A stretch of 64,000 bases of DNA from Minisyncoccota bacterium (GTDB lineage: Bacteria > Patescibacteriota > Minisyncoccia > Phycocordibacterales > BOKC01), in contig CP129473.1 of the NCBI GenBank assembly GCA_030583745.1, positions 362,887 through 426,886 of the forward strand, in the 5' to 3' direction. The translations under genes and the position numbers were made by a program. This document shows positions 1-64,000 of this stretch, one piece after another. Under the pieces are notes generated by a model, which did not search any database, had not been told where the DNA came from, and worked only from the letters and a program-made list of their open reading frames with translations. How positions within the stretch are numbered: the first letter of the stretch is position 1; every line of letters starts with the position of its first letter.

Positions 1-322
1 GTCCGAGTCCAATAAAACCAGAACTTACTATGGGGCCGTACCAACGATTAAGGAAACTCCCCTCACAATGTTCGAAAACATAATAAGGGTAATCGGGATC
101 TTCGGGAAAAACATCACACCTCGGAAAACCGATGTATCCGTACAACTTCATTCCGTGCTGATTCGCATAGGATCTTAAAACACTAAAATTTGTAAGACCG
201 GGAACCCTTTGTCCGCCCAATTCTATTTGCTCGAAAAGCATGGTTGAATGCGGACCATTCGGCAAATAAGGCACATCCGGCCAAGCGCCACCGATATTGT
301 GGAACCATAAATCAAAAGTGTT
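1..322 (-). CDS. Partial ORF (runs off window start) in the same frame as, and immediately downstream of, the TAA stop of the 323..886 ORF. Translation reads ...NTFDLWFHNIGGAWPDVPYLPNGPHSTMLFEQIELGGQRVPGLTNFSVLRSYANQHGMKLYGYIGFPRCDVFPEDPDYPYYVFEHCEGSF...; possible enzymatic (hydrolase-like) domain.
   Basis: Manual reverse-complement translation. Open through position 1. No ATG until M at ~243. Continuity of frame with the upstream ORF across a single TAA. Confidence 0.3.
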
Positions 323-886
323 TTAACCAAGAATTTGCCTTATAGGTTCAATCCGGCTGGTGAAAGCGTTCCAACCGGTACTATCGCTGTAAACGGTTTG
401 CGAAATTTTTCCTCTCTCCGGCGCACTTTCGTTTGAAAATCCGACAGGCTGAAAGTTTATCAGTCGTTTAAATGGAGGAGGCGGAGGTGGTGGCGGAGGT
501 GGGGGTGGTGGCCCCGGCGGTGGCGGTGGAGGTGGTGGCCCCGGCAGTGGCGGTGGAGGTGGTGGTGGATTAAAAGCCAGAGGAGGAACAGGGGGAGAGG
601 GAGAATCATATGTCCTTGGAAAGGGGGTGGTCGGTTGTCTATACTGGTCTCGACGCAGAAGGATAGAGAGAAGAGAAGGTGGTAGGGGTTCATCAGAAGG
701 AGTGGTTATTCTATCAAACTCATCGTTTATCTTTGAGATGATGTCTGGGTCGGAGGCAAAGAGGATAAGCCAGGAAGAGACGGCGATTATGAGAAAGCCG
801 TAGAGAGAGATTTTTTCTCTTCTGTTGACTCCAGGTTTTGAAATAGCTCCGGTTGAGAGATACTCAATCGCATTCACGATTAACAT
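323..886 (-). CDS. Membrane-anchored proline-rich protein: N-terminal TM helix, ~55-residue near-pure polyproline tract, then a C-terminal domain.
   Basis: ORF track. Hydrophobic segment ISLYGFLIIAVSSWLILF. PPPPPPPLPGPPPPPPPPGPPPPPPPPPPPPPP is encoded by a GGN/CCN-rich imperfect direct repeat (~480-600). Confidence 0.5.
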   Translation of the reverse strand: MLIVNAIEYLSTGAISKPGVNRREKISLYGFLIIAVSSWLILFASDPDIISKINDEFDRITTPSDEPLPPSLLSILLRRDQYRQPTTPFPRTYDSPSPPVPPLAFNPPPPPPPLPGPPPPPPPPGPPPPPPPPPPPPPFKRLINFQPVGFSNESAPERGKISQTVYSDSTGWNAFTSRIEPIRQILG

Positions 887-1051
887 CAGGACGGCGACAA
901 GTCCGGAGAGAAGCAGAAAGATATTGAAAGTATCTAGGTTTAGGGTGTAGGTTTCGGGTTGGGCGGAAGAAATATCTGGCGCAGATAAGAGAAGAAATAA
1001 TAGTGAAATAAAAAAAAGTGTTTTTTTATCTGTCTTGGATGTTTCAAAAAA

Positions 1052-2509
1052 TTAGAAAAGATTAAAATAAGAAAATTTCAAAGTAAAAGGCAGAAATAGT
1101 TTAAAAATAACTCCCCCCTTAAAAGTCGTCCCGCCTTTGATCAAAGTTTTGACCGTGTCACTGCCCTCTCCTGGATCCCCCGGATCAACATACGGTACAG
1201 CAATCGTAAAAGACACCCACTGTTCGGAACTGGAAGTAAAAATATCAGGATCTTCTGTCTGAATTTCTCTGTGGCGTGTCGCCACAGATGTATCAACACC
1301 TGTATTAAAAGAAGTTGGCGATAAATACAAGAAATCCGTGTAATTAGCCGGCGGAGCAGAAACCCTGTGATCGCCATTAACATTCAAATCTCTTGAAACA
1401 GTCGCGATCCAAAGATATTTTCTTGAAGAGAGAGCGTTGTGAGAGGGCGGATTGGTATTGGTGCCGTCTCCGCCGAGCCCCGTCGCAGTCGGCGTCCCTC
1501 CTCTGTCAATAGCAAAAGATATATGTGTACTCTCTTCGCTCGCCGAAGTGGTGATGGTCAAATCATCAGCACTTCCACCATCAGCTATTTTGTAAAGTAT
1601 GGCGCCCTTGACGGTATTGGTACCAGAATTTACTTCTTCATCTAAAAGAATCCAATCATTTGTATCGTAACCAGAGAGTGTCGGATTGTTGCCGTGAACA
1701 GAAAATACAACTAAAAGTAATTGTCCAGTTTTAACCCCAGCTGGCAAACGAATCGCATGGCTAGTGGTATCTCCTCCGGAACGACCCCAATTTCTGGCTC
1801 TAATGGTTGGAAAACCTTCAGTTGCGTCAATAAGATAGGTAACATGAACTGCGCCGCCGCGACCAGTTCTTTGGGTTGAAGTGTTGCTACCACCACCTGA
1901 ACCATAATATCTGTGATTTTCCACTCCAGCACCACCAGAACCGCCGCCACCGAAATAATTACCGCCGCCGTTTGGTCCGGACGAGCCGGCGCCTTCCGTT
2001 CCGCCTCCACCACCACCGGATTTTCCGGAAGTTCCTTGATTACCGTTTCCACCATCAAAACCAAAGTCCCCTATTCCGGCGCTAGCTTTGCCTCCACCAC
2101 CACCATTTGTTCCGCCACCAAAACCACCCTGCGCATCAAGATATTTTGTGCCACCTCTCTCTACCGTTGTACTAGCCCCATTGTTCCCGCCAGCAGCACC
2201 TCCGGACCCAACCGTTATCGTATATTCTTGTGCAGCTTCAACAACCATAGTGGTTGACATAAAAGCTCCGCCACCACCAGCTCCGGCATTTTGAGAACCA
2301 CCGCCACCACCAGCCCAACCTTCAAAAGTTACTTCCGTAACTCCGGACGGCACTGTAAAAGTGCCGTTTGAAGTAAATGTTTCCACTCGCAGATGTCTTA
2401 AAGTCTCGGCTTCAGTAAAAAGTTTTGAGTAGGAAAAAATCGCAGTCAAAACAAAGACTGTGATTAGAGTAAAAATAATTTTTCTTTTGAAACTTTTTTG
2501 AGACTTCAT
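1052..2509 (-). CDS. Secreted glycine-rich domain protein, of the phage minor-tail/tail-fibre glycine-rich-domain type.
   Basis: Signal peptide/TM at N-terminus. Motif FTVPSGVTEVTFEGWAGGGGG followed by long GGxGG tracts typical of this family. Antisense ORFs inside are low-complexity artefacts. Confidence 0.55.
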   Translation of the reverse strand: MKSQKSFKRKIIFTLITVFVLTAIFSYSKLFTEAETLRHLRVETFTSNGTFTVPSGVTEVTFEGWAGGGGGSQNAGAGGGGAFMSTTMVVEAAQEYTITVGSGGAAGGNNGASTTVERGGTKYLDAQGGFGGGTNGGGGGKASAGIGDFGFDGGNGNQGTSGKSGGGGGGTEGAGSSGPNGGGNYFGGGGSGGAGVENHRYYGSGGGSNTSTQRTGRGGAVHVTYLIDATEGFPTIRARNWGRSGGDTTSHAIRLPAGVKTGQLLLVVFSVHGNNPTLSGYDTNDWILLDEEVNSGTNTVKGAILYKIADGGSADDLTITTSASEESTHISFAIDRGGTPTATGLGGDGTNTNPPSHNALSSRKYLWIATVSRDLNVNGDHRVSAPPANYTDFLYLSPTSFNTGVDTSVATRHREIQTEDPDIFTSSSEQWVSFTIAVPYVDPGDPGEGSDTVKTLIKGGTTFKGGVIFKLFLPFTLKFSYFNLF

Positions 2510-2532
2510 AAGTCTTTTTGAAAAATCGGAAT

Positions 2533-5500
2533 TTATAACTCTTCTTCTAAATCTAGCTCTGTTTCTGGTTCACCCTCAACAATCTCATTTTCCGGGCCCG
2601 CCCCAACACTAACTTTCTCTTCGTTTTCTTCACTACCGGTCTCTTCTTTTGATCCAATCTCATCCGCTTTGAAATCACCTTTGTTATCCGAGCCAACTTG
2701 ATCATCCGGATAATCAACACTACCACCACCACTTTTGAAAATTTGACATTCGCCCGGTGCTGAATTTACAACTCCACTGTTTATAGACAAACAATACGGC
2801 TCGCCGGTTATTGTATCGAATAAAGTTATACCTGCCGGATTTTCTCGGTTGCCGACCGTCAACTTTTCGGCAATCAAATTTTTGAAATAGGCAAATCCAT
2901 CCTGGATTTTAACACCAAGCATTTCAAAGTTGGTAAGAATATAATCAAAACCAAAACCGCCGGCATTTCCACCCTTTACAAAAGCTTCCAGATCAGAAAT
3001 TCTTTTTTCCAAATTCAAATCACCCTCACCAAAATAAAAGGTGTTGTTATTTATAAAAGTCATAATCTTACCGACTTCCCCATTAGAAGAAGGTGTGAAA
3101 TCTTCAAGCGCAACACCAACAACTCGGCCGGGTTTTGTGGCTTTCATCCCAATCCCAAGTCTTGATGACGAGGTGATGTAATCTCCGGCTTTTATCGGGC
3201 CGTTTTCGTCTGAAACCTTAACCGGCACCCGACCCATAACCCCAACCGGTATGTCATTTGTCTCTTCAATCCGGTAAGCTGTCGGGCTTTTGGATAGCGT
3301 ACCAATAATACCCGGTTTTGTTGAATAAACGCCCACTAAATTTGCCTGATAAACACCGTAAGATTTTTCAACCTTGCCGGGTTCCAGCTTTGAAGCCACA
3401 ACAATATCCCCCGGCTCGTATTCGGTCTTTAAACCAACAACAGTAAAAGCTTCGGCGTAGTCGGCCGGATTTGTAAGCGAGCCGTCAATTGCCACGTCGC
3501 CGTCGGAATCAACAGTAAATTTACGATTTATGACATCTCCGGTTGTCGTCGCAATTGTAAAAAGATAGGTATTGGCATTTGGCTGATTTGAGACAATTGT
3601 AAAATCTGCATCTGGAGTAGAAGTACCAACTCCAACTCGGACTACGTTGCCAGTTGCGCTTGTTTCAAAAACAATGTTACCAGCTGTTGCCGTACCAATA
3701 TGAGTAGTGCCGTTATCCAAAACTGAAAACAAAGTGGTTGAAGCATTATTAACCAACTCAAAAATTCTATTCGTGCCAGTACCGACCCCCCAGACCGTGA
3801 GCTTGCTGTAAGGTGTTGTCGTGCCAATTCCGACATTACCACCAAAATATGATTTGGTTGTACCACCAGTATAAATAGCAAAACGATTATTACCCCGAAC
3901 AATCTCGTCTATTCTTAATCCATAAACATTTGTCATAGTTCCAGATCCGGTAGTTGAAGGACTTCTAACTCTTATTCCAGAATAATCGGTAATTGCACCG
4001 GAACCACCCAAATACCAAATTGATTCTTCTATCTGCAGTCCAATATATTCAGTAATTGAAGCGTTATTGACTGTTAAACTACCTCTTTCACTCCAAACCG
4101 AAAGTCCTGTTGCCAAAGATATAGTTCCAAGTGCAGTAGAACCAAAATGTAATCCAACTCGTCCACCGGACAGACCACCAGGACCGGTTGTTAAAGTTAA
4201 GGCACCAGAACCGCTGTGCTTAGCAATTGACTGAAAAGCCATATTGGAACCAGAGTTTGAGCTAGAGCCAGTAAAATCTACTGCTGTTAGAAGGCCTCGC
4301 CTTTCTCCACTTGTGCCAGTTATTCCTTTAATTGTAACCAAGCGGTCAGTGTCGTTGGTGGGGCTGACGGGAAGATTTGTGGTGGCTCCGCCAAAATGAG
4401 AGTAGGTATTCATATTCCTTGAAACCTCAAGACCTCCCTCAGCTGTTAATTTGCCACTGACATAAGTCAGATCGGCAGATTCTGAAAGAATGCCGTCTGT
4501 GCTAACAAAAGGAACTCGATTGCTGGTAAAGGGGGTTCTAAAATTTCCGGTAAACCGAAGGTTTGTGAAAGTTGAAGTGGCATTACTAGAAGTGGCTGTA
4601 AAATATTCAGCAACCGCTTGTCCGACAACAGAAAGACGAGCGTAAGGGGAGGACGTGCCGATGCCAAAATTTATGCCATCAAAAACAAAACCGTCGGTAT
4701 CCGTCAAAGCATTACCCGAAGAATTGGTGTGAATAATCCTGTTTGCGGTAAAAGATGATTGTGTGTCTGTTAAACCAAGAAAAGTTGATACCCCACTTCC
4801 ACCACCAACACACACGCCATTTACCGCAAAACATCCGGTACGAATATCTATGCCGGAGCCAAAAGTTGAAGTCGCGGTAGTAGAAATATTTATCGTGTCA
4901 GGGCCAGTGTTGCCTAAAGAAAAAATTGTTCCCGGAGTAGTTGTGCCAATACCAATGTTCCCCAAGAAATATCCAGTTCCATCTTCAAGAAAAGCAGCCA
5001 AAGTAGTTGAAGAATTGTTGGTTAACTCAAAAAGCCGGCTTGCACCAGTGCCCGAACCCCAAACTGAAAATCTGGAGTAAGGAGACGAGGTGCCGACTCC
5101 AACATTACCATTAGAAAGTAGCGCCAAAACAGAAGCCGAGCTTTGCCCGATAAATTCAGCTATTTTACCGGCGCCACTTTGGGTAATTCTTAAAAATGTT
5201 GAAGCGGTGGAGGTTGAGTTTTCGGCATCGGAACGCAAAAATTGTGATGAGTTTAAGCCCGACAATTTGCCAGCTTCAAAAGCTGAGGGCACTGTGCCCA
5301 AAATTTTTCTCGGGGACATTTCATCATCGCAACCAGAAAGTCCAGACGTTCCACAAATCTCAACACCAAGGTAAAGAGTTTGGTTGAAGTTGACCGTTGA
5401 AAGCGGAGTGGAACTGCCAAGCATGACACTAAACAATCCATCGGTTACAGTTATCCGATCACCAGAATCTATACGGATTTCTTCCCAGATATTTGTAGTG

Positions 5501-5706
5501 GTAGCGCTAGTCGCAGTAGTATATAAACGAAATTTCATTATATAGTTACCATCAGGTACCGCCAGATTATTAGTGTCTGTCAATTTGCCTTGATAGTTTA
5601 TCTGCGAATTAAAATCAGCATAAGAGACAAAAGGCAGCAAGAAAAAAAATCCTGAAAAAACCAGAAAAGTATAAATCCGAATTTTTTTTCTAAGCAATAT
5701 TCTCAT
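2533..5706 (-). CDS. Large (1057 aa) secreted tail-fibre-like repeat protein with a Peptidase_G2 / intramolecular-chaperone-like C-terminal region and an acidic tail.
   Basis: Signal peptide. At least 5 repeats of the n(V/I)G(I/V)GT(S/T)(S/T)P....(L/F)(S/T)V.G motif. C-terminal ...PADYAEAFTVVGLKTEYEPGD...GVYSTKPGIIG resembles the ADYAEYFEW block of phi29-gp12-type G2 autoprocessing domains. Confidence 0.55.
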   Translation of the reverse strand: MRILLRKKIRIYTFLVFSGFFFLLPFVSYADFNSQINYQGKLTDTNNLAVPDGNYIMKFRLYTTATSATTTNIWEEIRIDSGDRITVTDGLFSVMLGSSTPLSTVNFNQTLYLGVEICGTSGLSGCDDEMSPRKILGTVPSAFEAGKLSGLNSSQFLRSDAENSTSTASTFLRITQSGAGKIAEFIGQSSASVLALLSNGNVGVGTSSPYSRFSVWGSGTGASRLFELTNNSSTTLAAFLEDGTGYFLGNIGIGTTTPGTIFSLGNTGPDTINISTTATSTFGSGIDIRTGCFAVNGVCVGGGSGVSTFLGLTDTQSSFTANRIIHTNSSGNALTDTDGFVFDGINFGIGTSSPYARLSVVGQAVAEYFTATSSNATSTFTNLRFTGNFRTPFTSNRVPFVSTDGILSESADLTYVSGKLTAEGGLEVSRNMNTYSHFGGATTNLPVSPTNDTDRLVTIKGITGTSGERRGLLTAVDFTGSSSNSGSNMAFQSIAKHSGSGALTLTTGPGGLSGGRVGLHFGSTALGTISLATGLSVWSERGSLTVNNASITEYIGLQIEESIWYLGGSGAITDYSGIRVRSPSTTGSGTMTNVYGLRIDEIVRGNNRFAIYTGGTTKSYFGGNVGIGTTTPYSKLTVWGVGTGTNRIFELVNNASTTLFSVLDNGTTHIGTATAGNIVFETSATGNVVRVGVGTSTPDADFTIVSNQPNANTYLFTIATTTGDVINRKFTVDSDGDVAIDGSLTNPADYAEAFTVVGLKTEYEPGDIVVASKLEPGKVEKSYGVYQANLVGVYSTKPGIIGTLSKSPTAYRIEETNDIPVGVMGRVPVKVSDENGPIKAGDYITSSSRLGIGMKATKPGRVVGVALEDFTPSSNGEVGKIMTFINNNTFYFGEGDLNLEKRISDLEAFVKGGNAGGFGFDYILTNFEMLGVKIQDGFAYFKNLIAEKLTVGNRENPAGITLFDTITGEPYCLSINSGVVNSAPGECQIFKSGGGSVDYPDDQVGSDNKGDFKADEIGSKEETGSEENEEKVSVGAGPENEIVEGEPETELDLEEEL

Positions 5707-7249
5707 AATTTATTTTAAAAATCCTCGGTCGAAATTTCCAAGCAACAAACAAAAGTATAAAAAGTAAAGATAGCCAGAACGTAATAGGTAGCCAAGGAAA
5801 ATTCGGAAACGCGATTGGTGGAAAAGGAAGAATTGATTTCAAAATTCCGTTTATCTTTCTTAGACCGCGATTTTTATGGTCAAGAACGGCGACATGAAGA
5901 CCAAAAGTCCCCTCTTCACCAAGTGGCGCAATGCTTGCCTCATAAGCGCTTCTATTTTCGTTCACCCGAAGCAAAAAACTAAAAACCAAAGATGGGTCAA
6001 CAGGGTGAGTTAGAGTAACAGTAAGAGTCTTTAGAACCTCCGGTACTTTTTCGTAAGGTAGGGAAACTTTCAAAGCTCTATCGCCATTTACAACAACGAT
6101 ATTACCTCTTTCAAGCTTGGCGATTTCGTCTCCTTGAATAAATTTGAAGTCTCCGAGCGTCAATCCCAAAAACATCGAATCAACACTCGAACGTGGCAAA
6201 TCAATCACTCCGGCAAACGGCTCCGGTGGAATTTCTCCCGGGATCAAAAGCTTACCTCTGACCAAAGCACCAGAAGAATAACGACCGCTTTTGTCTCTAA
6301 CAAAAACCGAATAAAAATAGTCTGTGCGTTTTTCAACTTTTGAATCAACAAATCTCTCCCCTCGGCCTTCATAAACTAAATTTCCGTCAAAAGGATCTTT
6401 AGGGAAAAATTTTGGCGAACGAATAATCCTGATATTCTCAAAATTAACTGAAGGATTTTTCCAAGTCAAAATTATCTTTTCCTCATCCGCAAGAGCTCTT
6501 AAGTTAGAAACATTGAAAGGAAATTCGGGAAAAGAAATAGTCTTAAACTGCTGATTGTCCAAAATAATTTTCCGACCGAGCGCATCAACAATCTCTAATC
6601 GGAAAAAATACAAGACGCCGGGGTCAAGGTCCAAAACAGTAATTTGATGATTCGTCTTAAAAACAGAAGAGGCCAGAGAGCCAATTTCATAATCCGGAGT
6701 TTTACCCCAAAATAATACCGTTTTTGAGGGGATATTAGTTTCCAAATTTATGACTGCTTGATATAAATCCGGCTCTACGGAGAAATTTAAGACTTTCAAA
6801 AAAACATATTGACCTGTTTGACCGCGAGCTTGTTCTTCTTCCTCCTCTTCATCCAAAGGAAAAGTGGTGGCTGAAGCAGGATCAGATAACGGGCTGTCAG
6901 CCCCGGAGGTGTCAAAGGCCGAAACTTTGTAAGTATACAAAGTGTTTGGAGAAAGACCGGTGTCGCTATAAGAAGTTCCAGAAGTGGTATCAATCTCTAC
7001 GTCATCCCTGAAAATTTTATAACCATTTACAGGCAGATCACCCTCAACCGCCGCATCCCAAGTCAAATTTATCCCTGAAGTGGAAACAGCAATAGCCGAA
7101 AGATTTTGTGGCGCTTCGGGTGGATTTTCTACAGTAATTATCTGACTGACCTTGAACTGACTTTCAGATTGTGCAGAAACAATTAAAGCTAAGAAAGCAA
7201 AGCTGGCTATTAAAATCTTTATTTGGAATGTAAGAAAATTTAATTTCAT
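5690..7249 (-). CDS. Fibronectin type III domain protein with signal peptide and C-terminal TM anchor.
   Basis: FN3-like block NLSAIAVSTSGINLTWDAA...YTYKVSAFDTSG. N-terminal signal peptide. C-terminal hydrophobic helix WLPITFWLSLLFILLFVAW. 17-nt overlap with upstream gene. Confidence 0.55.
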   Translation of the reverse strand: MKLNFLTFQIKILIASFAFLALIVSAQSESQFKVSQIITVENPPEAPQNLSAIAVSTSGINLTWDAAVEGDLPVNGYKIFRDDVEIDTTSGTSYSDTGLSPNTLYTYKVSAFDTSGADSPLSDPASATTFPLDEEEEEEQARGQTGQYVFLKVLNFSVEPDLYQAVINLETNIPSKTVLFWGKTPDYEIGSLASSVFKTNHQITVLDLDPGVLYFFRLEIVDALGRKIILDNQQFKTISFPEFPFNVSNLRALADEEKIILTWKNPSVNFENIRIIRSPKFFPKDPFDGNLVYEGRGERFVDSKVEKRTDYFYSVFVRDKSGRYSSGALVRGKLLIPGEIPPEPFAGVIDLPRSSVDSMFLGLTLGDFKFIQGDEIAKLERGNIVVVNGDRALKVSLPYEKVPEVLKTLTVTLTHPVDPSLVFSFLLRVNENRSAYEASIAPLGEEGTFGLHVAVLDHKNRGLRKINGILKSILPFPPIAFPNFPWLPITFWLSLLFILLFVAWKFRPRIFKINYENIA

Positions 7250-7258
7250 ATATTCAAT

Positions 7259-8116
7259 TTAAAGAGTGACGGCGGTTAAGGTTGTGGTCGCTACGTAAGT
7301 ATCCGGCAAAAGAATCGGGTTGTGATTTGCAGAGACTATTGCCCTGAAACGCAGAGTCGAAGTCGCGCCGGAGATCGGTGTTCTTGATGTCGTACTAATT
7401 ATCGTCCTTGGTGTGGTGGTCGCCGAAATCCAGCAGTTATCGTCGGTTTCAGTTGAGCCGGTGTTGCAGGCATTCGAACCATTGTTCCTAAATGCGGCCA
7501 CAATTTCACCGGTTGTTGAGGCATTGATGGTATAAGCAAACGCCGAAGAATTCGCTGGTGCCGAATTAAAATTAAAATCCGGCACCTCCGGAGTAGCGGT
7601 GTTTAGATGAAAAATGGTACCAGCATTTTCATTTCCAATCATGCCGTCATCAGAATCGGTTTTTATGGTGACAGAGAAACCAGCGGCATTATCGGTCTTT
7701 ACAATAAACTGAGCACCACCATTTGAAGTCCCCCCAGTCAATCCGCCCAACGCCGGAGACAAAGTGATATCGTCAACAGAAGTAATTGATATAAACACCC
7801 CCTGCATTTGCTGATATCCGGCTTTGAGTCTATAAGACGCGCTTTCAGAAATACCGGTTGCCAATTCACCAATCGTACTTTCTTCAAAATAATTTGCACT
7901 TTGAGACCTAAGACCGCCGATATTCAGACTATCACTCTGCACTCTATAGCTATTACTCTCCATCACAAATGCACTAACTTCAATATAAAAAAACACGGCA
8001 AGCAACAAGCTAAAGAAAAGTGTTGTTATTGTTGCGTTTTTCTTTTTTTTTTGGTTTCTTTGAAAAGACATATTCCACAGCTTGTCCACAAAATTAAATC
8101 TTTTGAAACTTGTCAA
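7259..8116 (-). CDS. Secreted Thr/Ser-rich beta-rich protein, paralog of 9286..10053 (unknown family).
   Basis: Signal peptide. Shared blocks LSPxLGGLTGGTSNGGxQF(I/V)V and GSxACNTGS...CWISAT (conserved Cys pair) with the paralog. Confidence 0.5.
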   Translation of the reverse strand: MTSFKRFNFVDKLWNMSFQRNQKKKKNATITTLFFSLLLAVFFYIEVSAFVMESNSYRVQSDSLNIGGLRSQSANYFEESTIGELATGISESASYRLKAGYQQMQGVFISITSVDDITLSPALGGLTGGTSNGGAQFIVKTDNAAGFSVTIKTDSDDGMIGNENAGTIFHLNTATPEVPDFNFNSAPANSSAFAYTINASTTGEIVAAFRNNGSNACNTGSTETDDNCWISATTTPRTIISTTSRTPISGATSTLRFRAIVSANHNPILLPDTYVATTTLTAVTL

Positions 8117-8217
8117 GTCTTAAACCATTTGCTAGCTTTAGTACAACAAAAGACCTCGTAGTTAGAGTTTCAATTGGTCTTGGGACCCGCTCGGGTCTTT
8201 TGTTTTTTTGTAATATG

Positions 8218-9276
8218 TTATCTTTGTTCATCCATTGGCTTTTTTCTAAATTCAAATCTCTTGGTTAAAAATCTAATAGTAAGAACCAAAATAAGCACAA
8301 TGATAAGGAAAACAAGTATTAATTTCCAAGGCAAAACAAAAAATATAAAACTCTCTTCATCAATGATGTCGTTATAACTACGGTTTACAAAAGCGTGAGC
8401 ATTGTAAACACCGAAAGCCCATCCCGTTTCCCAGACAACCTCTCGCAAACGCAAAGAGTCAGGCATAGAAAACCAAGGATCCATCTCAATTACTTCAACC
8501 TCTTTACCAAGAACGTTATTTATCCGAATCTCGCCATAAGGAGCAAGGTGGATACTTCCGGAATTCTCAAACAAGATTTCAAATGGTACCGGAGTCGAAC
8601 CAAAAATTCTTTTCCCGGCTTTTGTCCTAAAGGTTTGCATTTCCCCCTCCTCATCTACCTCTCCCGGTATTCTTACAAAAAAGAGAGTACCGATTCTTGA
8701 AATGATGGCTGCCCCACCTCTGACATCTCCGTCGCCTCGCTCTGACGGCTTTGACACTGTACTGATTACAACACTGCCGTATCGACCCCCAGGTTCTTCA
8801 TCATAAGGAATTGAAACTGTTATTGGGATTCTTGCCCTCTCTCCGTGTTTCAAAGAAAATTCAAAAGCTGGCACTTTGATGTAATCTTTCAAGGAATAGG
8901 GGCCTCTTTCGCTCCCCAATAAAATAACTGTCTGGTCAGAACTCCTTGAACCGGTAAAATCTTCTATTTCTATGAGAAAGATCCTTTCCTCACCCATTCT
9001 GTTTGTGACATCCAATTTGAAATTTCTGGTTTCTCCAGGAGTAAGTGAGGCATCAAATTTTCCAGGCCCAACAACAAAATCACCGAGAACACCAACATTT
9101 TCTCCTAAACTTTCAATGCTAATTTCTGTATTCCGAACGAAAGTATTGTTTGGCTCTTGAGAAAATACTGTTGAGGCCGGAAAAATCAGCGCAAAACTCC
9201 CAAGCAATAAAGCTGAAAAAACAAATAATATTAACGCCGGTAAACTAAGTTTTTTATCTTGAAATTCAGAATTCAT
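8218..9276 (-). CDS. Cell-surface protein with signal peptide, ~270-aa ectodomain, C-terminal TM anchor and short basic cytoplasmic tail.
   Basis: N-terminal signal peptide LSLPALILFVFSALLLGSFALIF. C-terminal LILVFLIIVLILVLTIRFLTKRFEFRKK. Architecture reminiscent of DUF916/CscA-type anchor proteins (analogy only). Confidence 0.5.
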   Translation of the reverse strand: MNSEFQDKKLSLPALILFVFSALLLGSFALIFPASTVFSQEPNNTFVRNTEISIESLGENVGVLGDFVVGPGKFDASLTPGETRNFKLDVTNRMGEERIFLIEIEDFTGSRSSDQTVILLGSERGPYSLKDYIKVPAFEFSLKHGERARIPITVSIPYDEEPGGRYGSVVISTVSKPSERGDGDVRGGAAIISRIGTLFFVRIPGEVDEEGEMQTFRTKAGKRIFGSTPVPFEILFENSGSIHLAPYGEIRINNVLGKEVEVIEMDPWFSMPDSLRLREVVWETGWAFGVYNAHAFVNRSYNDIIDEESFIFFVLPWKLILVFLIIVLILVLTIRFLTKRFEFRKKPMDEQR

Positions 9277-9285
9277 ATTAATTTA

Positions 9286-10053
9286 TTATTTCATTGTTGC
9301 GGTCAGCGTGGTTGTCGCAGTATATGTATCAATCGGCAGAAGCGGATCCGGATTCTCTCTTACTACCACTCGGAAAAAAATAGTTGAGGTCGCGCCGTAA
9401 AAATCAGTGTTGGTATTACTGTCCAATATCGTAAATGGGATTGACGAAGTGGCGGAAATCCAACACTTTAAAGCCGCTTGATTAGAACCTGTGTTGCAAG
9501 CCGAACCATTATCCTTGAATTTTGTCGCGAGATAATCGGTAGAAGAAGCGTTTACGGTGTAGGCAAATCTAGCCGTGTTAACAGCAACCGTCGTATCATC
9601 AAAGTCAAAATCCGGAACACCAGGTGTCGTCTCTACAAGATGTGGAATGACTCCAGCGGTCGATTCTCCCTCCATCCCGTTTGTGGAAGAGGCGGTTAGA
9701 GTTACGGTCCAACCAGCAGTATTATTGGTCATAACCACAAATTGCGTCCCACCATTTGAAGTTCCACCGGTCAAACCTCCAAGAGAGGGGCTCAAAGTCA
9801 CATCCGACGGCGCGACCTTAAATGTTATTTCAGCAGTTATGCTCTGGCTTATTTCAAACTGTCCGGAACCTCTTGTTATGTTTGGTTCAACATAAGCAAA
9901 ACCAATTGGCACCAACAAAGCAGAGACCATCGTAATCGCTAAGCTTTCTTTGAATAATTTTTTGAAACTAGTCATCTTAAATTTTGAATTAATAAAGCTA
10001 ATAATAAGTTGTTTGTTTCTAATAAATTCGACTTTTTTGTTTTTATCTTTCAT
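9286..10053 (-). CDS. Secreted Thr/Ser-rich protein, paralog of 7259..8116.
   Basis: Signal peptide. Conserved blocks shared with the paralog. Confidence 0.5.
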   Translation of the reverse strand: MKDKNKKVEFIRNKQLIISFINSKFKMTSFKKLFKESLAITMVSALLVPIGFAYVEPNITRGSGQFEISQSITAEITFKVAPSDVTLSPSLGGLTGGTSNGGTQFVVMTNNTAGWTVTLTASSTNGMEGESTAGVIPHLVETTPGVPDFDFDDTTVAVNTARFAYTVNASSTDYLATKFKDNGSACNTGSNQAALKCWISATSSIPFTILDSNTNTDFYGATSTIFFRVVVRENPDPLLPIDTYTATTTLTATMK

Positions 10054-10099
10054 CTTTAAAATTAATTAAACTTCTAATTTGAAAACAAATTTTAACACA

Positions 10100-10999
10100 C
10101 TATTTTTTGGGAACCATCACATAAAAATATTCCTCTTCGGTCGGTTCGGCAAAAACTGGTTTTATTACTCCGGCTACCCCACTCTCATCCGGCACAAATT
10201 CAATCTCGTCAGAAAAAGAATCTCTCAAATAATTTTTTACCTTGGAAAAGGCGTCAGAGTTTTCATTACTGTGAATTGGGATAGTCACAACTCCTCTCTC
10301 ATCTAATGTCAAAGAGGAAAAATTATTTTCTGCGACAGCATTATCTTTTTTTGCGATTTTATTTTTAGAACTCAAGAAAGAAAAGGATTTAGAAAATTTT
10401 TCAAAACCACTCTTCATAACAAATTTAAAATTATCCGAACCTCTTTTGACTGCATCTTTTATGGACGAGCTTGAAAATTCGGGATTCACAATTTTTATTA
10501 GATCAGTCGTCATGGATTGAAAACTATCAGCAACAATCGGCTCTCCTTTTTTCAAGACATTAGCAACATCAAAAACCAAGACAGAGACCGAAACAACAAC
10601 AAAAACTGCAATAAAAAAATTGGAGACTGTTCTTTGTAAAGAAAAGTTTCTAGCTAGTCGATCAGCTATTAAAGACTCACTTCTTAAAGATTGAAAAACT
10701 ATCTTTTGATTATCGTCAAAAAATCCTTCCGATTTCAGACTAGTTGTCTTGAGTTCTTTATTAGATACTTCACGGATAAGCGGGGACGATTTCTTCCTAC
10801 CTGATTTCAGGTGGTTAATAAGAGAGCTTTCTTCAACAAACCAAGTCCTGCTAACCAACCGACAATCCAGTTTACCTGCTCGACAAAGCTGTCCGAGATA
10901 ATCAGAATTATAGCCACTTTTTTTTGAAACTCGGCTAGCCGAGATATATTTCTTGCCTTCTAAATTTAACTCTTTTTCCACCACTAAATTATAATGCAA
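10100..10999 (-). CDS. Membrane protein with N-terminal HTH_17 (MerR/excisionase-type) DNA-binding motif, single TM and C-terminal extracytoplasmic region.
   Basis: KKYISASRVSKKSGYNSDYLGQLCRAGKLDCRLV resembles the HTH of 11290..11523. Hydrophobic stretch FFIAVFVVVSVSVLVF. Confidence 0.4.
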   Translation of the reverse strand: MHYNLVVEKELNLEGKKYISASRVSKKSGYNSDYLGQLCRAGKLDCRLVSRTWFVEESSLINHLKSGRKKSSPLIREVSNKELKTTSLKSEGFFDDNQKIVFQSLRSESLIADRLARNFSLQRTVSNFFIAVFVVVSVSVLVFDVANVLKKGEPIVADSFQSMTTDLIKIVNPEFSSSSIKDAVKRGSDNFKFVMKSGFEKFSKSFSFLSSKNKIAKKDNAVAENNFSSLTLDERGVVTIPIHSNENSDAFSKVKNYLRDSFSDEIEFVPDESGVAGVIKPVFAEPTEEEYFYVMVPKK

Positions 11000-11289
11000 A
11001 AAAGTCTTATCATTAAACTAAAAAAGAGATATCTGTGGATAAATCACCGAAGAAATATTTCTATTGGGTGTAGTAACAAAACAAACCAGATCTTTTAGAA
11101 AACACTGTAATTATCTTAAAAAATCACAGAACACCCTGAAGGTGTGATGTTACCCGACAGTAATCACCTGATCGATTGTCCTAGTCAATTAGTCAAACAA
11201 TTTAATATTTAGATTAAACATTAATAAACAATACTTATTGTGGATATTTTGATTGACAATCTTATTAAGGTTTTATAACCTATAATCAA

Positions 11290-11523
11290 ATGGAGAGAAA
11301 GTTTATAACTATAAAACAAGCATCTGATATTCTTGGAGTCTCAACCCTAACCCTTAGAAATTGGGACAAGAGTGGTAAGTTTAAAGCTCTAAGGCATCCA
11401 ATAAACAACTATCGGGTTTACGAATTGTCAGAAATAGAGAGATTAATTTCCGAGATGAAAAACGCCAACAACCAGAGATTCGGTAAACGGACGAAAAAAC
11501 TTGAAATAAAACACCTGGATTAA
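11290..11523 (+). CDS. Small HTH_17 / excisionase-family (MerR-like) DNA-binding protein.
   Basis: ITIKQASDILGVSTLTLRNWDKSGKFKALRH...YRVYELSEIERLI is a classic helix-turn-helix. Divergent from 10100..10999 across an AT-rich intergenic region. Confidence 0.7.
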   Translation: MERKFITIKQASDILGVSTLTLRNWDKSGKFKALRHPINNYRVYELSEIERLISEMKNANNQRFGKRTKKLEIKHLD

Positions 11524-12933
11524 TTAAACCAAGAGATCTAAGAATAAATCCTTCAAGACCTGCGGATTTCCAGCACCTCTAGTTTCTTTCATCCCTTGCC
11601 CTACCAAGTATTGTAAAACTGATTCTTTTCCACTCCTGTATTCCTCAACAACCTTTGGATTCTCTTCTATTATTTTTCGAACAATTTCTTTTAATTCTCC
11701 CTCGTCACTTTTCTGTAAAAGATTATTTTCTTCCGCGATCTTTTCTACATCGCCACCCTCGCCTACGAGAATTGCAAGAATATCTTTTGCACCACGCGAA
11801 GATATTTTATTTTCCTTGACCATCATCATTAATTTGATGAACTCAAGATGATCTATGTCTAAATCTACTCCCCGCTTCGCAAGCCCCACCATATCTGAAG
11901 TTATGTAGTTCACAGACAACTTTACGATTTCAACGTCACCAGAAAACTTTAAGATTTTTTGAAACAGACCATCAAAAAATTTATTGCGCGACTGGAGGAA
12001 AAAATTTATGTCTTCAGTTTTTAATCCCAAATCTTCATACCTGCCCCTTTTCTCCCAAGGCAATTCTGGAATTTCTTTAAGTAACAGTCCCCTATCAAAT
12101 TCTGGAATTTGGCTTATGTAGAGCTTAGGTAAATCTGGATCTGGAAAATATCGATAGTCGTGGGAAGACTCTTTCGCTCTTTGAACAAAGGTCTCTTCCT
12201 TTTTCTCGTCCCACCCTCTAGTTTCTTGTTGTACCCGACCCCCGCCTTCAAGCAGTTCAATTTGCCTTTTTATTTCATATTTAATTGCCTGCTCCACACT
12301 CTTGAAAGAGTTTAAATTCTTTACCTCAACCTTAACCCCAAGTTCTTTGCCAACACCAACAGAAATATTTGCTTCAATTCGCATTTCACCTTTTTCCATA
12401 TTGGAATCAGAGGCTCCGAGATACTGCAACAAAAGCTGTAATTCTTTAGCAAAAGCAGAAGCGTCTTCTGCCGAATGTATGACCGGTTCGGTAACAAGTT
12501 CCAAAAGAGGAAGCCCTGCTCGATTGAAGTCAACAAGACTGTATTCGCCACGCTCATGTAAGGATGTCGCCGTGTCTTCTTCAAGATGAATTCTTGTGAG
12601 ACTTATCTTGTTTATTTCCCCACCAGAAACCAGTGGATACTTATACTGACTTATTTGATAACCCTTTGGAATGTCTGGGTAAAAATAATTTTTTCGGTCA
12701 AACTCAGTAAAATCCGCAAGGTTTCCACCAACAGCAAGACCGACCTTCAAAACATGTTTGACGGCTTCTTTATTTATTGTCGGCAGAGTCCCCGGTTGTC
12801 CGGTGCAGATCGGACAAATATTTTTATTCGGCTCGGATTCATCCGGATTATTTTTGGAGTTGCAGAACATTTTAGTTTCCGTCTTCAACTCCGCATGGAT
12901 TTCCAAACCAATTGTTGGAATATAATTATTCAT
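11524..12933 (-). CDS. gatB: Asp-tRNA(Asn)/Glu-tRNA(Gln) amidotransferase subunit B.
   Basis: N-terminus PTIGLEIHAEL...CPICTGQPGTLP. GatB/YqeY C-terminus. Confidence 0.9.
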   Translation of the reverse strand: MNNYIPTIGLEIHAELKTETKMFCNSKNNPDESEPNKNICPICTGQPGTLPTINKEAVKHVLKVGLAVGGNLADFTEFDRKNYFYPDIPKGYQISQYKYPLVSGGEINKISLTRIHLEEDTATSLHERGEYSLVDFNRAGLPLLELVTEPVIHSAEDASAFAKELQLLLQYLGASDSNMEKGEMRIEANISVGVGKELGVKVEVKNLNSFKSVEQAIKYEIKRQIELLEGGGRVQQETRGWDEKKEETFVQRAKESSHDYRYFPDPDLPKLYISQIPEFDRGLLLKEIPELPWEKRGRYEDLGLKTEDINFFLQSRNKFFDGLFQKILKFSGDVEIVKLSVNYITSDMVGLAKRGVDLDIDHLEFIKLMMMVKENKISSRGAKDILAILVGEGGDVEKIAEENNLLQKSDEGELKEIVRKIIEENPKVVEEYRSGKESVLQYLVGQGMKETRGAGNPQVLKDLFLDLLV

Positions 12934-13184
12934 TATTTAGAACATCGCTACTGCGATATTCTAGCAAAGAGATGGAGTGCAACCAAACCTTCATTCTCAC
13001 AAAAGTACCGAAACAAAAAAGAGTGGGGGCTTAGGAACCGAGAATTTCAGCATGTTAGTTTATTTTTTTAAAATAAAAGCTGTATTTTTTTAATTTTGAA
13101 AAATTAGAGCCAACTCAAGAAAAACTTAAGGGAACCGTGAATTTAGTATGGGAGTTTTGAAATAAATATTAAGGTTTATTAATC

Positions 13185-14114
13185 TTATTTTTTGCTCTTT
13201 AACGCCTTTTTGGCAAGCTCGACAGCAGACTCTTTTGATTCAGCGACTACCAAAAAGAGCTTCTTATGGCAAAAGGAAGCCCCTTTCACACCACTAGCGA
13301 CTTCCAAATCCTCGCCTTTCAGGCCACCCCAAGACTGTGGAAAAGTCACCCTGCTTTCAAAGCCAAAACGATTTTTCTTGACTGTTGAGATGTTCCACCT
13401 TCCGTCACTACTAGGAAATATTACAAATTTTGGTTTTTTGAAATCAAACAAAAAATCCTTCCAAGGATAGTATTTATCAAAAATAATAATTTCTTTATTC
13501 TTGCTATTTTTATATGTCCTTAAAACTATTTTTTTAGCAATTAATACAGATTTGGTTTTTTTAATCTCTCTTAATAGTATTTTTTCAGCGACCCTAACAG
13601 CTTCGGCAAAAAGCCGATTTTGATCTTCGTCTTCGTTCCAGACCGAATTGAAAGACAAAATAAAGTTCGCTACTCTGTATGGACTAAAATCAAAAACCGG
13701 TTTGAGGATTTCAATACCATTATCTTCGGCGTCAATTGATTGAACTAGATTTTTGTCAATTTCTTTGGCAACAGAAGCATTGCCGCAAATTTTCGGACCA
13801 TATTTTTTCCAAACCAATCCGAAAGAAGCAAATGGTATACCATTTGATCTCTGGCCAGCACCAGTTGCTTGATGGTGGTCGAAGTTCCTCCGGCCGTCAT
13901 ATTTCATACCCACGTCAACCAAGATGTCCCCTTCTTTCATCAAATCTTCATCTCTAGTTCTAACAATTCTTATTTGACCTTTGAAGAAAATCTTCAAAAC
14001 AGCCACAGCGAAAACATCGTCAGCGTGAAAAGAACCGTTGTGAGTAATTACTATTTTTTTTTTGTTTTTTGATTCTCTCGCCATTTTAAAAACCGGAAAC
14101 GTCCATAAGAACAA
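13185..14114 (-). CDS. MYG1/UPF0160 family metal-dependent hydrolase.
   Basis: IVITHNGSFHADDVFAVA motif and NFDHHQ. Likely true start at M11 (~14084). Confidence 0.65.
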   Translation of the reverse strand: MFLWTFPVFKMARESKNKKKIVITHNGSFHADDVFAVAVLKIFFKGQIRIVRTRDEDLMKEGDILVDVGMKYDGRRNFDHHQATGAGQRSNGIPFASFGLVWKKYGPKICGNASVAKEIDKNLVQSIDAEDNGIEILKPVFDFSPYRVANFILSFNSVWNEDEDQNRLFAEAVRVAEKILLREIKKTKSVLIAKKIVLRTYKNSKNKEIIIFDKYYPWKDFLFDFKKPKFVIFPSSDGRWNISTVKKNRFGFESRVTFPQSWGGLKGEDLEVASGVKGASFCHKKLFLVVAESKESAVELAKKALKSKK

Positions 14115-14128
14115 AATAAATCTACTCC

Positions 14129-14800
14129 TTATTGGGGCTTTTCCTCCCCTGCGCCGTTCTTATTCCTTGAGACTCTTCGGAAAACAAAGACAGCAATTAC
14201 AAACACAACAACAAACAGACCGAATATTTCTATCCCACTTATCAAAGATGCATATTTATGATAGAAAGCATTAGCTTGCCAGCCCAATGGAGCTAACACC
14301 AACACCTTAACAAAAGTACCAAGAAAAGTAAAAAACAAGTAAGAATAAATGTTAAACCTAATTAAGCCGCAGGTAAGAGATATTGAGAATGTCGGCACAA
14401 TCGGAAAAACACGGAGACCAAAAAGAACGGATTCATCCCAAAAACTATTCTCAAATTTTTTCTCAAGCTTTTCAACGTTCTTCCAAGATAAATTAAAAAA
14501 ACCGCCCCATTTATCCAAAATTGGCTTACCTAAAAAAAACCCAAGATAATAAATAAAAAGTGAGCCGATCGTAACCCCCAAAGCCGCCGGAACTGCTAAA
14601 GTAAAAATAAGTTTTTGAAAAAAAATTACTGAAATATTTTCTGGTAGAAAAAGAAAACCGGAAGAAAAAACTACAACCGGAGTTGAGATCGGCGGAATAA
14701 TCTGGGCAAAAAAGGTTGCCATAAAAACCCCAAGACCACCGAGCGGTAAAAAAATATTTTGAACTAAATTTATGGCAGACTCTAAAAATCCCGATATCAT
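14129..14800 (-). CDS. DedA/VTT-domain (SNARE-associated) membrane protein.
   Basis: Multi-TM. YYLGFFLGKPILDKWG...FPIVP motif pattern typical of DedA. Confidence 0.6.
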   Translation of the reverse strand: MISGFLESAINLVQNIFLPLGGLGVFMATFFAQIIPPISTPVVVFSSGFLFLPENISVIFFQKLIFTLAVPAALGVTIGSLFIYYLGFFLGKPILDKWGGFFNLSWKNVEKLEKKFENSFWDESVLFGLRVFPIVPTFSISLTCGLIRFNIYSYLFFTFLGTFVKVLVLAPLGWQANAFYHKYASLISGIEIFGLFVVVFVIAVFVFRRVSRNKNGAGEEKPQ

Positions 14801-15270
14801 TTTAATATTTCCATACTCTTGTCTATTATGTTTTCTTCATCAGCAAAGATAAACTTACCCCTGAATTTCCGACCGGCAAAAAACAAAGGCAACCAATAAA
14901 CGTCGTCCGGCCACATTTGTCGAAACGGTATTTCGTCTAGAAAAAACCACTTCGGCTTCATCTCTTCAGTCTCCCTCTCTTCTCCGGAAAATTCAAATAC
15001 CTTAAAAACACTAACCTTCGATTTCTCCCCAGTATTTTTGAATTCAAAAAACAACTCTCCAACCTCTTCTATCTTTAAAGGTTCAATTCCAACCTCTTCT
15101 AAAAGCTCCCTTTTAACTGATTCTTCAATTGATTCTCCATCTTCCACCTTACCGCCAAAACCATTCCAACGACCAGCTCCAAATCCTCTTTTCTTATAAC
15201 CCAAAAGAACCCGCGGATGCTGATAAACTACAGCGAGAGTCAGAATCTTTTCTCCTGGTTTTGACATCAA
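14797..15270 (-). CDS. NUDIX hydrolase (MutT-like).
   Basis: Nudix box GGKVEDGESIEESVKRELLEEVGIE. 4-nt overlap with downstream DedA gene (operon). Confidence 0.8.
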   Translation of the reverse strand: MMSKPGEKILTLAVVYQHPRVLLGYKKRGFGAGRWNGFGGKVEDGESIEESVKRELLEEVGIEPLKIEEVGELFFEFKNTGEKSKVSVFKVFEFSGEERETEEMKPKWFFLDEIPFRQMWPDDVYWLPLFFAGRKFRGKFIFADEENIIDKSMEILK

Positions 15271-15316
15271 AATATTTTACCACCCTTTTCAAAATTTAAG
15301 TGGAGTAATTATAAAT

Positions 15317-17800
15317 TTAACTGCCGTGACACTTTTTATATTTTTTACCACTCCCACACGGACAGGGGTCATTCCTACCAACTTTTTCGTCTGTCGATTT
15401 TTTTCCGGTTTTTTTTGAACTTGAGTCAACAGAAGAAGATTCCGGCCCAGACAATATTAATTTACTAGGAGATGGTTTCGGAGAAGTGGTCGTCTGCGTG
15501 TTAACTGATGAAATCGCGGAAAAAACTTGTTCTTTCAAAGTTCTTTCCATTTCTTTAAACATCCTCAGACCTTCTTTTTTATACTCAACTAAAGGATCTC
15601 TTTGCCCATAAGCGCGCAGATTAACACTCGACCGTAAATAATCCATTGCCTCCAAATGATCAACCCAAAGAAAATCAATACCTTGCAAGACTAGAGATCG
15701 AACCGATAGGAAAAAAGCTTCTTCGCCGAGTTCCTGCTTTTTCTTAGCTGAAACATCACCAACTTCCGGGGCAACTTCCGCAACACTACCTAGAAATTCA
15801 TCTATAAATTGCCTGTCTCCGGAGAGAATTTTTCGGCGTCTGTCATAGACGATTTTTCTCTGAAAATTTAAAACGTCGTCATATTCCAAGACATGTTTTC
15901 TGGCATCAAAATTAAATCCTTCTATTTTGGTTTGAGCCGTCTCAAGAGATCTTGTTATAAGGCGATTTTCAATCGGCTCATCTTCAGCAATTCCCATTCT
16001 ACCCATCAGTTTCTTGACTGTATCTTTGGCAAAGACCCTCATCAATGAATCCTCAAGAGAAACAAAAAACTGTGTTTCTCCAGGATCTCCTTGTCTTCCG
16101 GAACGTCCTCGAAGTTGATTATCAATTCTTCTGGCTTCGTGACGTTCAGTGCCAAGCACAAAAAGCCCACCAAGATTTTTGATTTCCTCGGAATTTTCTG
16201 GGGTTCCCGGGTTACCGCCTAATTTAATATCGACCCCACGACCAGCCATGTTGGTCGCAATCGTTACTCCACCACGCCGACCGGCCTGGGCGATAATTTC
16301 ACCTTCGCGCTCATGATTCTTAGCGTTTAGAATCTCGTGTGGCACACCGGACGTCCTCAAATATTCGGAAATCATTTCATTTTTCTCTATAGAAATGGTA
16401 CCGATCAAAACCGGCTGACCTTTCTGATGAAGTTCTTTAACTTTTCTAGCAATAGCTTGAAGCTTTCCTTTCTCTGTCTGGAAAATTAAATCGTTTCGGT
16501 CAATCCTTTTCGATGGTCTGTTGGTCGGAATAGCAATCGTATTCAAACCATAAACTCTGAAAAACTCTTCCTGCGAGGTTAAGGCAGTTCCAGTCATTCC
16601 GGAAAGTTTTTTGTACATTCTGAAATAATTTTGGAAAGTAATTGAGGCGAAAGTTCTTGATTCTTGTTGGATCCGCACACCTTCTTTAGCTTCTATGGCC
16701 TGATGAAGTCCGCCAGACCAACGTCTCCCGGGTTGAAGTCGACCGGTGAAGTGATCAACAATTATTATTTCTCCCTCTTTCACAACATAATCCACGTCCC
16801 TCTCAAAGAGAGCTTTAGCTTTTACAGCGTTTTCCAGATGATGCACGAGTTTTATACCTTCGTCGGTATAGATATTCTTAACACCTAAAAGTTTTTCGGC
16901 TTTATCTATCCCTTTGTCGGTCAAAGTGATAGCTTTAAGTTTTTCATCAACTTCAAAATCTTCATCGCGCTTCATCTGCCTTACCAATCCGGAAAAAGTT
17001 CGATACAAATTTTCGGCCTCTCCAGATGGAGCGGAGATTATAAGCGGGGTTCTGGCTTCGTCTATGAGGATTGAGTCGACCTCATCGACAATTGCATAAT
17101 TGAAGTCCCTTTGTCTAACATTTTGCAAATCATACTCCAAATTGTCCCGTAGATAATCAAAACCAAATTCGTTGTTAGTGCCGTAAGTAATGTCTGCCAA
17201 ATAGGCGTCCTTTCGACCGCAGGGCTTTAAAAATTCATGAACAACTTTAAAACCTCCGACTTCATCTCTTTTTTCATCAAGTTTTTTTTCATCATCTTTA
17301 TGCGCCGGATCATAGAGATAACTTGCATCATGATTAATACAACCGACACTCATGCCTAAAAAATCATAAATCTGACCCATCCAAACTGCGTCTCTTCTGG
17401 CAAGATAATCATTCACAGTCACCACATGAACACCCCTACCACTAATAGCGTTTAAATAAGCCGGCAGTGTTGCAACAAGAGTTTTACCTTCACCAGTTTT
17501 CATCTCAGCAATATCCCCCTGATGTAAAACAACCCCGCCAATCAACTGAACGTCAAAATGTCTTTGATTCGAAACTCTTTTAGCGGATTCTCGAACAGCG
17601 GCAAAAGCTTCGGGCAACAAATCATCCAAAGTCTCTCCTTGACTAAGGCGATTCTTAAATTCCGCGGTTTTTAATTTCAGCGCGTCGTCTGAAAGTGAGG
17701 AAAAATGGCTCTCTAAAGAGTTTATTTTTTCGATCTTCGGCAGAATTTTCTTTATAATTTTTCCGCTCTCGTCACCCAAAATCTTCTTTAAAAACGGCAT
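15317..17800 (-). CDS. secA: Preprotein translocase ATPase SecA.
   Basis: Full-length SecA signature (DEAD motor, C-terminal Zn finger CPCGSGKKYKKCHG). ORF-track start 17857 trimmed to MPFLKKILG at 17800. Confidence 0.9.
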   Translation of the reverse strand: MPFLKKILGDESGKIIKKILPKIEKINSLESHFSSLSDDALKLKTAEFKNRLSQGETLDDLLPEAFAAVRESAKRVSNQRHFDVQLIGGVVLHQGDIAEMKTGEGKTLVATLPAYLNAISGRGVHVVTVNDYLARRDAVWMGQIYDFLGMSVGCINHDASYLYDPAHKDDEKKLDEKRDEVGGFKVVHEFLKPCGRKDAYLADITYGTNNEFGFDYLRDNLEYDLQNVRQRDFNYAIVDEVDSILIDEARTPLIISAPSGEAENLYRTFSGLVRQMKRDEDFEVDEKLKAITLTDKGIDKAEKLLGVKNIYTDEGIKLVHHLENAVKAKALFERDVDYVVKEGEIIIVDHFTGRLQPGRRWSGGLHQAIEAKEGVRIQQESRTFASITFQNYFRMYKKLSGMTGTALTSQEEFFRVYGLNTIAIPTNRPSKRIDRNDLIFQTEKGKLQAIARKVKELHQKGQPVLIGTISIEKNEMISEYLRTSGVPHEILNAKNHEREGEIIAQAGRRGGVTIATNMAGRGVDIKLGGNPGTPENSEEIKNLGGLFVLGTERHEARRIDNQLRGRSGRQGDPGETQFFVSLEDSLMRVFAKDTVKKLMGRMGIAEDEPIENRLITRSLETAQTKIEGFNFDARKHVLEYDDVLNFQRKIVYDRRRKILSGDRQFIDEFLGSVAEVAPEVGDVSAKKKQELGEEAFFLSVRSLVLQGIDFLWVDHLEAMDYLRSSVNLRAYGQRDPLVEYKKEGLRMFKEMERTLKEQVFSAISSVNTQTTTSPKPSPSKLILSGPESSSVDSSSKKTGKKSTDEKVGRNDPCPCGSGKKYKKCHGS

Positions 17801-17850
17801 AATTGAGAATTCTAGCATAATTCCGTCTTCTAATATAGACAATACAAAAA

Positions 17851-17878
17851 CTCCCACGCTTCTGGCGTGGGAGTTTTT
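17851..17878. terminator. Bidirectional rho-independent-type hairpin (ctcccacgc-ttctg-gcgtgggag) flanked by A- and T-runs.
   Basis: Seen in sequence between the small basic ORF and secA. Confidence 0.5.
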
Positions 17879-17893
17879 GAAAAGCTCGCCAAA

Positions 17894-18007
17894 CTATCTT
17901 CTTCTGCGAGTTGATCTTTTGGCTGGTCTCTTAGCTGTTCTTCTCTTGCTGGTTGTTCTCTTAGCAGTAGTTCTTCTTTTTGTTGTTCTTCTTTTTTTTG
18001 TTGCCAT
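17894..18007 (-). CDS. Possible very basic 37-aa peptide MATKKRRTTKRRTTAKRTTSKRRTAKRPAKRSTRRRR (Lys/Arg/Thr-rich).
   Basis: ATG-initiated sub-ORF of ORF-track 17894..18079. Followed by hairpin terminator. Low-complexity A-rich DNA, so may be spurious. Confidence 0.25.
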   Translation of the reverse strand: MATKKRRTTKRRTTAKRTTSKRRTAKRPAKRSTRRRR

Positions 18008-18189
18008 TTGATTATTGTTGGAAAGATTATTCCAACAACAATTACTTTTAAAAGATGTCTTGTTGATCTGGAAAAACAATTCAACAAGCTCCGACCTCTT
18101 TTAATTATCGTTCAAACAAAAATAAAAACAACAATTTAAATTTCAAAATTGGGGATAACTTACAAAAATAATTTCCAAACTTGCAAAAA

Positions 18190-19212
18190 TTAAAAATCAA
18201 ATTCACCAACTAAAATAATTTCTCTCTCCAAAGTAATTCCGGTTTTTTCTTTCACATCTTTAATTATCTTGTCAGTTGTATTTTTGATTTCAGAAGACAA
18301 AGCTTCACCAAGATTAACTACAACTAGCGGTTGGTCTTTAAAAAATTCGACCTGCCCAAAAATTTTTCCTCGAAGGTTGAAAACTTTATCCAAAATCCAA
18401 GCCGCCGGAATCTTAAACTCTCCGCTTTGGTTTTCAAAGTAAGGTAAATCCGGATAATTCTTTAGTATCGATTCCAATTTTTCTCTACTAACAATCGGAT
18501 TTTTAAAAAAAGACCCGGCAGTGCCAAACTTGTTAAGATCTGGAAACTTCCGACCTCTGATATAAAGGACTGCTTCTCTTACCTCTTTCAAGCTTGGCGA
18601 ACGATCCAAAAAATATTCTTTCAAGTCTTTATAAGACAAATTGGGTGCACCTTTTTTCTTTAAAGAAAAACAAACGCGGGTGATAATCAAACTCCCTACA
18701 CCCAACTCTTTAAAAATACTTCCTCGATAAGAAAAACGGCAATCCCCCTTGGAAAGTTTTTTGATTTTATTGTCTGCCCTATCAAAAACTTCAACCCAAG
18801 AAAGATGGTTTTTGATTTCGGATCCGTAAGCGCCGATGTTTTGGACTGGCGCCGCTCCAACCGTGCCGGGAATTCCGGACAAATTTTCCAAACCATAAAG
18901 ACCCCTTGAGACTGATTGTTCAACAAGTTTGTCCCAAGACTCACCAGCTGAAGCCACAACATCAATCTCCTCGTCACGTCCTAACCATTCAATTCCCTTG
19001 AGACTGATTTTTATAACAAGACCCGGAAAACCGTTGTCCGAGACTAGAATGTTTGAACCGCCACCTAAAACAAGAACCGGCAATCCTTTCTCTTTGGCAA
19101 ATTGAAGTACGTCTGGCAATTCATCTACCAAATTTATCTCTGCGAAATATCTTGCTTCGCCACCTGTTTTAAAAGTATTGAAAGATTTAAGAGATACGTT
19201 TTCCTTTATCAT
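18190..19212 (-). CDS. murB: UDP-N-acetylenolpyruvoylglucosamine reductase.
   Basis: FAD-binding N-terminus LKSFNTFKTGGEARYF...LVLGGGSNIL. Start trimmed to MIKENVSL (19212); ORF-track extension to 19407 covers leader hairpins. Confidence 0.85.
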   Translation of the reverse strand: MIKENVSLKSFNTFKTGGEARYFAEINLVDELPDVLQFAKEKGLPVLVLGGGSNILVSDNGFPGLVIKISLKGIEWLGRDEEIDVVASAGESWDKLVEQSVSRGLYGLENLSGIPGTVGAAPVQNIGAYGSEIKNHLSWVEVFDRADNKIKKLSKGDCRFSYRGSIFKELGVGSLIITRVCFSLKKKGAPNLSYKDLKEYFLDRSPSLKEVREAVLYIRGRKFPDLNKFGTAGSFFKNPIVSREKLESILKNYPDLPYFENQSGEFKIPAAWILDKVFNLRGKIFGQVEFFKDQPLVVVNLGEALSSEIKNTTDKIIKDVKEKTGITLEREIILVGEFDF

Positions 19213-19220
19213 AAAACAAC

Positions 19221-19297
19221 GCCAAGTCATGACCGGCCGCTGCGAGCTCCAAAACAAATGTCTTATATGAGTGCTAACGGCCGGCCATGACTTGGCA
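19221..19297. repeat. GC-rich 19-bp inverted repeat (gccaagtcatgaccggccg / cggccggccatgacttggc, 18/19 match) with ~39-nt spacer, immediately upstream of the murB start.
   Basis: Seen in sequence. GC-rich in an AT-rich context. Confidence 0.6.
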
Positions 19298-19352
19298 CAG
19301 TCATTATAGTATAACAAAACAAGCATAAACGAACAAAAGGGTACGAAAAACC

Positions 19353-19380
19353 CGCCGTGAAGCGGGGTTTTCGCAGACAT
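19353..19380 (-). terminator. Rho-independent terminator (aaaacccgc-cgtgaa-gcggggtttt) downstream of the 19448..21625 gene.
   Basis: GC stem flanked by A/T runs. Confidence 0.55.
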
Positions 19381-19447
19381 TCGTTTATTTTGGAGTGCGC
19401 TACGCACTCACACTTCTCTAGTATATCAGAAAACAAAAAAAATGCAA

Positions 19448-21625
19448 CTAATTTGCCAAGAGCCCGGCTCCCCTGCCGGCTCGAATCTCGGAAATGGCAT
19501 AATCAGCAGTTTCCTTAAAATTCGGGTCAATCTCAACTATTTTCTCCAATTCTTCTATGGCTTTCGGCCAATTTCTCAAAGACAGATAAGAAGCGACAAG
19601 GGCTTGGCGCGATTCTAAATTTTCCGGCTCAAACTCAACTCTCTTCTGCCAAATTTCTAAAACTTTTGAATACTGTTTTATTTCCGCTAAAGTATTCAGG
19701 AGTCGATCGTCAAAATATTTGACGGAGTCAGGTAATATCTCCCATTCAGAATTAGCTTCCGATAATCTGTCGTTTGCAAGAAGAGCCATCAAGTAAAATG
19801 TTCTGGATTCTGGATTTTCCGGCCATAAGTTTTTTGCGGATTCCAACACTTCCATCGCTTCCTCGAACCGACTGGCAGAAAACAGGGTTGAGGCAATTTC
19901 AAAATAAATACTTTGTTTTTTTGGTGAGAGTTTAGAAGCTCGCTCCAGCATCTCAAGAGACCTGTCATATTGCTCCACCTGCCTGAAAAAAACTCCGGAA
20001 GATATCAAAACTCTTGCATCAAGCGGAAACCTTTCTGTCTGAACAGATATTCTATCTTGAGCTAAGTTGAAAAAATCAAGCTTCAACTCTTCAGGGTTGT
20101 CGCTAGCAATCACCATAGACGCCTTGTTTAAAAAATGAATTAGCCCCTCTTGATTGCCAAAAGTATTGTAACTAAAAAATTTCTTGAAATGCTCTAAGCT
20201 GTCTTGATTTGCTGTTTGAGGATGTATGGCATCAATAATCGTTTTTGCCGCTAGTATTGGCTTGTAATGAAGAAAATAACCTGAAATAAAAAACACGGCG
20301 ACAAGAGCAGACAAAATTATCGTCTTGGCGTGAGCAAAAGACAGACCGGCAAACGGTAGTTTTATTGATTCCCCCGGCGTGCTCTTATAGCAGATAAAAG
20401 CCAGAATTGAGAACAAAAGAATATAACTCGTCAAATTATCAAAATCAAATATCCCCTGAAACAAATACGCGGCTAGAAATCCGGACAAAACACTTTTTTC
20501 TAAAATAGAAAAATTGGGTGTTTTCCAAAGATAAAAAATAGAAGAAAAAATAATCAATAAGAAAAATAGAAGCGCCAAAATCCCACCGGCAACAAGCCAG
20601 TCAAGATAAACATTATGAACGCGATCAAACCATGGCTCATGACCATACATTGCCGGATTGTAGTTTTCACTAAAGATGTGGATAAAATTTTCCTGACCAT
20701 AACCAAGAATCGGCCTTTCTTTAAAGCCCTCAATCGCCATCGGCCAGACAAAATAGCGTCCCTGTTCTTTTATCCCCTCAAGAGAAATAGTGGAAAACCT
20801 GGATAGAACTGGGCTCTCTTTTACAAAAGACGAGTCTTTGAAAAACCAAAACGCTCCAAGAAAAACCAATAAAAGAAGCAATAAAACTAGAGATTTTTTC
20901 CTAAGACTTTTATGCTCTTTTCCAAATACAAGTAAGAGAAAAAATGTGACTGCTAGGCCGAAAATCAAAGCTAGAGTTACACCTCTTGTCGCGGTGTTGT
21001 ATAGAATAAAGACCTGCGTCGCAATCAAAAACAAATAGAGATATCGATAGTTGTCGCGCCTCTGAAAGAAATAAAAAATCCCGATAAAGATATGGAACAT
21101 TAAATAAACTGCCAAATAGATAGCGTTGCCAAGTGTTCCGTCCAACCTAACCCCACCTTGCCTTATATCAACCGACCCCACAAGCTGAAGAAAGCTATAG
21201 AAACATATGATTGCACTTGTCACTAAAGAAACGTGGAAAAATATCTTCCAGTCTTTTTCTTTCAGAACCGAGATCATAACTACAAACAACCCAACCAAGT
21301 AAAATAGGGTGATCAATCCTTCCATTCTTTCAAAAGTTGACCAAAAGCTTCTATACGGGTCAATCCCGAAAACAGCTGAAAAGACAAGAACTACCAAAAA
21401 AGAAACGGTTGAATACAAAATCCATGATTTTTTTGGTAAATATTCTTTATTTAAAAATACAAGACCAATCCATGACAAGAAAACAATACTAACAATTATC
21501 CTGAAAGCAAACGCCTTACCGGTTATAAAAGGAAAAAACAAGGAATAGCTTATAATAAGAGGGATGAAAGGAATCAACATTAATCCCGTCACAACAAGAG
21601 TCTTTAAAATTTTCTCCGAGTTCAT
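19448..21625 (-). CDS. O-antigen ligase/polymerase (Wzy_C)-like polytopic membrane protein with C-terminal TPR repeats.
   Basis: >=10 TM helices. Block GYGQENFIHIF...HNVYLDWLVAGGILAL typical of Wzy_C/O-antigen ligase. C-terminal TPR-like helices. Confidence 0.6.
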   Translation of the reverse strand: MNSEKILKTLVVTGLMLIPFIPLIISYSLFFPFITGKAFAFRIIVSIVFLSWIGLVFLNKEYLPKKSWILYSTVSFLVVLVFSAVFGIDPYRSFWSTFERMEGLITLFYLVGLFVVMISVLKEKDWKIFFHVSLVTSAIICFYSFLQLVGSVDIRQGGVRLDGTLGNAIYLAVYLMFHIFIGIFYFFQRRDNYRYLYLFLIATQVFILYNTATRGVTLALIFGLAVTFFLLLVFGKEHKSLRKKSLVLLLLLLVFLGAFWFFKDSSFVKESPVLSRFSTISLEGIKEQGRYFVWPMAIEGFKERPILGYGQENFIHIFSENYNPAMYGHEPWFDRVHNVYLDWLVAGGILALLFFLLIIFSSIFYLWKTPNFSILEKSVLSGFLAAYLFQGIFDFDNLTSYILLFSILAFICYKSTPGESIKLPFAGLSFAHAKTIILSALVAVFFISGYFLHYKPILAAKTIIDAIHPQTANQDSLEHFKKFFSYNTFGNQEGLIHFLNKASMVIASDNPEELKLDFFNLAQDRISVQTERFPLDARVLISSGVFFRQVEQYDRSLEMLERASKLSPKKQSIYFEIASTLFSASRFEEAMEVLESAKNLWPENPESRTFYLMALLANDRLSEANSEWEILPDSVKYFDDRLLNTLAEIKQYSKVLEIWQKRVEFEPENLESRQALVASYLSLRNWPKAIEELEKIVEIDPNFKETADYAISEIRAGRGAGLLAN

Positions 21626-21712
21626 GAGCCCAATATATCATGAAAAATTAAGTGCGGATAGTATGTCATAATACAAACGTAACCCGTTAAAAATCCTCGC
21701 GGGATAAAGCAT

Positions 21713-22969
21713 ATGAAAGAAAAAATCTACAACATTCTTCGGTGGAGTGAAAAATATACCAAAACCGACATGGTTTATTTAACCAAGGGTGGCTCTTGGC
21801 TTGCTCTTGAGTACTCCTTTCAGGTAGTCAGCAGTCTTTTCTTGGCGGTTGCCTTCGCTAATCTTTTACCCAAAGAGGCCTTCGGTACTTATCAGTTCAT
21901 CATTGCTATGGCATCTATCGTCAGTGTCTTTACATTAACCGGTATGAGTAGCGCCATTATGCGCTCAGTCGCTCGCGGCACTGACGGTGCCTTACGCTAC
22001 GGTCTTCAGCTTAAACTTACCTGGAGTATTGGTATTGTTTTAGCATCAGGTGGTCTTTCACTCTATTACTTTTTTAACGACAACCAAACGCTGGCAATAG
22101 CTTTTTTGATCGTCGGCGCCTTTCAGCCTCTAATCTCCAGCTTCAAACTATATGGACCCTTCTTAGTCGGTAAAAAAAATTTCCGGGAAAATTCCACGCT
22201 GAATATTCTGCAGAAATTATTGCCATTTATTCTTCTGCTTTTGGCTCTATTTCTCACGAAAAATCCGCTTATCATTGTTGCTGTCTATTTTATTGCCAAT
22301 GCTACCTCAGTGATTTTTTTGTATCGGTACACTGTTCGGAAATACAAACTGACAATTACACCCGATCCGGAACTCAAAAGCTACAGCAAACACTTAAGTT
22401 TTATGGAATCATTTTTAAAAATTGCCGGACAGTTGGATAAAATTCTTATGTGGCATTTCCTCGGAGCCGCTTCGGTCGCAATTTATACAATTGCACAGAT
22501 GCCTGTATCACACATAAAAGGTTTATTTAATTTAGGTCACTCACTTACCTTTCCAAAATTTGCTAAAAAAAATTTAACAGAGTTAAAGATAATATTACCT
22601 AAAAAAATAACTAAATATTTTTTTATTTCAATTATCACCGCTACTGTTTATATAGTGTTTGCTCCATTTCTTTTCTCAGTTTTCTTTCCAATATATTCCG
22701 AGTCAGTCTTTTATTCACAATTGCTAGCCCTTGCCATTCTTGTTGTACCAAAAACATTCATAAATCAATCTTTCATTTCCCACCAGATGAAAAAAGAGTT
22801 ATATATATCAAACATTAGCACCTCAATAATTAGAATAATTTTAATTGCAATTTTACTACCAATCTATGGTATAACAGGAGCAATTATTGCCTTAATTATC
22901 GCAGAATTTTATGAAACAGCTTTATTATGGTTTCTTTTCCGTCGTTTACGATATCCTAGGGAAATTTGA
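21713..22969 (+). CDS. Polysaccharide biosynthesis protein / oligosaccharide flippase (Wzx-like, MOP superfamily).
   Basis: 12-TM profile. N-terminal block similar to PF01943 family members. Confidence 0.6.
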   Translation: MKEKIYNILRWSEKYTKTDMVYLTKGGSWLALEYSFQVVSSLFLAVAFANLLPKEAFGTYQFIIAMASIVSVFTLTGMSSAIMRSVARGTDGALRYGLQLKLTWSIGIVLASGGLSLYYFFNDNQTLAIAFLIVGAFQPLISSFKLYGPFLVGKKNFRENSTLNILQKLLPFILLLLALFLTKNPLIIVAVYFIANATSVIFLYRYTVRKYKLTITPDPELKSYSKHLSFMESFLKIAGQLDKILMWHFLGAASVAIYTIAQMPVSHIKGLFNLGHSLTFPKFAKKNLTELKIILPKKITKYFFISIITATVYIVFAPFLFSVFFPIYSESVFYSQLLALAILVVPKTFINQSFISHQMKKELYISNISTSIIRIILIAILLPIYGITGAIIALIIAEFYETALLWFLFRRLRYPREI

Positions 22970-23157
22970 CTAACATCTAATCTATAAAAAAGATCTCAGC
23001 CGATTATGACTGAGACCTATACTAGTTAGCTCTCTCCCAGCAGGAAAGGCGAGTATCTTCTTCAACTCTTCTGAAACCGATAGACTCGACAATCCTGATG
23101 TGGTATTCGTACAGTTCAAGCGAAAAACCAAGTATTATCGGCAGAATCTAAATAAAT

Positions 23158-23958
23158 TTATTTGTTTTCCAAAATAAAAATATAATTTGGCGAGTATTCT
23201 CCGATTGAAGGTAATTGTGAGGCAATTTTATTAATCGGGTGTAAATAATCTGGTTCTTTGTTCTCCATTTTTGCAAGTTTAGCATAAACAACCCTAGAAA
23301 TAATGTAGTATAAACTGCCGATGTTGTTTGCTTCCAAAAACTTAAAATTCTTTTTTGAAAAAGAAATGAGTTTTCCTTCTGGCATATAAAAATTGTGCCA
23401 ACGAACTTTAATTGGAAAGAGATCAAATGTCTTTCGTAAATCATTCAAGCGATCTAGTCCCTCAAGAGTATTCTCGCAAAGAATTATTCTTCCTTTCTTT
23501 TTCAACAATTTCTTCATTTCTAAAAGAGAGTGTTTCTGTTCCTCCCAATTAAGTAGGTTAATCAGACATCTTTCAGACACAATAAAATCAAACTTTTGGT
23601 TTTTGAGAAATGGCAAATCTGATAATTCCCGCACATCTCCCTCCTCAAAATTTACTCTTACTTGAACAGATTTTGAAGACTTGTTAGCAGCTTGGCGTGC
23701 ATACTTTATCATTTCGCCAGAATAATCTACACCGACGAACGAAGACTTTTTAAATTTTTCGGCAAATTTAATTGTTGAATATCCATTTCCACAACCAATG
23801 TCTAATACTTTTGTGCTATCTCTTAAATAGTCTTCTATTCTGTTAACTTCCAGTTGGCGATAAAAACTATCTGGTGCAGTAGCAAGCTCAGATTGTTTAT
23901 GCTCAATTGCCATGTTATCCCAAAACTTTTTTATTTCTGTATCTCCTGTTTTTTTCAT
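23158..23958 (-). CDS. Class I SAM-dependent methyltransferase.
   Basis: Motif I VLDIGCGNGYST. Confidence 0.75.
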   Translation of the reverse strand: MKKTGDTEIKKFWDNMAIEHKQSELATAPDSFYRQLEVNRIEDYLRDSTKVLDIGCGNGYSTIKFAEKFKKSSFVGVDYSGEMIKYARQAANKSSKSVQVRVNFEEGDVRELSDLPFLKNQKFDFIVSERCLINLLNWEEQKHSLLEMKKLLKKKGRIILCENTLEGLDRLNDLRKTFDLFPIKVRWHNFYMPEGKLISFSKKNFKFLEANNIGSLYYIISRVVYAKLAKMENKEPDYLHPINKIASQLPSIGEYSPNYIFILENK

Positions 23959-23972
23959 AAAATAAACTTATC

Positions 23973-25631
23973 TTAATCTGTTAAATCCCAACTTAAGGGT
24001 GTTCCTTTTTCAATATCTGTCTTTGCTTTTTTATTCAAAATCTCATCATAAAATTTTGGAGGCAAGCCATGTCCCGGTCTTATGGATCGCACATTTTCTT
24101 TGGTCAACTTTTCCCCTTTCTTTATGTCTTGAACCGCAAATAAAGATTTTCTAAATATTACTGATCCTACCTCCGCCGTGCCGGGACCGTCTAAAACCGA
24201 TCCCAGAGCTTTTTCCGCTTGGCGAATTGAAGACACTAAATTTTTGAATTCTTCAGGCTCAAGTGAAAAACCGGCATCTGGACCTCCATCTGATCTTCTA
24301 AGGGTAAGATGTTTTTCAATTATCTTTGCCCCTAGAGAAACCGCCATCTCTGATGCCATGCTACTTAAAGAGTGATCAGAGAGACCCGTTACTACATTAT
24401 ATCTTTTTTGCAGGTCAGGAATAGTTGACAGATTCATATCTTCCGGTTTCGTCGGGTAAGAGCTTATACAGTGCAAAACTGCGACATGAGGAGTTCCTGC
24501 CTTTTTTAAGGTTTCCAAAGCCAGCTTAATTTCTTCGCTCGAAGCCATACCGCTTGACATAATCACAGGCTTTTTTGTACTACCTACCTTTTTAAGAAGT
24601 GGAATATCAACGACTTCAAATGAAGCAATTTTATAAATTGGAACATTCAACTCCTCTAAAAAATCTACGGATGTATTATCGAAGGGCGAGGAAAAAAACA
24701 CTAAACCTAATTTCTCAGCATATTCTTTAAGCTTCGGATGCCAATCCCACGGTGTATAGGCTTCGCCGTACAGCTCATATAAATTTTTTCCATCCCAAGG
24801 TCCTCCTTTAATTTTAAAATAATCCTTATTTGAATCAATGGTAATCGTATCCGGAGTATAGGTTTGAAGTTTGACCGCATCCGAACCTGAAGCGGCGGCG
24901 GCATCCATTATTCTAAAAGCATTGTTTATGTCTTGGTTGTGATTACCTGATATCTCAGCCACGATAAAAACCGGGTGGCCGTTTCCAATAAATCTTACAC
25001 CTTGAGAGTCATTAAAGCTGAGCATGTTTTTTTTATATTGACCTTTAGACAAATCTTCCAACCCCTTTTTTTCTCTCTCTTGCCAAACTTTCATATTAGG
25101 ATTGCTTTTAAATTTTTCAATCTCAATTATCCATTTTTCATAATCGCTTGCAAGTAAAACATTCTCAGCAGATTCAATATAAACTAAGTCACTTAATTTT
25201 TGTAATTCCGTAAAATGTTCTATAAATCCCTTCACTCTAGAGGCCTGGTATTCATTAGTAACAACGAAAACATCTGTATAATGATACTTTTCTATAAAGT
25301 ATTTAATAGCAAACAATTGTTCTACGGTGTCATTAGACCTACGCTCTTTTATAATTTTTTCCTTAGGGACTCCTAGCGTCTCCAATTCAAGAGCAATCAA
25401 ATCACAAAGATCGGGTCTGTTTATTTCGTCGTTTTTTACACCTCGGCCTCGGCCTCCCGGAATAAAAATTAGTGCTTCCGGATTTTTAATATATAGTTCG
25501 TATGTCGCTTTTATTCTCAGAGTACCGCCTGGGGCAAGATCAAAATCCTCGTTAGTAAAATATCCTGTACTCACCCATTTCCCGTCTTCCTTTTTTATAC
25601 CTGCACTTAAAATAACAATTACTTTTTTCAT
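23973..25631 (-). CDS. Fusion protein: N-terminal DUF218/YdcF-like domain plus C-terminal NeuB-family nonulosonic acid synthase (sialic/pseudaminic/legionaminic acid synthase) with SAF domain.
   Basis: C-terminal half matches the NeuB/PseI/LegI TIM-barrel (VFIVAEISGNHNQD..., LHCISSYPT, SAF-like tail). N-terminal 190 aa resembles DUF218. Confidence 0.8.
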   Translation of the reverse strand: MKKVIVILSAGIKKEDGKWVSTGYFTNEDFDLAPGGTLRIKATYELYIKNPEALIFIPGGRGRGVKNDEINRPDLCDLIALELETLGVPKEKIIKERRSNDTVEQLFAIKYFIEKYHYTDVFVVTNEYQASRVKGFIEHFTELQKLSDLVYIESAENVLLASDYEKWIIEIEKFKSNPNMKVWQEREKKGLEDLSKGQYKKNMLSFNDSQGVRFIGNGHPVFIVAEISGNHNQDINNAFRIMDAAAASGSDAVKLQTYTPDTITIDSNKDYFKIKGGPWDGKNLYELYGEAYTPWDWHPKLKEYAEKLGLVFFSSPFDNTSVDFLEELNVPIYKIASFEVVDIPLLKKVGSTKKPVIMSSGMASSEEIKLALETLKKAGTPHVAVLHCISSYPTKPEDMNLSTIPDLQKRYNVVTGLSDHSLSSMASEMAVSLGAKIIEKHLTLRRSDGGPDAGFSLEPEEFKNLVSSIRQAEKALGSVLDGPGTAEVGSVIFRKSLFAVQDIKKGEKLTKENVRSIRPGHGLPPKFYDEILNKKAKTDIEKGTPLSWDLTD

Positions 25632-25636
25632 AAAAA

Positions 25637-26926
25637 CTAACGTACTTTAAAAATATCGGTAATAAGCCCGCCCTCAATTCTTTTCTCCAGAGTTTTATTT
25701 TCTATGAGAGTTTTAAGTTCAGCAAAAGTCCTATCATAAGTTTTTAATAGTTTTTCCATTTGAGGTTTTGTGTGTGAGAAACTCATATTATGCTGGCCAT
25801 ACCAGAGAAAGCCAGCTTTAAGAATTTCTTGCTGAAGATAGGTTTTTATTTCTATAGCCGAATATTCATAACTATCTTTTATCATAAATAAATTCCAACA
25901 GGGCTTGCCTTTAACTTGAATAAATTCAGAAAGACCGTGCTTTACAAGAAGCTCATTGGTATTATCTTGAAGATGTTTTCCGAGTTTCCAAATATATGGA
26001 ATAACTTTTTTCTTTTCCATTTCTTTTATAGTGGCAATTGCTGCAGCGATTGAAAGGGCTTCCCCACCCTGAGTAAAAGAGTAAAAAATTTTGTCAACTG
26101 TTTGCATATATTCTCTTTTCCCTACCAAAGCCGAAATCGGCATACCGTTTGCCATTGATTTACCGAAACAAGCTAAATCCGGAGTTACATTAAAATATTT
26201 TTGTGCTCCACCTAAAGAAAACCTGAATCCACAAATAACCTCGTCAAAAATCAAAAGTGCGCCATTTTTATGAGCCACTTTTTTTACCTCTTCCAAAAAA
26301 CCCTTTTCCGGCTCCACATAATTCATCGGCTCCATTATGACTGCCGCAATCTTGCCGGGATATTTTCTGAAAAGCGCTTTAAGAGAATCTATGTCGTTGT
26401 AATAGAACTTAAGTGTTAGATTTTTTGTGGCTTTCGGCACACCCAAATCACGAGTAGTTGAACCAATATACCAATCATGCCAGCCGTGGTATCCGCATAC
26501 CGCAACATAATCCCGCCCTGTATAAGCACGGGCAACCCTTATCGCTCCGGTCGTGGCATCCGATCCATTTTTTCCGAATCGCACCATTTCGGCGCAAGGT
26601 ATATGTTTTATTAAAAGCTCGGCCAATTCATATTCCAAAGGAGAAGGTAAGGAAAGAATGATTCCTTTTTTTAGTTGGGCTTTAATTGCATTGTCCACCG
26701 CCGGATACTGATAACCTAAAACCACCGGCAAAAGAGCGTTTATCATATCTACATACTCATTTCCGTCCACATCCCAAATTTTTGCGCCTTTAGCATGAGT
26801 AGCAAAAAGCGGTGCTTGACCTTTGATAAATTGAAGGTGGCTTTTACTGAAAGTTTGCGAAGCGAGAGGAATAACTTTCTCCACCCTTTTGAATAATTCG
26901 CTACTTTTCTTTAATTTGAGTTTCAT
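25637..26926 (-). CDS. Class-III (GSA-aminotransferase-like) PLP-dependent aminotransferase.
   Basis: hemL-like blocks, e.g. FDEVICGFR; a Lys-bearing segment FGKSMANG is present. Confidence 0.75.
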   Translation of the reverse strand: MKLKLKKSSELFKRVEKVIPLASQTFSKSHLQFIKGQAPLFATHAKGAKIWDVDGNEYVDMINALLPVVLGYQYPAVDNAIKAQLKKGIILSLPSPLEYELAELLIKHIPCAEMVRFGKNGSDATTGAIRVARAYTGRDYVAVCGYHGWHDWYIGSTTRDLGVPKATKNLTLKFYYNDIDSLKALFRKYPGKIAAVIMEPMNYVEPEKGFLEEVKKVAHKNGALLIFDEVICGFRFSLGGAQKYFNVTPDLACFGKSMANGMPISALVGKREYMQTVDKIFYSFTQGGEALSIAAAIATIKEMEKKKVIPYIWKLGKHLQDNTNELLVKHGLSEFIQVKGKPCWNLFMIKDSYEYSAIEIKTYLQQEILKAGFLWYGQHNMSFSHTKPQMEKLLKTYDRTFAELKTLIENKTLEKRIEGGLITDIFKVR

Positions 26927-27012
26927 TTTTTTATCTAATTTCTAAGCTAAAGTATTAGATATTATACAAAACTTCTTTGCTTATTGAAATTTAAAAAACC
27001 AAGAAATAAATT

Positions 27013-27047
27013 TGACAAAAAAATGATTTTGACTTATGATTAAGTCT
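27013..27047 (+). promoter_or_regulatory. Sigma70-like promoter for the 27117 gene (ttgaca -17 nt- tatgat).
   Basis: Seen in sequence. Confidence 0.4.
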
Positions 27048-27116
27048 GTTGTTCTTCGTCGTCTCATTTACCTGAAATCTTGATCTAGGAGGTGTCCCCT
27101 GATATCCGAACAAGTC

Positions 27117-27683
27117 TTGCGAAAGAGTCTTAGGCGAGAGTTCGAAACTTTGCGTATGAGGAAGGCATACGAGTTACCAGACAACGTACAAGCAATCGTG
27201 AACCTGATCGGCGCAGGCAAAAAGTGTGCCGAGGATGTTTCAAGAACTGGTCACGTTGCTCGACTCGTGAGTCAGATTGGAGCAACAGGTTCAGGTCTTC
27301 CTGTGGTTTTTCTAAACGGAGAGTCAGAAGAGCTTGAAAATATGGTGGAGCTTGCCGTTCAAGCCGATATTCCGCCTCAGATCATCCGACTCCAAGACTG
27401 TGGTCGGAAAGGTGAGGCGAATACCAAAACTCAATTTCAGGCTTTGAAAGCCGACTTGGAGTCGTATGCGCTTTCGCGCATTGTTTTGGTGACAAGCACT
27501 TACCATGTTCCCCGGGTCGCAAGAACGGCGGTTAAACACCTCCCGCCGAGTGTCTGGTTTACTGTTGTCTCTGATCTGAACGATATTGAGCTCTACGACT
27601 GGGAGGAGAGGGTGGGGAGCGAAATTGAACGGATCATCCGTTACGTCGCAAAGGGAGACATTAGCGCCGAATTGCCGGCATAA
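27117..27683 (+). CDS. DUF218/YdcF-family protein, GC-rich (~50% GC), probably horizontally acquired.
   Basis: LVTSTYHVPRVARTA matches the DUF218 hallmark. aggagg SD upstream. ORF-track TTG start; ATG at 27156 also possible. GC content clearly above flanks. Confidence 0.55.
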   Translation: MRKSLRREFETLRMRKAYELPDNVQAIVNLIGAGKKCAEDVSRTGHVARLVSQIGATGSGLPVVFLNGESEELENMVELAVQADIPPQIIRLQDCGRKGEANTKTQFQALKADLESYALSRIVLVTSTYHVPRVARTAVKHLPPSVWFTVVSDLNDIELYDWEERVGSEIERIIRYVAKGDISAELPA

Positions 27684-27703
27684 TCTCCCGACCATAAGTG
27701 AAA

Positions 27704-27737
27704 AGGGGTGTCCTTAACCGGGCACCCTTTATTTTTT
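27704..27737. terminator. Hairpin plus T-run terminator (gggtgtcc-ttaacc-gggcaccc tttatttttt), overlapping the 3' end of the convergent cytidylyltransferase gene.
   Basis: Seen in sequence. Confidence 0.55.
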
Positions 27738-28475
27738 GTCCTCTTTTAGTGATTTTAACAAACCTTCATTTCGCACAATTTTAGCATTCTTTGCCATCAC
27801 CTCTGGATTTTCAAGAAGCAAGTCGCAGTATTCCTTAAATTCAAGCTCATATCCATAATTTTCAATCAAAAACTTAATTACTTCAAAATCTTCGGGGTTG
27901 TCGACGGTCAAACGGAATTTTGAAAGATCTTGATCGTTTTCTATATTTACCTTTTTGTACTTTGGATTATTACGGATATACAAAGTTACATGTTCCCTTT
28001 CAGATCCAAGCTTGGCTTCTTCATCTGATTCAAGCAAAGATTTTCTAGTGAAGACTTCTACATCAATACCGTCTGGGTAAGTTTCCTTAAGAGCATTACT
28101 TGCGTAGTCTGCTTTTTCTTTTTTAAAAGCTGAAACTACTTCGTCTACAACTTCTGGATCAATAAGCGGGCAATCGCCGGTAACGCGAACAATTGTGTCA
28201 AACTCTGGATACTCTCTAGCGCAATCGGCAAAACGCTTTAAAACGTCGTTCAAAGATCCGCGAAAATAATTTTGATTGTTCCCGCGACAAAACTCTATAA
28301 CCTCGTTATCATCTTCGTGATCACTCGTTGCTAAAACAATTTTGTCAATTTTTTCGGATTTTTTAAGGCGTTCCAAAACATACCAAAGCATCGGCTTTCT
28401 GTTTATTTCTTTCAAGATTTTGCCTGGTAAACGAGTCGAGCTAATTCTAGCTTGAACAATACAGAGAGTTTTCAT
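27729..28475 (-). CDS. Acylneuraminate/pseudaminate cytidylyltransferase (CMP-nonulosonic acid synthetase, NeuA/PseF/SpsF-like).
   Basis: N-terminal CIVQARISSTRLPGK and CTP_transf_3 fold signature. Confidence 0.75.
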   Translation of the reverse strand: MKTLCIVQARISSTRLPGKILKEINRKPMLWYVLERLKKSEKIDKIVLATSDHEDDNEVIEFCRGNNQNYFRGSLNDVLKRFADCAREYPEFDTIVRVTGDCPLIDPEVVDEVVSAFKKEKADYASNALKETYPDGIDVEVFTRKSLLESDEEAKLGSEREHVTLYIRNNPKYKKVNIENDQDLSKFRLTVDNPEDFEVIKFLIENYGYELEFKEYCDLLLENPEVMAKNAKIVRNEGLLKSLKEDKK

Positions 28476-29425
28476 ATCAGGTATTTTAAAATTTCTTTAG
28501 CTTGGGTAACATCGTTAAAAGTTTTCTTTTTTTCCTTTACTGATTTCAAAAAATATTTAACTTCTTCAATATACATCTCGTTTTTATCGTATTCTTTTTC
28601 TCCAAAAATTTTCTTTACACTCTTCTCATTTTCAAGCCAGACAATATTCTCATTCCAATCCCAAGATAAATTACCTTTTTCTCCGACAACCCGACAAATT
28701 CTATGATATTTTTTAGACAAATAATCACAAGACACTGAACCAGATAAACCGTTTTTAAACTGAAAAATTCCCTTAGCGATATCTTCTGTTTCAATTTTCA
28801 AACTACCACTGTGTTCCTTAATAATTAAGTGTTTTTTTACTGGCGAAAAATTATTGATCCAAAACAGAAGATCAAATTCGTGAATATCGTCTAAAACTAT
28901 CCCTCCGCCCATTTTATTTTTCGCGGCATAGTTTTTTCTGTAATCAGTTCCCGGCCGCCAATATGGAAGATAATATCCGAACTCGTGGTCTACGCTATAA
29001 ATCTTACCAAGTTTTCCACTATCAATATATTTTTTGATTACCAAAAAGGCTGGATGAAAACGCATATTGCAGGCAACCATATCTATAAGTTTTTTACTTT
29101 TTAAAAGTTTTTCCAGTTTAGTTACGCCCTTCAAATCATGAGAAAGGGGTTTTTCAATAAAAAGATGAAGTCCGGCTTCAGCGCATTTAATAGAAGCTTC
29201 AACATGTTTATGATTTGGGTTGCAAATAAATGCAATATCAAAGTTACCCAAAGTTTTCTTATCCAGGATTTTTATCTTTAATTTCTGATATTTGATCTTT
29301 TTTACATCTGTATCAAAAACAGTAATGTTTTTATAACCAAGAGAAACAAGATTCCTGTAATGCCTCTGCCCAATCGATCCAAACCCGATTATTAGAATTT
29401 TTGTATTATTTTTTGTCTCCTGCAT
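28472..29425 (-). CDS. Gfo/Idh/MocA-family NAD(P)-dependent oxidoreductase.
   Basis: Rossmann motif ILIIGFGSIGQRH. Start trimmed to MQETKNN (29425). Confidence 0.7.
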   Translation of the reverse strand: MQETKNNTKILIIGFGSIGQRHYRNLVSLGYKNITVFDTDVKKIKYQKLKIKILDKKTLGNFDIAFICNPNHKHVEASIKCAEAGLHLFIEKPLSHDLKGVTKLEKLLKSKKLIDMVACNMRFHPAFLVIKKYIDSGKLGKIYSVDHEFGYYLPYWRPGTDYRKNYAAKNKMGGGIVLDDIHEFDLLFWINNFSPVKKHLIIKEHSGSLKIETEDIAKGIFQFKNGLSGSVSCDYLSKKYHRICRVVGEKGNLSWDWNENIVWLENEKSVKKIFGEKEYDKNEMYIEEVKYFLKSVKEKKKTFNDVTQAKEILKYLI

Positions 29426-31202
29426 GATACATCTTATAAAAAAAAGAATCTGTTCTAGAAAGCAAATCCCCCGGTTTCCCCTCCTCAATAATCCGACCTT
29501 TGTCCAAAACTAAAAGATGATCAACATTCATAATCGTTGACAAGCGATGAGCAATTATAAAAAGAGTGGTTTCCCCACGGAGATTATCAATGGCTCTACG
29601 TACTGCTAATTCTGACTCATTATCAAGAGCACTAGTTGCTTCGTCAAGGATAAGAAGTTGGGGATTGCGAGCAAAGACACGCGCCAAAATAAGCCTTTGG
29701 CGCTGTCCGACAGACAACATCATGCCACGATCACCGACCAAAGTGTCCAAACCTTGAGGAAGTTCTCTTATTAGATCTCTTATATAGGACTTTTCTAATG
29801 CTTCAATAACACGCTCGTCGCTTATACTTTCGTCATACAACTTTATATTGCTTCTAATAGTGTCGTGTAGCAAAAAGGGATCTTGTGATACATATCCGAT
29901 ATTGCGTCGCCATTCGTCAAGATCAAATTCGTTTGCTTCTACCCCATCAAGCAGAATTTTACCGGAACCAGGATTAAACAAGCGCAACAAAAGATCAGCT
30001 AGAGTGGTTTTACCTGCACCAGAAGAACCAATAATTCCAACCGACGCGCCCTTGCGAACAGTAAAGCTAATATCTTTAAAAACAGGTTCGCGATTATCGT
30101 AAGAAAAAGCAACATTTGAAAACTTAAGATCGTTCTTAAAAACAAAAGGTTTGCCTCCTTGAGAAATTTCCTCTTTGGAATTCAAAAGAGCGTAGTGAAA
30201 TTCAGCGAAATTACTTACATGAGGTACGTAACTTACAAGAGACTGGAGAACACTTTGAATCGATTGGATTTGAGATACAACTCTATAGATTAGGTATAAA
30301 AGGACTGCGAATACAGCAAAATTAAACTCTGGCTTCCCGTAAGAAAAAAAGAATGTGATAAAAATTATTAAAACTGCCAGCGGTTGGAAAAAAATTGTAC
30401 CTAAAGGATAAAGAGCCGAGAAACGCAAACTAGCATCGGTAAAATCAGTTGCAAATTTATCGCTTTGTCTCTGTACAAACACCCTGGAAATTCCGGTTTT
30501 AATCATCTTAATCCCGGTCATGAGTTGGTACATATAATGGACAAAGTCTTTTTCAATCTCTATAATCTTTCTTGAATAGCGACGAATAGCGACTAGTACA
30601 AAACGCAAAAGTAACATAAATACCAAACCGCTACCTAATGCCACAGCAGTCATTAAAGGAGAGATCATAAAAGCAAACACTATATAAACAACCAGGAGCA
30701 AGGAACTGTGAAGCAAACCTATCCCGCGCGATAGAAAATCAATCACCTGGGGAATATCTCGAGACATAATGTATTGAACATGACCGAACTTCTGTTTTAT
30801 TAAAAACAGCCAATTGGCATTGTAGGCATTCAGCAGAAAGTTCTGTCTAAGTAATATGGAGAGTTTATAGCTTAAAAAGTTTTGCAGAAAAGACGCCACC
30901 CAGAGCATGGAAGCTCTGGCTACAAAAAAGAAAAATATTAAAAGCAATAAAACTTGCGGACTTTGATCTACTTGTAGTCGCGAGATTAATCCATAAAAAA
31001 AAGCAATTACCTTATTTGGAGCCTCGTAAGGGACACCACTTAACGAAGAAAGAAAAGGAATCAAGATTGTAATGCCAAAGCTTTCAAAAAGCGCTCCCAA
31101 AAAAGTTACTAAAAAAATCGGTATGATAAGAAACCAAAATCGACGTAGTAGCTCCGAGATAAACCTTACTGTTGTAGAACTGTTTAGGTATCGTTGAATC
31201 AT
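29406..31202 (-). CDS. ABC transporter, fused permease/ATPase exporter (MsbA-like).
   Basis: 6-TM domain plus Walker A GSSGAGKTT, signature LSVGQRQRL, Walker B LLILDEATSALD. Confidence 0.85.
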   Translation of the reverse strand: MIQRYLNSSTTVRFISELLRRFWFLIIPIFLVTFLGALFESFGITILIPFLSSLSGVPYEAPNKVIAFFYGLISRLQVDQSPQVLLLLIFFFFVARASMLWVASFLQNFLSYKLSILLRQNFLLNAYNANWLFLIKQKFGHVQYIMSRDIPQVIDFLSRGIGLLHSSLLLVVYIVFAFMISPLMTAVALGSGLVFMLLLRFVLVAIRRYSRKIIEIEKDFVHYMYQLMTGIKMIKTGISRVFVQRQSDKFATDFTDASLRFSALYPLGTIFFQPLAVLIIFITFFFSYGKPEFNFAVFAVLLYLIYRVVSQIQSIQSVLQSLVSYVPHVSNFAEFHYALLNSKEEISQGGKPFVFKNDLKFSNVAFSYDNREPVFKDISFTVRKGASVGIIGSSGAGKTTLADLLLRLFNPGSGKILLDGVEANEFDLDEWRRNIGYVSQDPFLLHDTIRSNIKLYDESISDERVIEALEKSYIRDLIRELPQGLDTLVGDRGMMLSVGQRQRLILARVFARNPQLLILDEATSALDNESELAVRRAIDNLRGETTLFIIAHRLSTIMNVDHLLVLDKGRIIEEGKPGDLLSRTDSFFYKMYHAGDKK

Positions 31203-31217
31203 TTTTTAAAGAAATAT

Positions 31218-32324
31218 CTAATCTTTTTTGAAAAAGTCTTTCAATGTTTTTGCTATAAAATTGATATCCTTGTCAGACAACAAAGGGTGAATGGGTAGAG
31301 TGATAGCTGTCTTATGATATAAATCAGTATTTTTTAATTTTGTTTTTGCATAGCCATTTTTTCTATAATAAGGATGGGAGTAAACTGCCGGATAATGGAA
31401 ATTTACTCCAATACCTTTTTCTTTCAAAAAATTATAAAGAGGAAAACGATCTTTTTCTTTTACAGTTCTAATAACATAAACATGCCAACCAGATAAGACA
31501 TTTTCTGACTCAATTGGTAAAATTATTTCTTTAATGCCTCCGATTAATTTCTCATACTTTTTTACAATCACTCTTCTCTTTTCAACAAAATAAGGGAGAC
31601 GTTCTAATTGAGACAACCCTAGTGCGCACTGAATATCAGTTATACGGTAGTTATACCCCATTTCTGTCATAACATTAAAACCTTTTTTATCCTTATGGAT
31701 TCCGTGACTTCGTAATGACAAAAGTCGGTCATATGATTTTTTACTATTTGTTAGAATAGCCCCTCCTTCACCTGTTGTTATGGCTTTCACAGCATGAAAA
31801 CTCATGACGGTCATATCCCCTATCCCACCAATTGGTTTTTTCTTATAAACGGAACCGAGAGCATGACATCCGTCTTCGATAACTTTCAATTTATACTTTT
31901 TGGCAATTTTTAAAATTGTATCCATTTCACAAGCTCCCCCAGCAAAATGAACGGGAACAATCGCTTTGGTTTTTTTATTAATAAGACCCTCTATTTTTGT
32001 TTCATCAATATTATAAGTATCAAGACGAATGTCACAAAAGACAGGTTTGGCGCCAACTGCAAGCAACATATTTGAAGTTGCCACAAAAGTATTAGGTGTT
32101 GTTATAACTTCGTCCCCTTCCTTTAGACCAGCGACAAGGTATGCGAGATGTAATGCAGCCGTACCGTTTGATACAGCTATCGCGTATTTGGACCCACAAT
32201 ATTTTGCTAAGGCATTTTCAAACTCCAAAACTTTTGGCCCCTGCGTTAAAAAAGGAGATTTTAAAGCTTTAACTACTGCATCAATATCACTTTTGTCTAA
32301 ACATTGTTTTCCGTAAGGAATCAT
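31218..32324 (-). CDS. DegT/DnrJ/EryC1/StrS-family PLP-dependent sugar aminotransferase (PseC/ArnB-like).
   Basis: Conserved fold-type I sugar aminotransferase blocks throughout. Confidence 0.85.
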   Translation of the reverse strand: MIPYGKQCLDKSDIDAVVKALKSPFLTQGPKVLEFENALAKYCGSKYAIAVSNGTAALHLAYLVAGLKEGDEVITTPNTFVATSNMLLAVGAKPVFCDIRLDTYNIDETKIEGLINKKTKAIVPVHFAGGACEMDTILKIAKKYKLKVIEDGCHALGSVYKKKPIGGIGDMTVMSFHAVKAITTGEGGAILTNSKKSYDRLLSLRSHGIHKDKKGFNVMTEMGYNYRITDIQCALGLSQLERLPYFVEKRRVIVKKYEKLIGGIKEIILPIESENVLSGWHVYVIRTVKEKDRFPLYNFLKEKGIGVNFHYPAVYSHPYYRKNGYAKTKLKNTDLYHKTAITLPIHPLLSDKDINFIAKTLKDFFKKD

Positions 32325-32403
32325 ATAATTTAAAATTTGTATTTTTGCCTAAAAAATCATCGCGGAGTAAGATTAAAAAAACCCGAAAACCTGTAAATTT
32401 AAT

Positions 32404-33414
32404 TTAAAGCATTTGTTTTTCTAGCTCTTTTGCTATCTTAAGCAAATCGTTACGGCTCATTTGTAAAGTATTAGTATCGCTGGTAAAGGAAAAATCTGCC
32501 GGAATTTTCTTGCCCTTAGTCTTATGTTTTTTAAACCTCAAAGAATTAATGTATTTATGTTCTGGCAATATTACAAAATAGCTATCAAGTTCAAGCGAAT
32601 GTCTGGCTTCTTCCGCAGTTAGTAGAACCTCATGAATTTTTTCTCCAGGTCTAATACCACTCACCTCTTTTTTAAGATTTGGAGCGATGGTTTCAAAAAT
32701 ATCTTTTATCGACATGCTGGGAACTTTTTTAGGTATAAATATCTCACCGCCTTCCATCTGTTTCAGAGCAAATAAAACCAACTGGAAGGATTCTTCCAGC
32801 CTTAACCAAAACCTGGTCATTCTCTCATCTGTAAGACAAATGCTTTCTTTATTTTTATTCTTCAAAAGAATTTCTATGATACTACCGCGACTGCCGATAA
32901 CATTACCGTATCTCACACAGCTAAACTTTGTATATTCACCAGCGTAGACATTGCTTGCAATAAAAAGTTTCTCGGCACACAATTTTGTAGAACCATACAG
33001 ATTTACCGGCTGAGCAGCTTTATCTGTTGAAACCAAAAGCACTTTAGAAACACCTTGATCTACAGCGGCTTCAATTACATTTTGTGTTCCCAATACATTC
33101 GTCTTTACTGCTTCAATTGGATTGTATTCCAAGGTCGGAACTTGTTTTAAAGCGGCAGCGTGGACAATAATATCTACGCCATGAAAAGCCCTTTGCAACC
33201 TTGATAAATCTCTTATGTCACCCAGAAAAAAACGCACACGGTCATCTTTAAATTCCTCAGCCATTACTGACTGTTTTAATTCATCTCGGCTAAAAACAAT
33301 GAGCTTCTTCAAGGAATGATTTTCTAGAAGATGTCTGGCAAAATTTTTACCAAAAGAACCAGTCCCTCCGGTAATAAGCAAAGTTTTGTTTTTCAAAAAA
33401 TCGTTTTTTTTCAT
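32404..33414 (-). CDS. UDP-GlcNAc 4,6-dehydratase (PseB/FlaA1/CapD-like SDR).
   Basis: TGGTGSFG Rossmann motif; the Yxxx(A)K catalytic motif is present (YGSTK). Confidence 0.85.
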   Translation of the reverse strand: MKKNDFLKNKTLLITGGTGSFGKNFARHLLENHSLKKLIVFSRDELKQSVMAEEFKDDRVRFFLGDIRDLSRLQRAFHGVDIIVHAAALKQVPTLEYNPIEAVKTNVLGTQNVIEAAVDQGVSKVLLVSTDKAAQPVNLYGSTKLCAEKLFIASNVYAGEYTKFSCVRYGNVIGSRGSIIEILLKNKNKESICLTDERMTRFWLRLEESFQLVLFALKQMEGGEIFIPKKVPSMSIKDIFETIAPNLKKEVSGIRPGEKIHEVLLTAEEARHSLELDSYFVILPEHKYINSLRFKKHKTKGKKIPADFSFTSDTNTLQMSRNDLLKIAKELEKQML

Positions 33415-33454
33415 ATTTTATATGGATAAACTTATGATTTCCAAAGTATATTAA

Positions 33455-34144
33455 TTAAACTCCAGCCGAAAAGCTTTTTAATGATTTTCTTAGTAAAGTA
33501 CAAGCCCCCCTGCCAGAGGAGTCAACTTTAGCGTCTAGCTTATCGTAATCTTGACTGAAAGTAAAACGTCCAACTGGAGTATATATAGCAGTGGAAGTAA
33601 AAATTTTAGGATAATCTAGTTTGTAAGTATATACGTTCTTTTCCGGCAAATGATGGTAAAGAACTCGTGTTGGCACATCCGGTGAAAAATCACTGATAAT
33701 TAGGAAGCCCTCGTTTTTTACTAATCTATCAATTTCTGATACAGATTTTAAAAGTCCATCTCGAGCTATCCAATGAAAAACGAAAGAGACAATCACCAAA
33801 TCAAAAGAACCTTCGATCGGCATTTTTGATGCCAAAGCTCGTTGTAATTTTAATTTTGGATAACGCTTCTTACCATCGCGAACAGCTTCAGCAGAAGGTT
33901 CTACCCCCACACATTCTGCTTTGTATTTTTTTTGTAAATTATTCAACCTCCAACCGTTACTGCATCCAACTTCCAAAATTCGTCTAGGCTTAATACTGTA
34001 TTCCCCAAGCATCTTTAACACTTGATCTTCACTAGAAACAGAACGCTTTTTGGTAATTTTGTCTTTATTTCTAGTAAACCAATTGTCTCCCTCGTAATCA
34101 AAAAAAATACTGTCCTGGTTCATATATGACATCCATATTAGCAA
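33455..34144 (-). CDS. Class I SAM-dependent methyltransferase.
   Basis: ILEVGCSNGWRL motif I. Confidence 0.65.
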   Translation of the reverse strand: MLIWMSYMNQDSIFFDYEGDNWFTRNKDKITKKRSVSSEDQVLKMLGEYSIKPRRILEVGCSNGWRLNNLQKKYKAECVGVEPSAEAVRDGKKRYPKLKLQRALASKMPIEGSFDLVIVSFVFHWIARDGLLKSVSEIDRLVKNEGFLIISDFSPDVPTRVLYHHLPEKNVYTYKLDYPKIFTSTAIYTPVGRFTFSQDYDKLDAKVDSSGRGACTLLRKSLKSFSAGV

Positions 34145-34227
34145 AAAAACACCTTAACAACAAGGTTTTTACATAAGAGTTATTCAATAACCCTATCATA
34201 GAAATTATTGGCGTATTTACTTATTTT

Positions 34228-34292
34228 AGTAGTCCGTAACCTCTGCTAATCCACCGTTTGAGTTGGTAACGACACTGGTGCCGCCTAGGTGG
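34228..34292 (-). pseudogene. Stub of RHS core 3' region (third, truncated copy); encodes ...HLGGTSVVTNSNGGLAEVTDYY... but is not followed by a toxin ORF.
   Basis: ~63 bp nearly identical to 36778..36843 and similar to 37970..38035. Confidence 0.5.
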
Positions 34293-34359
34293 TGTTATAG
34301 AAAATAGCACTGTCACAATTTCCTTAGCAACAGAAATTGTAGTTTAAACTAAAGGCTTT

Positions 34360-34734
34360 TTAATCATTATTCCAAAAATTAATTACATTATTCCACTCAT
34401 TTTTAAGATTGTCTGATAAATAAATCAAAAATTCCTCAGGATTAGCGTCTTTTTCCCAAGAAATATTATTTTGCAAGGTTTCTAATAATCCTATTGTAAT
34501 TGCTTCTTTGACATATCTATCGCCATCTTTAAATATGTTATCTATCAGTTTAAATATTGTTTTTAGTTCTTCTTCCTTTTTTTCTTTATAAAGTTTTAAA
34601 ATGTATCTGGAAAGCTCTGCAAGAATTGTGTAGACATCTTCTTTCTCCCAAACAAATTCCATAAACTCTAAATATCCTCTGAACCCATCAGATTTTTTGA
34701 CTATGTGGTCTGTTAAATCTCTCTTAGTAAACAT
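34360..34734 (-). CDS. Hypothetical 124-aa acidic protein; candidate immunity protein for the orphan toxin 34735..35505.
   Basis: Position immediately downstream of toxin cassette with 1-nt spacing. No recognisable family. Confidence 0.4.
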   Translation of the reverse strand: MFTKRDLTDHIVKKSDGFRGYLEFMEFVWEKEDVYTILAELSRYILKLYKEKKEEELKTIFKLIDNIFKDGDRYVKEAITIGLLETLQNNISWEKDANPEEFLIYLSDNLKNEWNNVINFWNND

Positions 34735-35505
34735 TTATTTTTTTATCTTACTAAGTGCATCCTTAAGATCTTTGGAAATTCTGTTTAGAACATTCCTCTC
34801 TTGAGAATTCAAACTAGATCCATGTTTATCAAATATATTATCAATTCTATTTAGGGTATTACGCGCCTTTTCAATATGGGTGGAACCCCCAACCGGGTCG
34901 CCTGTCTTTGCGGTATGTCTTATTGCGTCTGCCGTGCTACCATCCCCTATTTTCGATCCTGCTCTATAATTATCTCTTATAAGGTTAAGGATGCTTTCAT
35001 TCTCTACACCTTTCATTAAGGAACGACCCACCATATTAGTGCTTCTAAAAGCATCCCCCAACGCACCAAATACTCCAGGAATAACAGAAACTCCAGCCAA
35101 AGCTCGCTCACCCCAACTCAATCCTTCACCAGTAAATACATCTTGACCAGTGCGTGCTTCTTGAATTGCAATAGCATCACTGGAGCCGGGCGCGAAGTTA
35201 AGGGCAGTCTGGTAATTATCAACCAGTATCGGCACCAGATGAACATTTGAGGCGATGAACGAAGAGATGGCGATGAGAGCGGGGGCTAGTTGAATAAACT
35301 CCCCTCCCGGGTCCACATGTTTGATCGGATTCCCCCTAGCATAACTGTACGAATTATGCAGTTGCGGATCAGAAAGGTATTGCTCTAGTTCAAGGTTGGT
35401 TTTGTTCTTTATTTCCCCAGGATTACCTACCGCAAGAAAGACTGGGTCCTGACTCAAGAACCTAGCGGTCTTACCATCCTGATACCTCGCCACCATGTAG
35501 TTCAA
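34735..35505 (-). CDS. Orphan RHS C-terminal cassette 2: conserved core tail (in-frame extension up to ~35640 without ATG) plus divergent C-terminal toxin domain of unknown type.
   Basis: N-terminus MNYMVARYQDGKTARFLSQDPVFLAVGN parallels the main RHS junction NYMNARYQDGKVGRFISQDPVFLAVGN. Upstream in-frame sequence encodes ...TDYYPYGKIKLDE. Confidence 0.6.
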   Translation of the reverse strand: MNYMVARYQDGKTARFLSQDPVFLAVGNPGEIKNKTNLELEQYLSDPQLHNSYSYARGNPIKHVDPGGEFIQLAPALIAISSFIASNVHLVPILVDNYQTALNFAPGSSDAIAIQEARTGQDVFTGEGLSWGERALAGVSVIPGVFGALGDAFRSTNMVGRSLMKGVENESILNLIRDNYRAGSKIGDGSTADAIRHTAKTGDPVGGSTHIEKARNTLNRIDNIFDKHGSSLNSQERNVLNRISKDLKDALSKIKK

Positions 35506-35668
35506 ATCAGTAGCTTCGTCATAGAAGTGCCCGGTGAATTTTCTTCTTTCTTTAAATGTACCTGTCGTCTCGTCTAACTTTATCTTACCATACGGGTAGT
35601 AGTCCGTAACCTCTGTTAATCCACCTCTACTGGTGGATTAGCGAAATAATAAATTAAAAAGAAATTTG

Positions 35669-35917
35669 TTAAATTTTCATGTGGGGAGAACAAAAACCTG
35701 TGAGATAATCTAAGGCCTCTAATACCCAATCTTCATCTTTCTCTCTGCCTTCTTTCCGTAGAAAAAGCATATACTCTGTCACATCGCTCTCTAATTGTTT
35801 CCGATCATACCCTTCCTTGAGAATCTTAATGAAAAGTTCGCGCATTTTAAGATCAGGGTCCATTTCTGCCTTGAGAGCTTCCTCTATACCATTTATCAAT
35901 TCTTCTTTCTTTTTCAT
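35669..35917 (-). CDS. Hypothetical 82-aa protein; candidate immunity protein for orphan cassette 1.
   Basis: Genomic position only. Confidence 0.35.
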   Translation of the reverse strand: MKKKEELINGIEEALKAEMDPDLKMRELFIKILKEGYDRKQLESDVTEYMLFLRKEGREKDEDWVLEALDYLTGFCSPHMKI

Positions 35918-35920
35918 AAA

Positions 35921-36676
35921 TTAAAGCTTTTTCCAGAATTCTTGGGTAGATTGCATTAGTTTATCAAGCTTGCTTTTAGACATACTGTTAGAAGGTTGTA
36001 TAGTGCCGTGAGTAGAACTATCTGGAACATATTTAAGACCGCTCGGTAAATTAGAGCATTTTATGCACCATACTGGATCTTTTCCTGTGCCTCCAAATTC
36101 TGGTGTGCGTCTATGTATTTGTAGATTATAGGGACTATTAGGACTAACCGACATTCCCCCATCTGCGGAATGAACAAAACCTTTTGCATCTATAGGAATA
36201 TCCCTTCCTAATCTTACCCCTAACCCTCTCGCGGAATTTTCTACCATCGGAAGTCCGTCGGGACCCTCTTTCATCGCCCTAAATAGAAGCGTTTCTCCAA
36301 CATCATCCACTTTATTCACCGCCGCTCCTACCGCCTTATTCACCCCCTTAGAAGCGCCTCCACCCGGAGCGACGATTGAGCCGACCAGGATAGCGGCTTC
36401 CAGTCCGGGATTTTCAAAATTATCGCTGGTTGGAGCGTAAGCAACATTGGGAGTCAAAAGCCCGATAATAGCGGCTAAAACTAAACCTTCCCCCGTCGGA
36501 TCAACATACTTTAGAGGATTGTTGGCCACATAACTGTAGGAGTTTAGCTCTTGAGGATTTATCAGTAGTTGTTCCAGAGTTCTGTCGTATTTACTCAAAT
36601 CCTTTCCGACATCATGGAACATGGGATCTTGTGAGATAAATCTCCCAACCTTCCCATCTTGATAACGGGCGTTCAT
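35921..36676 (-). CDS. Orphan RHS C-terminal cassette 1: core tail (in-frame extension to ~36843, 160 bp identical to main RHS) plus distinct C-terminal toxin domain of unknown type.
   Basis: MNARYQDGKVGRFISQDP junction identical to main gene. DNA 36623..36783 matches 37826..37987. Confidence 0.6.
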   Translation of the reverse strand: MNARYQDGKVGRFISQDPMFHDVGKDLSKYDRTLEQLLINPQELNSYSYVANNPLKYVDPTGEGLVLAAIIGLLTPNVAYAPTSDNFENPGLEAAILVGSIVAPGGGASKGVNKAVGAAVNKVDDVGETLLFRAMKEGPDGLPMVENSARGLGVRLGRDIPIDAKGFVHSADGGMSVSPNSPYNLQIHRRTPEFGGTGKDPVWCIKCSNLPSGLKYVPDSSTHGTIQPSNSMSKSKLDKLMQSTQEFWKKL

Positions 36677-36866
36677 GTAATTAAGGTCGGTATCTTCATC
36701 GTAGGTGTGGCCGGTGTATTTCTTTGACGTTTTGAAAGTGCTGGCTTGTTCGTCTAGTTTTATCTTACCATACGGATAGTAGTCAGTAACCTCTGCTAAT
36801 CCACCGTTTGAGTTGGTGACAACACTGGTGCCGCCTAGGTGAAAAGTTAAGAGCTCCTATTGTTAC

Positions 36867-37127
36867 TCACGATAACTTTAAAATTGATTCTGCGATTTTA
36901 TAATATTTCTTGCTATCCCCAGCTATATTTTCATCAAACTGATCTACAAAGACTGTATATAGTTTTTCTCCAAGTTCATATTTATCATCTTCCTTGTTTA
37001 ACAATGGTATGATAAATTTTTCAACCAGTGGATCATATTCATCATTAGGTGCACCAGTTCTTATAAGATCAACGGGGTCGTGGTTTCGAAAGATGTCTTT
37101 TATTTCTTTTATATAATTCTTTTCCAT
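36867..37127 (-). CDS. Hypothetical 86-aa acidic protein; candidate immunity protein for the main RHS toxin.
   Basis: 2-nt gap downstream of RHS stop. Small acidic cytoplasmic protein. Confidence 0.4.
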   Translation of the reverse strand: MEKNYIKEIKDIFRNHDPVDLIRTGAPNDEYDPLVEKFIIPLLNKEDDKYELGEKLYTVFVDQFDENIAGDSKKYYKIAESILKLS

Positions 37128-37129
37128 TT

Positions 37130-40100
37130 TTATTCCGCATATTTTTTAAGAAACTTGATTATATGTGGTTCAAACTGCTTTTTTGAGTAAGTAGTAATAA
37201 CTTTATTAGTTTTATTATCTAACACAACAGCCGTCTCTTTTGTAAGATACAAAGATCTTCCACTTGTTTGTTCTAATTTAGCGACAGGATTTCCTATGGT
37301 ATTCAACACATCTTGATGACTGACGCCTCTTGTTTCAGATCTCATGGCTGAATATGGAGTGTATCCACCAAATTTTCCTGCTGTAGGTTCTACAATTTTG
37401 CCTAAATCTCCGATTGAATCGCCAACTCTTAGTGATTTACTTGAGTCAATAACTCTCTCAATTGCTTTTCTTGCATCATTAACATCATCCGCCTTCCCTC
37501 CAATCCTAGCCGCAAATCCTAATCCCGCCACTCCCGGCAAAGCAGCACCGGCAATATCAGCTCCTAAAGCAGTAATGTTTTCCCTGCTGACACTTCCAGT
37601 TCGGGCAATATCTTGACCGATTTTGTATAGATCATAGCCAATAAAGCCGACATCAAGAAAGATGTCAATGAATTCTCCGGTGGAGTCGGTGTGTTTAAGC
37701 GGATTGTTCTTGACGTAACTGTACGAGTTCAAGAGTTGCGGATCAGAAAGATACTGCTCTAATTCTAGTCCCGTCTTCTCCTTTATTACCTGTGAATTCC
37801 CCACCGCCAGAAAGACCGGATCTTGTGAGATAAATCTCCCAACCTTCCCATCTTGATAACGGGCGTTCATGTAATTAAGGTCGGTATCTTCATCGTAGGT
37901 GTGGCCGGTGTATTTCTTTGACGTTTTGAAAGTGCTGGCTTGTTCGTCTAGTTTTATCTTACCATACGGATAGTAGTCGGTTAACTCTTCTAATCCACCG
38001 TTGCTTTTGGTAACGACACTGGTGCCTAAGAGATGGTCGGGGTGTAGATAGAATATCTTGGCACTTGCGTCTATAGGCTCTGACATGGAGCCAAATCCCC
38101 CAAATCCTCCTCCGCCTGTTTGTAAGACACTTGTTTCAATCGTGGCGATCAGATCGTCGCCTGCGTAGATATGCTTGGTCGGTTTTCTATTTTTGACATC
38201 ATAATGCCGAGTGATATAAGTGGTGGTGGCAGAGTTGTTTATGGCATAGGTTAAACGATTGCCTTGGGGATCGTAGGAGTAGGTTGTGGTGGTGGCGCCG
38301 TTTGAAATTTCGGTCAATTGATTGCGGTAATCCCAAGAGAAAGATGATTGACCGAGAGCGGTTAAGTTTCCATTCTTATCGTAAGTGAGAGTATTGGAAG
38401 CGATGGAAGTTACGGCATGAGGATTGGCGTAATTTGATCCCTGGTTGCCTTCATATAAGTAATTCCCTTGATCGGATTTGGATGTGATGTTGCCGATATT
38501 TGAATAGGTGTAAGCTTCTGAATAATTTCCGCCGACAGCATCAGTTGTGGAAGCTGAAGTCAGGCGGTGCAGATCGTCATAGGCATAATCAATCATCTTG
38601 GCTGTGTTTGTATCAGAGCTGTCAATAATTTTAGTGATGTTTCCTACGGCATCATAAGTGTAGGATAAATCTTGCCAGACATTTTCATTGTAGCGAGTAG
38701 TTTTGTTTGACAGGCGGTAGAGCTTGTCAGGATCATAGGTATTTGTCGTTGAAGCGTTATTTCCGTAATGGAGGTAAGTGACTTGACCCAAAGGAGAGTA
38801 ATCTAGATCGTGCGCCAAGACGCTCGGATATATTGAAGTCGGCTCTTTCCAGGCCACCTTTTCCAATAGACCGGCCTTGTTGTAATCGTAGCTGATAAAT
38901 GAACTATCCGGGTGGGTAAGCTTAGTTAAATTGCCCTGACGATCATACTCATATTGAGTGGCGTAATTCGTGTTGATAATCTTTTTGGTTTCTTTTTTAA
39001 CACGACCTAAAGGATCATATTCATTTGATAGAACCATAATTGTAGTTGTGGCACTGCAAAGCTGGCCGATACCGTTCGGGCATGAGTCGTAACCGTATTC
39101 CACTTCTGTTCCAGACCAGACGGTGTAATTTTCTGTCAGACGACGATTTAGGTCGTTATATGTATATATAATGTTTTGGCCTTTCGGGTCTGTACTAGAA
39201 GCCAAATTACCCGCAGGATCATAATCGTAAGACCAGATACCAAAAGTATTGTCTGTGGGATTATGAAGATCTTCTGCCGTTAAATTCCTACCTAACCCGT
39301 CATAGGTAAAGTTGCGGATATTACCTTCAGCGTCAGTAATCTTTGTAAGATTTCTATTGCCATTCCAGTTATAAGTCGTGGTATAGGTATTTGCGTTATT
39401 GATTTCTTCAACTTTAACAAGATTATCATATGCGTCTTTGTAGAAATGCTTTACTTTATTCAGCGGATCGGTAACGGTAAGCTTCCAATCGTTATAGGTA
39501 TTAGCGGTTGTTCCTAAGGCATTGAATATTGTTTTAACTCTTCCCAGAGCGTCATAAGAATGCTCGATGTATAGAGCGGATGTGGTGGTAGCAGGTGTAG
39601 AGCTTGCGCCGGTAGAAAAATACGGCAGTGATTCTTTCTGTATTTTACCAATGGCATTGTAGGCAAAATCGCGAACAGAAAAATTATTGAAATCTTCAGC
39701 CTCTCTACGTTCTTGGATCACTCTTCCCAGCCCGTCAAGATAAGTATACGCATCAGACGAAGTGGCGGAATTAAGATAATCAGTTCTTTTAATTGAGCGT
39801 GGAAAACTGAAGTCGTCGTAGGAAAAAGCGGTCTTGGTGACTAGATTTCCCGGTGAGTCCAAATCCGGCTGTTTTTCTTCAATTATTCTGCCAAATGAAT
39901 CGTAGAAGACCTGAAAAGTATTTCCGTTAGGGTCTATTATTTCTCGCGGTTTACCTGAAGAATAATCGTAGTACCTTTCTGTTATATGTGATAGCGGATT
40001 TGTAGTAGTGGCAGGATATAGATTGTGGAGATCGTAAACGTAAGTTGTTATTTTGCCTCTAGGGTCTTTTTCCTCGGTTACCAAACCGAAATTGTTATAG

Positions 40101-48636: not shown

Positions 48637-49821
48637 ATGAACATCATTTTTATCGCTCCTAAAATTAATCTTAGTGGCGGTGGCTCCAATTCAAACACTG
48701 ATCTCCGTATTCGGACTCTTCAAGAAAGAGGGCATCGGGTAAAAGCCATTACTCTTTTTTCAAAATACAATAAACTACCAGATTATAATCCGTATGAGAT
48801 TATTCCCTTCAACAAAAAACCAAAACATTGGATTCTTATAAATCTTTTTGTCTTTAAAATCTTGAAAAAATACGATAAAGAAACAGATCTATTCTACGTA
48901 GACGGACCACAATTCCTCTGGGGATCCGGACTTTACAAACTTTTTTATAAAAAACCAGTCTTAATTCATTTGAATGTGCTTCCCTATACAATTTTAGAAC
49001 ATGGGACAAAATTCTGCGCTGAAATCGACAAGGCGTCTGGAATTTTAAATAAAACAAAATCATTAGTGAGAACAAAAATGGGTGGAATTATCGACCGATA
49101 TTTTGCAAAAAAAATTGACGCTTTTACTTGCACTTCTCCAATAATTAAAGAACATTGTGTAGACTTTGGATTCGGTGAGAAAAACATGCACGTTATTCCA
49201 GAATTCATTGACACTGGAATATTCACCAAAAGAACAAAAGGGCAAAAAGATAAAAAAAATCAAAAAAAGCGCTTACTTTATGTCGGCAGGCTGGTAGCTT
49301 GCAAAGGGGTTGATGTGTTAATAAAAGCCTTAGAAAGATTAAACCGAAAAGATATAGAGCTTGATATTGTTGGCGATGGATTGGAATTAGAAAAATTAAA
49401 AAAATTGGCTGAAAAATCTGGTTTGGATGAACAAATTCATTTTCACGGTTGGATTAAAAGAGAGATGCTTGGAGAGATATACAGCCAAGCAGACATATTT
49501 GTTCATCCGGCCCGCTGGGCAGAGCCCTTAGGAATCACTATAGTTGAAGCAATGTCCATGGGACTTCCGGTCATCGTACCTGAAATAAGCGGCTCCGCCT
49601 GGGCATCTGGCCTTGCCGGTCTTAAATTTAAAAATGGAAACGCAGAAGATTTGGCGAATAAAATAGAAACTCTTTTAGATGATGATAAGCTTTATCAAAA
49701 ACTACAAGGTCACACCGAACAAGAGACGGAAAAAATGGGCTACAGAAAATGGACTAGGAAGTTTGAAAATCTAATTGAAGAGCTCATTTCTCTGCCTCGA
49801 AATAATAACCTAGAGTCATAA
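48637..49821 (+). CDS. Glycosyltransferase family 4.
   Basis: GT4 C-terminal signature FVHPARWAEPLGITIVEAMSMGLPVI. Confidence 0.8.
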   Translation: MNIIFIAPKINLSGGGSNSNTDLRIRTLQERGHRVKAITLFSKYNKLPDYNPYEIIPFNKKPKHWILINLFVFKILKKYDKETDLFYVDGPQFLWGSGLYKLFYKKPVLIHLNVLPYTILEHGTKFCAEIDKASGILNKTKSLVRTKMGGIIDRYFAKKIDAFTCTSPIIKEHCVDFGFGEKNMHVIPEFIDTGIFTKRTKGQKDKKNQKKRLLYVGRLVACKGVDVLIKALERLNRKDIELDIVGDGLELEKLKKLAEKSGLDEQIHFHGWIKREMLGEIYSQADIFVHPARWAEPLGITIVEAMSMGLPVIVPEISGSAWASGLAGLKFKNGNAEDLANKIETLLDDDKLYQKLQGHTEQETEKMGYRKWTRKFENLIEELISLPRNNNLES

Positions 49822-50416
49822 ATTTTTTAGACATTTTGTTTTCTTTTTTTATCAAAGAAAGAATTTTATCGCCAAGTCTAGCCAAAGCAATAAGTGGTCC
49901 CGCTAACCAGTTCCATCTGACAAAACCAATAAAAACATGGTAAGCGACACTAAAAGAGCCGGTTCCCAATTCTGTTATCTTAATTTCCCGAAAGCCAGCG
50001 TTTCCTAGTATGCGTTCAAGAGAAAAGCGGGTAAAGCGGAAATGATCGCTTGGAGAACCGTGTATTGGAAACATGAATGGAACAACTCCAACAACTCTTC
50101 CTTTATGTTTAAGTACTCTGAAGGATTCCTTAACAGCGTTGTTATATTCAAATAAATGTTCCAGTAGATTAATGAACAAAACACAGTCAAAGCGCTCGTT
50201 CTCAAAAGGCCAGGGTTTTTCAGCGTCAAAATTAATATCAATTCCATAAGAATCATTAATATTGCCGACCACCACCGTATGATTTCCTTTGATTAGCTCT
50301 AAATAACCCGAAGTATGAGAACCTCCGACATCTAAAATTTCACCGTTAACTTCCAGGTTTTGAATGGCTCGATATTGCTCTTGCCTCAGAAAAGATTTGG
50401 TATTAAAAAGCGCCAT
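49784..50416 (-). CDS. Class I SAM-dependent methyltransferase (type-11-like).
   Basis: ILDVGGSHTSG motif I. Convergent overlap (~38 nt) with GT4 gene. Confidence 0.6.
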   Translation of the reverse strand: MALFNTKSFLRQEQYRAIQNLEVNGEILDVGGSHTSGYLELIKGNHTVVVGNINDSYGIDINFDAEKPWPFENERFDCVLFINLLEHLFEYNNAVKESFRVLKHKGRVVGVVPFMFPIHGSPSDHFRFTRFSLERILGNAGFREIKITELGTGSFSVAYHVFIGFVRWNWLAGPLIALARLGDKILSLIKKENKMSKKFMTLGYYFEAEK

Positions 50417-50425
50417 ATAATAAAT

Positions 50426-51466
50426 TTATAAATTACCGATAGCTATTTTTAGTCGGTTTGCAAGAATAGCTAGGTCGTGATTTTTCTCAACATAATCGCG
50501 CAGTTCATTTCTTATAAGCTTGGTTTTCTCAGAATCTAAATGTAATAGATTATGCAATGTAATTGCAAGATCTTCTGCATCAACCCTATCAAGAATTAAT
50601 TCTGGATTAATTTTTCCTCGAAGATTTGAATGCGGAGAAACGATTAGAGTCCCGACAGACATTGCTTCAAACATTGTTTTATCATATAAGCCATCTGGAC
50701 TCAAATTAACAAAAATATTATGAGAAGCGTAAATACTTGGCGTAGTATGGTTTGGAACAGATTGAAAAAAAATAACTTTATTCTCAATTTCTAAAACCTG
50801 AGCCTTCTTTTTCAAACTTAAATAGTAATTTTCATCTTTTGGTAATGGATCGCCGTAAATTGACGCCATAAATTCGTCTCCCTTTTGATTAAGTAATCCG
50901 AGTGATTCAATAAACAAGTCCTGTTTTTTTATAGGAGCGATCCGACCTAAACAAAGAATGGTATTTTGTTTTCTAGAAATGGAATCATCCGGTTTAAAAA
51001 AATTTGTATCTATACCAACGGGCATTATTTCTGTTTTATCAAACTTAGCGGTGAAAGATTTGGAAGATGTGCAAAAAACTTTATCAGAAAAATAAATCGC
51101 TAATCTAGTTAAAAAATTACCACTTGAGTGGTTGCGCCACATAGTAATCTTTTTTCCCAGAATTTTCCAAAATAAACCTCCCAAAATAATATACTCTTGG
51201 TTCATATGGACAAAAACAGAATCATAGTTTTTCCTTTCATTCCAAATATATTTATAAAATCTGTATAAGTATTTTAATTTGGAAGTTCCGCCTTCTTTAC
51301 CAAGAGATAGAACGTTTACATTATTAGGTAAGTGATATTCACCTCTCCAAAGACAAATGACTGTAATTTTTTCAAAATGTTTAGAAAATTCCTCAAGCCA
51401 ATGATGGAAAAAGCCCAAAATAGAATCGTTTCTATCAACTTTCTGTGTGATAATCAGCAATTTCAT
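50426..51466 (-). CDS. Glycosyltransferase (GT4-like).
   Basis: CLGRIAPIKKQD...FEAMSVGTLIVSP. Confidence 0.65.
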   Translation of the reverse strand: MKLLIITQKVDRNDSILGFFHHWLEEFSKHFEKITVICLWRGEYHLPNNVNVLSLGKEGGTSKLKYLYRFYKYIWNERKNYDSVFVHMNQEYIILGGLFWKILGKKITMWRNHSSGNFLTRLAIYFSDKVFCTSSKSFTAKFDKTEIMPVGIDTNFFKPDDSISRKQNTILCLGRIAPIKKQDLFIESLGLLNQKGDEFMASIYGDPLPKDENYYLSLKKKAQVLEIENKVIFFQSVPNHTTPSIYASHNIFVNLSPDGLYDKTMFEAMSVGTLIVSPHSNLRGKINPELILDRVDAEDLAITLHNLLHLDSEKTKLIRNELRDYVEKNHDLAILANRLKIAIGNL

Positions 51467-51470
51467 ATAA

Positions 51471-52466
51471 TTATTTTCCTCCTAATTTCTCTAATATGAG
51501 ATCAGATAATATTTTCGGATTGAAATCATAAAATAAAAAAGCTCCCAAATCACAAGCCGAGCCAACGTCGCTCGAAATTACCGGGCAATTAGCGGCTTTT
51601 GCTTCAGCAATAGTCATCCCGTAACCCTCATAAAAAGAAGTGACTAAAAATAAATCAGTGGTTTTGTAGTATGAAACAAGATCATCAGTCCAGGGTTCAA
51701 ATTTAATATTAGATTCCAGATTCAATTTTTTGACAAAAGATTTTAATTTATATTCTTCTGGACCAGAACCAACGATTATAAGACCTGTGTTATTCTGATT
51801 TTTAATAACTTCCTTAAAAGCTAAAATTGCCAGAGAAATATTCTTCTCCTTTGATAAACGTGAGGCCATTAAAATAATTTTTTCATACTGCGGATATTTT
51901 TTCCTTAAATCGGTTTTAATTTCTGATTTACGAATATTTTCAGTATCAATAAAAATAGGTCTAACGTTAATTTTATTGTTTTCTATATTAAATTTGAGAT
52001 TAATAAAATCTTTTATTCTATTGTTAACAACCCTTATCTTACTGGCTTTTGGTAAAAGAATTTTTGCCATCAAAAACCTTAATTTATTAATAAAAGATTC
52101 TTTTCGGAAATATCGGCTTCCAATGTCAGTATGAACTTGTAGCTCTAATTCAGAGCCAAAAAATCTTGAGAGCAGCCAAGCAACTAAACCACACTCGAAC
52201 GGATCTTGAGCAGTGATCAAGTCTGGTTTTATCAATCTCCTACCTATCCTGGTAGCATCAATCGGATAAAGCCAGCGACAAAATGAATTCGTGGGATAAA
52301 CCCAAAATTTGGAAGATATTTTTTTATCCCGAAAGTTTGAATTTTTTAATGTAAATACAATAATATCCAATCTATCAAGATTATTTGCATATCCTATATG
52401 TCGCTTTAAGACATCACTATTGTCTTCAAAAAATCTTTTATCTCTACTGATAGACAAAATTTCCAT
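51471..52466 (-). CDS. Glycosyltransferase (GT4-like).
   Basis: MASRLSKEKN...SFYEGYGMTIAEAKAANCPVISSDVGS. Confidence 0.7.
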   Translation of the reverse strand: MEILSISRDKRFFEDNSDVLKRHIGYANNLDRLDIIVFTLKNSNFRDKKISSKFWVYPTNSFCRWLYPIDATRIGRRLIKPDLITAQDPFECGLVAWLLSRFFGSELELQVHTDIGSRYFRKESFINKLRFLMAKILLPKASKIRVVNNRIKDFINLKFNIENNKINVRPIFIDTENIRKSEIKTDLRKKYPQYEKIILMASRLSKEKNISLAILAFKEVIKNQNNTGLIIVGSGPEEYKLKSFVKKLNLESNIKFEPWTDDLVSYYKTTDLFLVTSFYEGYGMTIAEAKAANCPVISSDVGSACDLGAFLFYDFNPKILSDLILEKLGGK

Positions 52467-52472
52467 AAAAAA

Positions 52473-53576
52473 TCACTTATTTACTAAGATATTTTCAATG
52501 ATATTTAAAGTTTTTCCTACTGTATTTTCAATTGAAAAATCTCTAGACCTTTTTTCAGCTTCAGCGGTAATTTTCTCCCTAAATCCAAAATCAGATGAAA
52601 GCTTCTCAACAGATTTAATAAATTCAAGTTTGTCGTCAGGAGTTATTAATATCCCAGACTTCATACTCTCTATTATTTCAGGGATGCTTCCTGTCAAGGT
52701 GGAGATAACCGGTGTCCCAACATACATAGACTCAACAACTTGAAAAGAGAAACTTTCAAAATGAGTATTCAAAGCAAAAATTTCACAATTTTTTATAAAT
52801 TTAGCCAAGTGTTCTCTTTCAAGCTTACCTAAAAAAATAACCCTGTCTTTCACCTCTAGATTTTCAGCTGTTTTTTTAAGATTAAGTTCTTCAGGGCCTT
52901 CTCCGGCGATAAAAAGTTTCCAGTCCTGGAGTTCCACTAATGACCCTATCAACATTTCAAAACCTTTCCATGGCACAAGTCTACCAGCAGAGATTATTGT
53001 CTTTGGTTTATATTGATATCCAGAATCTGCTCTTGGAAGTTCTTTAAAATCAATTCCATTGTAAACGGTCTCTATTTTTATTTTTATTTTTCTATTTGAC
53101 ATCCACTTACTGACCAGATTAGAAAAATATAGACTGGGAGTAATTATTTTGTCAGCTCTTCTAACAACAAATTTTTGGATAGAGCGCATAAATTCAACTC
53201 TAAATCCGTAATTTTTGTCCTGAAAATTATCAATACTGTCAGTCACTTTATACCTTTGCCTGGACTGTTCCCAAGCATAATCGCCGGCAACCCTAATAAT
53301 AAATTTCTTTCTCATAATCTTTGAAGCGATAAGAGAGGGAAGCCCAACACTTACAGGATCTTGAGCATAAATAATGTTTGTGTTTACTGATTTTAATAGC
53401 ACATGAATAACAAAGACAAAGTGGCGAATAACTTTAGGTAAAAATCTTACAACCCTAAAAGGTAGGACCCCTACATCAATTCCGATTTTTCTAAAATTTT
53501 CCTCCAAGAGCTTAGTGTAGGTTGCCGGGCCACCTATTTCGGGAGGGTAAATTCCTGTAGTTATAAGAATCTTCAT
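52473..53576 (-). CDS. Glycosyltransferase family 4.
   Basis: SAGRLVPWKGFEML...ESFSFQVVESMYVGTPVIST. Confidence 0.8.
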   Translation of the reverse strand: MKILITTGIYPPEIGGPATYTKLLEENFRKIGIDVGVLPFRVVRFLPKVIRHFVFVIHVLLKSVNTNIIYAQDPVSVGLPSLIASKIMRKKFIIRVAGDYAWEQSRQRYKVTDSIDNFQDKNYGFRVEFMRSIQKFVVRRADKIITPSLYFSNLVSKWMSNRKIKIKIETVYNGIDFKELPRADSGYQYKPKTIISAGRLVPWKGFEMLIGSLVELQDWKLFIAGEGPEELNLKKTAENLEVKDRVIFLGKLEREHLAKFIKNCEIFALNTHFESFSFQVVESMYVGTPVISTLTGSIPEIIESMKSGILITPDDKLEFIKSVEKLSSDFGFREKITAEAEKRSRDFSIENTVGKTLNIIENILVNK

Positions 53577-53579
53577 TTT

Positions 53580-54800
53580 CTAAGCTTGAATATCATTAAA
53601 TACCTCTTTCTTCATTCTTTGGCTGATATTGTCCCAATCATAGCTTTTTTGGACATTTTCTCTAGCATTTTTTACAATATTTTCCCTAAGTTTATCATCC
53701 TCTATTAACCTTTTTACCTGTTTTGCAATGTCATCAGGATCATCGACTTTGCAAAAAAGGCCGGTTATTCCATCCTCCAAAAAATCCACAATCCCGCCAA
53801 CCGGTGTAGCGACTACCGGCAATCCAGCGGCCATGGCTTCAATAAAAGAATTACCCATACCTTCCGAACGAGACGGTCGCACAAAACAATCGCTTGTCTT
53901 AAGCAAGGTGGGTAATTTTTTATGCTCAATAAAACCTCCAAATTTGACTCTTTGTGCCAAACCCAAACTTCCAACAAGCCTCTCTAATTCATCACTTTCC
54001 TGCCCTGTGCCGGCAACGAAAAACTTGTAGTTCTTCGGCAAAAAAGTTAGAGATTTTATCACGATATCGACAGCATTTTTCTTAACCAACCGTGAAGAAG
54101 TAATGATAAAAAAATCGCCCGGTTGTTTACCTAAAATTTCTCTAGCTTCTTTGAGTTCTTCTTCCGAAATTACACGGCCAAAATTTGAGATATCGACACC
54201 GTTGGGAATAACAATCGGCTGACCTTTGTGCCCCATAGATTTTCCAAACTCTGCCAAGAAGTTGGAGATTGCCTGAATTTTGTCGGCCTTATGAAAAATC
54301 TGTCGGAAAAGAGGCATAAAAATCCCAACCCTTTTTTTTATGTACTCCAAATCATCCCCCTCCTGAAGAGTCAGAAGAAACGGGATTTTCGGATAAAACC
54401 ATTTAAAAAACAGAGCGGCAAAACCAGCATAGTTCGCCATAATTGACCAAGTTAAATCAAATCTTTCCTTGCGATTTAAGGAACGAGCTTTCAGAAAAGC
54501 TAGAAAAGGGAAAAGATATTTGCTCACTGTTAGAGGCCAGTTTACCGAGGACCTGATAAAAATCCCTTCTTTTTTGGCGGCAAAGCCGATTCGGTGAATT
54601 GTTATGTTTTCAATCTTTTCAATCTTCGGCAAAGCCCTGTCCATTCTCAAGGTAATAATATTGAAATCAAACCCAGAAAGACGCTTGCAAATTTCTTGAA
54701 CAGCTACTTCAGCGCCACCAATAAACGGGTGGTAAGCGATGGAAAAAATTAAAATCTTGTTTTTCATTCTGTTAAAAAATTTATCGGTATTACTCGTCAA
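53580..54800 (-). CDS. Glycosyltransferase family 4.
   Basis: SSRLVKKNAVD...RPSRSEGMGNSFIEAMAAGLPVVATPVGG. Confidence 0.8.
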   Translation of the reverse strand: MTSNTDKFFNRMKNKILIFSIAYHPFIGGAEVAVQEICKRLSGFDFNIITLRMDRALPKIEKIENITIHRIGFAAKKEGIFIRSSVNWPLTVSKYLFPFLAFLKARSLNRKERFDLTWSIMANYAGFAALFFKWFYPKIPFLLTLQEGDDLEYIKKRVGIFMPLFRQIFHKADKIQAISNFLAEFGKSMGHKGQPIVIPNGVDISNFGRVISEEELKEAREILGKQPGDFFIITSSRLVKKNAVDIVIKSLTFLPKNYKFFVAGTGQESDELERLVGSLGLAQRVKFGGFIEHKKLPTLLKTSDCFVRPSRSEGMGNSFIEAMAAGLPVVATPVGGIVDFLEDGITGLFCKVDDPDDIAKQVKRLIEDDKLRENIVKNARENVQKSYDWDNISQRMKKEVFNDIQA

Positions 54801-54914
54801 TCTCTACAATCTTAACGCCCCGAGCATCGTCTCGTTCTCTTGGTAAGAAATATACCAAAACCGACACAGTCAACAGAAAAATAGCAAGAATTAATATCCA
54901 CTTAAACATAAAAA

Positions 54915-56657
54915 TTATTGTCCAATATCTAAAATTTTTTCCAACTCTTCCCTCGGAATCTCTTTCGCGCTGTTTCTTTGTTTGTGTTCGACTCTGTCAG
55001 TCTGGGGAATTTTAATTTTATGCTGGCTGTCTTTTTTTTCTTGTTCAAAACCGACCGCGCCTTTTTCATTTAACCCCTCTGACATTGTTGGTTTTTTTTC
55101 CTCCGCCAAAATTCCGGCCAAAGCGGCTTTCAGCTCGTTTCTTGAGCTCATAGATGGCCCAGACTCTTTATCTTTTCTCTTACTTGAGTCAGCGATTTTT
55201 TTCAAAGAAACCTTAAAATCTCTGCGATCAGGAACGCTCTTTGGTGGTCGGCTATCGGGAATCTTATCCACCCTTTTTTCTTCCATATTAAAACTTGCAG
55301 GTTTTTGCCGAAAAGAGTTGTCATCTCGTCTTCTTACTGATTTGTCTAAATTTTCTTCTGGAGTAGACGGGGTGTGCCAATCTGCTATTTTCTGCTCAAC
55401 ACTTATTCTAGGTTCAGCAAATGTTTTTCTGGAAAACTCAATTATTTGATCTTTGTTGGAAACTGGTGGTTTCTTAATTGGTGGAAGAGTCGTAGCAGAG
55501 AATGGTTGAGAAGTAATACTATCTATCATCAACTTTAAATAAATTTGAACAAACCCCAAATTGACCAAATCTTCAATAGTGAAAGTTGGAGCAAATTCTT
55601 TCTCCAAAATCTCCGCATCAAAAGCGCCAATCCGAAAGACAATCATCGTACCGACGTTGCCAAAAACAGCCGCCCGCACCTCTTCTGGCATCTGCTCTAT
55701 GTATTGGTGGGCAATGGTCAAAGATAATTTATATTTTCTAGCTTCAGACAAAATATCAGCGAAAGATTCATTAGCAAAAGACTGGAATTCGTCAACAAAC
55801 AGATAAAATTGCGGCAAACTCTCCAAAACACTTTCATGAACATCAGCTCTAGACATGGCCGAAAGATATATCTTTGTAACAATCATTGAGCCGAGAAGTT
55901 GGGCATTTACCTCCCCCATCCGGCCCTTTGACAAATTGATAATCAAAATCTTCTTTTGGTCCATTATCTCGCGCAGATTAAATGAAGATTTTGGCTGGCC
56001 GATGATGTTTCTTATGAGAGGGTTTGAAGTAAATTGGCCAATTTTGTTTTGGATAGCCGGTGTGGCCTCTTGGGTGTAGCGATCGGTGTATTTGGCATAT
56101 TCATCTTCCCAAAAAGATTTGACAATCGGGTCAGTGATGTTGGCAACCACTTTCTTTCTGTATTCCTTATCGGCATACATCCTGTTGACCCCAAGCAGTG
56201 TGGCTCCTGGATATTCCAAAAGAGCAAAAAGTGTGTTTGAAAGGATATACTCCATACGGCCGGACCAAGCGTCAACCCAGATCTTTTTGAAGGCCGACAT
56301 CAATCCAGAAACAACTAGATGTCGTTTGTCATACCCAACATCTTCCATAATATTGAAAGAAATTGGGTAGTCCATATCAAAAGGCGCGAAATATACGACA
56401 TCCTCAATTCTCTCTTTCGGCACATATTCCAAGAGCAGCTCGGCGGTCTTGCCGTGCGGGTCAATAAAAGCCAAGCCCTCGCCGTTCTTTATATCTTGGA
56501 TAGCCAAATTCTCAAGAAGTGTGGACTTTCCCATTCCGGTCTTACCGATAATATAAATATGCCGAGCTCTATCTTTAGCTTTAATACCAAACGGCACTCT
56601 TCTGCCTCGCGCATCAGTTTCGGCAAAATAAGTTACTTTGTTGTCTTGATTACTCAT
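54915..56657 (-). CDS. AAA-like ATPase of the VirD4/TraD/TrwB (type-IV-secretion coupling protein / HerA-FtsK) superfamily with Lys/Glu-rich disordered C-terminal tail.
   Basis: Walker A IIGKTGMGKST. IDPHG block. Walker B LFVDEFQSF. Confidence 0.55.
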   Translation of the reverse strand: MSNQDNKVTYFAETDARGRRVPFGIKAKDRARHIYIIGKTGMGKSTLLENLAIQDIKNGEGLAFIDPHGKTAELLLEYVPKERIEDVVYFAPFDMDYPISFNIMEDVGYDKRHLVVSGLMSAFKKIWVDAWSGRMEYILSNTLFALLEYPGATLLGVNRMYADKEYRKKVVANITDPIVKSFWEDEYAKYTDRYTQEATPAIQNKIGQFTSNPLIRNIIGQPKSSFNLREIMDQKKILIINLSKGRMGEVNAQLLGSMIVTKIYLSAMSRADVHESVLESLPQFYLFVDEFQSFANESFADILSEARKYKLSLTIAHQYIEQMPEEVRAAVFGNVGTMIVFRIGAFDAEILEKEFAPTFTIEDLVNLGFVQIYLKLMIDSITSQPFSATTLPPIKKPPVSNKDQIIEFSRKTFAEPRISVEQKIADWHTPSTPEENLDKSVRRRDDNSFRQKPASFNMEEKRVDKIPDSRPPKSVPDRRDFKVSLKKIADSSKRKDKESGPSMSSRNELKAALAGILAEEKKPTMSEGLNEKGAVGFEQEKKDSQHKIKIPQTDRVEHKQRNSAKEIPREELEKILDIGQ

Positions 56658-56701
56658 AAACCTGCTAATTATTATAGCAGTTAAAAAAGGTAGTGTCTGG
56701 A

Positions 56702-58018
56702 TTATGGCAGTCCCTGTTTCAAAACCTCTCTTAAACTTTCGTAGCGATTAGCCGGGTCCCAAAACATCCAAGAATGGAGTCCAGCATCATAAGTCGCTTG
56801 AATTTGCGCTTTTATTGCATCCGGACCGTACTCTCCTCCATAACGAAAATCTTGGAGCCATGGGCGCATAATGTTGGCGTCATAAACCGGTTTGTCATAC
56901 AACCCGCTAAAGACCTCTCTTGTGGTTGTAGCTTGTCTTTCCGAATCAAATTCAGCCACTTTGTTCATTATCGGTTTGTTGTATTTAGTCTTTACCGGAG
57001 TCGTGGCAGAGGTGGCACGCCGAACAGCTTCTTTCATCGAAATATTTATAACCTCATAAGGATAGTGATTCGGATTGGCAAAATTATTCCAATTGGGTGG
57101 ATAATGGGACGGGTAAACCATCGGGGCAATGTAGTCAAAATAAGGCATGGCTCTTTCCAAAACCTGACCAATGTTTAAGTCATCGGTGTTAGTCGTCGTC
57201 ATACCGAATAAATCAGCGGATAAAATAACTCCGGTGTCTTTTAAAGCGCCGTCCAAATATTCAAAAAAATCTTCCAAGACTTCCGGCTTCGGCCTCTCGC
57301 TACTTATCGGAAACTTTATATCTTTCATCGGTCCATCTGAAGGAAATCTTATGTAATCAAAATTCAGCTCGTCAAATCCTATTTTTCTCGCCTCTTTTGA
57401 AATATCGATGTGATAATCCCAAATTTCTTTAGACCCGGGATCAGTAAAAGACAAACCTTTGAAATCTTTCCAGATTGACCCGTCGCTTCTTTTTTGAACT
57501 GCCAAATCCGGTCTCAAATTAGCCATGTGTGGGTCTTGGAAAACCGTAATCCGCCCGATGGTGTAAATATTTTTAGAGTGAAGCTCTTTTATAAAATCTT
57601 TCATTTCCAAGGTCCCGCAACGAGCCGCTTCCCAAGCATGCAAAAGTTTTTGATCTTCGGGTTTAAATGAAAGAGTTCCAGAAAAATCTTTTATGTCTAT
57701 GATAACCGAATTAAGCTCGGTGGTTTCCAAAAAATCCAAAAGATTATTTCTAAAGGAGGGTGTCGAAGCTACACAGCTTGTCATATATATAGATTTTAGC
57801 GGGACAGGAGTCTTTAGATAAACTTCATCCTCGGAAGCCAAGAGCAGGGCCTTCCCCACCTTTGCCTCTTCAATAAAATTATTTAGATCTCCCCTTTGAT
57901 AACTGACTGAAAACAATTTTGGCGCCAAAAGATAAAAAGCCAGCCCGAAAGCAAGCAGAACAAAACCCAAAAAAAATTTTGTTTTAAAAATTTGTTGTCT
58001 GTTCTTGTTTTTTTTCAT
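56702..58018 (-). CDS. Membrane-anchored glycoside-hydrolase-like TIM-barrel protein (GHL10 / DUF4015-type).
   Basis: Hallmark FDYIRFP motif, IIDIKD block, N-terminal TM. Start trimmed to MKKNKNRQQ. Confidence 0.55.
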   Translation of the reverse strand: MKKNKNRQQIFKTKFFLGFVLLAFGLAFYLLAPKLFSVSYQRGDLNNFIEEAKVGKALLLASEDEVYLKTPVPLKSIYMTSCVASTPSFRNNLLDFLETTELNSVIIDIKDFSGTLSFKPEDQKLLHAWEAARCGTLEMKDFIKELHSKNIYTIGRITVFQDPHMANLRPDLAVQKRSDGSIWKDFKGLSFTDPGSKEIWDYHIDISKEARKIGFDELNFDYIRFPSDGPMKDIKFPISSERPKPEVLEDFFEYLDGALKDTGVILSADLFGMTTTNTDDLNIGQVLERAMPYFDYIAPMVYPSHYPPNWNNFANPNHYPYEVINISMKEAVRRATSATTPVKTKYNKPIMNKVAEFDSERQATTTREVFSGLYDKPVYDANIMRPWLQDFRYGGEYGPDAIKAQIQATYDAGLHSWMFWDPANRYESLREVLKQGLP

Positions 58019-58277
58019 TTTCCAAAACTGAAAAATTTTCATCCTGATCAGGATTCTGAATGTTCTCTTCCGAATTATCAAGGGCGCGTGTTTCAAATTC
58101 TATTCTGCTAGCCCGGCCGGTCAAAGCGTTTTTTCTAGCAATTAAATAGGCCGAAATAAAAACAAGAACTCCAAACAAAAGGAAAAGCAGATTTTTGAAT
58201 TTTTGAGGGAAACCCAGAAAAGGAAGGATGGCTGTCAAAAGACCGGCAACGATAATTAAGTTTATTTTGGTTCTCAT
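57984..58277 (-). CDS. Small two-TM membrane protein (98 aa).
   Basis: Sub-ORF MRTKINLIIVAGLLTAILPFLGF... of ORF-track 57984..58454. Follows murC stop. Confidence 0.35.
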   Translation of the reverse strand: MRTKINLIIVAGLLTAILPFLGFPQKFKNLLFLLFGVLVFISAYLIARKNALTGRASRIEFETRALDNSEENIQNPDQDENFSVLENEKKQEQTTNF

Positions 58278-58284
58278 TTGAAAT

Positions 58285-59565
58285 TTATTTAGCTGATATT
58301 TTTTCAGTAACTTTATAGATATCTCCAGCACCCATTGTAACAATAACGTATTGATTATCAAAATTTTCCAGCAGATACTGCGCGATTTCTCCAAAATCGT
58401 TAATTGCCGTAGATTTTTGTCCCCGTTTTCTGATTTCAAACGCCAATTTTTCATTACTAACGCTAGGGTCTATTTCTTCTCTTGCCCCGTAAATCGGAGC
58501 AACAATAACCTCCTCAACATCAGCGAAACTTTTTCCAAATTCTTCGAGAAAAAATTTTGTCCGACTGTAAAGATGCGGCTGAAAAGCAACGATGATTTTT
58601 TTGTCCGGAAAAGTCTCTCTAAGCGACAACACCGATGCTCTTATTTCAGTTGGATGATGAGCGTAATCGTCATAAACAATCGCTCCTTTGTCAGTTTCGC
58701 CCCTCCGCTCTAAACGCCGCCAAGTCCCCTGAAAATTTTCAAGAGACTTCTTGGCTTCTTCTCCAGAAATCTCAAAAACCGCCGCGACCGCCAAAGCCGC
58801 TTTGGCATTTTCTTCATTGTGCCGTCCTGGCACTTTCAGACTCGGCATTTCGGCCTTGAGTGAATGGTAATCAACGATGTTACATTCAATTTCCGGATTG
58901 TCTATTATTAGCTCTAAATTCGGGTCGTTTATGTTGCAAATTAAAAAATCGTCTTTAGCAAGTTTTTTTGCCAGTTCCAAAAAGGCGTTTTGAATATCTG
59001 ACAAATCTGTATAGTAATCAAGATGATCAGCTTCAATGTTTGTAATAACCAAAATATTCGGATTCAAATGAAGAAAGGTTCGGCGATATTCGCAGGCCTC
59101 AACTAAAAAATTTTGGCTGGCGCCAAGAAAAAAATTACTTCCAAAATCCGACAAGATCGAGCCGGCAATCACGGTCGGCGACAAACCAGCGTCCACCATA
59201 ACTTTTGCGATCATCGCAGTCGTTGTCGTTTTGCCGTGAGTGCCGGCGACCGCGATTGTAAATTTGCCACTTGAAATCATTCCCAGAGCTTCGGCATAAG
59301 AAACTGTTTTAATATTTAATTGTCTTGCTTTTTCAAGCTCTGGATTTTTTGAGTCAATTGCCGTGGTGTAGATAGCAAGCTTTGCATCATCTGGTAGATT
59401 TTCAGTGCTGTGACCAAAAAATATTTTTATACCTTTTGATGTTAAGAGGTCTGTTACTTTTGACGGCGCCAAATCAGAACCAGAAATTTCATGCCCCTCG
59501 GATAGAAAAAATTGAGCAATTGCCGACATACCAATCCCGCCTATACCTATGAAATGGATTTTCAT
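58285..59565 (-). CDS. murC: UDP-N-acetylmuramate--L-alanine ligase (MurC; Mpl not excluded).
   Basis: IHFIGIGGIGMSA...GSD N-terminus. AVAGTHGKTTTT P-loop. Confidence 0.8.
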   Translation of the reverse strand: MKIHFIGIGGIGMSAIAQFFLSEGHEISGSDLAPSKVTDLLTSKGIKIFFGHSTENLPDDAKLAIYTTAIDSKNPELEKARQLNIKTVSYAEALGMISSGKFTIAVAGTHGKTTTTAMIAKVMVDAGLSPTVIAGSILSDFGSNFFLGASQNFLVEACEYRRTFLHLNPNILVITNIEADHLDYYTDLSDIQNAFLELAKKLAKDDFLICNINDPNLELIIDNPEIECNIVDYHSLKAEMPSLKVPGRHNEENAKAALAVAAVFEISGEEAKKSLENFQGTWRRLERRGETDKGAIVYDDYAHHPTEIRASVLSLRETFPDKKIIVAFQPHLYSRTKFFLEEFGKSFADVEEVIVAPIYGAREEIDPSVSNEKLAFEIRKRGQKSTAINDFGEIAQYLLENFDNQYVIVTMGAGDIYKVTEKISAK

Positions 59566-59606
59566 AATCAAAGTATACTTGAAAACAAAACTTGAGAAAA
59601 TTCTTC

Positions 59607-60929
59607 TTAAAGCTGGTTAACCAGATCCACAAATTTCTCTCCTCGGTCAAACTCATTTTTGAATTGACCAAATGATGTAAACGCCGGGCTAAAAAGAATG
59701 ATGTCTCCCGAATTAGCAACCTTAAAAGACCTTTCTAGAGATTCCTTAAGTTCCCTAACCCTTTCTAAACCCAGCCCGTCAATTTCTGTCGGCAAACGAT
59801 CACTGCCACTACCCGGGACAACAAATACTTTCTTACAAAACCTTGGTAAATCATCCAAAAGCCCTGTAAGGTTTAGTCCTTTATCATTGCCCCCGAAGAT
59901 CAAAACAATATTTTTTTTCTCTTCATTTCCGAGGGCTTCAAGAGCGGCAATCGTAGCTTCTGGAGTAGTAGATGTGGTGTCATTATATATCTTTATTCCG
60001 TTAATTTCTTTCATAAACTCTAACCGCCCCGGAACGCCTGAAAAAGACTCCAAAGCCGATTTTACAATCGCTCGGTCAATATTTAGAGACTCCACGGTCA
60101 ACATGGCCAGAGTAGCATTATATCTGTTGTGCTCACCTAGAATTTTTAAATTCCAGTCTGACGGCAAATCCTTGCTATCTCCTATTAAAACCCGAGCTTT
60201 TGATTCATAATTGTCTTTTATTAGACCGGCGCATTGACTACCAAGAATTAAAAAATCATTTTCTTTTTGGTTAGAAAAAATATACGACTTATCTTTCAAA
60301 TAAGCGTTTAGGTCACCTTTGTAATAATTTAGGTGGTCCGGAAAAAATGTTATAAAAACCGCGATGTGCGGAGAGATTTTTTCTTCACCAAACCCTTGGA
60401 GTTGCCAAGAATCTAATTCTAAAACCGCAATTTCGTCCGGAGTACTCTTGGGTAGATGTGCTAAAGTTGAAACACCTTTGACATTGCCTCCCAAAAAAAC
60501 TTTTTTACCAGCGGCTTTTAATATTTCATAAATCATGGCGGTTACGGTCGACTTTCCTCTTGTACCGGTTACGCCGATAATTGTGCCCGGAAAAAATTTG
60601 GCAAAAAGCGAGGTGCTCATCTTCACCGGAATGTTGTTTTTTTCAGCTTCTGCAATAAAAGGCGAGTCAAATGGCACTCCGGCCGCCTTTATAATCAAAT
60701 CTCTACTTCTGAAGTCATCAAGTTTATGACCGCCCAAAGAATACGTTATGTCATATTCTTTAAGTTGTTCCAAAGAAGAAACAAGATCTTCTTTGGTTTT
60801 CAAATCGGTAACGGTTAAAACCGCTCCATGTTCAGCCAAAAATTTAATATCACCGACTCCTCTGCCAAGAATCCCCAGTCCAATCACCGTAATTTTTTTA
60901 CCTTTAAAATATTCTTTATAATTCATCAT
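59607..60929 (-). CDS. murD: UDP-N-acetylmuramoylalanine--D-glutamate ligase.
   Basis: KKITVIGLG...GVTGTRGKST and Mur ligase C-domain. Confidence 0.8.
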   Translation of the reverse strand: MMNYKEYFKGKKITVIGLGILGRGVGDIKFLAEHGAVLTVTDLKTKEDLVSSLEQLKEYDITYSLGGHKLDDFRSRDLIIKAAGVPFDSPFIAEAEKNNIPVKMSTSLFAKFFPGTIIGVTGTRGKSTVTAMIYEILKAAGKKVFLGGNVKGVSTLAHLPKSTPDEIAVLELDSWQLQGFGEEKISPHIAVFITFFPDHLNYYKGDLNAYLKDKSYIFSNQKENDFLILGSQCAGLIKDNYESKARVLIGDSKDLPSDWNLKILGEHNRYNATLAMLTVESLNIDRAIVKSALESFSGVPGRLEFMKEINGIKIYNDTTSTTPEATIAALEALGNEEKKNIVLIFGGNDKGLNLTGLLDDLPRFCKKVFVVPGSGSDRLPTEIDGLGLERVRELKESLERSFKVANSGDIILFSPAFTSFGQFKNEFDRGEKFVDLVNQL

Positions 60930-60943
60930 CTAACTAATATAAG

Positions 60944-60962
60944 GACATCGCAAGTCCTTATT
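60944..60962. repeat. REP-like 19-nt hairpin aaggacatcgcaagtcctt (orientation A), just 3' of the transposase gene.
   Basis: Stem aaggac/gtcctt with 7-nt loop. Related copies at 61476, 61697, 61748. Confidence 0.7.
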
Positions 60963-61644
60963 ATTCTAAATCTAAAGCAACCTCTTGAAAATTTTCCACA
61001 CTTATATCTTTAAGCCAGTTTCGTATACCTTTTCTATAGCCATCAGTTCCGCCGAAAAAATCTAACATGAAATCACGTTGGGTAACAGATGGAAAATTTT
61101 TCTCTCCAAGATAGTCTAAATGACTCGACCAACGATAAGAACCTAGAAAATTTATTGCCTGCCTATAATCTTTCAACTTCCCCTCTCTCCACTCCGGCGC
61201 GGTTAAATCAAGAGGGTTTAAATGAATGTAATAAGGTAAGTGAATGAAATGCGCGTCGTTTTCTACTAAAACTCTTTTATATCTTGATTCAAATAAAGCC
61301 CCCTTTCTCTCATATTTTTCATTGAAATATTTAGCATATCCCATATTTACTTTCTTCATAAATTTGGAAATACCGTAATCTATTTTGGATGAAATCAATA
61401 AATGATAATGGTTGGGCATCAAACAGAAAGCGTTAAGATTTACCAACAGTTTTCGCTTCTGCCGAGTTTTTTCAATATAAGGACTTGCGATGTCCTTAAT
61501 TTTGGAGAAACGATAAAGAGAGTTGTTAACCCAATTCTGATCGTTAAACTCAAATAAATCGTGAATAAAACGGAGATAATCCTTGTTATCAAGAAAAATA
61601 TTTCTCTTGTCTACCCCTCTATTTAGTACGTGGTAAAACTCCAT
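60961..61644 (-). CDS. IS200/IS605-type HuH Y1 transposase / REP-associated tyrosine transposase (RAYT)-like.
   Basis: HuH motif PNHYHLL. C-terminal Tyr region RYKRVLVENDAHFIHLPYYIHLNPL. Confidence 0.7.
   Translation of the reverse strand: MEFYHVLNRGVDKRNIFLDNKDYLRFIHDLFEFNDQNWVNNSLYRFSKIKDIASPYIEKTRQKRKLLVNLNAFCLMPNHYHLLISSKIDYGISKFMKKVNMGYAKYFNEKYERKGALFESRYKRVLVENDAHFIHLPYYIHLNPLDLTAPEWREGKLKDYRQAINFLGSYRWSSHLDYLGEKNFPSVTQRDFMLDFFGGTDGYRKGIRNWLKDISVENFQEVALDLE
61476..61494. repeat. REP-like hairpin aaggacttgcgatgtcctt (orientation B), located inside the transposase CDS (encodes KDIASPY).
   Basis: Exact reverse complement of the 60944 copy. Confidence 0.7.
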
Positions 61645-61696
61645 ATTCTATTGCTCAATTCACAATTTACCTATTATACCATAATTAATAATATTA

Positions 61697-61715
61697 AGGA
61701 CTTGCGATGTCCTTA
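61697..61715. repeat. REP-like hairpin aaggacttgcgatgtcctt (orientation B), 5' of the transposase gene.
   Basis: Exact copy; a variant hairpin cggacgtctgatgtccg follows at ~61748..61764. Confidence 0.7.
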
Positions 61716-61786
61716 TATTTATATTTAGAGAAAGGTCTAATTTTCGGACGTCTGATGTCCGATGTTTATTAAATTTTCGAAAAAGT

Positions 61787-61856
61787 CGGGCTGCCGAGAA
61801 TCGAACCCGGACTTCACGCACCCGAAGCGTGTGGACTACCACTATCCTACAGCCCG
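61787..61856 (-). tRNA. tRNA-Pro (anticodon CGG).
   Basis: Manual cloverleaf. C1:G72 acceptor cgggctg/cagcccg. Anticodon stem cacgc/gcgtg with loop ttCGGgt. T-arm GGTTCGATTC. CCA not encoded. Confidence 0.75.
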
Positions 61857-61886
61857 AACTAAATAAAAACTTACTTTTTTACCGAA

Positions 61887-61970
61887 TGGGCAAGGGGGGA
61901 GTTGAACCCCCACTGGATTGCTCCAACACGGCCCTGAACCGTGCGCGTCTGCCAATTCCGCCACTTGCCC
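61887..61970 (-). tRNA. tRNA-Leu (anticodon CAG), long variable arm.
   Basis: Acceptor gggcaag/cttgccc. Anticodon stem cacgg/ccgtg, loop ttCAGgg. Long variable arm. T-arm GGTTCAACTCC. Confidence 0.7.
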
Positions 61971-62053
61971 ACACACTTACTTTGCCATTAAAGAATTTTT
62001 TGCAACGAAAAAGACTGGTAAAGCTGATGTGGAACATGCCCAATCAAAACCAA

Positions 62054-62110
62054 TGCGCGTGCCAGGGATCGAACCTGGGACCTTTCGAGTATCAGTCGAA
62101 TGCTCTACCT
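62054..62110 (-). pseudogene. Partial copy (~55 nt, 3' portion: T-arm, anticodon arm, part of D-arm) of tRNA-Ile(GAU).
   Basis: Identical to the 3' part of the 62155..62227 tRNA, diverging at the D-stem. Confidence 0.55.
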
Positions 62111-62154
62111 TCACCCGCCCATCAATTTTTAAATACTTTATTTACCGTCCAAAG

Positions 62155-62227
62155 TGCGCGTGCCAGGGATCGAACCTGGGACCTTTCGAGTATCAGTCGA
62201 ATGCTCTACCAACTGAGCTACACGCGC
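62155..62227 (-). tRNA. tRNA-Ile (anticodon GAU).
   Basis: gcgcgtg-ta-gctc-agttggta-gagc-a-ttcga-ctGATac-tcgaa-aggtc-ccagg-ttcgatc-cctgg-cacgcgc-a; perfect cloverleaf. Confidence 0.8.
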
Positions 62228-62284
62228 ACTCTAGAAATTAAAAATATATTTATTGATGTCAAAATTGATAGGCGGGCAAGCCTG

Positions 62285-62393
62285 AGCTACACGCGCGCAA
62301 TATTTGCTTTTCAAGATTCTAACACCCTGCGTACGTTTAATCTCTGGGCCTACCAAGACAGCTACACGCGCGCAATATTTGCTTTTCAAGATT
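62285..62393. repeat. Two 34-bp direct repeats (agctacacgcgcgcaatatttgcttttcaagatt) 75 bp apart; their first 12 nt equal the 5' end of tRNA-Ile (reverse complement gcgcgtgtagct).
   Basis: Seen in sequence at ~62285..62318 and ~62360..62393. Confidence 0.6.
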
Positions 62394-62469
62394 TCTACCA
62401 CGCGAGACAAACCTAAACCCAAAATACCCATAAAAATTAACAAAAAAAACTCTCAAAAACAAGAGAGCC

Positions 62470-62497
62470 CCGCGCGCAAGCGCGCGGGGCTCATATA
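62470..62497 (-). terminator. Strong GC hairpin (gagccccgcgcgc-aa-gcgcgcggggctc) followed on the minus strand by a T-run; terminator of 62503..62742.
   Basis: Perfect 13-bp palindrome. Confidence 0.6.
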
Positions 62498-62502
62498 TGA
62501 AT

Positions 62503-62742
62503 TCACTTCCCCCATTCAGGTCCAACCCAGACCCGATGGTACCGACGCCTTCCCTCAATTGCCTCCAACGGCACTTTCTTGCCGTTGATCTCCACCTGCA
62601 CGATCTTGCCGGTGGGGACGGAAACATAGACGACGGGCTTTCGGGCGTCATCAACGATGATCACCACAGTCAAAGCCCCGAAGAAAATATAGAAGACAGT
62701 GAGAAGAAGAACGTTTCGAATTAGACGCTTGATTTTTCCCAC
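62503..62742 (-). CDS. Small (79 aa) GC-rich membrane protein, GTG start with aaaggag SD.
   Basis: N-terminal TM LLLTVFYIFFGALTVVIIV. Own SD and terminator. Other overlapping ORFs in this GC-rich stretch rejected. Confidence 0.4.
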   Translation of the reverse strand: MGKIKRLIRNVLLLTVFYIFFGALTVVIIVDDARKPVVYVSVPTGKIVQVEINGKKVPLEAIEGRRRYHRVWVGPEWGK

Positions 62743-62831
62743 GAAGAGCTCCTTTCTTCTTTATTCCTGCCGTCATTGGCTGGGAATCTTCTAATAGGAT
62801 ACAACAATTAACAAAATAAGTCAAATGAAAA

Positions 62832-62857
62832 CGCCCCCGTCTAGACGGAGGCGTGAG
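62832..62857 (-). terminator. Hairpin acgcccccgtc-tag-acggaggcgt downstream of 62872..63108.
   Basis: Seen in sequence. Confidence 0.4.
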
Positions 62858-62871
62858 CGAGACACAACAGG

Positions 62872-63108
62872 TCAAGCCCAGTACCGAGGGCTGCACTCTG
62901 TGCAGACCTGTTCTCCGGTGTAAGGATCCACCTGGAGAAGCGTTTTGTGGGTCGAACAGTAGAGGGCGAGGTGGGGCCACTCCTCCTTTTCCTCGCTTTC
63001 CACATCAACACCACCGAGGTGACTTTCAGTCAAAGCCACCTGACCAGCTTCGGTCTTGATGAGATTCCTCATTTCTCTCACCTTATCCCACCTGATTGTG
63101 GCCATCAT
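62872..63108 (-). CDS. Small (79 aa) GC-rich Cys-containing (CxxH...CxxC) hypothetical protein with perfect aaggagg SD 5 nt upstream of ATGATG.
   Basis: Start trimmed from ORF-track 63150 to MMATIRWDKV. SD and terminator present. Confidence 0.45.
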   Translation of the reverse strand: MMATIRWDKVREMRNLIKTEAGQVALTESHLGGVDVESEEKEEWPHLALYCSTHKTLLQVDPYTGEQVCTECSPRYWA

Positions 63109-63195
63109 GACCTCCTTCTTTGTTGCGAAGAGTCCTTTCACACATAGCACTTACAACAAGCGCTAATCCTTTTTCATACTAACACATTTAAAAAC

Positions 63196-63231
63196 AAAAA
63201 GCAATCCAAGTCTGGACTGCTTTTTGTTTAT
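63196..63231. terminator. A/T-flanked hairpin (aaaaagcaatccaagtctggactgcttttt) between the small GC-rich gene and the 16S 3' end; probable rRNA operon terminator.
   Basis: Seen in sequence. Confidence 0.4.
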
Positions 63232-63399
63232 TATCCTTTGTTTTGTTCCGTTCTAGCCCGATCATTTTACAAAGTAAAATAATTTAGGGTCTTTGTTGTG
63301 TATCTTTCTACACCTGTCATCCAATTTAGGTTTTGAAAACCATTGTACACTCGATCGAGATGTACAATATCGACTGTAGCCCCCACCGAAGTGAGGGTT

Positions 63400-63547
63400 G
63401 TTCAATTTGAAATATTCCACGAGCAGCTTCCGCTACCCGTGCCTTGTTACGACTTACTCCCTGTTATTGAGCTTACCGTGATGCCACAAAAGTGACGCTT
63501 CGGGTATTCCCAACTCCCTTGAGTTGACGGGCGGTATTTGATGTGTT
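63400..63547 (-). rRNA. Partial 16S rRNA, 3'-terminal ~150 nt (E. coli ~1390-1540 region), continuing upstream beyond an intervening sequence.
   Basis: Reverse complement reads ACCGCCCGTCAACTCAAGGGAGTTGGG...GGGAGTAAGTCGTAACAAGGCACGGGTAGCGGAAGCTGCTCGTGGAAUAUUUCAAAUU. Universal 1400-region and GUAACAAGG signatures; h45 with GGAA loop. Boundaries approximate. Confidence 0.6.
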
Positions 63548-64000
63548 ATAATGTCACCATTATAATTCTCTTCAACACGGGGCAAGCGGTTTTCCCGCAC
63601 CCTCGCGTTTTCCAAAGGTTGCTTATCCGATTTTTTTATCGAATTCACTTACCTTGCCATGATAAGTTTTAGCTTTCTTCCCTAATGAGCGCAAATCATT
63701 GCGTAGGGAAACAATTTTGTTAAATCCATCATCAGATAAATGTTCTTTGGCGCAAACCATAAGAACTATTTTTCTAAAAATAAGATAGGATTTTTTCTTT
63801 TTCGCCTGTAATGGATACTTATCAAGAAACGGGAATAAATACTCTTTCAGGTCCCAGATGCTGGTAATTTTATACTTGGCATGCGGATACCATCCATATC
63901 GCTCATAAGAGCAATCATAAATTCTCCCGATTCCGATAGTCACAAGTATGCGTTCCAGGATTTCTTGATCATCTTTCCGCAATTCTATTTCAAATTCCGG
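63548..64000 (-). mobile_element. Intervening sequence (probable group I intron) inserted near the 16S 1390s/1400 region, carrying a homing-endonuclease ORF; extends beyond window end.
   Basis: Sequence between the recognisable 16S exon and window end is non-rRNA-like and encodes a LAGLIDADG-fold protein in the rRNA orientation. Confidence 0.5.
63623..64000 (-). CDS. LAGLIDADG-family homing endonuclease (I-CreI-like, C-terminal part; N-terminus with the LAGLIDADG motif lies outside the window).
   Basis: ...IGRIYDCSYERYGWYPHAKYKITSIWDLKEYLFPFLDKYPLQAKKKKSYLIFRKIVLMV... aligns in pattern with the I-CreI segment VGYVRDRGSVSDYILSEIKPLHNFLTQLQPFLKLKQKQANLVLKII. Frame open to position 64000. Confidence 0.55.
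   Translation of the reverse strand, partial: PEFEIELRKDDQEILERILVTIGIGRIYDCSYERYGWYPHAKYKITSIWDLKEYLFPFLDKYPLQAKKKKSYLIFRKIVLMVCAKEHLSDDGFNKIVSLRNDLRSLGKKAKTYHGKVSEFDKKIG

Follow-up and report, generated by a model that had tools for sequence, protein, structure and literature searches.

tRNA genes are a classic target of mobile DNA, and a partial tRNA copy beside a tRNA gene is typically the mark left by a tyrosine-integrase element. On contig CP129473.1, from a bacterium of the Patescibacteria with a small genome, an intact tRNA-Ile(GAU) gene lies between pieces of further tRNA-Ile copies, which raises the question of what kind of event broke this gene and yet left a complete copy in place. 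Here, we address this question with a 64-kb stretch of the contig (the window) and 160 loci that were examined alongside it.

Results

Anatomy of the tRNA-Ile locus

The tRNA-Pro(CGG), tRNA-Leu(CAG), and tRNA-Ile(GAU) cluster that was named in the original prediction was recovered by both ARAGORN and Rfam, with all three genes on the minus strand (Table 1). The duplicate of the tRNA-Ile 3′ portion, which had been described as ~55 nt long and ~45 nt away, is an exact 56-nt copy (D) separated by a 45-nt gap from the intact gene (C). Likewise, the two 34-bp direct repeats on the other side are exact, at 62285-62318 and 62360-62393 with a spacing of 75 nt, and begin with 12 nt of the tRNA 5′ end. 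The tRNA-derived portion is 12 nt in the exact repeat, 15 nt in B, and 22 nt (with 3 mismatches) in A. The proposal that these repeats are tRNA promoter or leader units also stands, with a leader and promoter-like sequence present. The nested geometry of the pieces and the inverted repeat flanking C had been overlooked.

B and D together make up one tRNA-Ile that lacks only T16 and T17 of the D-loop, and a 172-nt insert lies exactly between them. The nesting order is a half, a hairpin arm, a whole tRNA-Ile, a hairpin arm, and a half. Neither junction of the insert restores a whole tRNA, with B stopping at position 15 and D beginning at position 18. At this target site 2 nt were lost and none were duplicated, and the sequence common to both junctions is the dinucleotide GG only. 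The insert contains no protein gene, and 73 of its 172 nt are tRNA. In the window, the inner copy has the same sequence as the outer one (15/15 and 56/56 nt), so that a foreign origin cannot be shown from this window.

The ends of the insert form an inverted repeat of 16-21 nt (62114-62134 / 62256-62276) around C; the arm inverted repeat has 2 matches in the window versus 0.1 expected by chance. Arms of 16-19 bp sit directly at the two ends of the insert. The end of Y (GCGGGTG) resembles a 5′ acceptor strand, and D together with the end of Y reaches 41 bits with Rfam, where it is scored as a tRNA without the 5′ D-arm. An Rfam search of 61000-64000, with E values up to 1, returned nothing besides the tRNAs and the end of the 16S rRNA, and intron families were absent.

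Table 1. Features of the tRNA-Ile(GAU) locus (positions in the window)
Feature	Positions	Strand	Evidence
tRNA-Pro(CGG), intact	61785-61856	-	ARAGORN; Rfam tRNA 59.5 bits
tRNA-Leu(CAG), intact	61886-61971	-	ARAGORN; Rfam tRNA 50.6 bits
D, 3′ half of split outer tRNA-Ile (positions 18-73)	62054-62109	-	repeat family D1
Insert X+C+Y, 172 nt	62110-62281	-	arms flanking central tRNA-Ile
Y, 3′ arm of insert, 45 nt, complementary to X	62110-62154	-	inverted repeats I1, I2, I6; duplex and fold
C, intact tRNA-Ile(GAU)	62155-62227 (tool calls start 62154)	-	ARAGORN; Rfam tRNA 76.2 bits
X, 5′ arm of insert, 54 nt	62228-62281	-	inverted repeats; X:Y duplex and fold
B, 5′ end of split outer tRNA-Ile (positions 1-15, GCGCGTGTAGCTCAG)	62282-62296	-	repeat families D3, D4
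Leader of B, with extended -10-like motif TGTTAGAAT at 62316-62324	62297-62324	-	motif start 28 nt upstream of B
129-nt strain-variable stretch, includes repeat A	62302-62430	.	alignment with L091, L092
A, second tRNA-Ile 5′ remnant (positions 1-22, 3 mismatches)	62350-62371	-	repeat family D3
Leader of A, with -10-like sequence TGGTAGAAAT at 62391-62400	62372-62400	-	sequence reading; partly in 34-nt repeat D4
Strong terminator hairpin ending the G+C-rich islet, upstream of tRNA-Ile remnants	62465-62492	-	12-bp stem, 11 G-C pairs, T-run

Mobile-element genes and further copies

The genes within ~7 kb of the locus encode an epimerase, SecD, SecF, 16S rRNA, a Y1 transposase, MurD, MurC, and others, and two small ORFs in the same range have no Pfam match. 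No integrase was found by Pfam analysis of the ORFs within ~7 kb on either side or upstream of the 16S gene of L092, and neither an integrase nor a kilobase-sized island was present in any locus examined. Between the repeat copies lie 45 nt (C to D) or the 172-nt insert, not kilobases, and a kilobase-sized, less-decayed version is absent from the 160 loci. The original prediction had taken the partial duplications for classic scars of site-specific integration or excision. The usual form of that reading, an island with an integrase that leaves a repeat of the tRNA 3′ end, does not fit a locus with no integrase within ~7 kb, a gap of 45 nt, fragments from both the 5′ and the 3′ end, and nested pieces.

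Neither the 56-nt tRNA segment nor arm X had an exact match in viral contigs, and a phage origin was set aside on these searches. No other copies of X, Y, or the sequence following A occur in the window or the 160 loci; with arms that are single-copy there, a multi-copy element was rejected. In all, nothing in the window, the 160 loci, or the viral contigs points to a multi-copy mobile family.

The gene for the Y1 (IS200-like, “RAYT-like”) transposase lies at 60961-61644, 500 bp from the insert, and had been put forward, together with a GC-rich islet, as making the locus a likely recombination hotspot. Its own hairpin repeat, AAGGACTTGCGATGTCCTT, is present in three copies and is unrelated to X and Y, and homologues of the transposase are not adjacent to nested loci in other genomes. 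A link to this transposase was rejected on both counts.

Strains of the species

Two independent conspecific metagenome contigs, L091 and L092, contain B, the insert, and D at 100% identity, unique arms included. Contig L010 matches 63453-62364 at 100% identity. The locus had been called a probable recombination scar or hotspot, for which indel polymorphism among relatives would be telling, and this description holds: the 129-nt stretch with repeat A is present in the window and in SRR24881069 and is missing from L091 and L092. D and C retain 100% identity in three assemblies, and in the strain of L001 and L008 D has a T-to-C substitution in its T-loop. Short-read contigs of six other samples break exactly within the repeats, and a base difference between C and D in one strain moves the contig break by the expected 15 nt. 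An empty-site allele of this species was not found among the conspecific sequences compared. The best MurD identity in the genome collection is 59%, so that an empty-site allele of a sister species was not comparable.

Position of the promoter motif

Of 65 plain loci, 53 have a TGNTANNNT motif upstream of tRNA-Ile, compared with 6.5% of random 70-nt windows. In nested loci, the motif precedes the outer 5′ relic in ten of ten cases, and the inner tRNAs of these ten loci were not found to have a TGNTANNNT of their own. A single hit at -70 from the inner tRNA, in L015, is the motif of the outer relic. The present locus has the same organization; no TGNTANNNT occurs in the 70 nt upstream of C, and B is preceded by TGTTAGAAT at the usual distance.

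Predicted folding of the transcript

The 291-nt sense transcript is predicted to fold as a cloverleaf within a cloverleaf. In the minimum-free-energy structure, B pairs with D, which yields an outer acceptor stem and an outer D stem that enclose the insert. The z-score of the fold is -7.7 for the 171-nt segment 62110-62280 (the insert minus one base) and -5.5 for the flanks alone. The X:Y helix comprises ~38 bp, with G·U pairs at 6 of the 38 positions, and the duplex has a predicted energy of -38.4 kcal/mol in the sense strand versus -22.2 kcal/mol in the antisense strand. This sense-strand bias suggests an RNA-processing step, in organisms for which few studies of tRNA maturation exist. Pairing of the sequence following A with the sequence following D, as a second, outer hairpin, was not significant (z = 0.1), and no bulge-helix-bulge was apparent at the junction when the predicted fold was inspected by eye.

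Related loci in other Patescibacteria

The gene order tRNA-Ile, murD, with tRNA-Leu and tRNA-Pro between them in some cases, recurs in many Patescibacteria loci, and the syntenic site in more distant Patescibacteria mostly holds a plain tRNA-Ile. The nested arrangement was found in about ten relatives and involves both tRNA-Ile and tRNA-Leu, the latter nested in the same design in L012 and L108. Short copies of tRNA 3′ ends also occur beside tRNA-Leu and tRNA-Pro in related loci. A specificity for tRNA-Ile is ruled out by such 3′ fragments beside other tRNAs and by the nested tRNA-Leu genes.

In three or four nested relatives (L015, L023, L024, and L108), the inner tRNA is unlike the split outer one. 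In L015 and L023, the two outer halves have acceptor strands that agree with each other but not with the inner tRNA. The outer relic of L024 stands behind the promoter and leader of that lineage and matches the tRNA of its closest relatives at 44/45 nt, and the inner tRNA of this locus is identical to the tRNA of a more distant lineage, L028. In L078, the inner copy equals the outer copy, as in the window. The outer halves show decay: in L078 and L154 a hairpin stands in place of the anticodon stem, L015 and L065 lack parts of the halves, and L023 has a disrupted T-arm. The decay of the outer halves in relatives indicates that they are relics, not exons.

Across all 160 loci, fragments lie within a few hundred nucleotides of the intact gene, and the inserts that could be delimited in nested loci measure ~130-320 nt. 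The insertion point varies by lineage, mostly between positions 15 and 22 in the D-loop, with the anticodon loop used in L023 and L065. Terminal inverted repeats are likewise present in L154, L078, L015, and L065. The trinucleotide TAG is repeated at both junctions in L154, no junction repeat exists in L078, and a consistent target-site duplication is not evident. Arm sequences are different in every genome and are continuous with the acceptor stem in L012, L108, L015, and L024. X and Y are unrelated to the native leader and trailer of close relatives.

Discussion

A probable replacement cassette in the resident tRNA-Ile gene

The explanation that we favor, and consider probable, is that a promoter-less, hairpin-bounded replacement cassette was inserted into the resident tRNA-Ile(GAU) gene. 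The resident gene would have been broken in its D-loop, in what we infer to be one discrete event, by the 172-bp insert that carries a complete tRNA-Ile at its center. B would then represent the promoter, leader, and first 15 nt of the old gene and D its last 56 nt, both as leftover halves. C presumably is the working gene now, in place of the broken copy, and its transcription probably starts at the old promoter and runs through B. The X:Y helix probably acts in RNA, to judge from its predicted strand bias; it may keep the inner cloverleaf apart from the identical relics and/or serve as a site for double-strand-specific processing. A, with its promoter, leader, and 5′ end, may be the remnant of an earlier round or of a local duplication, one present in only some strains. 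The locus is best read as a variant of tRNA-targeted integration.

Alternative explanations

In classic site-specific integration, islands or phages with an integrase would have entered tRNA-Ile and later been lost, leaving D as attR and A and B from elements that target the 5′ end. The partial copies do adjoin the tRNA gene, as those left by tyrosine-integrase elements do, and in related loci short 3′-end copies adjoin tRNA-Leu and tRNA-Pro as well. Phages that split a host tRNA and carry a cognate tRNA of their own are documented (PMC10865867), and once dispensable phage genes had gone, the essential tRNA would stay between the halves. However, this model does not predict that the ends of the insert pair over their full flanks (38 bp here), and the two junctions share no clear common core. 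The lack of an integrase within ~7 kb, of any kilobase-sized form among 160 loci with inserts of ~130-320 nt, and of a match in viral contigs also argues against it, and we regard it as rather unlikely.

A purely local rearrangement would require no mobile DNA: replication slippage or template switching at the inverted repeats of the tRNA would have copied parts of the gene, and quasi-palindrome correction would then have lengthened the acceptor stem into the flanks. This is consistent with the identity of inner and outer copies in the window and in L078 and with the end of Y, which is like a 5′ acceptor strand. It would also account for arms that differ in each genome and run on from the acceptor stem in L012, L108, L015, and L024, as expected if they were made from local sequence. 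In contrast, the inner tRNA is unlike the outer one in L015, L023, L024, and L108, with an exact match to another lineage in L024, and close relatives have native leaders and trailers to which X and Y are unrelated. A tandem duplication predicts direct repeats between the spacers and is rejected, as X and Y form an inverted repeat. We consider an origin by local rearrangement unlikely.

B and D could also be parts of a working nested or split tRNA, united by the X:Y helix and joined, or used in two pieces, after release of the inner tRNA. In the predicted fold, B and D do form acceptor and D stems again around the insert, and D is identical to C in three assemblies. Complementary sequences after the 5′ half and before the 3′ half are described as a hallmark of archaeal split tRNAs (PMC4033280, PMC3218864). 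A joined B-D product, however, would miss two D-loop nucleotides, the junction has no bulge-helix-bulge visible by eye, another strain has a substitution in D, and decay of the outer halves is seen in L015, L023, L065, L078, and L154. Furthermore, the archaeal splicing endonuclease is not known from bacteria. A functional outer tRNA is, in our estimate, very improbable.

Mis-joining of conserved-tRNA repeats during metagenome assembly is given practically no credence; short-read contigs do stop at these repeats, but the same B-X-C-Y-D order with unique X and Y occurs in two independent assemblies, and the k-mer contig breaks sit exactly where true repeats predict.

Comparison with known systems

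If the insert is taken as a replacement cassette, its closest parallel is with elements that target tRNA genes. In the tRNA-dependent lysogeny of actinobacteriophages, integration splits an essential host tRNA that is not rebuilt (Guerrero-Bustamante & Hatfull 2024, PMC10865867). Here too, the host tRNA-Ile is split and unrebuilt, the replacement C lies within the insert, and the incoming tRNA then becomes unlosable. What the phages insert is an entire prophage that has a tyrosine integrase and a ~10-bp common core (PMC10865867), whereas the present insert is 172 bp with inverted-repeat ends and has no protein gene, promoter motif, clear core, or phage counterpart found. Classic tRNA att sites resemble the locus in the partial direct tRNA copy next to an intact tRNA and in the variability among strains. 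At such sites, however, normally the 3′ part alone is duplicated, with kilobases of foreign DNA and an integrase between the copies, whereas 5′ and 3′ remnants with a 45-nt gap are present here and an integrase was not found.

Small size, lack of coding sequence, inverted-repeat ends, and one long hairpin are shared with miniature inverted-repeat elements and Y1-moved (IS200/IS605, REP-associated) hairpins, and the Y1 gene nearby is a further likeness. Unlike these, the insert has arms that are single-copy in the available sequence and unrelated between genomes, a regular target-site duplication is not evident, the hairpin repeat of the transposase is unrelated, and the cargo is a presumably functional tRNA of the same kind as the target. 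Dada DNA transposons also insert sequence-specifically at a conserved site inside tRNA genes; they are eukaryotic, encode a DDE transposase, make 6-7-bp duplications in multicopy targets, and carry no replacement gene (PMC3706591). Group I and II introns in tRNA genes are known in Patescibacteria (PMC13011429), but the insert has no Rfam intron match and measures only 172 nt, including the 73-nt tRNA.

The locus also has similarities to archaeal split and intron-containing tRNAs, as in Nanoarchaeum, Caldivirga, and the tRNA-Thr fragment model of Caldiarchaeum (PMC3293823, PMC4033280). In these, the tRNA halves are flanked by sequences that are complementary to each other, a 5′ fragment lies upstream of the working gene after a mobile-element event, and disruption points fall in the D-loop and anticodon loop, as in the loci described here. 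The present case differs in its bacterial host, in an intervening sequence that is a complete second tRNA, and in having no bulge-helix-bulge seen by eye.

A literature search did not find nested tRNA cassettes in bacteria, or a break-and-replace pattern, described. More tentatively, the nested loci might belong to a previously undescribed class of very small, non-autonomous cassettes for tRNA replacement, with a promoter-less tRNA, hairpin-forming inverted repeats, and insertion into the cognate tRNA gene of Patescibacteria (in the D-loop, sometimes the anticodon loop). Such a cassette would persist and could not be lost, because it supplies a substitute for the essential gene that it destroys. 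Cassettes of this kind could transfer tRNAs between lineages and may move as single-stranded hairpins via a Y1/HUH enzyme such as the neighboring one. The known tRNA-targeting cases are large elements that restore the tRNA or, as a few phages do, supply a substitute. What would be novel is that the entire insert, at ~130-320 bp and with no enzyme or promoter motif, is the substitute and sits inside the gene that it replaces. If this is a mobile unit, it would be near the smallest conceivable addictive element and would offer minimal-genome bacteria a route by which core genes of translation are replaced horizontally.

The nested loci also have practical consequences. They break short-read assemblies and give spurious extra tRNA calls, with relic D scoring above the Rfam threshold, and the tRNA counts of metagenome-assembled genomes can be misled by them.

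A split tRNA-Ile gene enclosing an intact one

The pattern of tRNA genes and repeats proposed in the original prediction is correct as described and lies far above chance expectation. ARAGORN, the suggested check, and Rfam call the same three genes, tRNA-Pro(CGG), tRNA-Leu(CAG) and tRNA-Ile(GAU), and a repeat finder returned the partial tRNA-Ile copies and the direct repeats around the last of these. The intact tRNA-Ile gene (C) is followed, 45 nt downstream, by an exact copy of its 3' portion (D), and the two direct repeats each consist of leader sequence and a tRNA 5' end (B, the nearer copy; A, the farther one). What had been overlooked is an inverted repeat of 16-21 nt that flanks the intact tRNA, located by the repeat finder; it occurs twice in the window, where chance would give 0.1 occurrences.

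Features of the tRNA-Ile locus and its surroundings (positions in the window)
Feature	Position	Strand	Remarks
580-aa protein	54915-56657	minus	Pfam TrwB_AAD_bind
Y1 transposase unit	60941-61714
Flanking hairpins, inverted copies of AAGGACTTGCGATGTCCTT	60941-60959, 61696-61714
Y1 (IS200-like) transposase gene	60961-61644	minus
Third copy of AAGGACTTGCGATGTCCTT	61479-61497		within transposase ORF
tRNA-Pro(CGG)	61785-61856	minus	ARAGORN and Rfam
tRNA-Leu(CAG)	61886-61971	minus	ARAGORN and Rfam
D, 3' copy of tRNA-Ile	62054-62109	minus	exact, 56 nt, tRNA positions 18-73
Insert between B and D	62110-62281		172 nt
Inverted repeat	62114, 62261		CCCGCCCATCAATTTT and its complement
C, intact tRNA-Ile(GAU)	62154-62227	minus	ARAGORN and Rfam
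B, nearer 5' copy	62282-62296	minus	15 nt of tRNA
Direct repeats	62285-62318, 62360-62393		exact, 34 nt, 75 nt apart
Strain-variable stretch	62302-62430		129 nt
A, farther 5' copy	62350-62371	minus	22 nt with three mismatches
G+C-rich islet	62431-63400		∼1 kb, between 16S gene and tRNA-Ile
Strong terminator	62465-62492		at end of islet
16S rRNA 3' end	63405-64000	minus	3' tail at 63405-63430
LAGLIDADG endonuclease ORF	63623-63982		Pfam PF00961

Along the sense strand, the leader is followed by B (tRNA positions 1-15), a 54-nt arm (X), the whole of C, a 45-nt arm (Y), and D. Together, B and D make up a single tRNA-Ile that is complete but for T16 and T17 in the D-loop, and the two ends of the DNA between them pair with each other. 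The predicted fold of the 291-nt sense transcript is a cloverleaf within a cloverleaf, in which B and D supply the outer acceptor and D stems, X and Y form a helix of ∼38 bp, and the inner tRNA stands at the tip. The fold z-score is -7.7 for 62110-62280 (171 nt, the insert minus one base) and -5.5 for the flanks by themselves. The X:Y duplex is calculated at -38.4 kcal/mol on the sense strand versus -22.2 on the antisense strand, and 6 of its 38 pairs are G·U. This strand bias and the G·U pairs point to a constraint on the RNA, not on double-stranded DNA.

The host belongs to the Parcubacteria/Paceibacteria group of the Patescibacteria, and its closest MurD in the one-genome-per-species GTDB is 59% identical. 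The minus-strand order is 16S rRNA, islet, tRNA-Ile remnants with the intact gene, tRNA-Leu, tRNA-Pro, Y1 transposase gene, murD and murC. The islet (∼48% G+C vs ∼37% around it) carries two small minus-strand ORFs (79 and 92 aa) of unknown function; both are without Pfam matches, and the weak PHROG match of one is itself to an entry of unknown function.

Two independent conspecific metagenome contigs (L091 and L092; MurD 98% identical to the window) carry B-X-C-Y-D with 100% identity and the islet with 96% identity. In L092, an epimerase gene, secD and secF lie upstream of the 16S gene. Missing from both contigs is the 129-nt strain-variable stretch, which contains A, the -10-like sequence of A and most of the leader of B; the form with A is present in a further sample (L010, SRR24881069). 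Short-read contigs from six samples end 30 nt into D, as expected where a repeat is true. In one strain the contig ends 45 nt into D instead, because a T-to-C change in the T-loop sets its D apart from C. From these comparisons, the species has a fixed nested core, a polymorphic A and a D open to drift. The suggestion that the copies are scars of integration or excision is supported in part: strains differ by an indel, but no integrase, which was to be sought further along the contig, lies within ∼7 kb of the tRNA locus.

Nested tRNA genes in related loci

The comparison set comprised 160 loci from genomes and metagenomes, anchored on MurD. Many of them share an arrangement in which tRNA-Ile(GAU) is followed, in some loci by tRNA-Leu(CAG) and tRNA-Pro(CGG), and then by murD; a 16S gene lies 1-1.7 kb upstream in L065, L092 and L154. 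Most of the loci have a plain tRNA-Ile. The nesting or its upstream half occurs in about ten (L015, L023, L024, L030, L052, L065, L070, L078, L108 and L154), and L089 and L160 hold additional relics. Nested tRNA-Leu(CAG) genes of the same design are found in L012 and L108. Where the insert can be delimited it measures ∼130-320 nt, and in none of the 160 loci are the fragments separated by a kb-sized element. Most insertions fall at D-loop positions 15-22, around the conserved GG; those of L023 and L065 lie in the anticodon loop. The arm sequences show no relation between genomes. Leader-trailer hairpins with z < -3 were found in five of 73 tRNA-Ile loci, four of which are nested; z is near zero in most plain tRNA-Ile loci, and among other tRNAs only 1 of 57 attains -3. 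Long leader-trailer hairpins accordingly accompany nesting.

Judged from their acceptor strands, the outer halves belong together and are distinct from the inner gene both in L015 (outer GCGTGCG/CGCACGC, inner GCACGCT/AGCGTGC) and in L023 (outer GGGCGTG/CACGCCC, inner GCGGGCG/CGCCCGC). In the tRNA-Leu of L108, the inner tRNA is unlike the outer relic. The outer 5' relic of L024 lies behind the promoter and leader that its closest relatives (MurD 71-76%) have before a plain gene, its outer 3' relic matches their tRNA at 44 of 45 nt, and its inner tRNA shows no difference from the tRNA of the more distant lineage L028 (MurD 67%). By these sequence matches, the outer gene of L024 is native and the inner gene foreign.

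A promoter-like motif before the outer gene

Of 65 plain loci, 53 have an extended -10-like motif, TGNTANNNT, typically TTTTTGGTACTAT, at 17-57 nt before tRNA-Ile; its frequency in random 70-nt windows is 6.5%. In a set of ten nested loci, the motif stands ahead of the outer 5' relic every time, and in none does a motif belong to the inner tRNA; the L015 hit at -70 is that of the outer relic. In the window, TGTTAGAAT stands 28 nt upstream of B, A has the near-match TGGTAGAAAT, and C has no such motif. The terminator at 62465-62492 should end transcription that arrives from the islet or from the 16S gene. Taken together, the motif at B, its absence at C and the terminator suggest that C is most likely expressed from the promoter of the old gene, through B and X.

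Interpretation of the nested locus

The feature is a recurrent tRNA-targeted insertion in Patescibacteria, a variant not previously known; no description of nested tRNA cassettes was found in the full-text literature searched, a limited collection. Best supported is a break-and-replace anatomy, which we consider reasonably probable. A promoter-less, hairpin-bounded cassette with a whole tRNA-Ile would enter the D-loop of the resident gene, whose halves would stay behind as relics, the 5' half being retained because it is the source of the promoter. The X:Y helix probably acts in the RNA, where it may prevent the inner tRNA from mispairing with relic strands of identical sequence, provide a site for double-strand-specific cleavage, or both. 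Three routes of entry can be considered: a tiny hairpin element may be moved in trans by a Y1/HUH enzyme, perhaps in the form of single-stranded DNA; the cassette may be all that is left of a split-and-complement phage or island of the type known from mycobacteriophages (PMC10865867); or it may stem from template switching at inverted repeats within the tRNA itself. Inner and outer sequences in the window are identical, so the donor could be conspecific or the same genome.

The predicted fold makes a working nested or split tRNA an attractive alternative, but the decay of the outer halves in relatives and the two nucleotides missing between B and D contradict it. Purely local rearrangement is compatible with this window, and it is the discordance of inner and outer sequences in L015, L023, L024 and L108 that speaks against it. 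Classic integrase scars would account for the existence of partial copies, yet they are at odds with the 5' fragments, the nesting and the paired ends, and with the lack of both an integrase and a larger version. An assembly artifact is ruled out by the independent assemblies L091 and L092.

Break-and-replace shares its logic with tRNA-dependent lysogeny, in which an essential tRNA gene is destroyed and a substitute supplied (PMC10865867), but differs in scale and content, as the nested locus has no prophage, integrase or core. A similar anatomy is seen in archaeal split tRNAs and in the fragment model for Caldiarchaeum tRNA-Thr (PMC3293823), although here the host is bacterial and a tRNA takes the place of the "intron". 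Group I introns are known in the anticodon loop of Patescibacteria tRNA genes (PMC13011429); Rfam found none at the window locus.

Additional observations

Near model position 1400, DNA that codes for a LAGLIDADG endonuclease interrupts the 3' end of the 16S rRNA gene. The 16S gene of conspecific L092 (4054-5698) is uninterrupted, its homology to the window ending at 63535, so the intervening sequence is polymorphic within the species. In the Rfam alignment, the 16S tail reads GGAAUAUUUCAAAU against the consensus GGAUCACCUCCUUU, and no CCUCC anti-Shine-Dalgarno is visible at the expected place; the motif may truly be lost, or the 3' end may be misplaced. Between strains, identity is only 91% in the Y1 transposase unit, against 96-99% in its flanks. 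Precomputed Pfam matches link the 580-aa protein to type IV secretion coupling-protein families (TrwB_AAD_bind, with DUF87 and T4SS-DNA_transf weak and TraG-D_C faint); situated ∼5 kb from the tRNA cluster, it may be part of a DNA-transfer apparatus.

L011 (2040-2115), L065 (7180-7255), L100 (about 2170-2245) and L154 (2340-2420) share a conserved element that consists of GG(G/T)GTACTGA and, after it, a hairpin with a stem of 3-5 bp and a TGTAA loop. It directly adjoins a duplicated tRNA-Pro or tRNA-Ile segment, from T-loop to 3' end, and its stem covaries in four lineages (AAC/GTT, CCC/GGG, ACA/TGT, AGC/GCT). Rfam gave no match in L011, L065 and L154 (E up to 0.1). It may represent what remains of an intron, or one end of a miniature element that targets the T-loop. 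A second tRNA-Ile copy, without the 5' acceptor strand and with a D-loop insert of ∼80 nt, lies downstream of the intact gene in L024 (1068-1216), L089 (2044-2203) and L160 (1970-2176); the insert begins with GCCCnTCGGGCTTTCT, a tetraloop hairpin, in L089 and L160, and that of L024 resembles L089's further in. Lastly, the outer relics of L030 (3654-3721), L154 (2245-2300) and L078 (361-398) carry a strong terminator-like hairpin in place of the D-stem 3' and anticodon-stem 5' strands, and their anticodon loop is CTAATAA or CTAACAC, a G34-to-A change. This hairpin may end transcription after the inner tRNA.

Follow-up and report, generated by a model that had tools for sequence, protein, structure and literature searches.

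A Paceibacteria 16S rRNA 3' end with UUUCA in place of the anti-Shine-Dalgarno CCUCC

The minus strand at 63405-63535 of a 64,000-nucleotide stretch of DNA (the window, to which all coordinates below refer) is the genuine, functional 3' end of a 16S rRNA gene from a small-genome Paceibacteria bacterium of the candidate phyla radiation (CPR), and it lacks the CCUCC of the anti-Shine-Dalgarno (anti-SD) sequence. SD:anti-SD pairing is the textbook mechanism by which bacteria select start codons, and few rRNA sequences are as conserved as the anti-SD. The evidence presented here makes it very probable that this lineage replaced the CCUCC of a functional 16S 3' end by UUUCA and that its translation starts without SD sites. 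That about half of the Parcubacteria have lost the anti-SD is already published, and the window is a rediscovery of that loss in a new genome; a covarying precursor hairpin, in which the replacement tail pairs with the trailer, is a modest new detail.

The 16S rRNA 3' end in the window

A preliminary description of this DNA had located a 16S tail without CCUCC at 63380-63560 and had proposed alignment to the Rfam small-subunit covariance model as the check. Aligned to SSU_rRNA_bacteria (RF00177), 63405-63545 fell on model positions ~1390-1533 as the 3' end of a 16S rRNA without a CCUCC tail, so that by both the alignment and the sequence the claim was correct, its coordinates included. The 3' exon of the gene occupies 63405..63535 on the minus strand and represents the last 131 nt of the molecule (E. 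coli ~1398-1542 by the RF00177 alignment and the sequence); its parts are the decoding-site strand ACCGCCCGUCA, a shortened helix 44 (h44), GUAACAAGG, helix 45 (h45) and a 13-nt tail. Read from 63535 to 63405, the minus strand gives ACCGCCCGUCA, the short h44, AAGUCGUAACAAGG, h45 and then GGAAUAUUUCAAAU followed by UGAAC..., and 63380-63560 reads ...AAAU|ACCGCCCGUCAACUCAAGGGAGUUGGGAAUACCCGAAGCGUCACUUUUGUGGCAUCACGGUAAGCUCAAUAACAGGGAGUAAGUCGUAACAAGGCACGGGUAGCGGAAGCUGCUCGUGGAAUAUUUCAAAUUGAAC... on that strand. The decoding-site strand CCGCCCGUCA, GUCGUAACAAGG and h45 with its GGAA loop were all found between 63535 and 63418. Helix 45 itself (63418..63441, minus strand) is the 10-bp helix CACGGGUAGC-GGAA-GCUGCUCGUG, and pairing in its stem is 100% across 99 distinct related sequences.

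Three observations place the gene in the Parcubacteria (CPR), namely a neighbouring protein, the closest 16S relatives and a deletion of the h44 tip. An ORF adjoining the 16S has the same sequence as QY304_02225, an NCBI protein from a Candidatus Paceibacterota metagenome-assembled genome (MAG). The nearest 16S among those compared came from a Candidatus Zambryskibacteria MAG (87.5% identity over 361 nt), the next-closest being those of Paceibacterota, Nomurabacteria and Parcubacteria MAGs, and the h44 tip is deleted from the window 16S in the Rfam alignment, as reported for CPR. The window encodes SecA, GatB, MurB, MurC and MurD in the standard genetic code, and its tRNAs are of bacterial type and GC-rich (58-64% GC). 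Mitochondrial small-subunit rRNAs are also of bacterial type with an h45, have no anti-SD and serve SD-less mRNAs; the window, in contrast, is part of a free bacterial genome with GC-rich tRNAs, mur genes, secA and gatB, and its tail sequence is unrelated to theirs.

The replacement tail and its distribution

The tail in the window is GGAAUAUUUCAAAU, with UUUCA at the place of CCUCC. In the position-by-position alignment to the Rfam consensus, GAAUAUUUCAAAU stands opposite the model's GAUcACCUCCUUu, and the anti-SD-equivalent positions 1535-1539 (63408..63412, minus strand) hold UUUCA. The window 16S thus ends in GAAUAUUUCAAAU and not in a GAUCACCUCCUU tail with the CCUCC anti-SD, and it is a 16S gene all the same, because the CCUCC tail is a near-universal but not a defining feature.

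The distribution of the altered tail was followed in two scans. GTDB species representatives were scanned with the h45 apex only, and the 120 matches listed were mostly Actinomycetota and Chloroflexota loci with normal tails, which we reused as anti-SD-positive controls. Among these listed matches, CCUCC was absent from all 23 of the 23 GTDB representatives with the h45 stem CACGG/TCGTG, whereas nearly all other GTDB loci in the scan read GGAUCACCUCCUU. The second scan searched metagenomes with a contiguous 22-mer, the clade-specific 3' strand of h45, and enlarged the set to 142 tails; the metagenomes of the clade are from groundwater, lake and sediment. Of these 142 16S genes, which come from genomes and metagenomes and share the h45, 140 have no CCUCC at the tail position and only 2 read GGAUCACCUCCUUUCU. 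By the same two counts the lineage as a whole lacks the longer motif CCUCCU at the 16S 3' end.

The sequence that replaces it is far from arbitrary. Its consensus across the clade is GGA-W-Y-A-W-U-U-C-A-A, positions 1535-1539 being W-U-U-C-A, and in 130 distinct tails the conserved residues were Y1533 (100%), A1534 (88%), U1536 (90%), U1537 (96%), C1538 (75%), A1539 (70%) and A1540 (76%), with conservation fading beyond ~1547. The tail forms GGAUCACUUCC and GGAUCAAUUCC look, as sequences, like intermediates between CCUCC and UUUCA. Comparison of these tails shows that the loss of the anti-SD is a lineage-wide, conserved trait and not a local one.

Shine-Dalgarno usage and start regions

The native genes in the window had been described as lacking SD motifs, and our tally bears this out: GGAGG-type 5-mers were present at -20..-4 in 2 of 46 ORFs (4%) versus 7-11% at control positions, in what is a small sample with crude start calls. 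The SD-less native genes include secA, gatB, murB, murC and murD. The positive control for the tally, high-GC loci with an anti-SD, gave only 13% versus 3%, a weak signal because start calling is poor in high-GC DNA; the same tally on relatives and on anti-SD-positive controls was of low power, their loci being mostly rRNA, and CPR loci with an anti-SD (Magasanikbacteria, Saccharibacteria) had few SDs among 32 ORFs, itself a thin sample. No G or purine peak was seen upstream of starts in the window, where G made up 7-24% at -14..-1 and A and U dominated. Most occurrences of AGGAGG or GGAGGT in the window lie inside genes; before a start they were found only at a 77-aa ORF beside the 16S (ORF77, discussed below) and at one glycosyltransferase gene (50426-51466), a native gene whose upstream AGGAGG has an over-long spacing of 11 nt.

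The start codons themselves lie in open sequence, with a GC fraction of 0.29 and a mean minimum free energy (MFE) of -2.9 kcal/mol in 40-nt windows versus 0.38-0.41 and -4.2 to -5.2 kcal/mol inside genes. These values fit initiation without SDs at start regions that are open and rich in A and U, where 30S subunits would find start codons without rRNA-mRNA pairing, aided by the AU-rich, weakly folded surroundings of the start. The proposal of SD-independent initiation made in the preliminary description is supported by the missing anti-SD, by the lack of SD enrichment and by the lack of a compensating motif.

This last point bears on the possibility that the lineage re-coded the SD:anti-SD pair, the UUUCA(A) tail now pairing with UGAAA-like motifs upstream of starts. 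The new tail is conserved and not random, it would be single-stranded if the mature end lies in a hairpin loop (see below), and partial complements to it are frequent in the AU-rich upstream regions, 57% of which have tail-complementary 5-mers. This frequency is, however, about that of control positions (43-50%) and of shuffled sequence (mean 50%), while tail-complementary 6-mers were below the controls (11% versus 16-17%, 46 ORFs) and TGAAA preceded just 1 of the 46 ORFs. The k-mers that were enriched upstream (TTTAA, ATAA and TTAG) reflect stop codons and AT-richness. Organisms without an anti-SD generally lack SDs as well, and no compensating motif was found in any of 128 such taxa (Amin et al. 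2018, PMC6107228). We therefore consider a re-coded pair very improbable, and the reading that we favor remains initiation without SD sites.

Pairing of the tail with the trailer

The tail can form a mini-hairpin, UUCA-AAU-UGAA (63401..63411, minus strand), in which 16S positions 1536-1539 are paired with the first bases of the trailer, as indicated by the covariation analyses described below. The mature 16S 3' end is predicted, on the basis of homology to the 13-nt tail of E. coli, at ~63405 on the minus strand, in the loop of this hairpin. A second trailer hairpin, CCCUCAC-UUCG-GUGGGGG, follows at 63380..63397 (minus strand), and many relatives have a hairpin of variable sequence at the same place. 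Farther along, ~175-215 nt downstream of the 16S end, MFE folding and the sequence reveal a terminator-like element on the minus strand at 63189..63232, consisting of a 17-bp hairpin and a U-run.

The same register of pairing is available in canonical genes, in which the tail runs on into ...UUUCUAGGGAG or ...UUUCUAAGGAG and C1536-U-C-C1539 can therefore pair with GGAG. In genes without an anti-SD, the strands at 1536-1539 and in the trailer are UUCA with UGAA in 43 of 80 cases and AUCC with GGAA in 8 of 8, the latter with three pairs each (UCC/GGA); further combinations are UUUU with AAAA or AAAG, UUCC/GGAA, UUUC/GAAA, UUCU/AGAA and UCCA/UGGA. A generic search for any hairpin was too permissive in these AT-rich tails and was replaced by a fixed-register test and by model-based pair counts. 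In the fixed register the 5' strand formed a mean of 3.36 of 4 pairs versus 2.89 ± 0.04 with permuted trailers, and none of 300 permutations reached the observed value. For the pair counts, a covariance model was built from 22 seeds and 100 anti-SD-less loci were aligned to it; since such a model-fitted alignment favors the structure, its percentages are to be read with that bias in mind. In this alignment the helix was 89.5% paired versus 31-48% for slid controls, two-sided changes occurred at all 4 pairs, and none of 500 shuffles reached the observed score. In a mixed alignment of canonical and anti-SD-less genes, fitted to the model in the same way, pair 1536 was C-G in 48 sequences and U-A in 27, and pair 1539 was C-G in 51, A-U in 21 and U-A in 9 (94% paired).

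The mini-hairpin does not appear in the single-sequence MFE structure of the window, where AUUGA is paired instead with a conserved downstream GUCGAU, because a 4-bp AU-rich helix is too weak, and ~10-15% of the clade tails have no obvious partner strand. The counts nevertheless support, at the level of sequence comparison, a constrained replacement tail in covariation with the trailer, with compensatory changes that keep the canonical CUCC/GGAG pairing as UUCA/UGAA, UCC/GGA or UUUU/AAAA.

The covarying trailer pairing suggests rRNA maturation as the other constraint on this region, in agreement with recent Flavobacterium genetics, in which the anti-SD was found to have a role in 16S maturation, possibly via contacts of Era or YbeY with nucleotides 1530-1539 (PMC13000453). 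The conserved hairpin would be a precursor element that serves the maturation of the 3' end, the mature end lying within its loop, and it would have been retained when the anti-SD function was lost. Tentatively, and with somewhat less than even confidence, we suggest that the anti-SD segment also acts as one strand of a hairpin at the precursor 3' end, serving maturation or the masking of immature 30S subunits, and that this second, separable role outlived SD-dependent initiation. If this is true, these Paceibacteria are a natural experiment in which what the 16S tail does in translation is separated from what it does in biogenesis. Decay of the anti-SD may have become possible once both known constraints on 1530-1539, SD pairing and the binding of Era to these nucleotides (PMC13000453), were relaxed; Era, which recognises GAUCACCUCC, is reported to be missing from most CPR (PMC10582724), and its absence would remove the second of these constraints.

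Independent contigs and the insertion in the 16S gene

Using the small ORF adjoining the 16S as a search query, we recovered a contig from a different sequencing run and sample (L127) whose 1432-nt overlap with the window shows 100% identity and which reaches further upstream. On L127, exon 1 of the 16S gene ends in ...CUUGUACUC and is followed by an insertion of ~1020 nt, after which exon 2 begins with ACCGCCCGUCA at window position 63535; this position of the exon junction on the minus strand is deduced from L127 together with a second contig, L248. The window contains the 3' part of the insertion (63536..64000, minus strand), which splits the 16S at E. coli 1397/1398 and carries an ORF for a LAGLIDADG homing endonuclease (63623-64000, minus strand; Pfam PF00961, E=6e-10) that is cut by the window end and whose gene encodes 192 aa in the insertion. 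The full insertion on L127 matches RF01998 (group-II intron D1-D4) at 49.8 bits. Contigs L248 and L249, from other samples, have an identical tail and trailer, and their insertion is a different, ORF-less one at the same or an adjacent site. Assembly error is excluded, because the same tail sequence is present in the independent assemblies L127, L248 and L249. Contigs that share a Y1 transposase all end at the tRNA cluster, short of the 16S.

These contigs also speak to the suggestion that the rRNA copy in the window is degenerate, a pseudogene or a chimera made in assembly, while working ribosomes use another, canonical 16S gene. The 16S fragment in the window scores 37.3 bits with RF00177, under the gathering score of 50, and the Rfam scan of the whole window returned no SSU match at the gathering score. 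This low score arises because the gene runs past the window end and is split by the insertion; the upstream exon on L127 (first 247 nt, 16S ~1147-1397) scores 178.8 bits, well above the 50 needed for membership in the family. Moreover, the same sequence occurs in independent samples with the decoding site, h44 and h45 intact, and 140 of 142 lineage members share a similar tail with compensatory covariation, which points to selection rather than decay. CPR genomes of ~0.7 Mb typically have a single rrn set. A degenerate copy, which the preliminary description had raised as an alternative, is accordingly very improbable for a tail that is constrained and covaries with its trailer, and a functional 16S 3' end remains the preferred reading.

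Least probable of all, and hardly to be entertained, is the other alternative raised there, that a further insertion or intron in the tail pushed the anti-SD downstream and that the spliced rRNA still ends in GAUCACCUCCUU: the window 16S already has a large insertion with a homing-endonuclease gene, and such insertions are known in CPR rRNA genes (PMC9297842), but the 2 kb downstream contain no displaced GAUCACCUCC or ACCUCCU, whether in the window or in any of the 23 relatives, which argues against displacement by an insertion, and the sole CCTCC within that distance, 571 nt away, is part of a terminator hairpin stem. The sequence after h45 is, in addition, conserved in 130 distinct tails with the canonical Y1533, A1534, U1537 and C1538 kept, and the tail pairs in the same register as in canonical genes; these two features fit point substitution in place and not an insertion.

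Relation to known losses of the anti-SD

Among the Parcubacteria surveyed by Tsurumaki et al. (2022, RNA 28:1041; PMC9297842), only 48% had a detected anti-SD motif; those without it overlap the group lacking uL1, and the authors suggested that SD helices do not form there. The window agrees with those genomes in phylum-level group, in the missing CCUCCU, in the shortened h44 and in rRNA insertions with homing-endonuclease genes. In its available text, that paper deals only with presence or absence of the motif and its overlap with uL1 loss and contains no test of SD usage, whereas the replacement sequence, its consensus and the covariation with the trailer are given only here. The literature that we searched contained neither the replacement consensus, nor the finding that mRNAs of this clade have no compensating motif, nor the covariation between 1536-1539 and the trailer.

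Bacteria without an anti-SD in other phyla were reportedly described by Lim et al. in 2012. Some Flavobacteriia, Mycoplasma, Carsonella and Blattabacterium resemble the present lineage in that CCUCC is lost or altered, SDs are absent and no compensating motif is found (PMC6107228). The taxa of Lim et al. and Amin et al. differ from it, however, in belonging to other phyla and in being mostly host-restricted, AT-rich endosymbionts or scattered genera, whereas the loss described here concerns a large free-environment CPR clade. The Bacteroidia likewise initiate independently of SDs genome-wide, on AU- or A-rich start regions, and the role of their 1530-1539 outside mRNA binding, in 16S maturation, fits the trailer pairing seen here; in contrast to the window, they have kept CCUCC, which is sequestered by bS21/bS18/bS6 and used for rpsU autoregulation and maturation (PMC13000453). 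The window 16S has no CCUCC to occlude and is not of this type.

That a large environmental clade lives without an anti-SD means that the SD mechanism is dispensable. For practical purposes, gene finders and annotation of 16S 3' ends should assume neither SDs nor CCUCC in such genomes, and primers or probes for the 16S that depend on a CCUCC tail would find no match in such genes.

GC-rich small ORFs beside the 16S gene

Two small ORFs on the minus strand sit between the 16S and tRNA-Ile, and at 52-55% GC they stand out from a genome of ~38% GC. ORF77 (62872-63105, or to 63116 with its SD) is a GC-rich (54%) orphan of 77 aa whose ATG is preceded, at a distance of 5 nt, by a perfect AAGGAGG SD, and ORF79 (62503-62742, or to 62760 with its upstream region) encodes 79 aa at 52% GC and has an AAAGGAG SD; a GC-rich, terminator-like hairpin follows each of them. 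The preliminary description had held that GC-rich acquired genes in this DNA retain SDs. This is true of ORF77 and ORF79 only, since the GC-richer ORFs at 323-886, 27156-27683 and 37130-43663 have no SD. The GC-rich cassette of ORF77 and ORF79 had no match in phage records and belonged to no Pfam family, and homologues of the two, in a search of 5.8 billion proteins, were found only in the same lineage. A foreign origin for them is plausible but unproven; more generally, SD-bearing genes in a genome such as this one are candidates for recent acquisition. The ORF77-ORF79 pair is kept in related strains, among which the central part of ORF77 has fallen to 55% identity while the sequence on both sides of it is unchanged.

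Insertion in the 16S rRNA gene

An insertion of ~1020 nt interrupts the minus-strand 16S gene between E. coli positions 1397 and 1398. It covers window positions 63536-64000 and continues at positions 248-1267 of L127, a contig from a different sample that is identical to the window over 1432 nt. The insertion encodes a 192-aa LAGLIDADG endonuclease, and its Rfam match was not a group I model but the group-II-intron D1-D4 model RF01998 (49.8 bits). The 16S genes of two further loci (L109 and L143) contain endonucleases with 90-92% identity. A related strain (L248) carries an insertion without an ORF at the same or the adjacent 16S site.

Organization of the region downstream of the 16S gene

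The region 3' of the 16S gene (61785-63232, minus strand) comprises, in order, a strong hairpin followed by a U-run (63189-63232), a small-ORF cassette, tRNA-Ile, tRNA-Leu(CAG) and tRNA-Pro(CGG), beyond which lie an IS200-like Y1 transposase (60961-61644) and then murD. Because the 16S is not followed by a 23S gene, the rRNA genes of this organism appear to be unlinked. The tRNA cluster is the break point of its short-read assemblies (L001-L006). A partial 65-nt copy of tRNA-Ile(GAU) lacking the D-arm (62054-62118, minus strand) was matched by Rfam at 41 bits and not detected by ARAGORN; a 35-nt gap separates it from the intact tRNA-Ile (62154-62227) upstream.

The cassette (62503-63116, minus strand) consists of two ORFs of 77 and 79 aa with 52-55% GC and perfect SDs, in a genome that lacks an anti-SD. 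Homologues were found in the same lineage only, and among strains the middle third of the 77-aa ORF is hypervariable (55% identity) within identical flanking DNA.

Evolution of anti-SD loss

The branch point at which the anti-SD was lost may be marked by two metagenomic 16S genes, L163 and L174, which have the clade-specific helix 45 stem but retain GGAUCACCUCCUUUCU; some tails, for example GGAUCACUUCC (locus L176), resemble intermediates. The few ORFs present on three CCUCC-retaining loci from Magasanikbacteria, also CPR (L007, L025 and L084), likewise lack obvious SDs, which hints, in a sample (n = 32 ORFs) too small to support a conclusion, that SD-independent initiation in the CPR may be older than the loss of the anti-SD.

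Toxin-like cluster and paralogous ORFs

A minus-strand cluster at 34360-43663 resembles a polymorphic toxin locus with a candidate immunity gene. It contains a 2177-aa ORF (37130-43663), a DUF7674 ORF (34360-34734) and two ORFs starting ...YMxARYQDGK, all on the minus strand; one of the latter two (35921-36676) has a Tse2 ADP-ribosyltransferase domain. Two paralogous ORFs of ~480 aa each (43825-45291 and 46977-48407, minus strand), separated by a third of similar size, are both preceded at the ATG by the identical 30-nt sequence catttttaatggtttcctacttctaacggg.

What the first reader, a model, noticed from the sequence alone, without database searches (positions are those of the whole stretch)
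63548..64000. Intervening sequence with I-CreI-like LAGLIDADG homing endonuclease inserted in the decoding-centre region of 16S rRNA
The recognisable 16S sequence stops ~5 nt upstream of ACCGCCCGUCA (1400 region) and is replaced by AT-rich sequence. That sequence encodes, in the rRNA orientation, a protein with the LAGLIDADG fold (the LAGLIDADG motif itself would lie outside the window). Self-splicing introns with homing endonucleases in 16S are characteristic of CPR lineages. The exact insertion site (near 1391-1397) is functionally critical and worth pinning down.
Basis: partly seen in the sequence, partly recalled or inferred. Interest (0 to 1): 0.5.

Follow-up and report, generated by a model that had tools for sequence, protein, structure and literature searches.

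The report
Group II intron in CPR 16S rRNA

Summary
On the minus strand, the 16S 3' exon (ACCGCCCGUCA...) starts at 63535. Everything from 63536 to the window end is intervening sequence. It encodes the C-terminal 125 residues of a LAGLIDADG_1 protein (Pfam E=6e-10), 95% identical to 192-aa single-motif proteins from CPR genomes.

The RNA is not a group I intron. Rfam finds no group I core here or in complete relatives. The window does hold a 34-nt domain-V hairpin (63608-63575) with a CGC triad, a G.U wobble and a 2-nt 3' bulge. All 975 base-pair cells across 75 homologues pair, and 6 of 13 pairs show compensatory changes. A domain-VI hairpin follows, ending in AU.

Complete relatives (92% identical over the shared 601 nt) add three things:
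- a group-II J2/3-DIII Rfam hit in 22 of 22 loci tested;
- an EBS1 loop, GAGUAC, complementary to the exon end GUACUC;
- an 8-nt 5' linker.

The insertion lies between C1397 and A1398 (E. coli numbering). A U921A/A1396U compensatory pair supports this.

This matches the published CPR "16IS9" group-II-like insertions (J Bacteriol 2024) and the IIC-LAGLIDADG "rns-1396" family (Salman 2012; GBE 2026). It is a known kind of element and of low interest. Splicing and homing are inferred, not shown.

The parts
63626..64000 (-). C-terminal 125 codons of the intron-encoded single-motif LAGLIDADG_1 homing endonuclease. This lies in the loop of intron domain IV. The N-terminal ~67 codons and the LAGLIDADG motif are beyond the window end.
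   Evidence: Translation. Pfam PF00961, E=6.2e-10, above the cut-off. PDB LAGLIDADG hits. 95% identity and 100% coverage to the 192-aa protein P0001.
63623..63625 (-). TAA stop codon of the endonuclease ORF.
   Evidence: It is at the same position as the end of homologues P0001-P0006 (...SEFDKKIG/E*).
63612..63618 (-). 3' strand (CCUUUGG) of the basal stem of domain IV, followed by the AAA linker (63611-63609). Its partner CCAAAGG lies inside the ORF (codons I-Q-R), beyond the window.
   Evidence: In relatives the two strands covary: CCAAAGG/CCUUUGG, UCGUAGG/CCUACGG, CCGACGC/GCGUCGG, CCAAGGAA/UUCCUUGG. In 69 of 74 distinct introns at least 7 of 8 positions pair. The 5' strand of the window's own copy is not visible.
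63575..63608 (-). Domain V, 34 nt: A-CGC-G-[A]-GGGU-GCGG-GAAAA-CCGC-[UU]-GCCC-CGUGU. It has a CGC catalytic-triad position with a G.U wobble, a 2-nt bulge on the 3' strand, and an extra invariant bulged A on the 5' strand.
   Evidence: 13 pairs counted on 75 sequences: 100% of 975 cells pair, 6 pairs have changes on both sides, and 0 of 500 shuffles reach the covariation score. Slid controls give 33-52% pairing. The MFE fold reproduces the hairpin, z=-4.75.
63536..63574 (-). J5/6 plus domain VI (hairpin AUUAUAAUG-GUGA-CAUUAUAA with a GNRA loop) and the intron 3' end ...CAUCAAAU. The 3' splice site lies between 63536 and 63535.
   Evidence: Folds of 67 distinct homologous segments. The upper stem covaries (AUUAUAAUG/CAUUAUAA, GUGCCGUG/CACGGCAC and others). 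30 of 67 have a single bulged A 7-9 nt from the 3' end. The window's clade has only a 2-bp basal stem and no clean bulged A.
63405..63535 (-). 16S rRNA 3' exon: E. coli A1398 through h44, h45 and the 3' tail. The tail reads GGAAUAUUUCAAAU and has no CCUCC anti-Shine-Dalgarno.
   Evidence: Rfam SSU_rRNA_bacteria alignment to model positions about 1390-1533. The same exon is seen in 80 related loci. The exact mature 3' end is approximate.

Best explanation
Window 63536-64000 (minus strand) is the 3' part of a roughly 1-kb group II intron with a IIC-like core. The visible parts are the domain IV loop with its ORF, the 3' strand of the DIV stem, DV and DVI.

The intron interrupts the single 16S rRNA gene of a CPR (Parcubacteria/Paceibacteria-type) bacterium between C1397 and A1398 (E. 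coli numbering). This is the junction of h28 and h44 at the decoding centre. Instead of a reverse transcriptase it encodes a single-motif LAGLIDADG_1 homing endonuclease.

Proposed mechanism, inferred and not shown:
1. The pre-16S transcript folds into the ribozyme.
2. The loop GAGUAC (EBS1) in domain I pairs with the last six exon bases, GUACUC. This fixes the 5' splice site 8 nt upstream of the (A/G)UGCG motif, so an 8-nt linker is part of the intron.
3. DV provides the catalytic centre.
4. The exons are ligated to restore ...CUUGUACUC|ACCGCCCGUCA....
5. In the window's clade DVI has lost a clean bulged A, so the first step is probably hydrolysis rather than branching.
6. The endonuclease, acting as a homodimer, cuts intron-less 16S alleles at this site. 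Repair copies the intron in (DNA homing), which explains its wide but patchy spread across CPR.

It belongs to the kind already described as CPR '16IS9' group-II-like insertions and as the 'rns-1396' IIC-LAGLIDADG family.
For: Shown in the window:
- LAGLIDADG_1 ORF.
- A DV hairpin with a CGC triad, G.U wobble and 2-nt bulge, with full pairing and 6 compensatory pairs across 75 homologues.
- A stable DV+DVI fold, z=-4.75.
- The intron ends in AU.

Shown in complete relatives that are 92% identical to the window over all 601 shared nt:
- Rfam group-II-D1D4-1 (RF01998) is above its gathering score in L001, L003 and 20 of 20 further diverse loci, always at the ORF start.
- RF02003 is sub-threshold at the 5' end.
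- There is no Intron_gpI hit in this intron.
- An invariant GAGUAC sits in the loop of a covarying stem about 170 nt into 72 of 76 introns. It is the exact complement of the exon end GUACUC.
- The DIV stem covaries.
- An 8-nt 5' linker pairs with the following bases, with visible compensatory changes.

Exon boundary: all these 16S genes have A at E. coli position 921 (GAAUAGACGGGG) instead of U. This compensates for U1396 in GUACUC, so UC belongs to the exon.

Literature:
- Group-II-like insertions occur only at about position 1400 of CPR 16S. 39 of 53 encode LAGLIDADG proteins and none encodes an RT (PMC11270868).
- The rns-1396 family has a IIC backbone, a single-motif endonuclease in DIV, a 5' terminal linker in all members, no EBS2, and IBS1 plus IBS3 (PMC13190283).
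Against: - Only the 3' ~465 nt are in the window. DI-DIII, the 5' splice site and the LAGLIDADG motif of this particular copy are unseen and could be damaged.
- Rfam's DV/DVI model (Intron_gpII, RF00029) does not hit, even at E<=10. The likely reason is that DV has an extra bulged A and a 5-nt loop.
- EBS1 and IBS1 are both invariant, so that pairing has no covariation support.
- The test for a gamma-gamma' pair with the last intron base was inconclusive.
- The IIC label rests on the CGC triad, on my recollection of the O. iheyensis intron sequence, and on the 2026 paper's classification of the Thiotrichaceae family. I did not align that family to this one.
- No RNA data were available, so splicing, its chemistry and endonuclease activity are all inferred.
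Confidence: 0.85

Rival explanations
1. A group I self-splicing intron carrying an I-CreI-like endonuclease.
For: LAGLIDADG genes usually sit in group I introns. CPR 16S genes do carry true group I introns, for example L001 4744-5504 (RF00028, 62.5 bits) and L029 1329-1566.
Against: - There is no RF00028 hit in the window at E<=10 or in the complete homologous intron at E<=1.
- The 5' exon ends in C, not U, and the intron ends in U, not G.
- Group II DV, DVI, J2/3-DIII and EBS1 are present instead.
Confidence: 0.02
2. A ribozyme-dead relic or plain intervening sequence. Host nucleases such as RNase III would remove it without ligation, leaving a fragmented 16S. Alternatively it would need host or protein factors rather than self-splicing.
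For: - Bacterial rRNA intervening sequences removed without religation are well known (established knowledge).
- DVI in the window's clade lacks a clean branch-site bulge.
- The canonical DV model does not match.
- No RNA evidence is available.
Against: - Strong purifying and compensatory evolution of DV, DIV, the EBS1 stem and J2/3-DIII across distant CPR classes argues for a working ribozyme.
- A break between 1397 and 1398 would sever h44-h45 from the body at the decoding centre.
Confidence: 0.08
3. A disabled 16S pseudogene or an assembly chimera, with the LAGLIDADG ORF sitting next to a 16S fragment by accident.
For: The window ends inside the element, and metagenome contigs often break at rRNA operons.
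Against: - The same junctions recur in 80 independent contigs from many studies.
- The ORF is intact and 95% identical to full-length proteins.
- tRNA-Ile follows the 16S, as in a normal rRNA operon.
Confidence: 0.03

Closest known systems
CPR '16IS9' group-II-intron-like insertion sequences at about position 1400 of 16S rRNA (Tsurumaki, Sato, Kanai, J Bacteriol 2024, PMC11270868)
   Same: Same host clade, same gene and site, same Rfam group II signal, same LAGLIDADG_1 ORF, and no reverse transcriptase (searches compared).
   Different: Nothing substantive; this is the same thing. That paper calls them 'reminiscent of group II introns'. In the parts I read it does not give DV/DVI details, EBS1 or the exact 1397/1398 junction.
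'rns-1396' group IIC-LAGLIDADG intron family of Thiomargarita and other Thiotrichaceae (Salman et al. PNAS 2012; Liu et al. GBE 2026, PMC13190283)
   Same: Same 16S site (1396/1397), a single-motif LAGLIDADG gene in DIV, a 34-nt DV, a 5' terminal linker in all members, no EBS2, and a single-A DIV-DV linker (searches compared).
   Different: The host is CPR, not Gammaproteobacteria; the 2026 survey lists the family only in Thiotrichaceae. I could not fetch a Thiotrichaceae copy, so direct homology of the RNAs and the proteins is untested. Whether their DV also has the extra bulged A is unknown to me.
Fungal mitochondrial rRNA group IIB1 introns with LAGLIDADG ORFs and 5'-terminal insertions (Toor & Zimmerly 2002; Mullineux 2010; Li, Costa, Bassi, Lai, Michel 2011; summarised in PMC4424553)
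   Same: A group II ribozyme combined with a LAGLIDADG gene in an rRNA gene. Extra nucleotides lie between the exon and the GUGYG-like motif, EBS2 is lost, and some members have a DVI without a bulged A (one search compared).
   Different: Those introns have a IIB1 backbone, mostly double-motif enzymes, an organellar host and other insertion sites. Here the triad is CGC, J2/3-DIII is IIC-like and the enzyme has a single motif.
Oceanobacillus iheyensis group IIC intron (crystallised ribozyme)
   Same: From memory: a CGC triad with a G.U wobble in DV, and the J2/3-DIII sequence AGAAGUCAGCAGAAGUCAUAGUACC. This closely matches AGAAGUCAGCAGAGUUCGUAGUACC in these introns.
   Different: O.i.I1 starts directly with GUGUG, inserts after terminator hairpins, has no LAGLIDADG ORF, and has no bulged A in the 5' strand of DV. 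The comparison is from memory and is a lead, not a test.
Group I introns with LAGLIDADG genes in rRNA (for example the I-CreI intron, and the CPR 16S intron near position 1495)
   Same: The same mobility logic: an endonuclease cuts the intron-less rDNA allele. One such intron sits 76 nt downstream in related loci.
   Different: A different ribozyme class; no group I core is present here.

Membership tests
Group II intron (ribozyme) | Domain V: a hairpin of about 34 nt with a catalytic triad (AGC or CGC, middle G in a G.U pair) and a 2-nt bulge on the 3' strand | tested here: met
   Window 63608-63575. 13 pairs are 100% paired in 75 sequences and 6 are compensatory. CGC is invariant, and the G.U is present in 74 of 75. 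Deviations: an extra invariant bulged A and a GAAAA loop. Rfam RF00029 does not hit.
Group II intron (ribozyme) | Domain VI hairpin with a bulged branch-point A 7-8 nt from the 3' splice site; the intron ends in AY | tested here: inconclusive
   The hairpin and the terminal AU are present in the window. A single bulged A at -7 to -9 occurs in 30 of 67 distinct relatives, but not in the window's clade, where the basal stem has only 2 bp.
Group II intron (ribozyme) | EBS1 loop in domain I complementary to the last bases of the 5' exon (IBS1) | tested here: met
   GAGUAC sits in the loop of a covarying stem in 72 of 76 related introns and is the complement of the exon end GUACUC. This region is outside the window, and both partners are invariant, so there is no covariation.
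Group II intron (ribozyme) | Conserved J2/3 and domain III; 5' GUGYG | tested here: met
   RF01998 is above its gathering score in 22 of 22 related loci tested. (A/G)UGCG or a variant lies 8 nt downstream of the splice site rather than at it. Both are outside the window.
Group II intron (ribozyme) | Self-splicing or protein-assisted splicing activity | not testable with these tools
   No RNA data or assays are available.
IIC-LAGLIDADG 'rns-1396' / CPR '16IS9' family | Insertion at 16S position 1396/1397 (reported as about 1400) | tested here: met
   The junction is ...CUUGUACUC | intron | ACCGCCCGUCA. The U921A/A1396U compensation places UC in the exon.
IIC-LAGLIDADG 'rns-1396' / CPR '16IS9' family | Single-motif LAGLIDADG ORF in domain IV, no RT; 5' terminal linker; no EBS2 | tested here: met
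   192-aa one-motif proteins. The ORF body is enclosed by the covarying DIV stem. An 8-nt linker is present. EBS2 was not searched for systematically.
IIC-LAGLIDADG 'rns-1396' / CPR '16IS9' family | Sequence homology to the Thiotrichaceae type members | not tested
   No Thiomargarita sequence could be fetched.
Group I intron | P3-P7 catalytic core (Rfam RF00028); 5' exon ending in U paired to G; terminal G | tested here: not met
   No RF00028 hit at E<=10 in the window or at E<=1 in the complete relative. The exon ends in C and the intron ends in U.
LAGLIDADG homing endonuclease (Pfam LAGLIDADG_1) | Profile match above the curated cut-off | tested here: met
   40.3 bits against a cut-off of 23.1, E=6.2e-10, on the 125-aa fragment. 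PDB hits reach E=6.5e-22.
LAGLIDADG homing endonuclease (Pfam LAGLIDADG_1) | LAGLIDADG helix with the catalytic acidic residue; site-specific DNA cleavage | not testable with these tools
   The motif lies beyond the window end. Homologues 91-95% identical to the fragment have GFIDGEGSF. Activity is untested.
I-CreI-type (one-motif, homodimeric) architecture | One LAGLIDADG motif per chain of about 160-200 aa | tested here: met
   Met in the full-length homologues (192 aa, one motif). By sequence they are closer to I-OnuI/I-SmaMI halves (E about 1e-37) than to I-CreI (E=1.5e-7). Dimerisation is inferred.

The most novel reading that the evidence does not exclude
CPR bacteria, not Thiotrichaceae, may be the main reservoir of the IIC-LAGLIDADG 'rns-1396' intron family. 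At least 132 of the GTDB species-representative contigs scanned carry it. The CPR copies show traits I did not find in the text I read:
- an invariant extra bulged A in the 5' strand of domain V;
- an endonuclease ORF that starts inside J2/3 and reads through DIII, so the conserved N-terminus MQEVSRVRST is dictated by the ribozyme;
- a sub-clade, including this window, that has lost the branch-site bulge and so should splice only by hydrolysis.
Probability: 0.4. Interest if true: 0.35.

Novelty: already known. Interest (0 to 1): 0.2.

Why it matters
On its own it matters little. It is one more copy of a published class of mobile intron in CPR 16S genes.

It has three practical consequences:
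- The insert makes 16S genes about 1 kb longer and splits the 1392/1406 universal primer site, so such organisms are missed or mis-sized in amplicon surveys.
- It makes Rfam and annotation pipelines mis-align the 3' end of 16S, as seen.
- It marks the contig as CPR.

Two points could interest RNA specialists. The family is a natural case of a group II ribozyme that has swapped retro-mobility for DNA homing. CPR genomes also offer hundreds of covarying copies for modelling it.

Tried and rejected
- **Extending the window's own contig.** An exact 68-nt pattern found nothing in metagenome contigs. Look-ups of three neighbouring window proteins gave only contigs that stop before the 16S, or nothing at all. 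The 5' two-thirds of this copy therefore stay unseen, and relatives 92% identical served as proxies.
- **Rfam Intron_gpII (DV/DVI) and Intron_gpI.** Neither hits at permissive thresholds. I therefore tested DV directly by covariation.
- **A canonical DV register without the bulged A.** Rejected, because the observed covariation (G33-C51 changing to A-U) fits only the register with the bulge.
- **A gamma-gamma' pair between J2/3 and the last intron base.** L085 covaries (A to U paired with U to A), but L068 and L079 do not. Inconclusive.
- **GAGUAC right after the linker hairpin as EBS1.** Rejected, because it is not conserved outside the window's clade. The conserved GAGUAC about 170 nt into the intron is the better candidate.
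- **5' splice site directly before (A/G)UGCG.** This would leave 8 extra bases in the decoding centre. Rejected, because the 8 bases vary and covary with intron bases, and because EBS1 pairs with GUACUC.
- **Archaeal bulge-helix-bulge intron.** Considered and dropped; the host is bacterial and ribozyme domains are present.
- **Salman et al. 2012.** It could not be read.

Full report
**What is in the window**

The last 600 bases of the window, read on the minus strand, hold the 3' end of a bacterial 16S rRNA gene. Rfam's bacterial SSU model aligns h44, h45 and the tail (truncated hit, E=4.6e-9). The universal ACCGCCCGUCA starts at 63535.

Upstream of it, at 63536-64000 and running off the window, the 16S similarity is replaced by foreign sequence. 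One frame in the rRNA orientation is open from 64000 to a TAA at 63625-63623.

- Its 125 residues match Pfam LAGLIDADG_1 above the curated cut-off (E=6.2e-10).
- They match solved LAGLIDADG endonucleases (best E=6.5e-22).
- They are 95% identical over their whole length to 192-aa database proteins.

The exon begins exactly at the A of ACCGCCCGUCA. The intron's last base is 63536, not about 63548.

**Relatives**

Contigs encoding the closest proteins (L001, L003) and a scan of one genome per GTDB species were examined.

- 132 contigs encode a relative, and 80 were fetched. Nearly all are labelled Patescibacteria/CPR: Taylor-, Nomura-, Kaiser-, Magasanik-, Uhr- and Falkowbacteria among others.
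- Nearly all of them have the same insertion of about 0.95-1.1 kb, between ...GUGAAUACGUUC..CUUGUACUC and ACCGCCCGUCA.
- The window's 601 nt (intron 3' part plus exon) are 92% identical over their full length to L003-L005, and 91% to L056.

I could not extend the window's own contig. These complete copies serve as proxies for the unseen 5' part.

**It is not a group I intron**

- Rfam Intron_gpI does not hit the window even at E<=10.
- It does not hit the complete intron of L001 at E<=1.
- The same search does find a true group I intron with a LAGLIDADG_3 ORF 76 nt further downstream in that locus.
- The exon ends in C and the intron in U. Group I would need a U and a terminal G.

**It has the parts of a group II intron**

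Inside the window:

- Between the stop codon and the exon lie 87 nt that fold into two hairpins (MFE -29.2 kcal/mol, z=-4.75).
- The first hairpin (63608-63575) is 34 nt long. Its sequence is A-CGC-G-[A]-GGGU-GCGG-GAAAA-CCGC-[UU]-GCCC-CGUGU.
- On an alignment of 75 distinct homologues, all 13 pairs form in all 975 cells and six pairs show changes on both sides. None of 500 shuffles reaches the covariation score, and sliding the partner drops pairing to 33-52%.
- The CGC, its G.U wobble, the closing U.G and the 2-nt bulge on the 3' strand are the hallmarks of domain V. An invariant extra bulged A and a five-base loop probably explain why Rfam's DV/DVI model stays silent.
- The second hairpin (63574-63536) has a GNRA loop and a covarying upper stem, and ends ...AU. 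That is the layout of domain VI.
- 30 of 67 distinct relatives show a single bulged A 7-9 nt from the 3' splice site, the canonical branch point. The window and its close kin keep only a 2-bp basal stem and no clean bulge.

In the complete relatives:

- Rfam's group-II-D1D4-1 model scores above its gathering threshold in L001, L003 and 20 of 20 further diverse loci, always at the start of the ORF.
- A second group II model (D1D4-4) aligns below threshold to the 5' end.
- The RF01998 region reads AGAAGUCAGCAGAGUUCGUAGUACC. As far as I recall, this is almost the J2/3-DIII sequence of the crystallised O. iheyensis IIC intron.
- The ORF's AUG lies just upstream of it. The highly conserved N-terminus MQEVSRVRST is therefore the translation of the ribozyme core.
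- The endonuclease domain proper is enclosed by a covarying stem, CCAAAGG...CCUUUGG (domain IV). Its 3' strand is window 63618-63612.

**Where exactly it is inserted**

All related 16S genes read GAAUAGACGGGG, where E. coli has GAAUUGACGGGG. Position 921 is therefore A, which compensates for a U at 1396 in ...GUACUC. The numbering and the 921-1396 pair of h28 come from established knowledge of the E. coli 16S structure. So UC belongs to the exon, and the intron lies between C1397 and A1398.

Independent support comes from a hairpin loop about 170 nt into 72 of 76 distinct introns. It contains GAGUAC, the exact complement of the exon's last six bases, on a stem that covaries (UCC/GGA, CUC/GAG, UUCC/GGAA, CCC/GGG). 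This is what EBS1-IBS1 should look like. It places the 5' splice site after C1397, 8 nt upstream of the (A/G)UGCG motif.

Those 8 nt (GGGUCGCC, GGAUCGCU, UUUUCGCC, UGACGC...) vary. They pair with the following bases with visible compensation. They are an intron 5' linker, not extra rRNA.

**How it most likely works**

All of the following is inference.

1. The pre-rRNA folds into the ribozyme.
2. EBS1 selects the 5' site.
3. DV catalyses both steps, and the exons are ligated to restore the decoding-centre strand.
4. In the window's clade the missing branch-site bulge, together with the 5' linker, suggests a hydrolytic first step. This has been shown for fungal rRNA introns with 5' insertions (Li et al. 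2011, as summarised in PMC4424553).
5. The one-motif endonuclease would act as a homodimer, cut intron-less 16S alleles and spread the intron by DNA homing.

**Comparison with what is known**

- Tsurumaki, Sato and Kanai (J Bacteriol 2024, PMC11270868) surveyed CPR rRNA genes. They found group-II-intron-like insertions only at about position 1400 of 16S (site 16IS9). 39 of 53 encode LAGLIDADG_1 proteins and none encodes a reverse transcriptase.
- Liu et al. (GBE 2026, PMC13190283) define the family 'rns-1396', first seen in Thiomargarita (Salman et al. 2012). It has a IIC backbone, a single-motif endonuclease in DIV, a 34-nt DV, a 5' terminal linker in all members and no EBS2. They list it only in Thiotrichaceae.

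The window's element matches both descriptions feature by feature. I could not obtain a Thiotrichaceae copy, so homology to that family is not directly tested.

**Verdict**

The finding is real, but it is an already described kind of element. Interest is low.

Three details may be worth a specialist's glance: the extra bulged A in DV, the ORF that begins inside J2/3, and the apparent loss of the branch site in one CPR sub-clade. Another is that CPR genomes hold far more copies of this family than the 2026 survey credits to bacteria.

Noticed in passing
window 63405-63445 (minus strand); L003, L007-L040 and other loci: The 16S 3' tail reads GGAAUAUUUCAAAU and has no CCUCC anti-Shine-Dalgarno. 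Related Paceibacteria-type loci share this, while Magasanik-, Uhr- and Falkowbacteria loci keep GGAUCACCUCCUUUCU. In line with this, only 1-2 of 46 long ORFs in the window have a GGAG-type motif upstream, which is background level. Loss of the anti-SD in a Parcubacteria subgroup is already reported (PMC9297842).
   Followed up: partly
window 62054-62393 (minus strand genes): Downstream of the 16S lies tRNA-Ile(GAU) at 62154-62227, plus an exact 56-nt duplicate of its 3' part at 62054-62109. Rfam calls this duplicate a 41-bit tRNA; ARAGORN does not call it. There are also two further partial copies of the tRNA 5' end, each followed by the same 34-nt repeat (62285-62318, 62360-62393). These could be scars of integration or recombination at the tRNA gene.
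   Followed up: no
window 60961-61644 (minus strand): A 227-aa ORF next to the tRNA cluster is a Y1_Tnp (IS200/REP-associated tyrosine transposase family) protein. The identical protein is found on several Logan contigs that all break near the tRNA/rRNA region.
   Followed up: no
L001 4744-5504; L029 1329-1566; also L008, L026, L030, L032, L034, L036-L038, L044, L047, L052, L072, L079, L085: Many related 16S genes carry a second intron about 76 nt into the 3' exon, after ...GUAAGUCGU near E. coli position 1495. In L001 it is a true group I intron (RF00028, 62.5 bits) with a LAGLIDADG_3 ORF. The window's 16S does not have it.
   Followed up: partly
L001 3131 and about 50 other loci (16S position 921); window 16S position 1396 is beyond the window end: These CPR 16S genes have A921 and U1396 where E. 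coli has U921 and A1396. This is a compensatory swap at the top of h28, next to the decoding centre.
   Followed up: yes
P0077, P0114 and window 63536-63622 in the ORF frame: In some homologues the endonuclease ORF lacks the stop before domain V and reads through DV/DVI, giving ...REGAGKPLAPW.... The same peptide appears after the stop codon in the window's frame. This shows that the ORF end drifts relative to the ribozyme.
   Followed up: no
L008, L011, L050, L053, L046, L073 (introns of 1.2-1.5 kb): A few copies of the intron are 200-500 nt longer. In some (L008, L009, L013) the extra sequence begins right after ...UAGUUGGUG in domain I. This suggests nested insertions or expanded loops.
   Followed up: no
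L064, L071, L073 (titles): Contigs carrying this CPR-type 16S and intron are filed in MAGs labelled Thermoplasmatales archaeon, Bathyarchaeia archaeon and Gammaproteobacteria. Many others carry a generic 'uncultured Candidatus Saccharibacteria' label. These are probably mis-binned or mislabelled short contigs.
   Followed up: no
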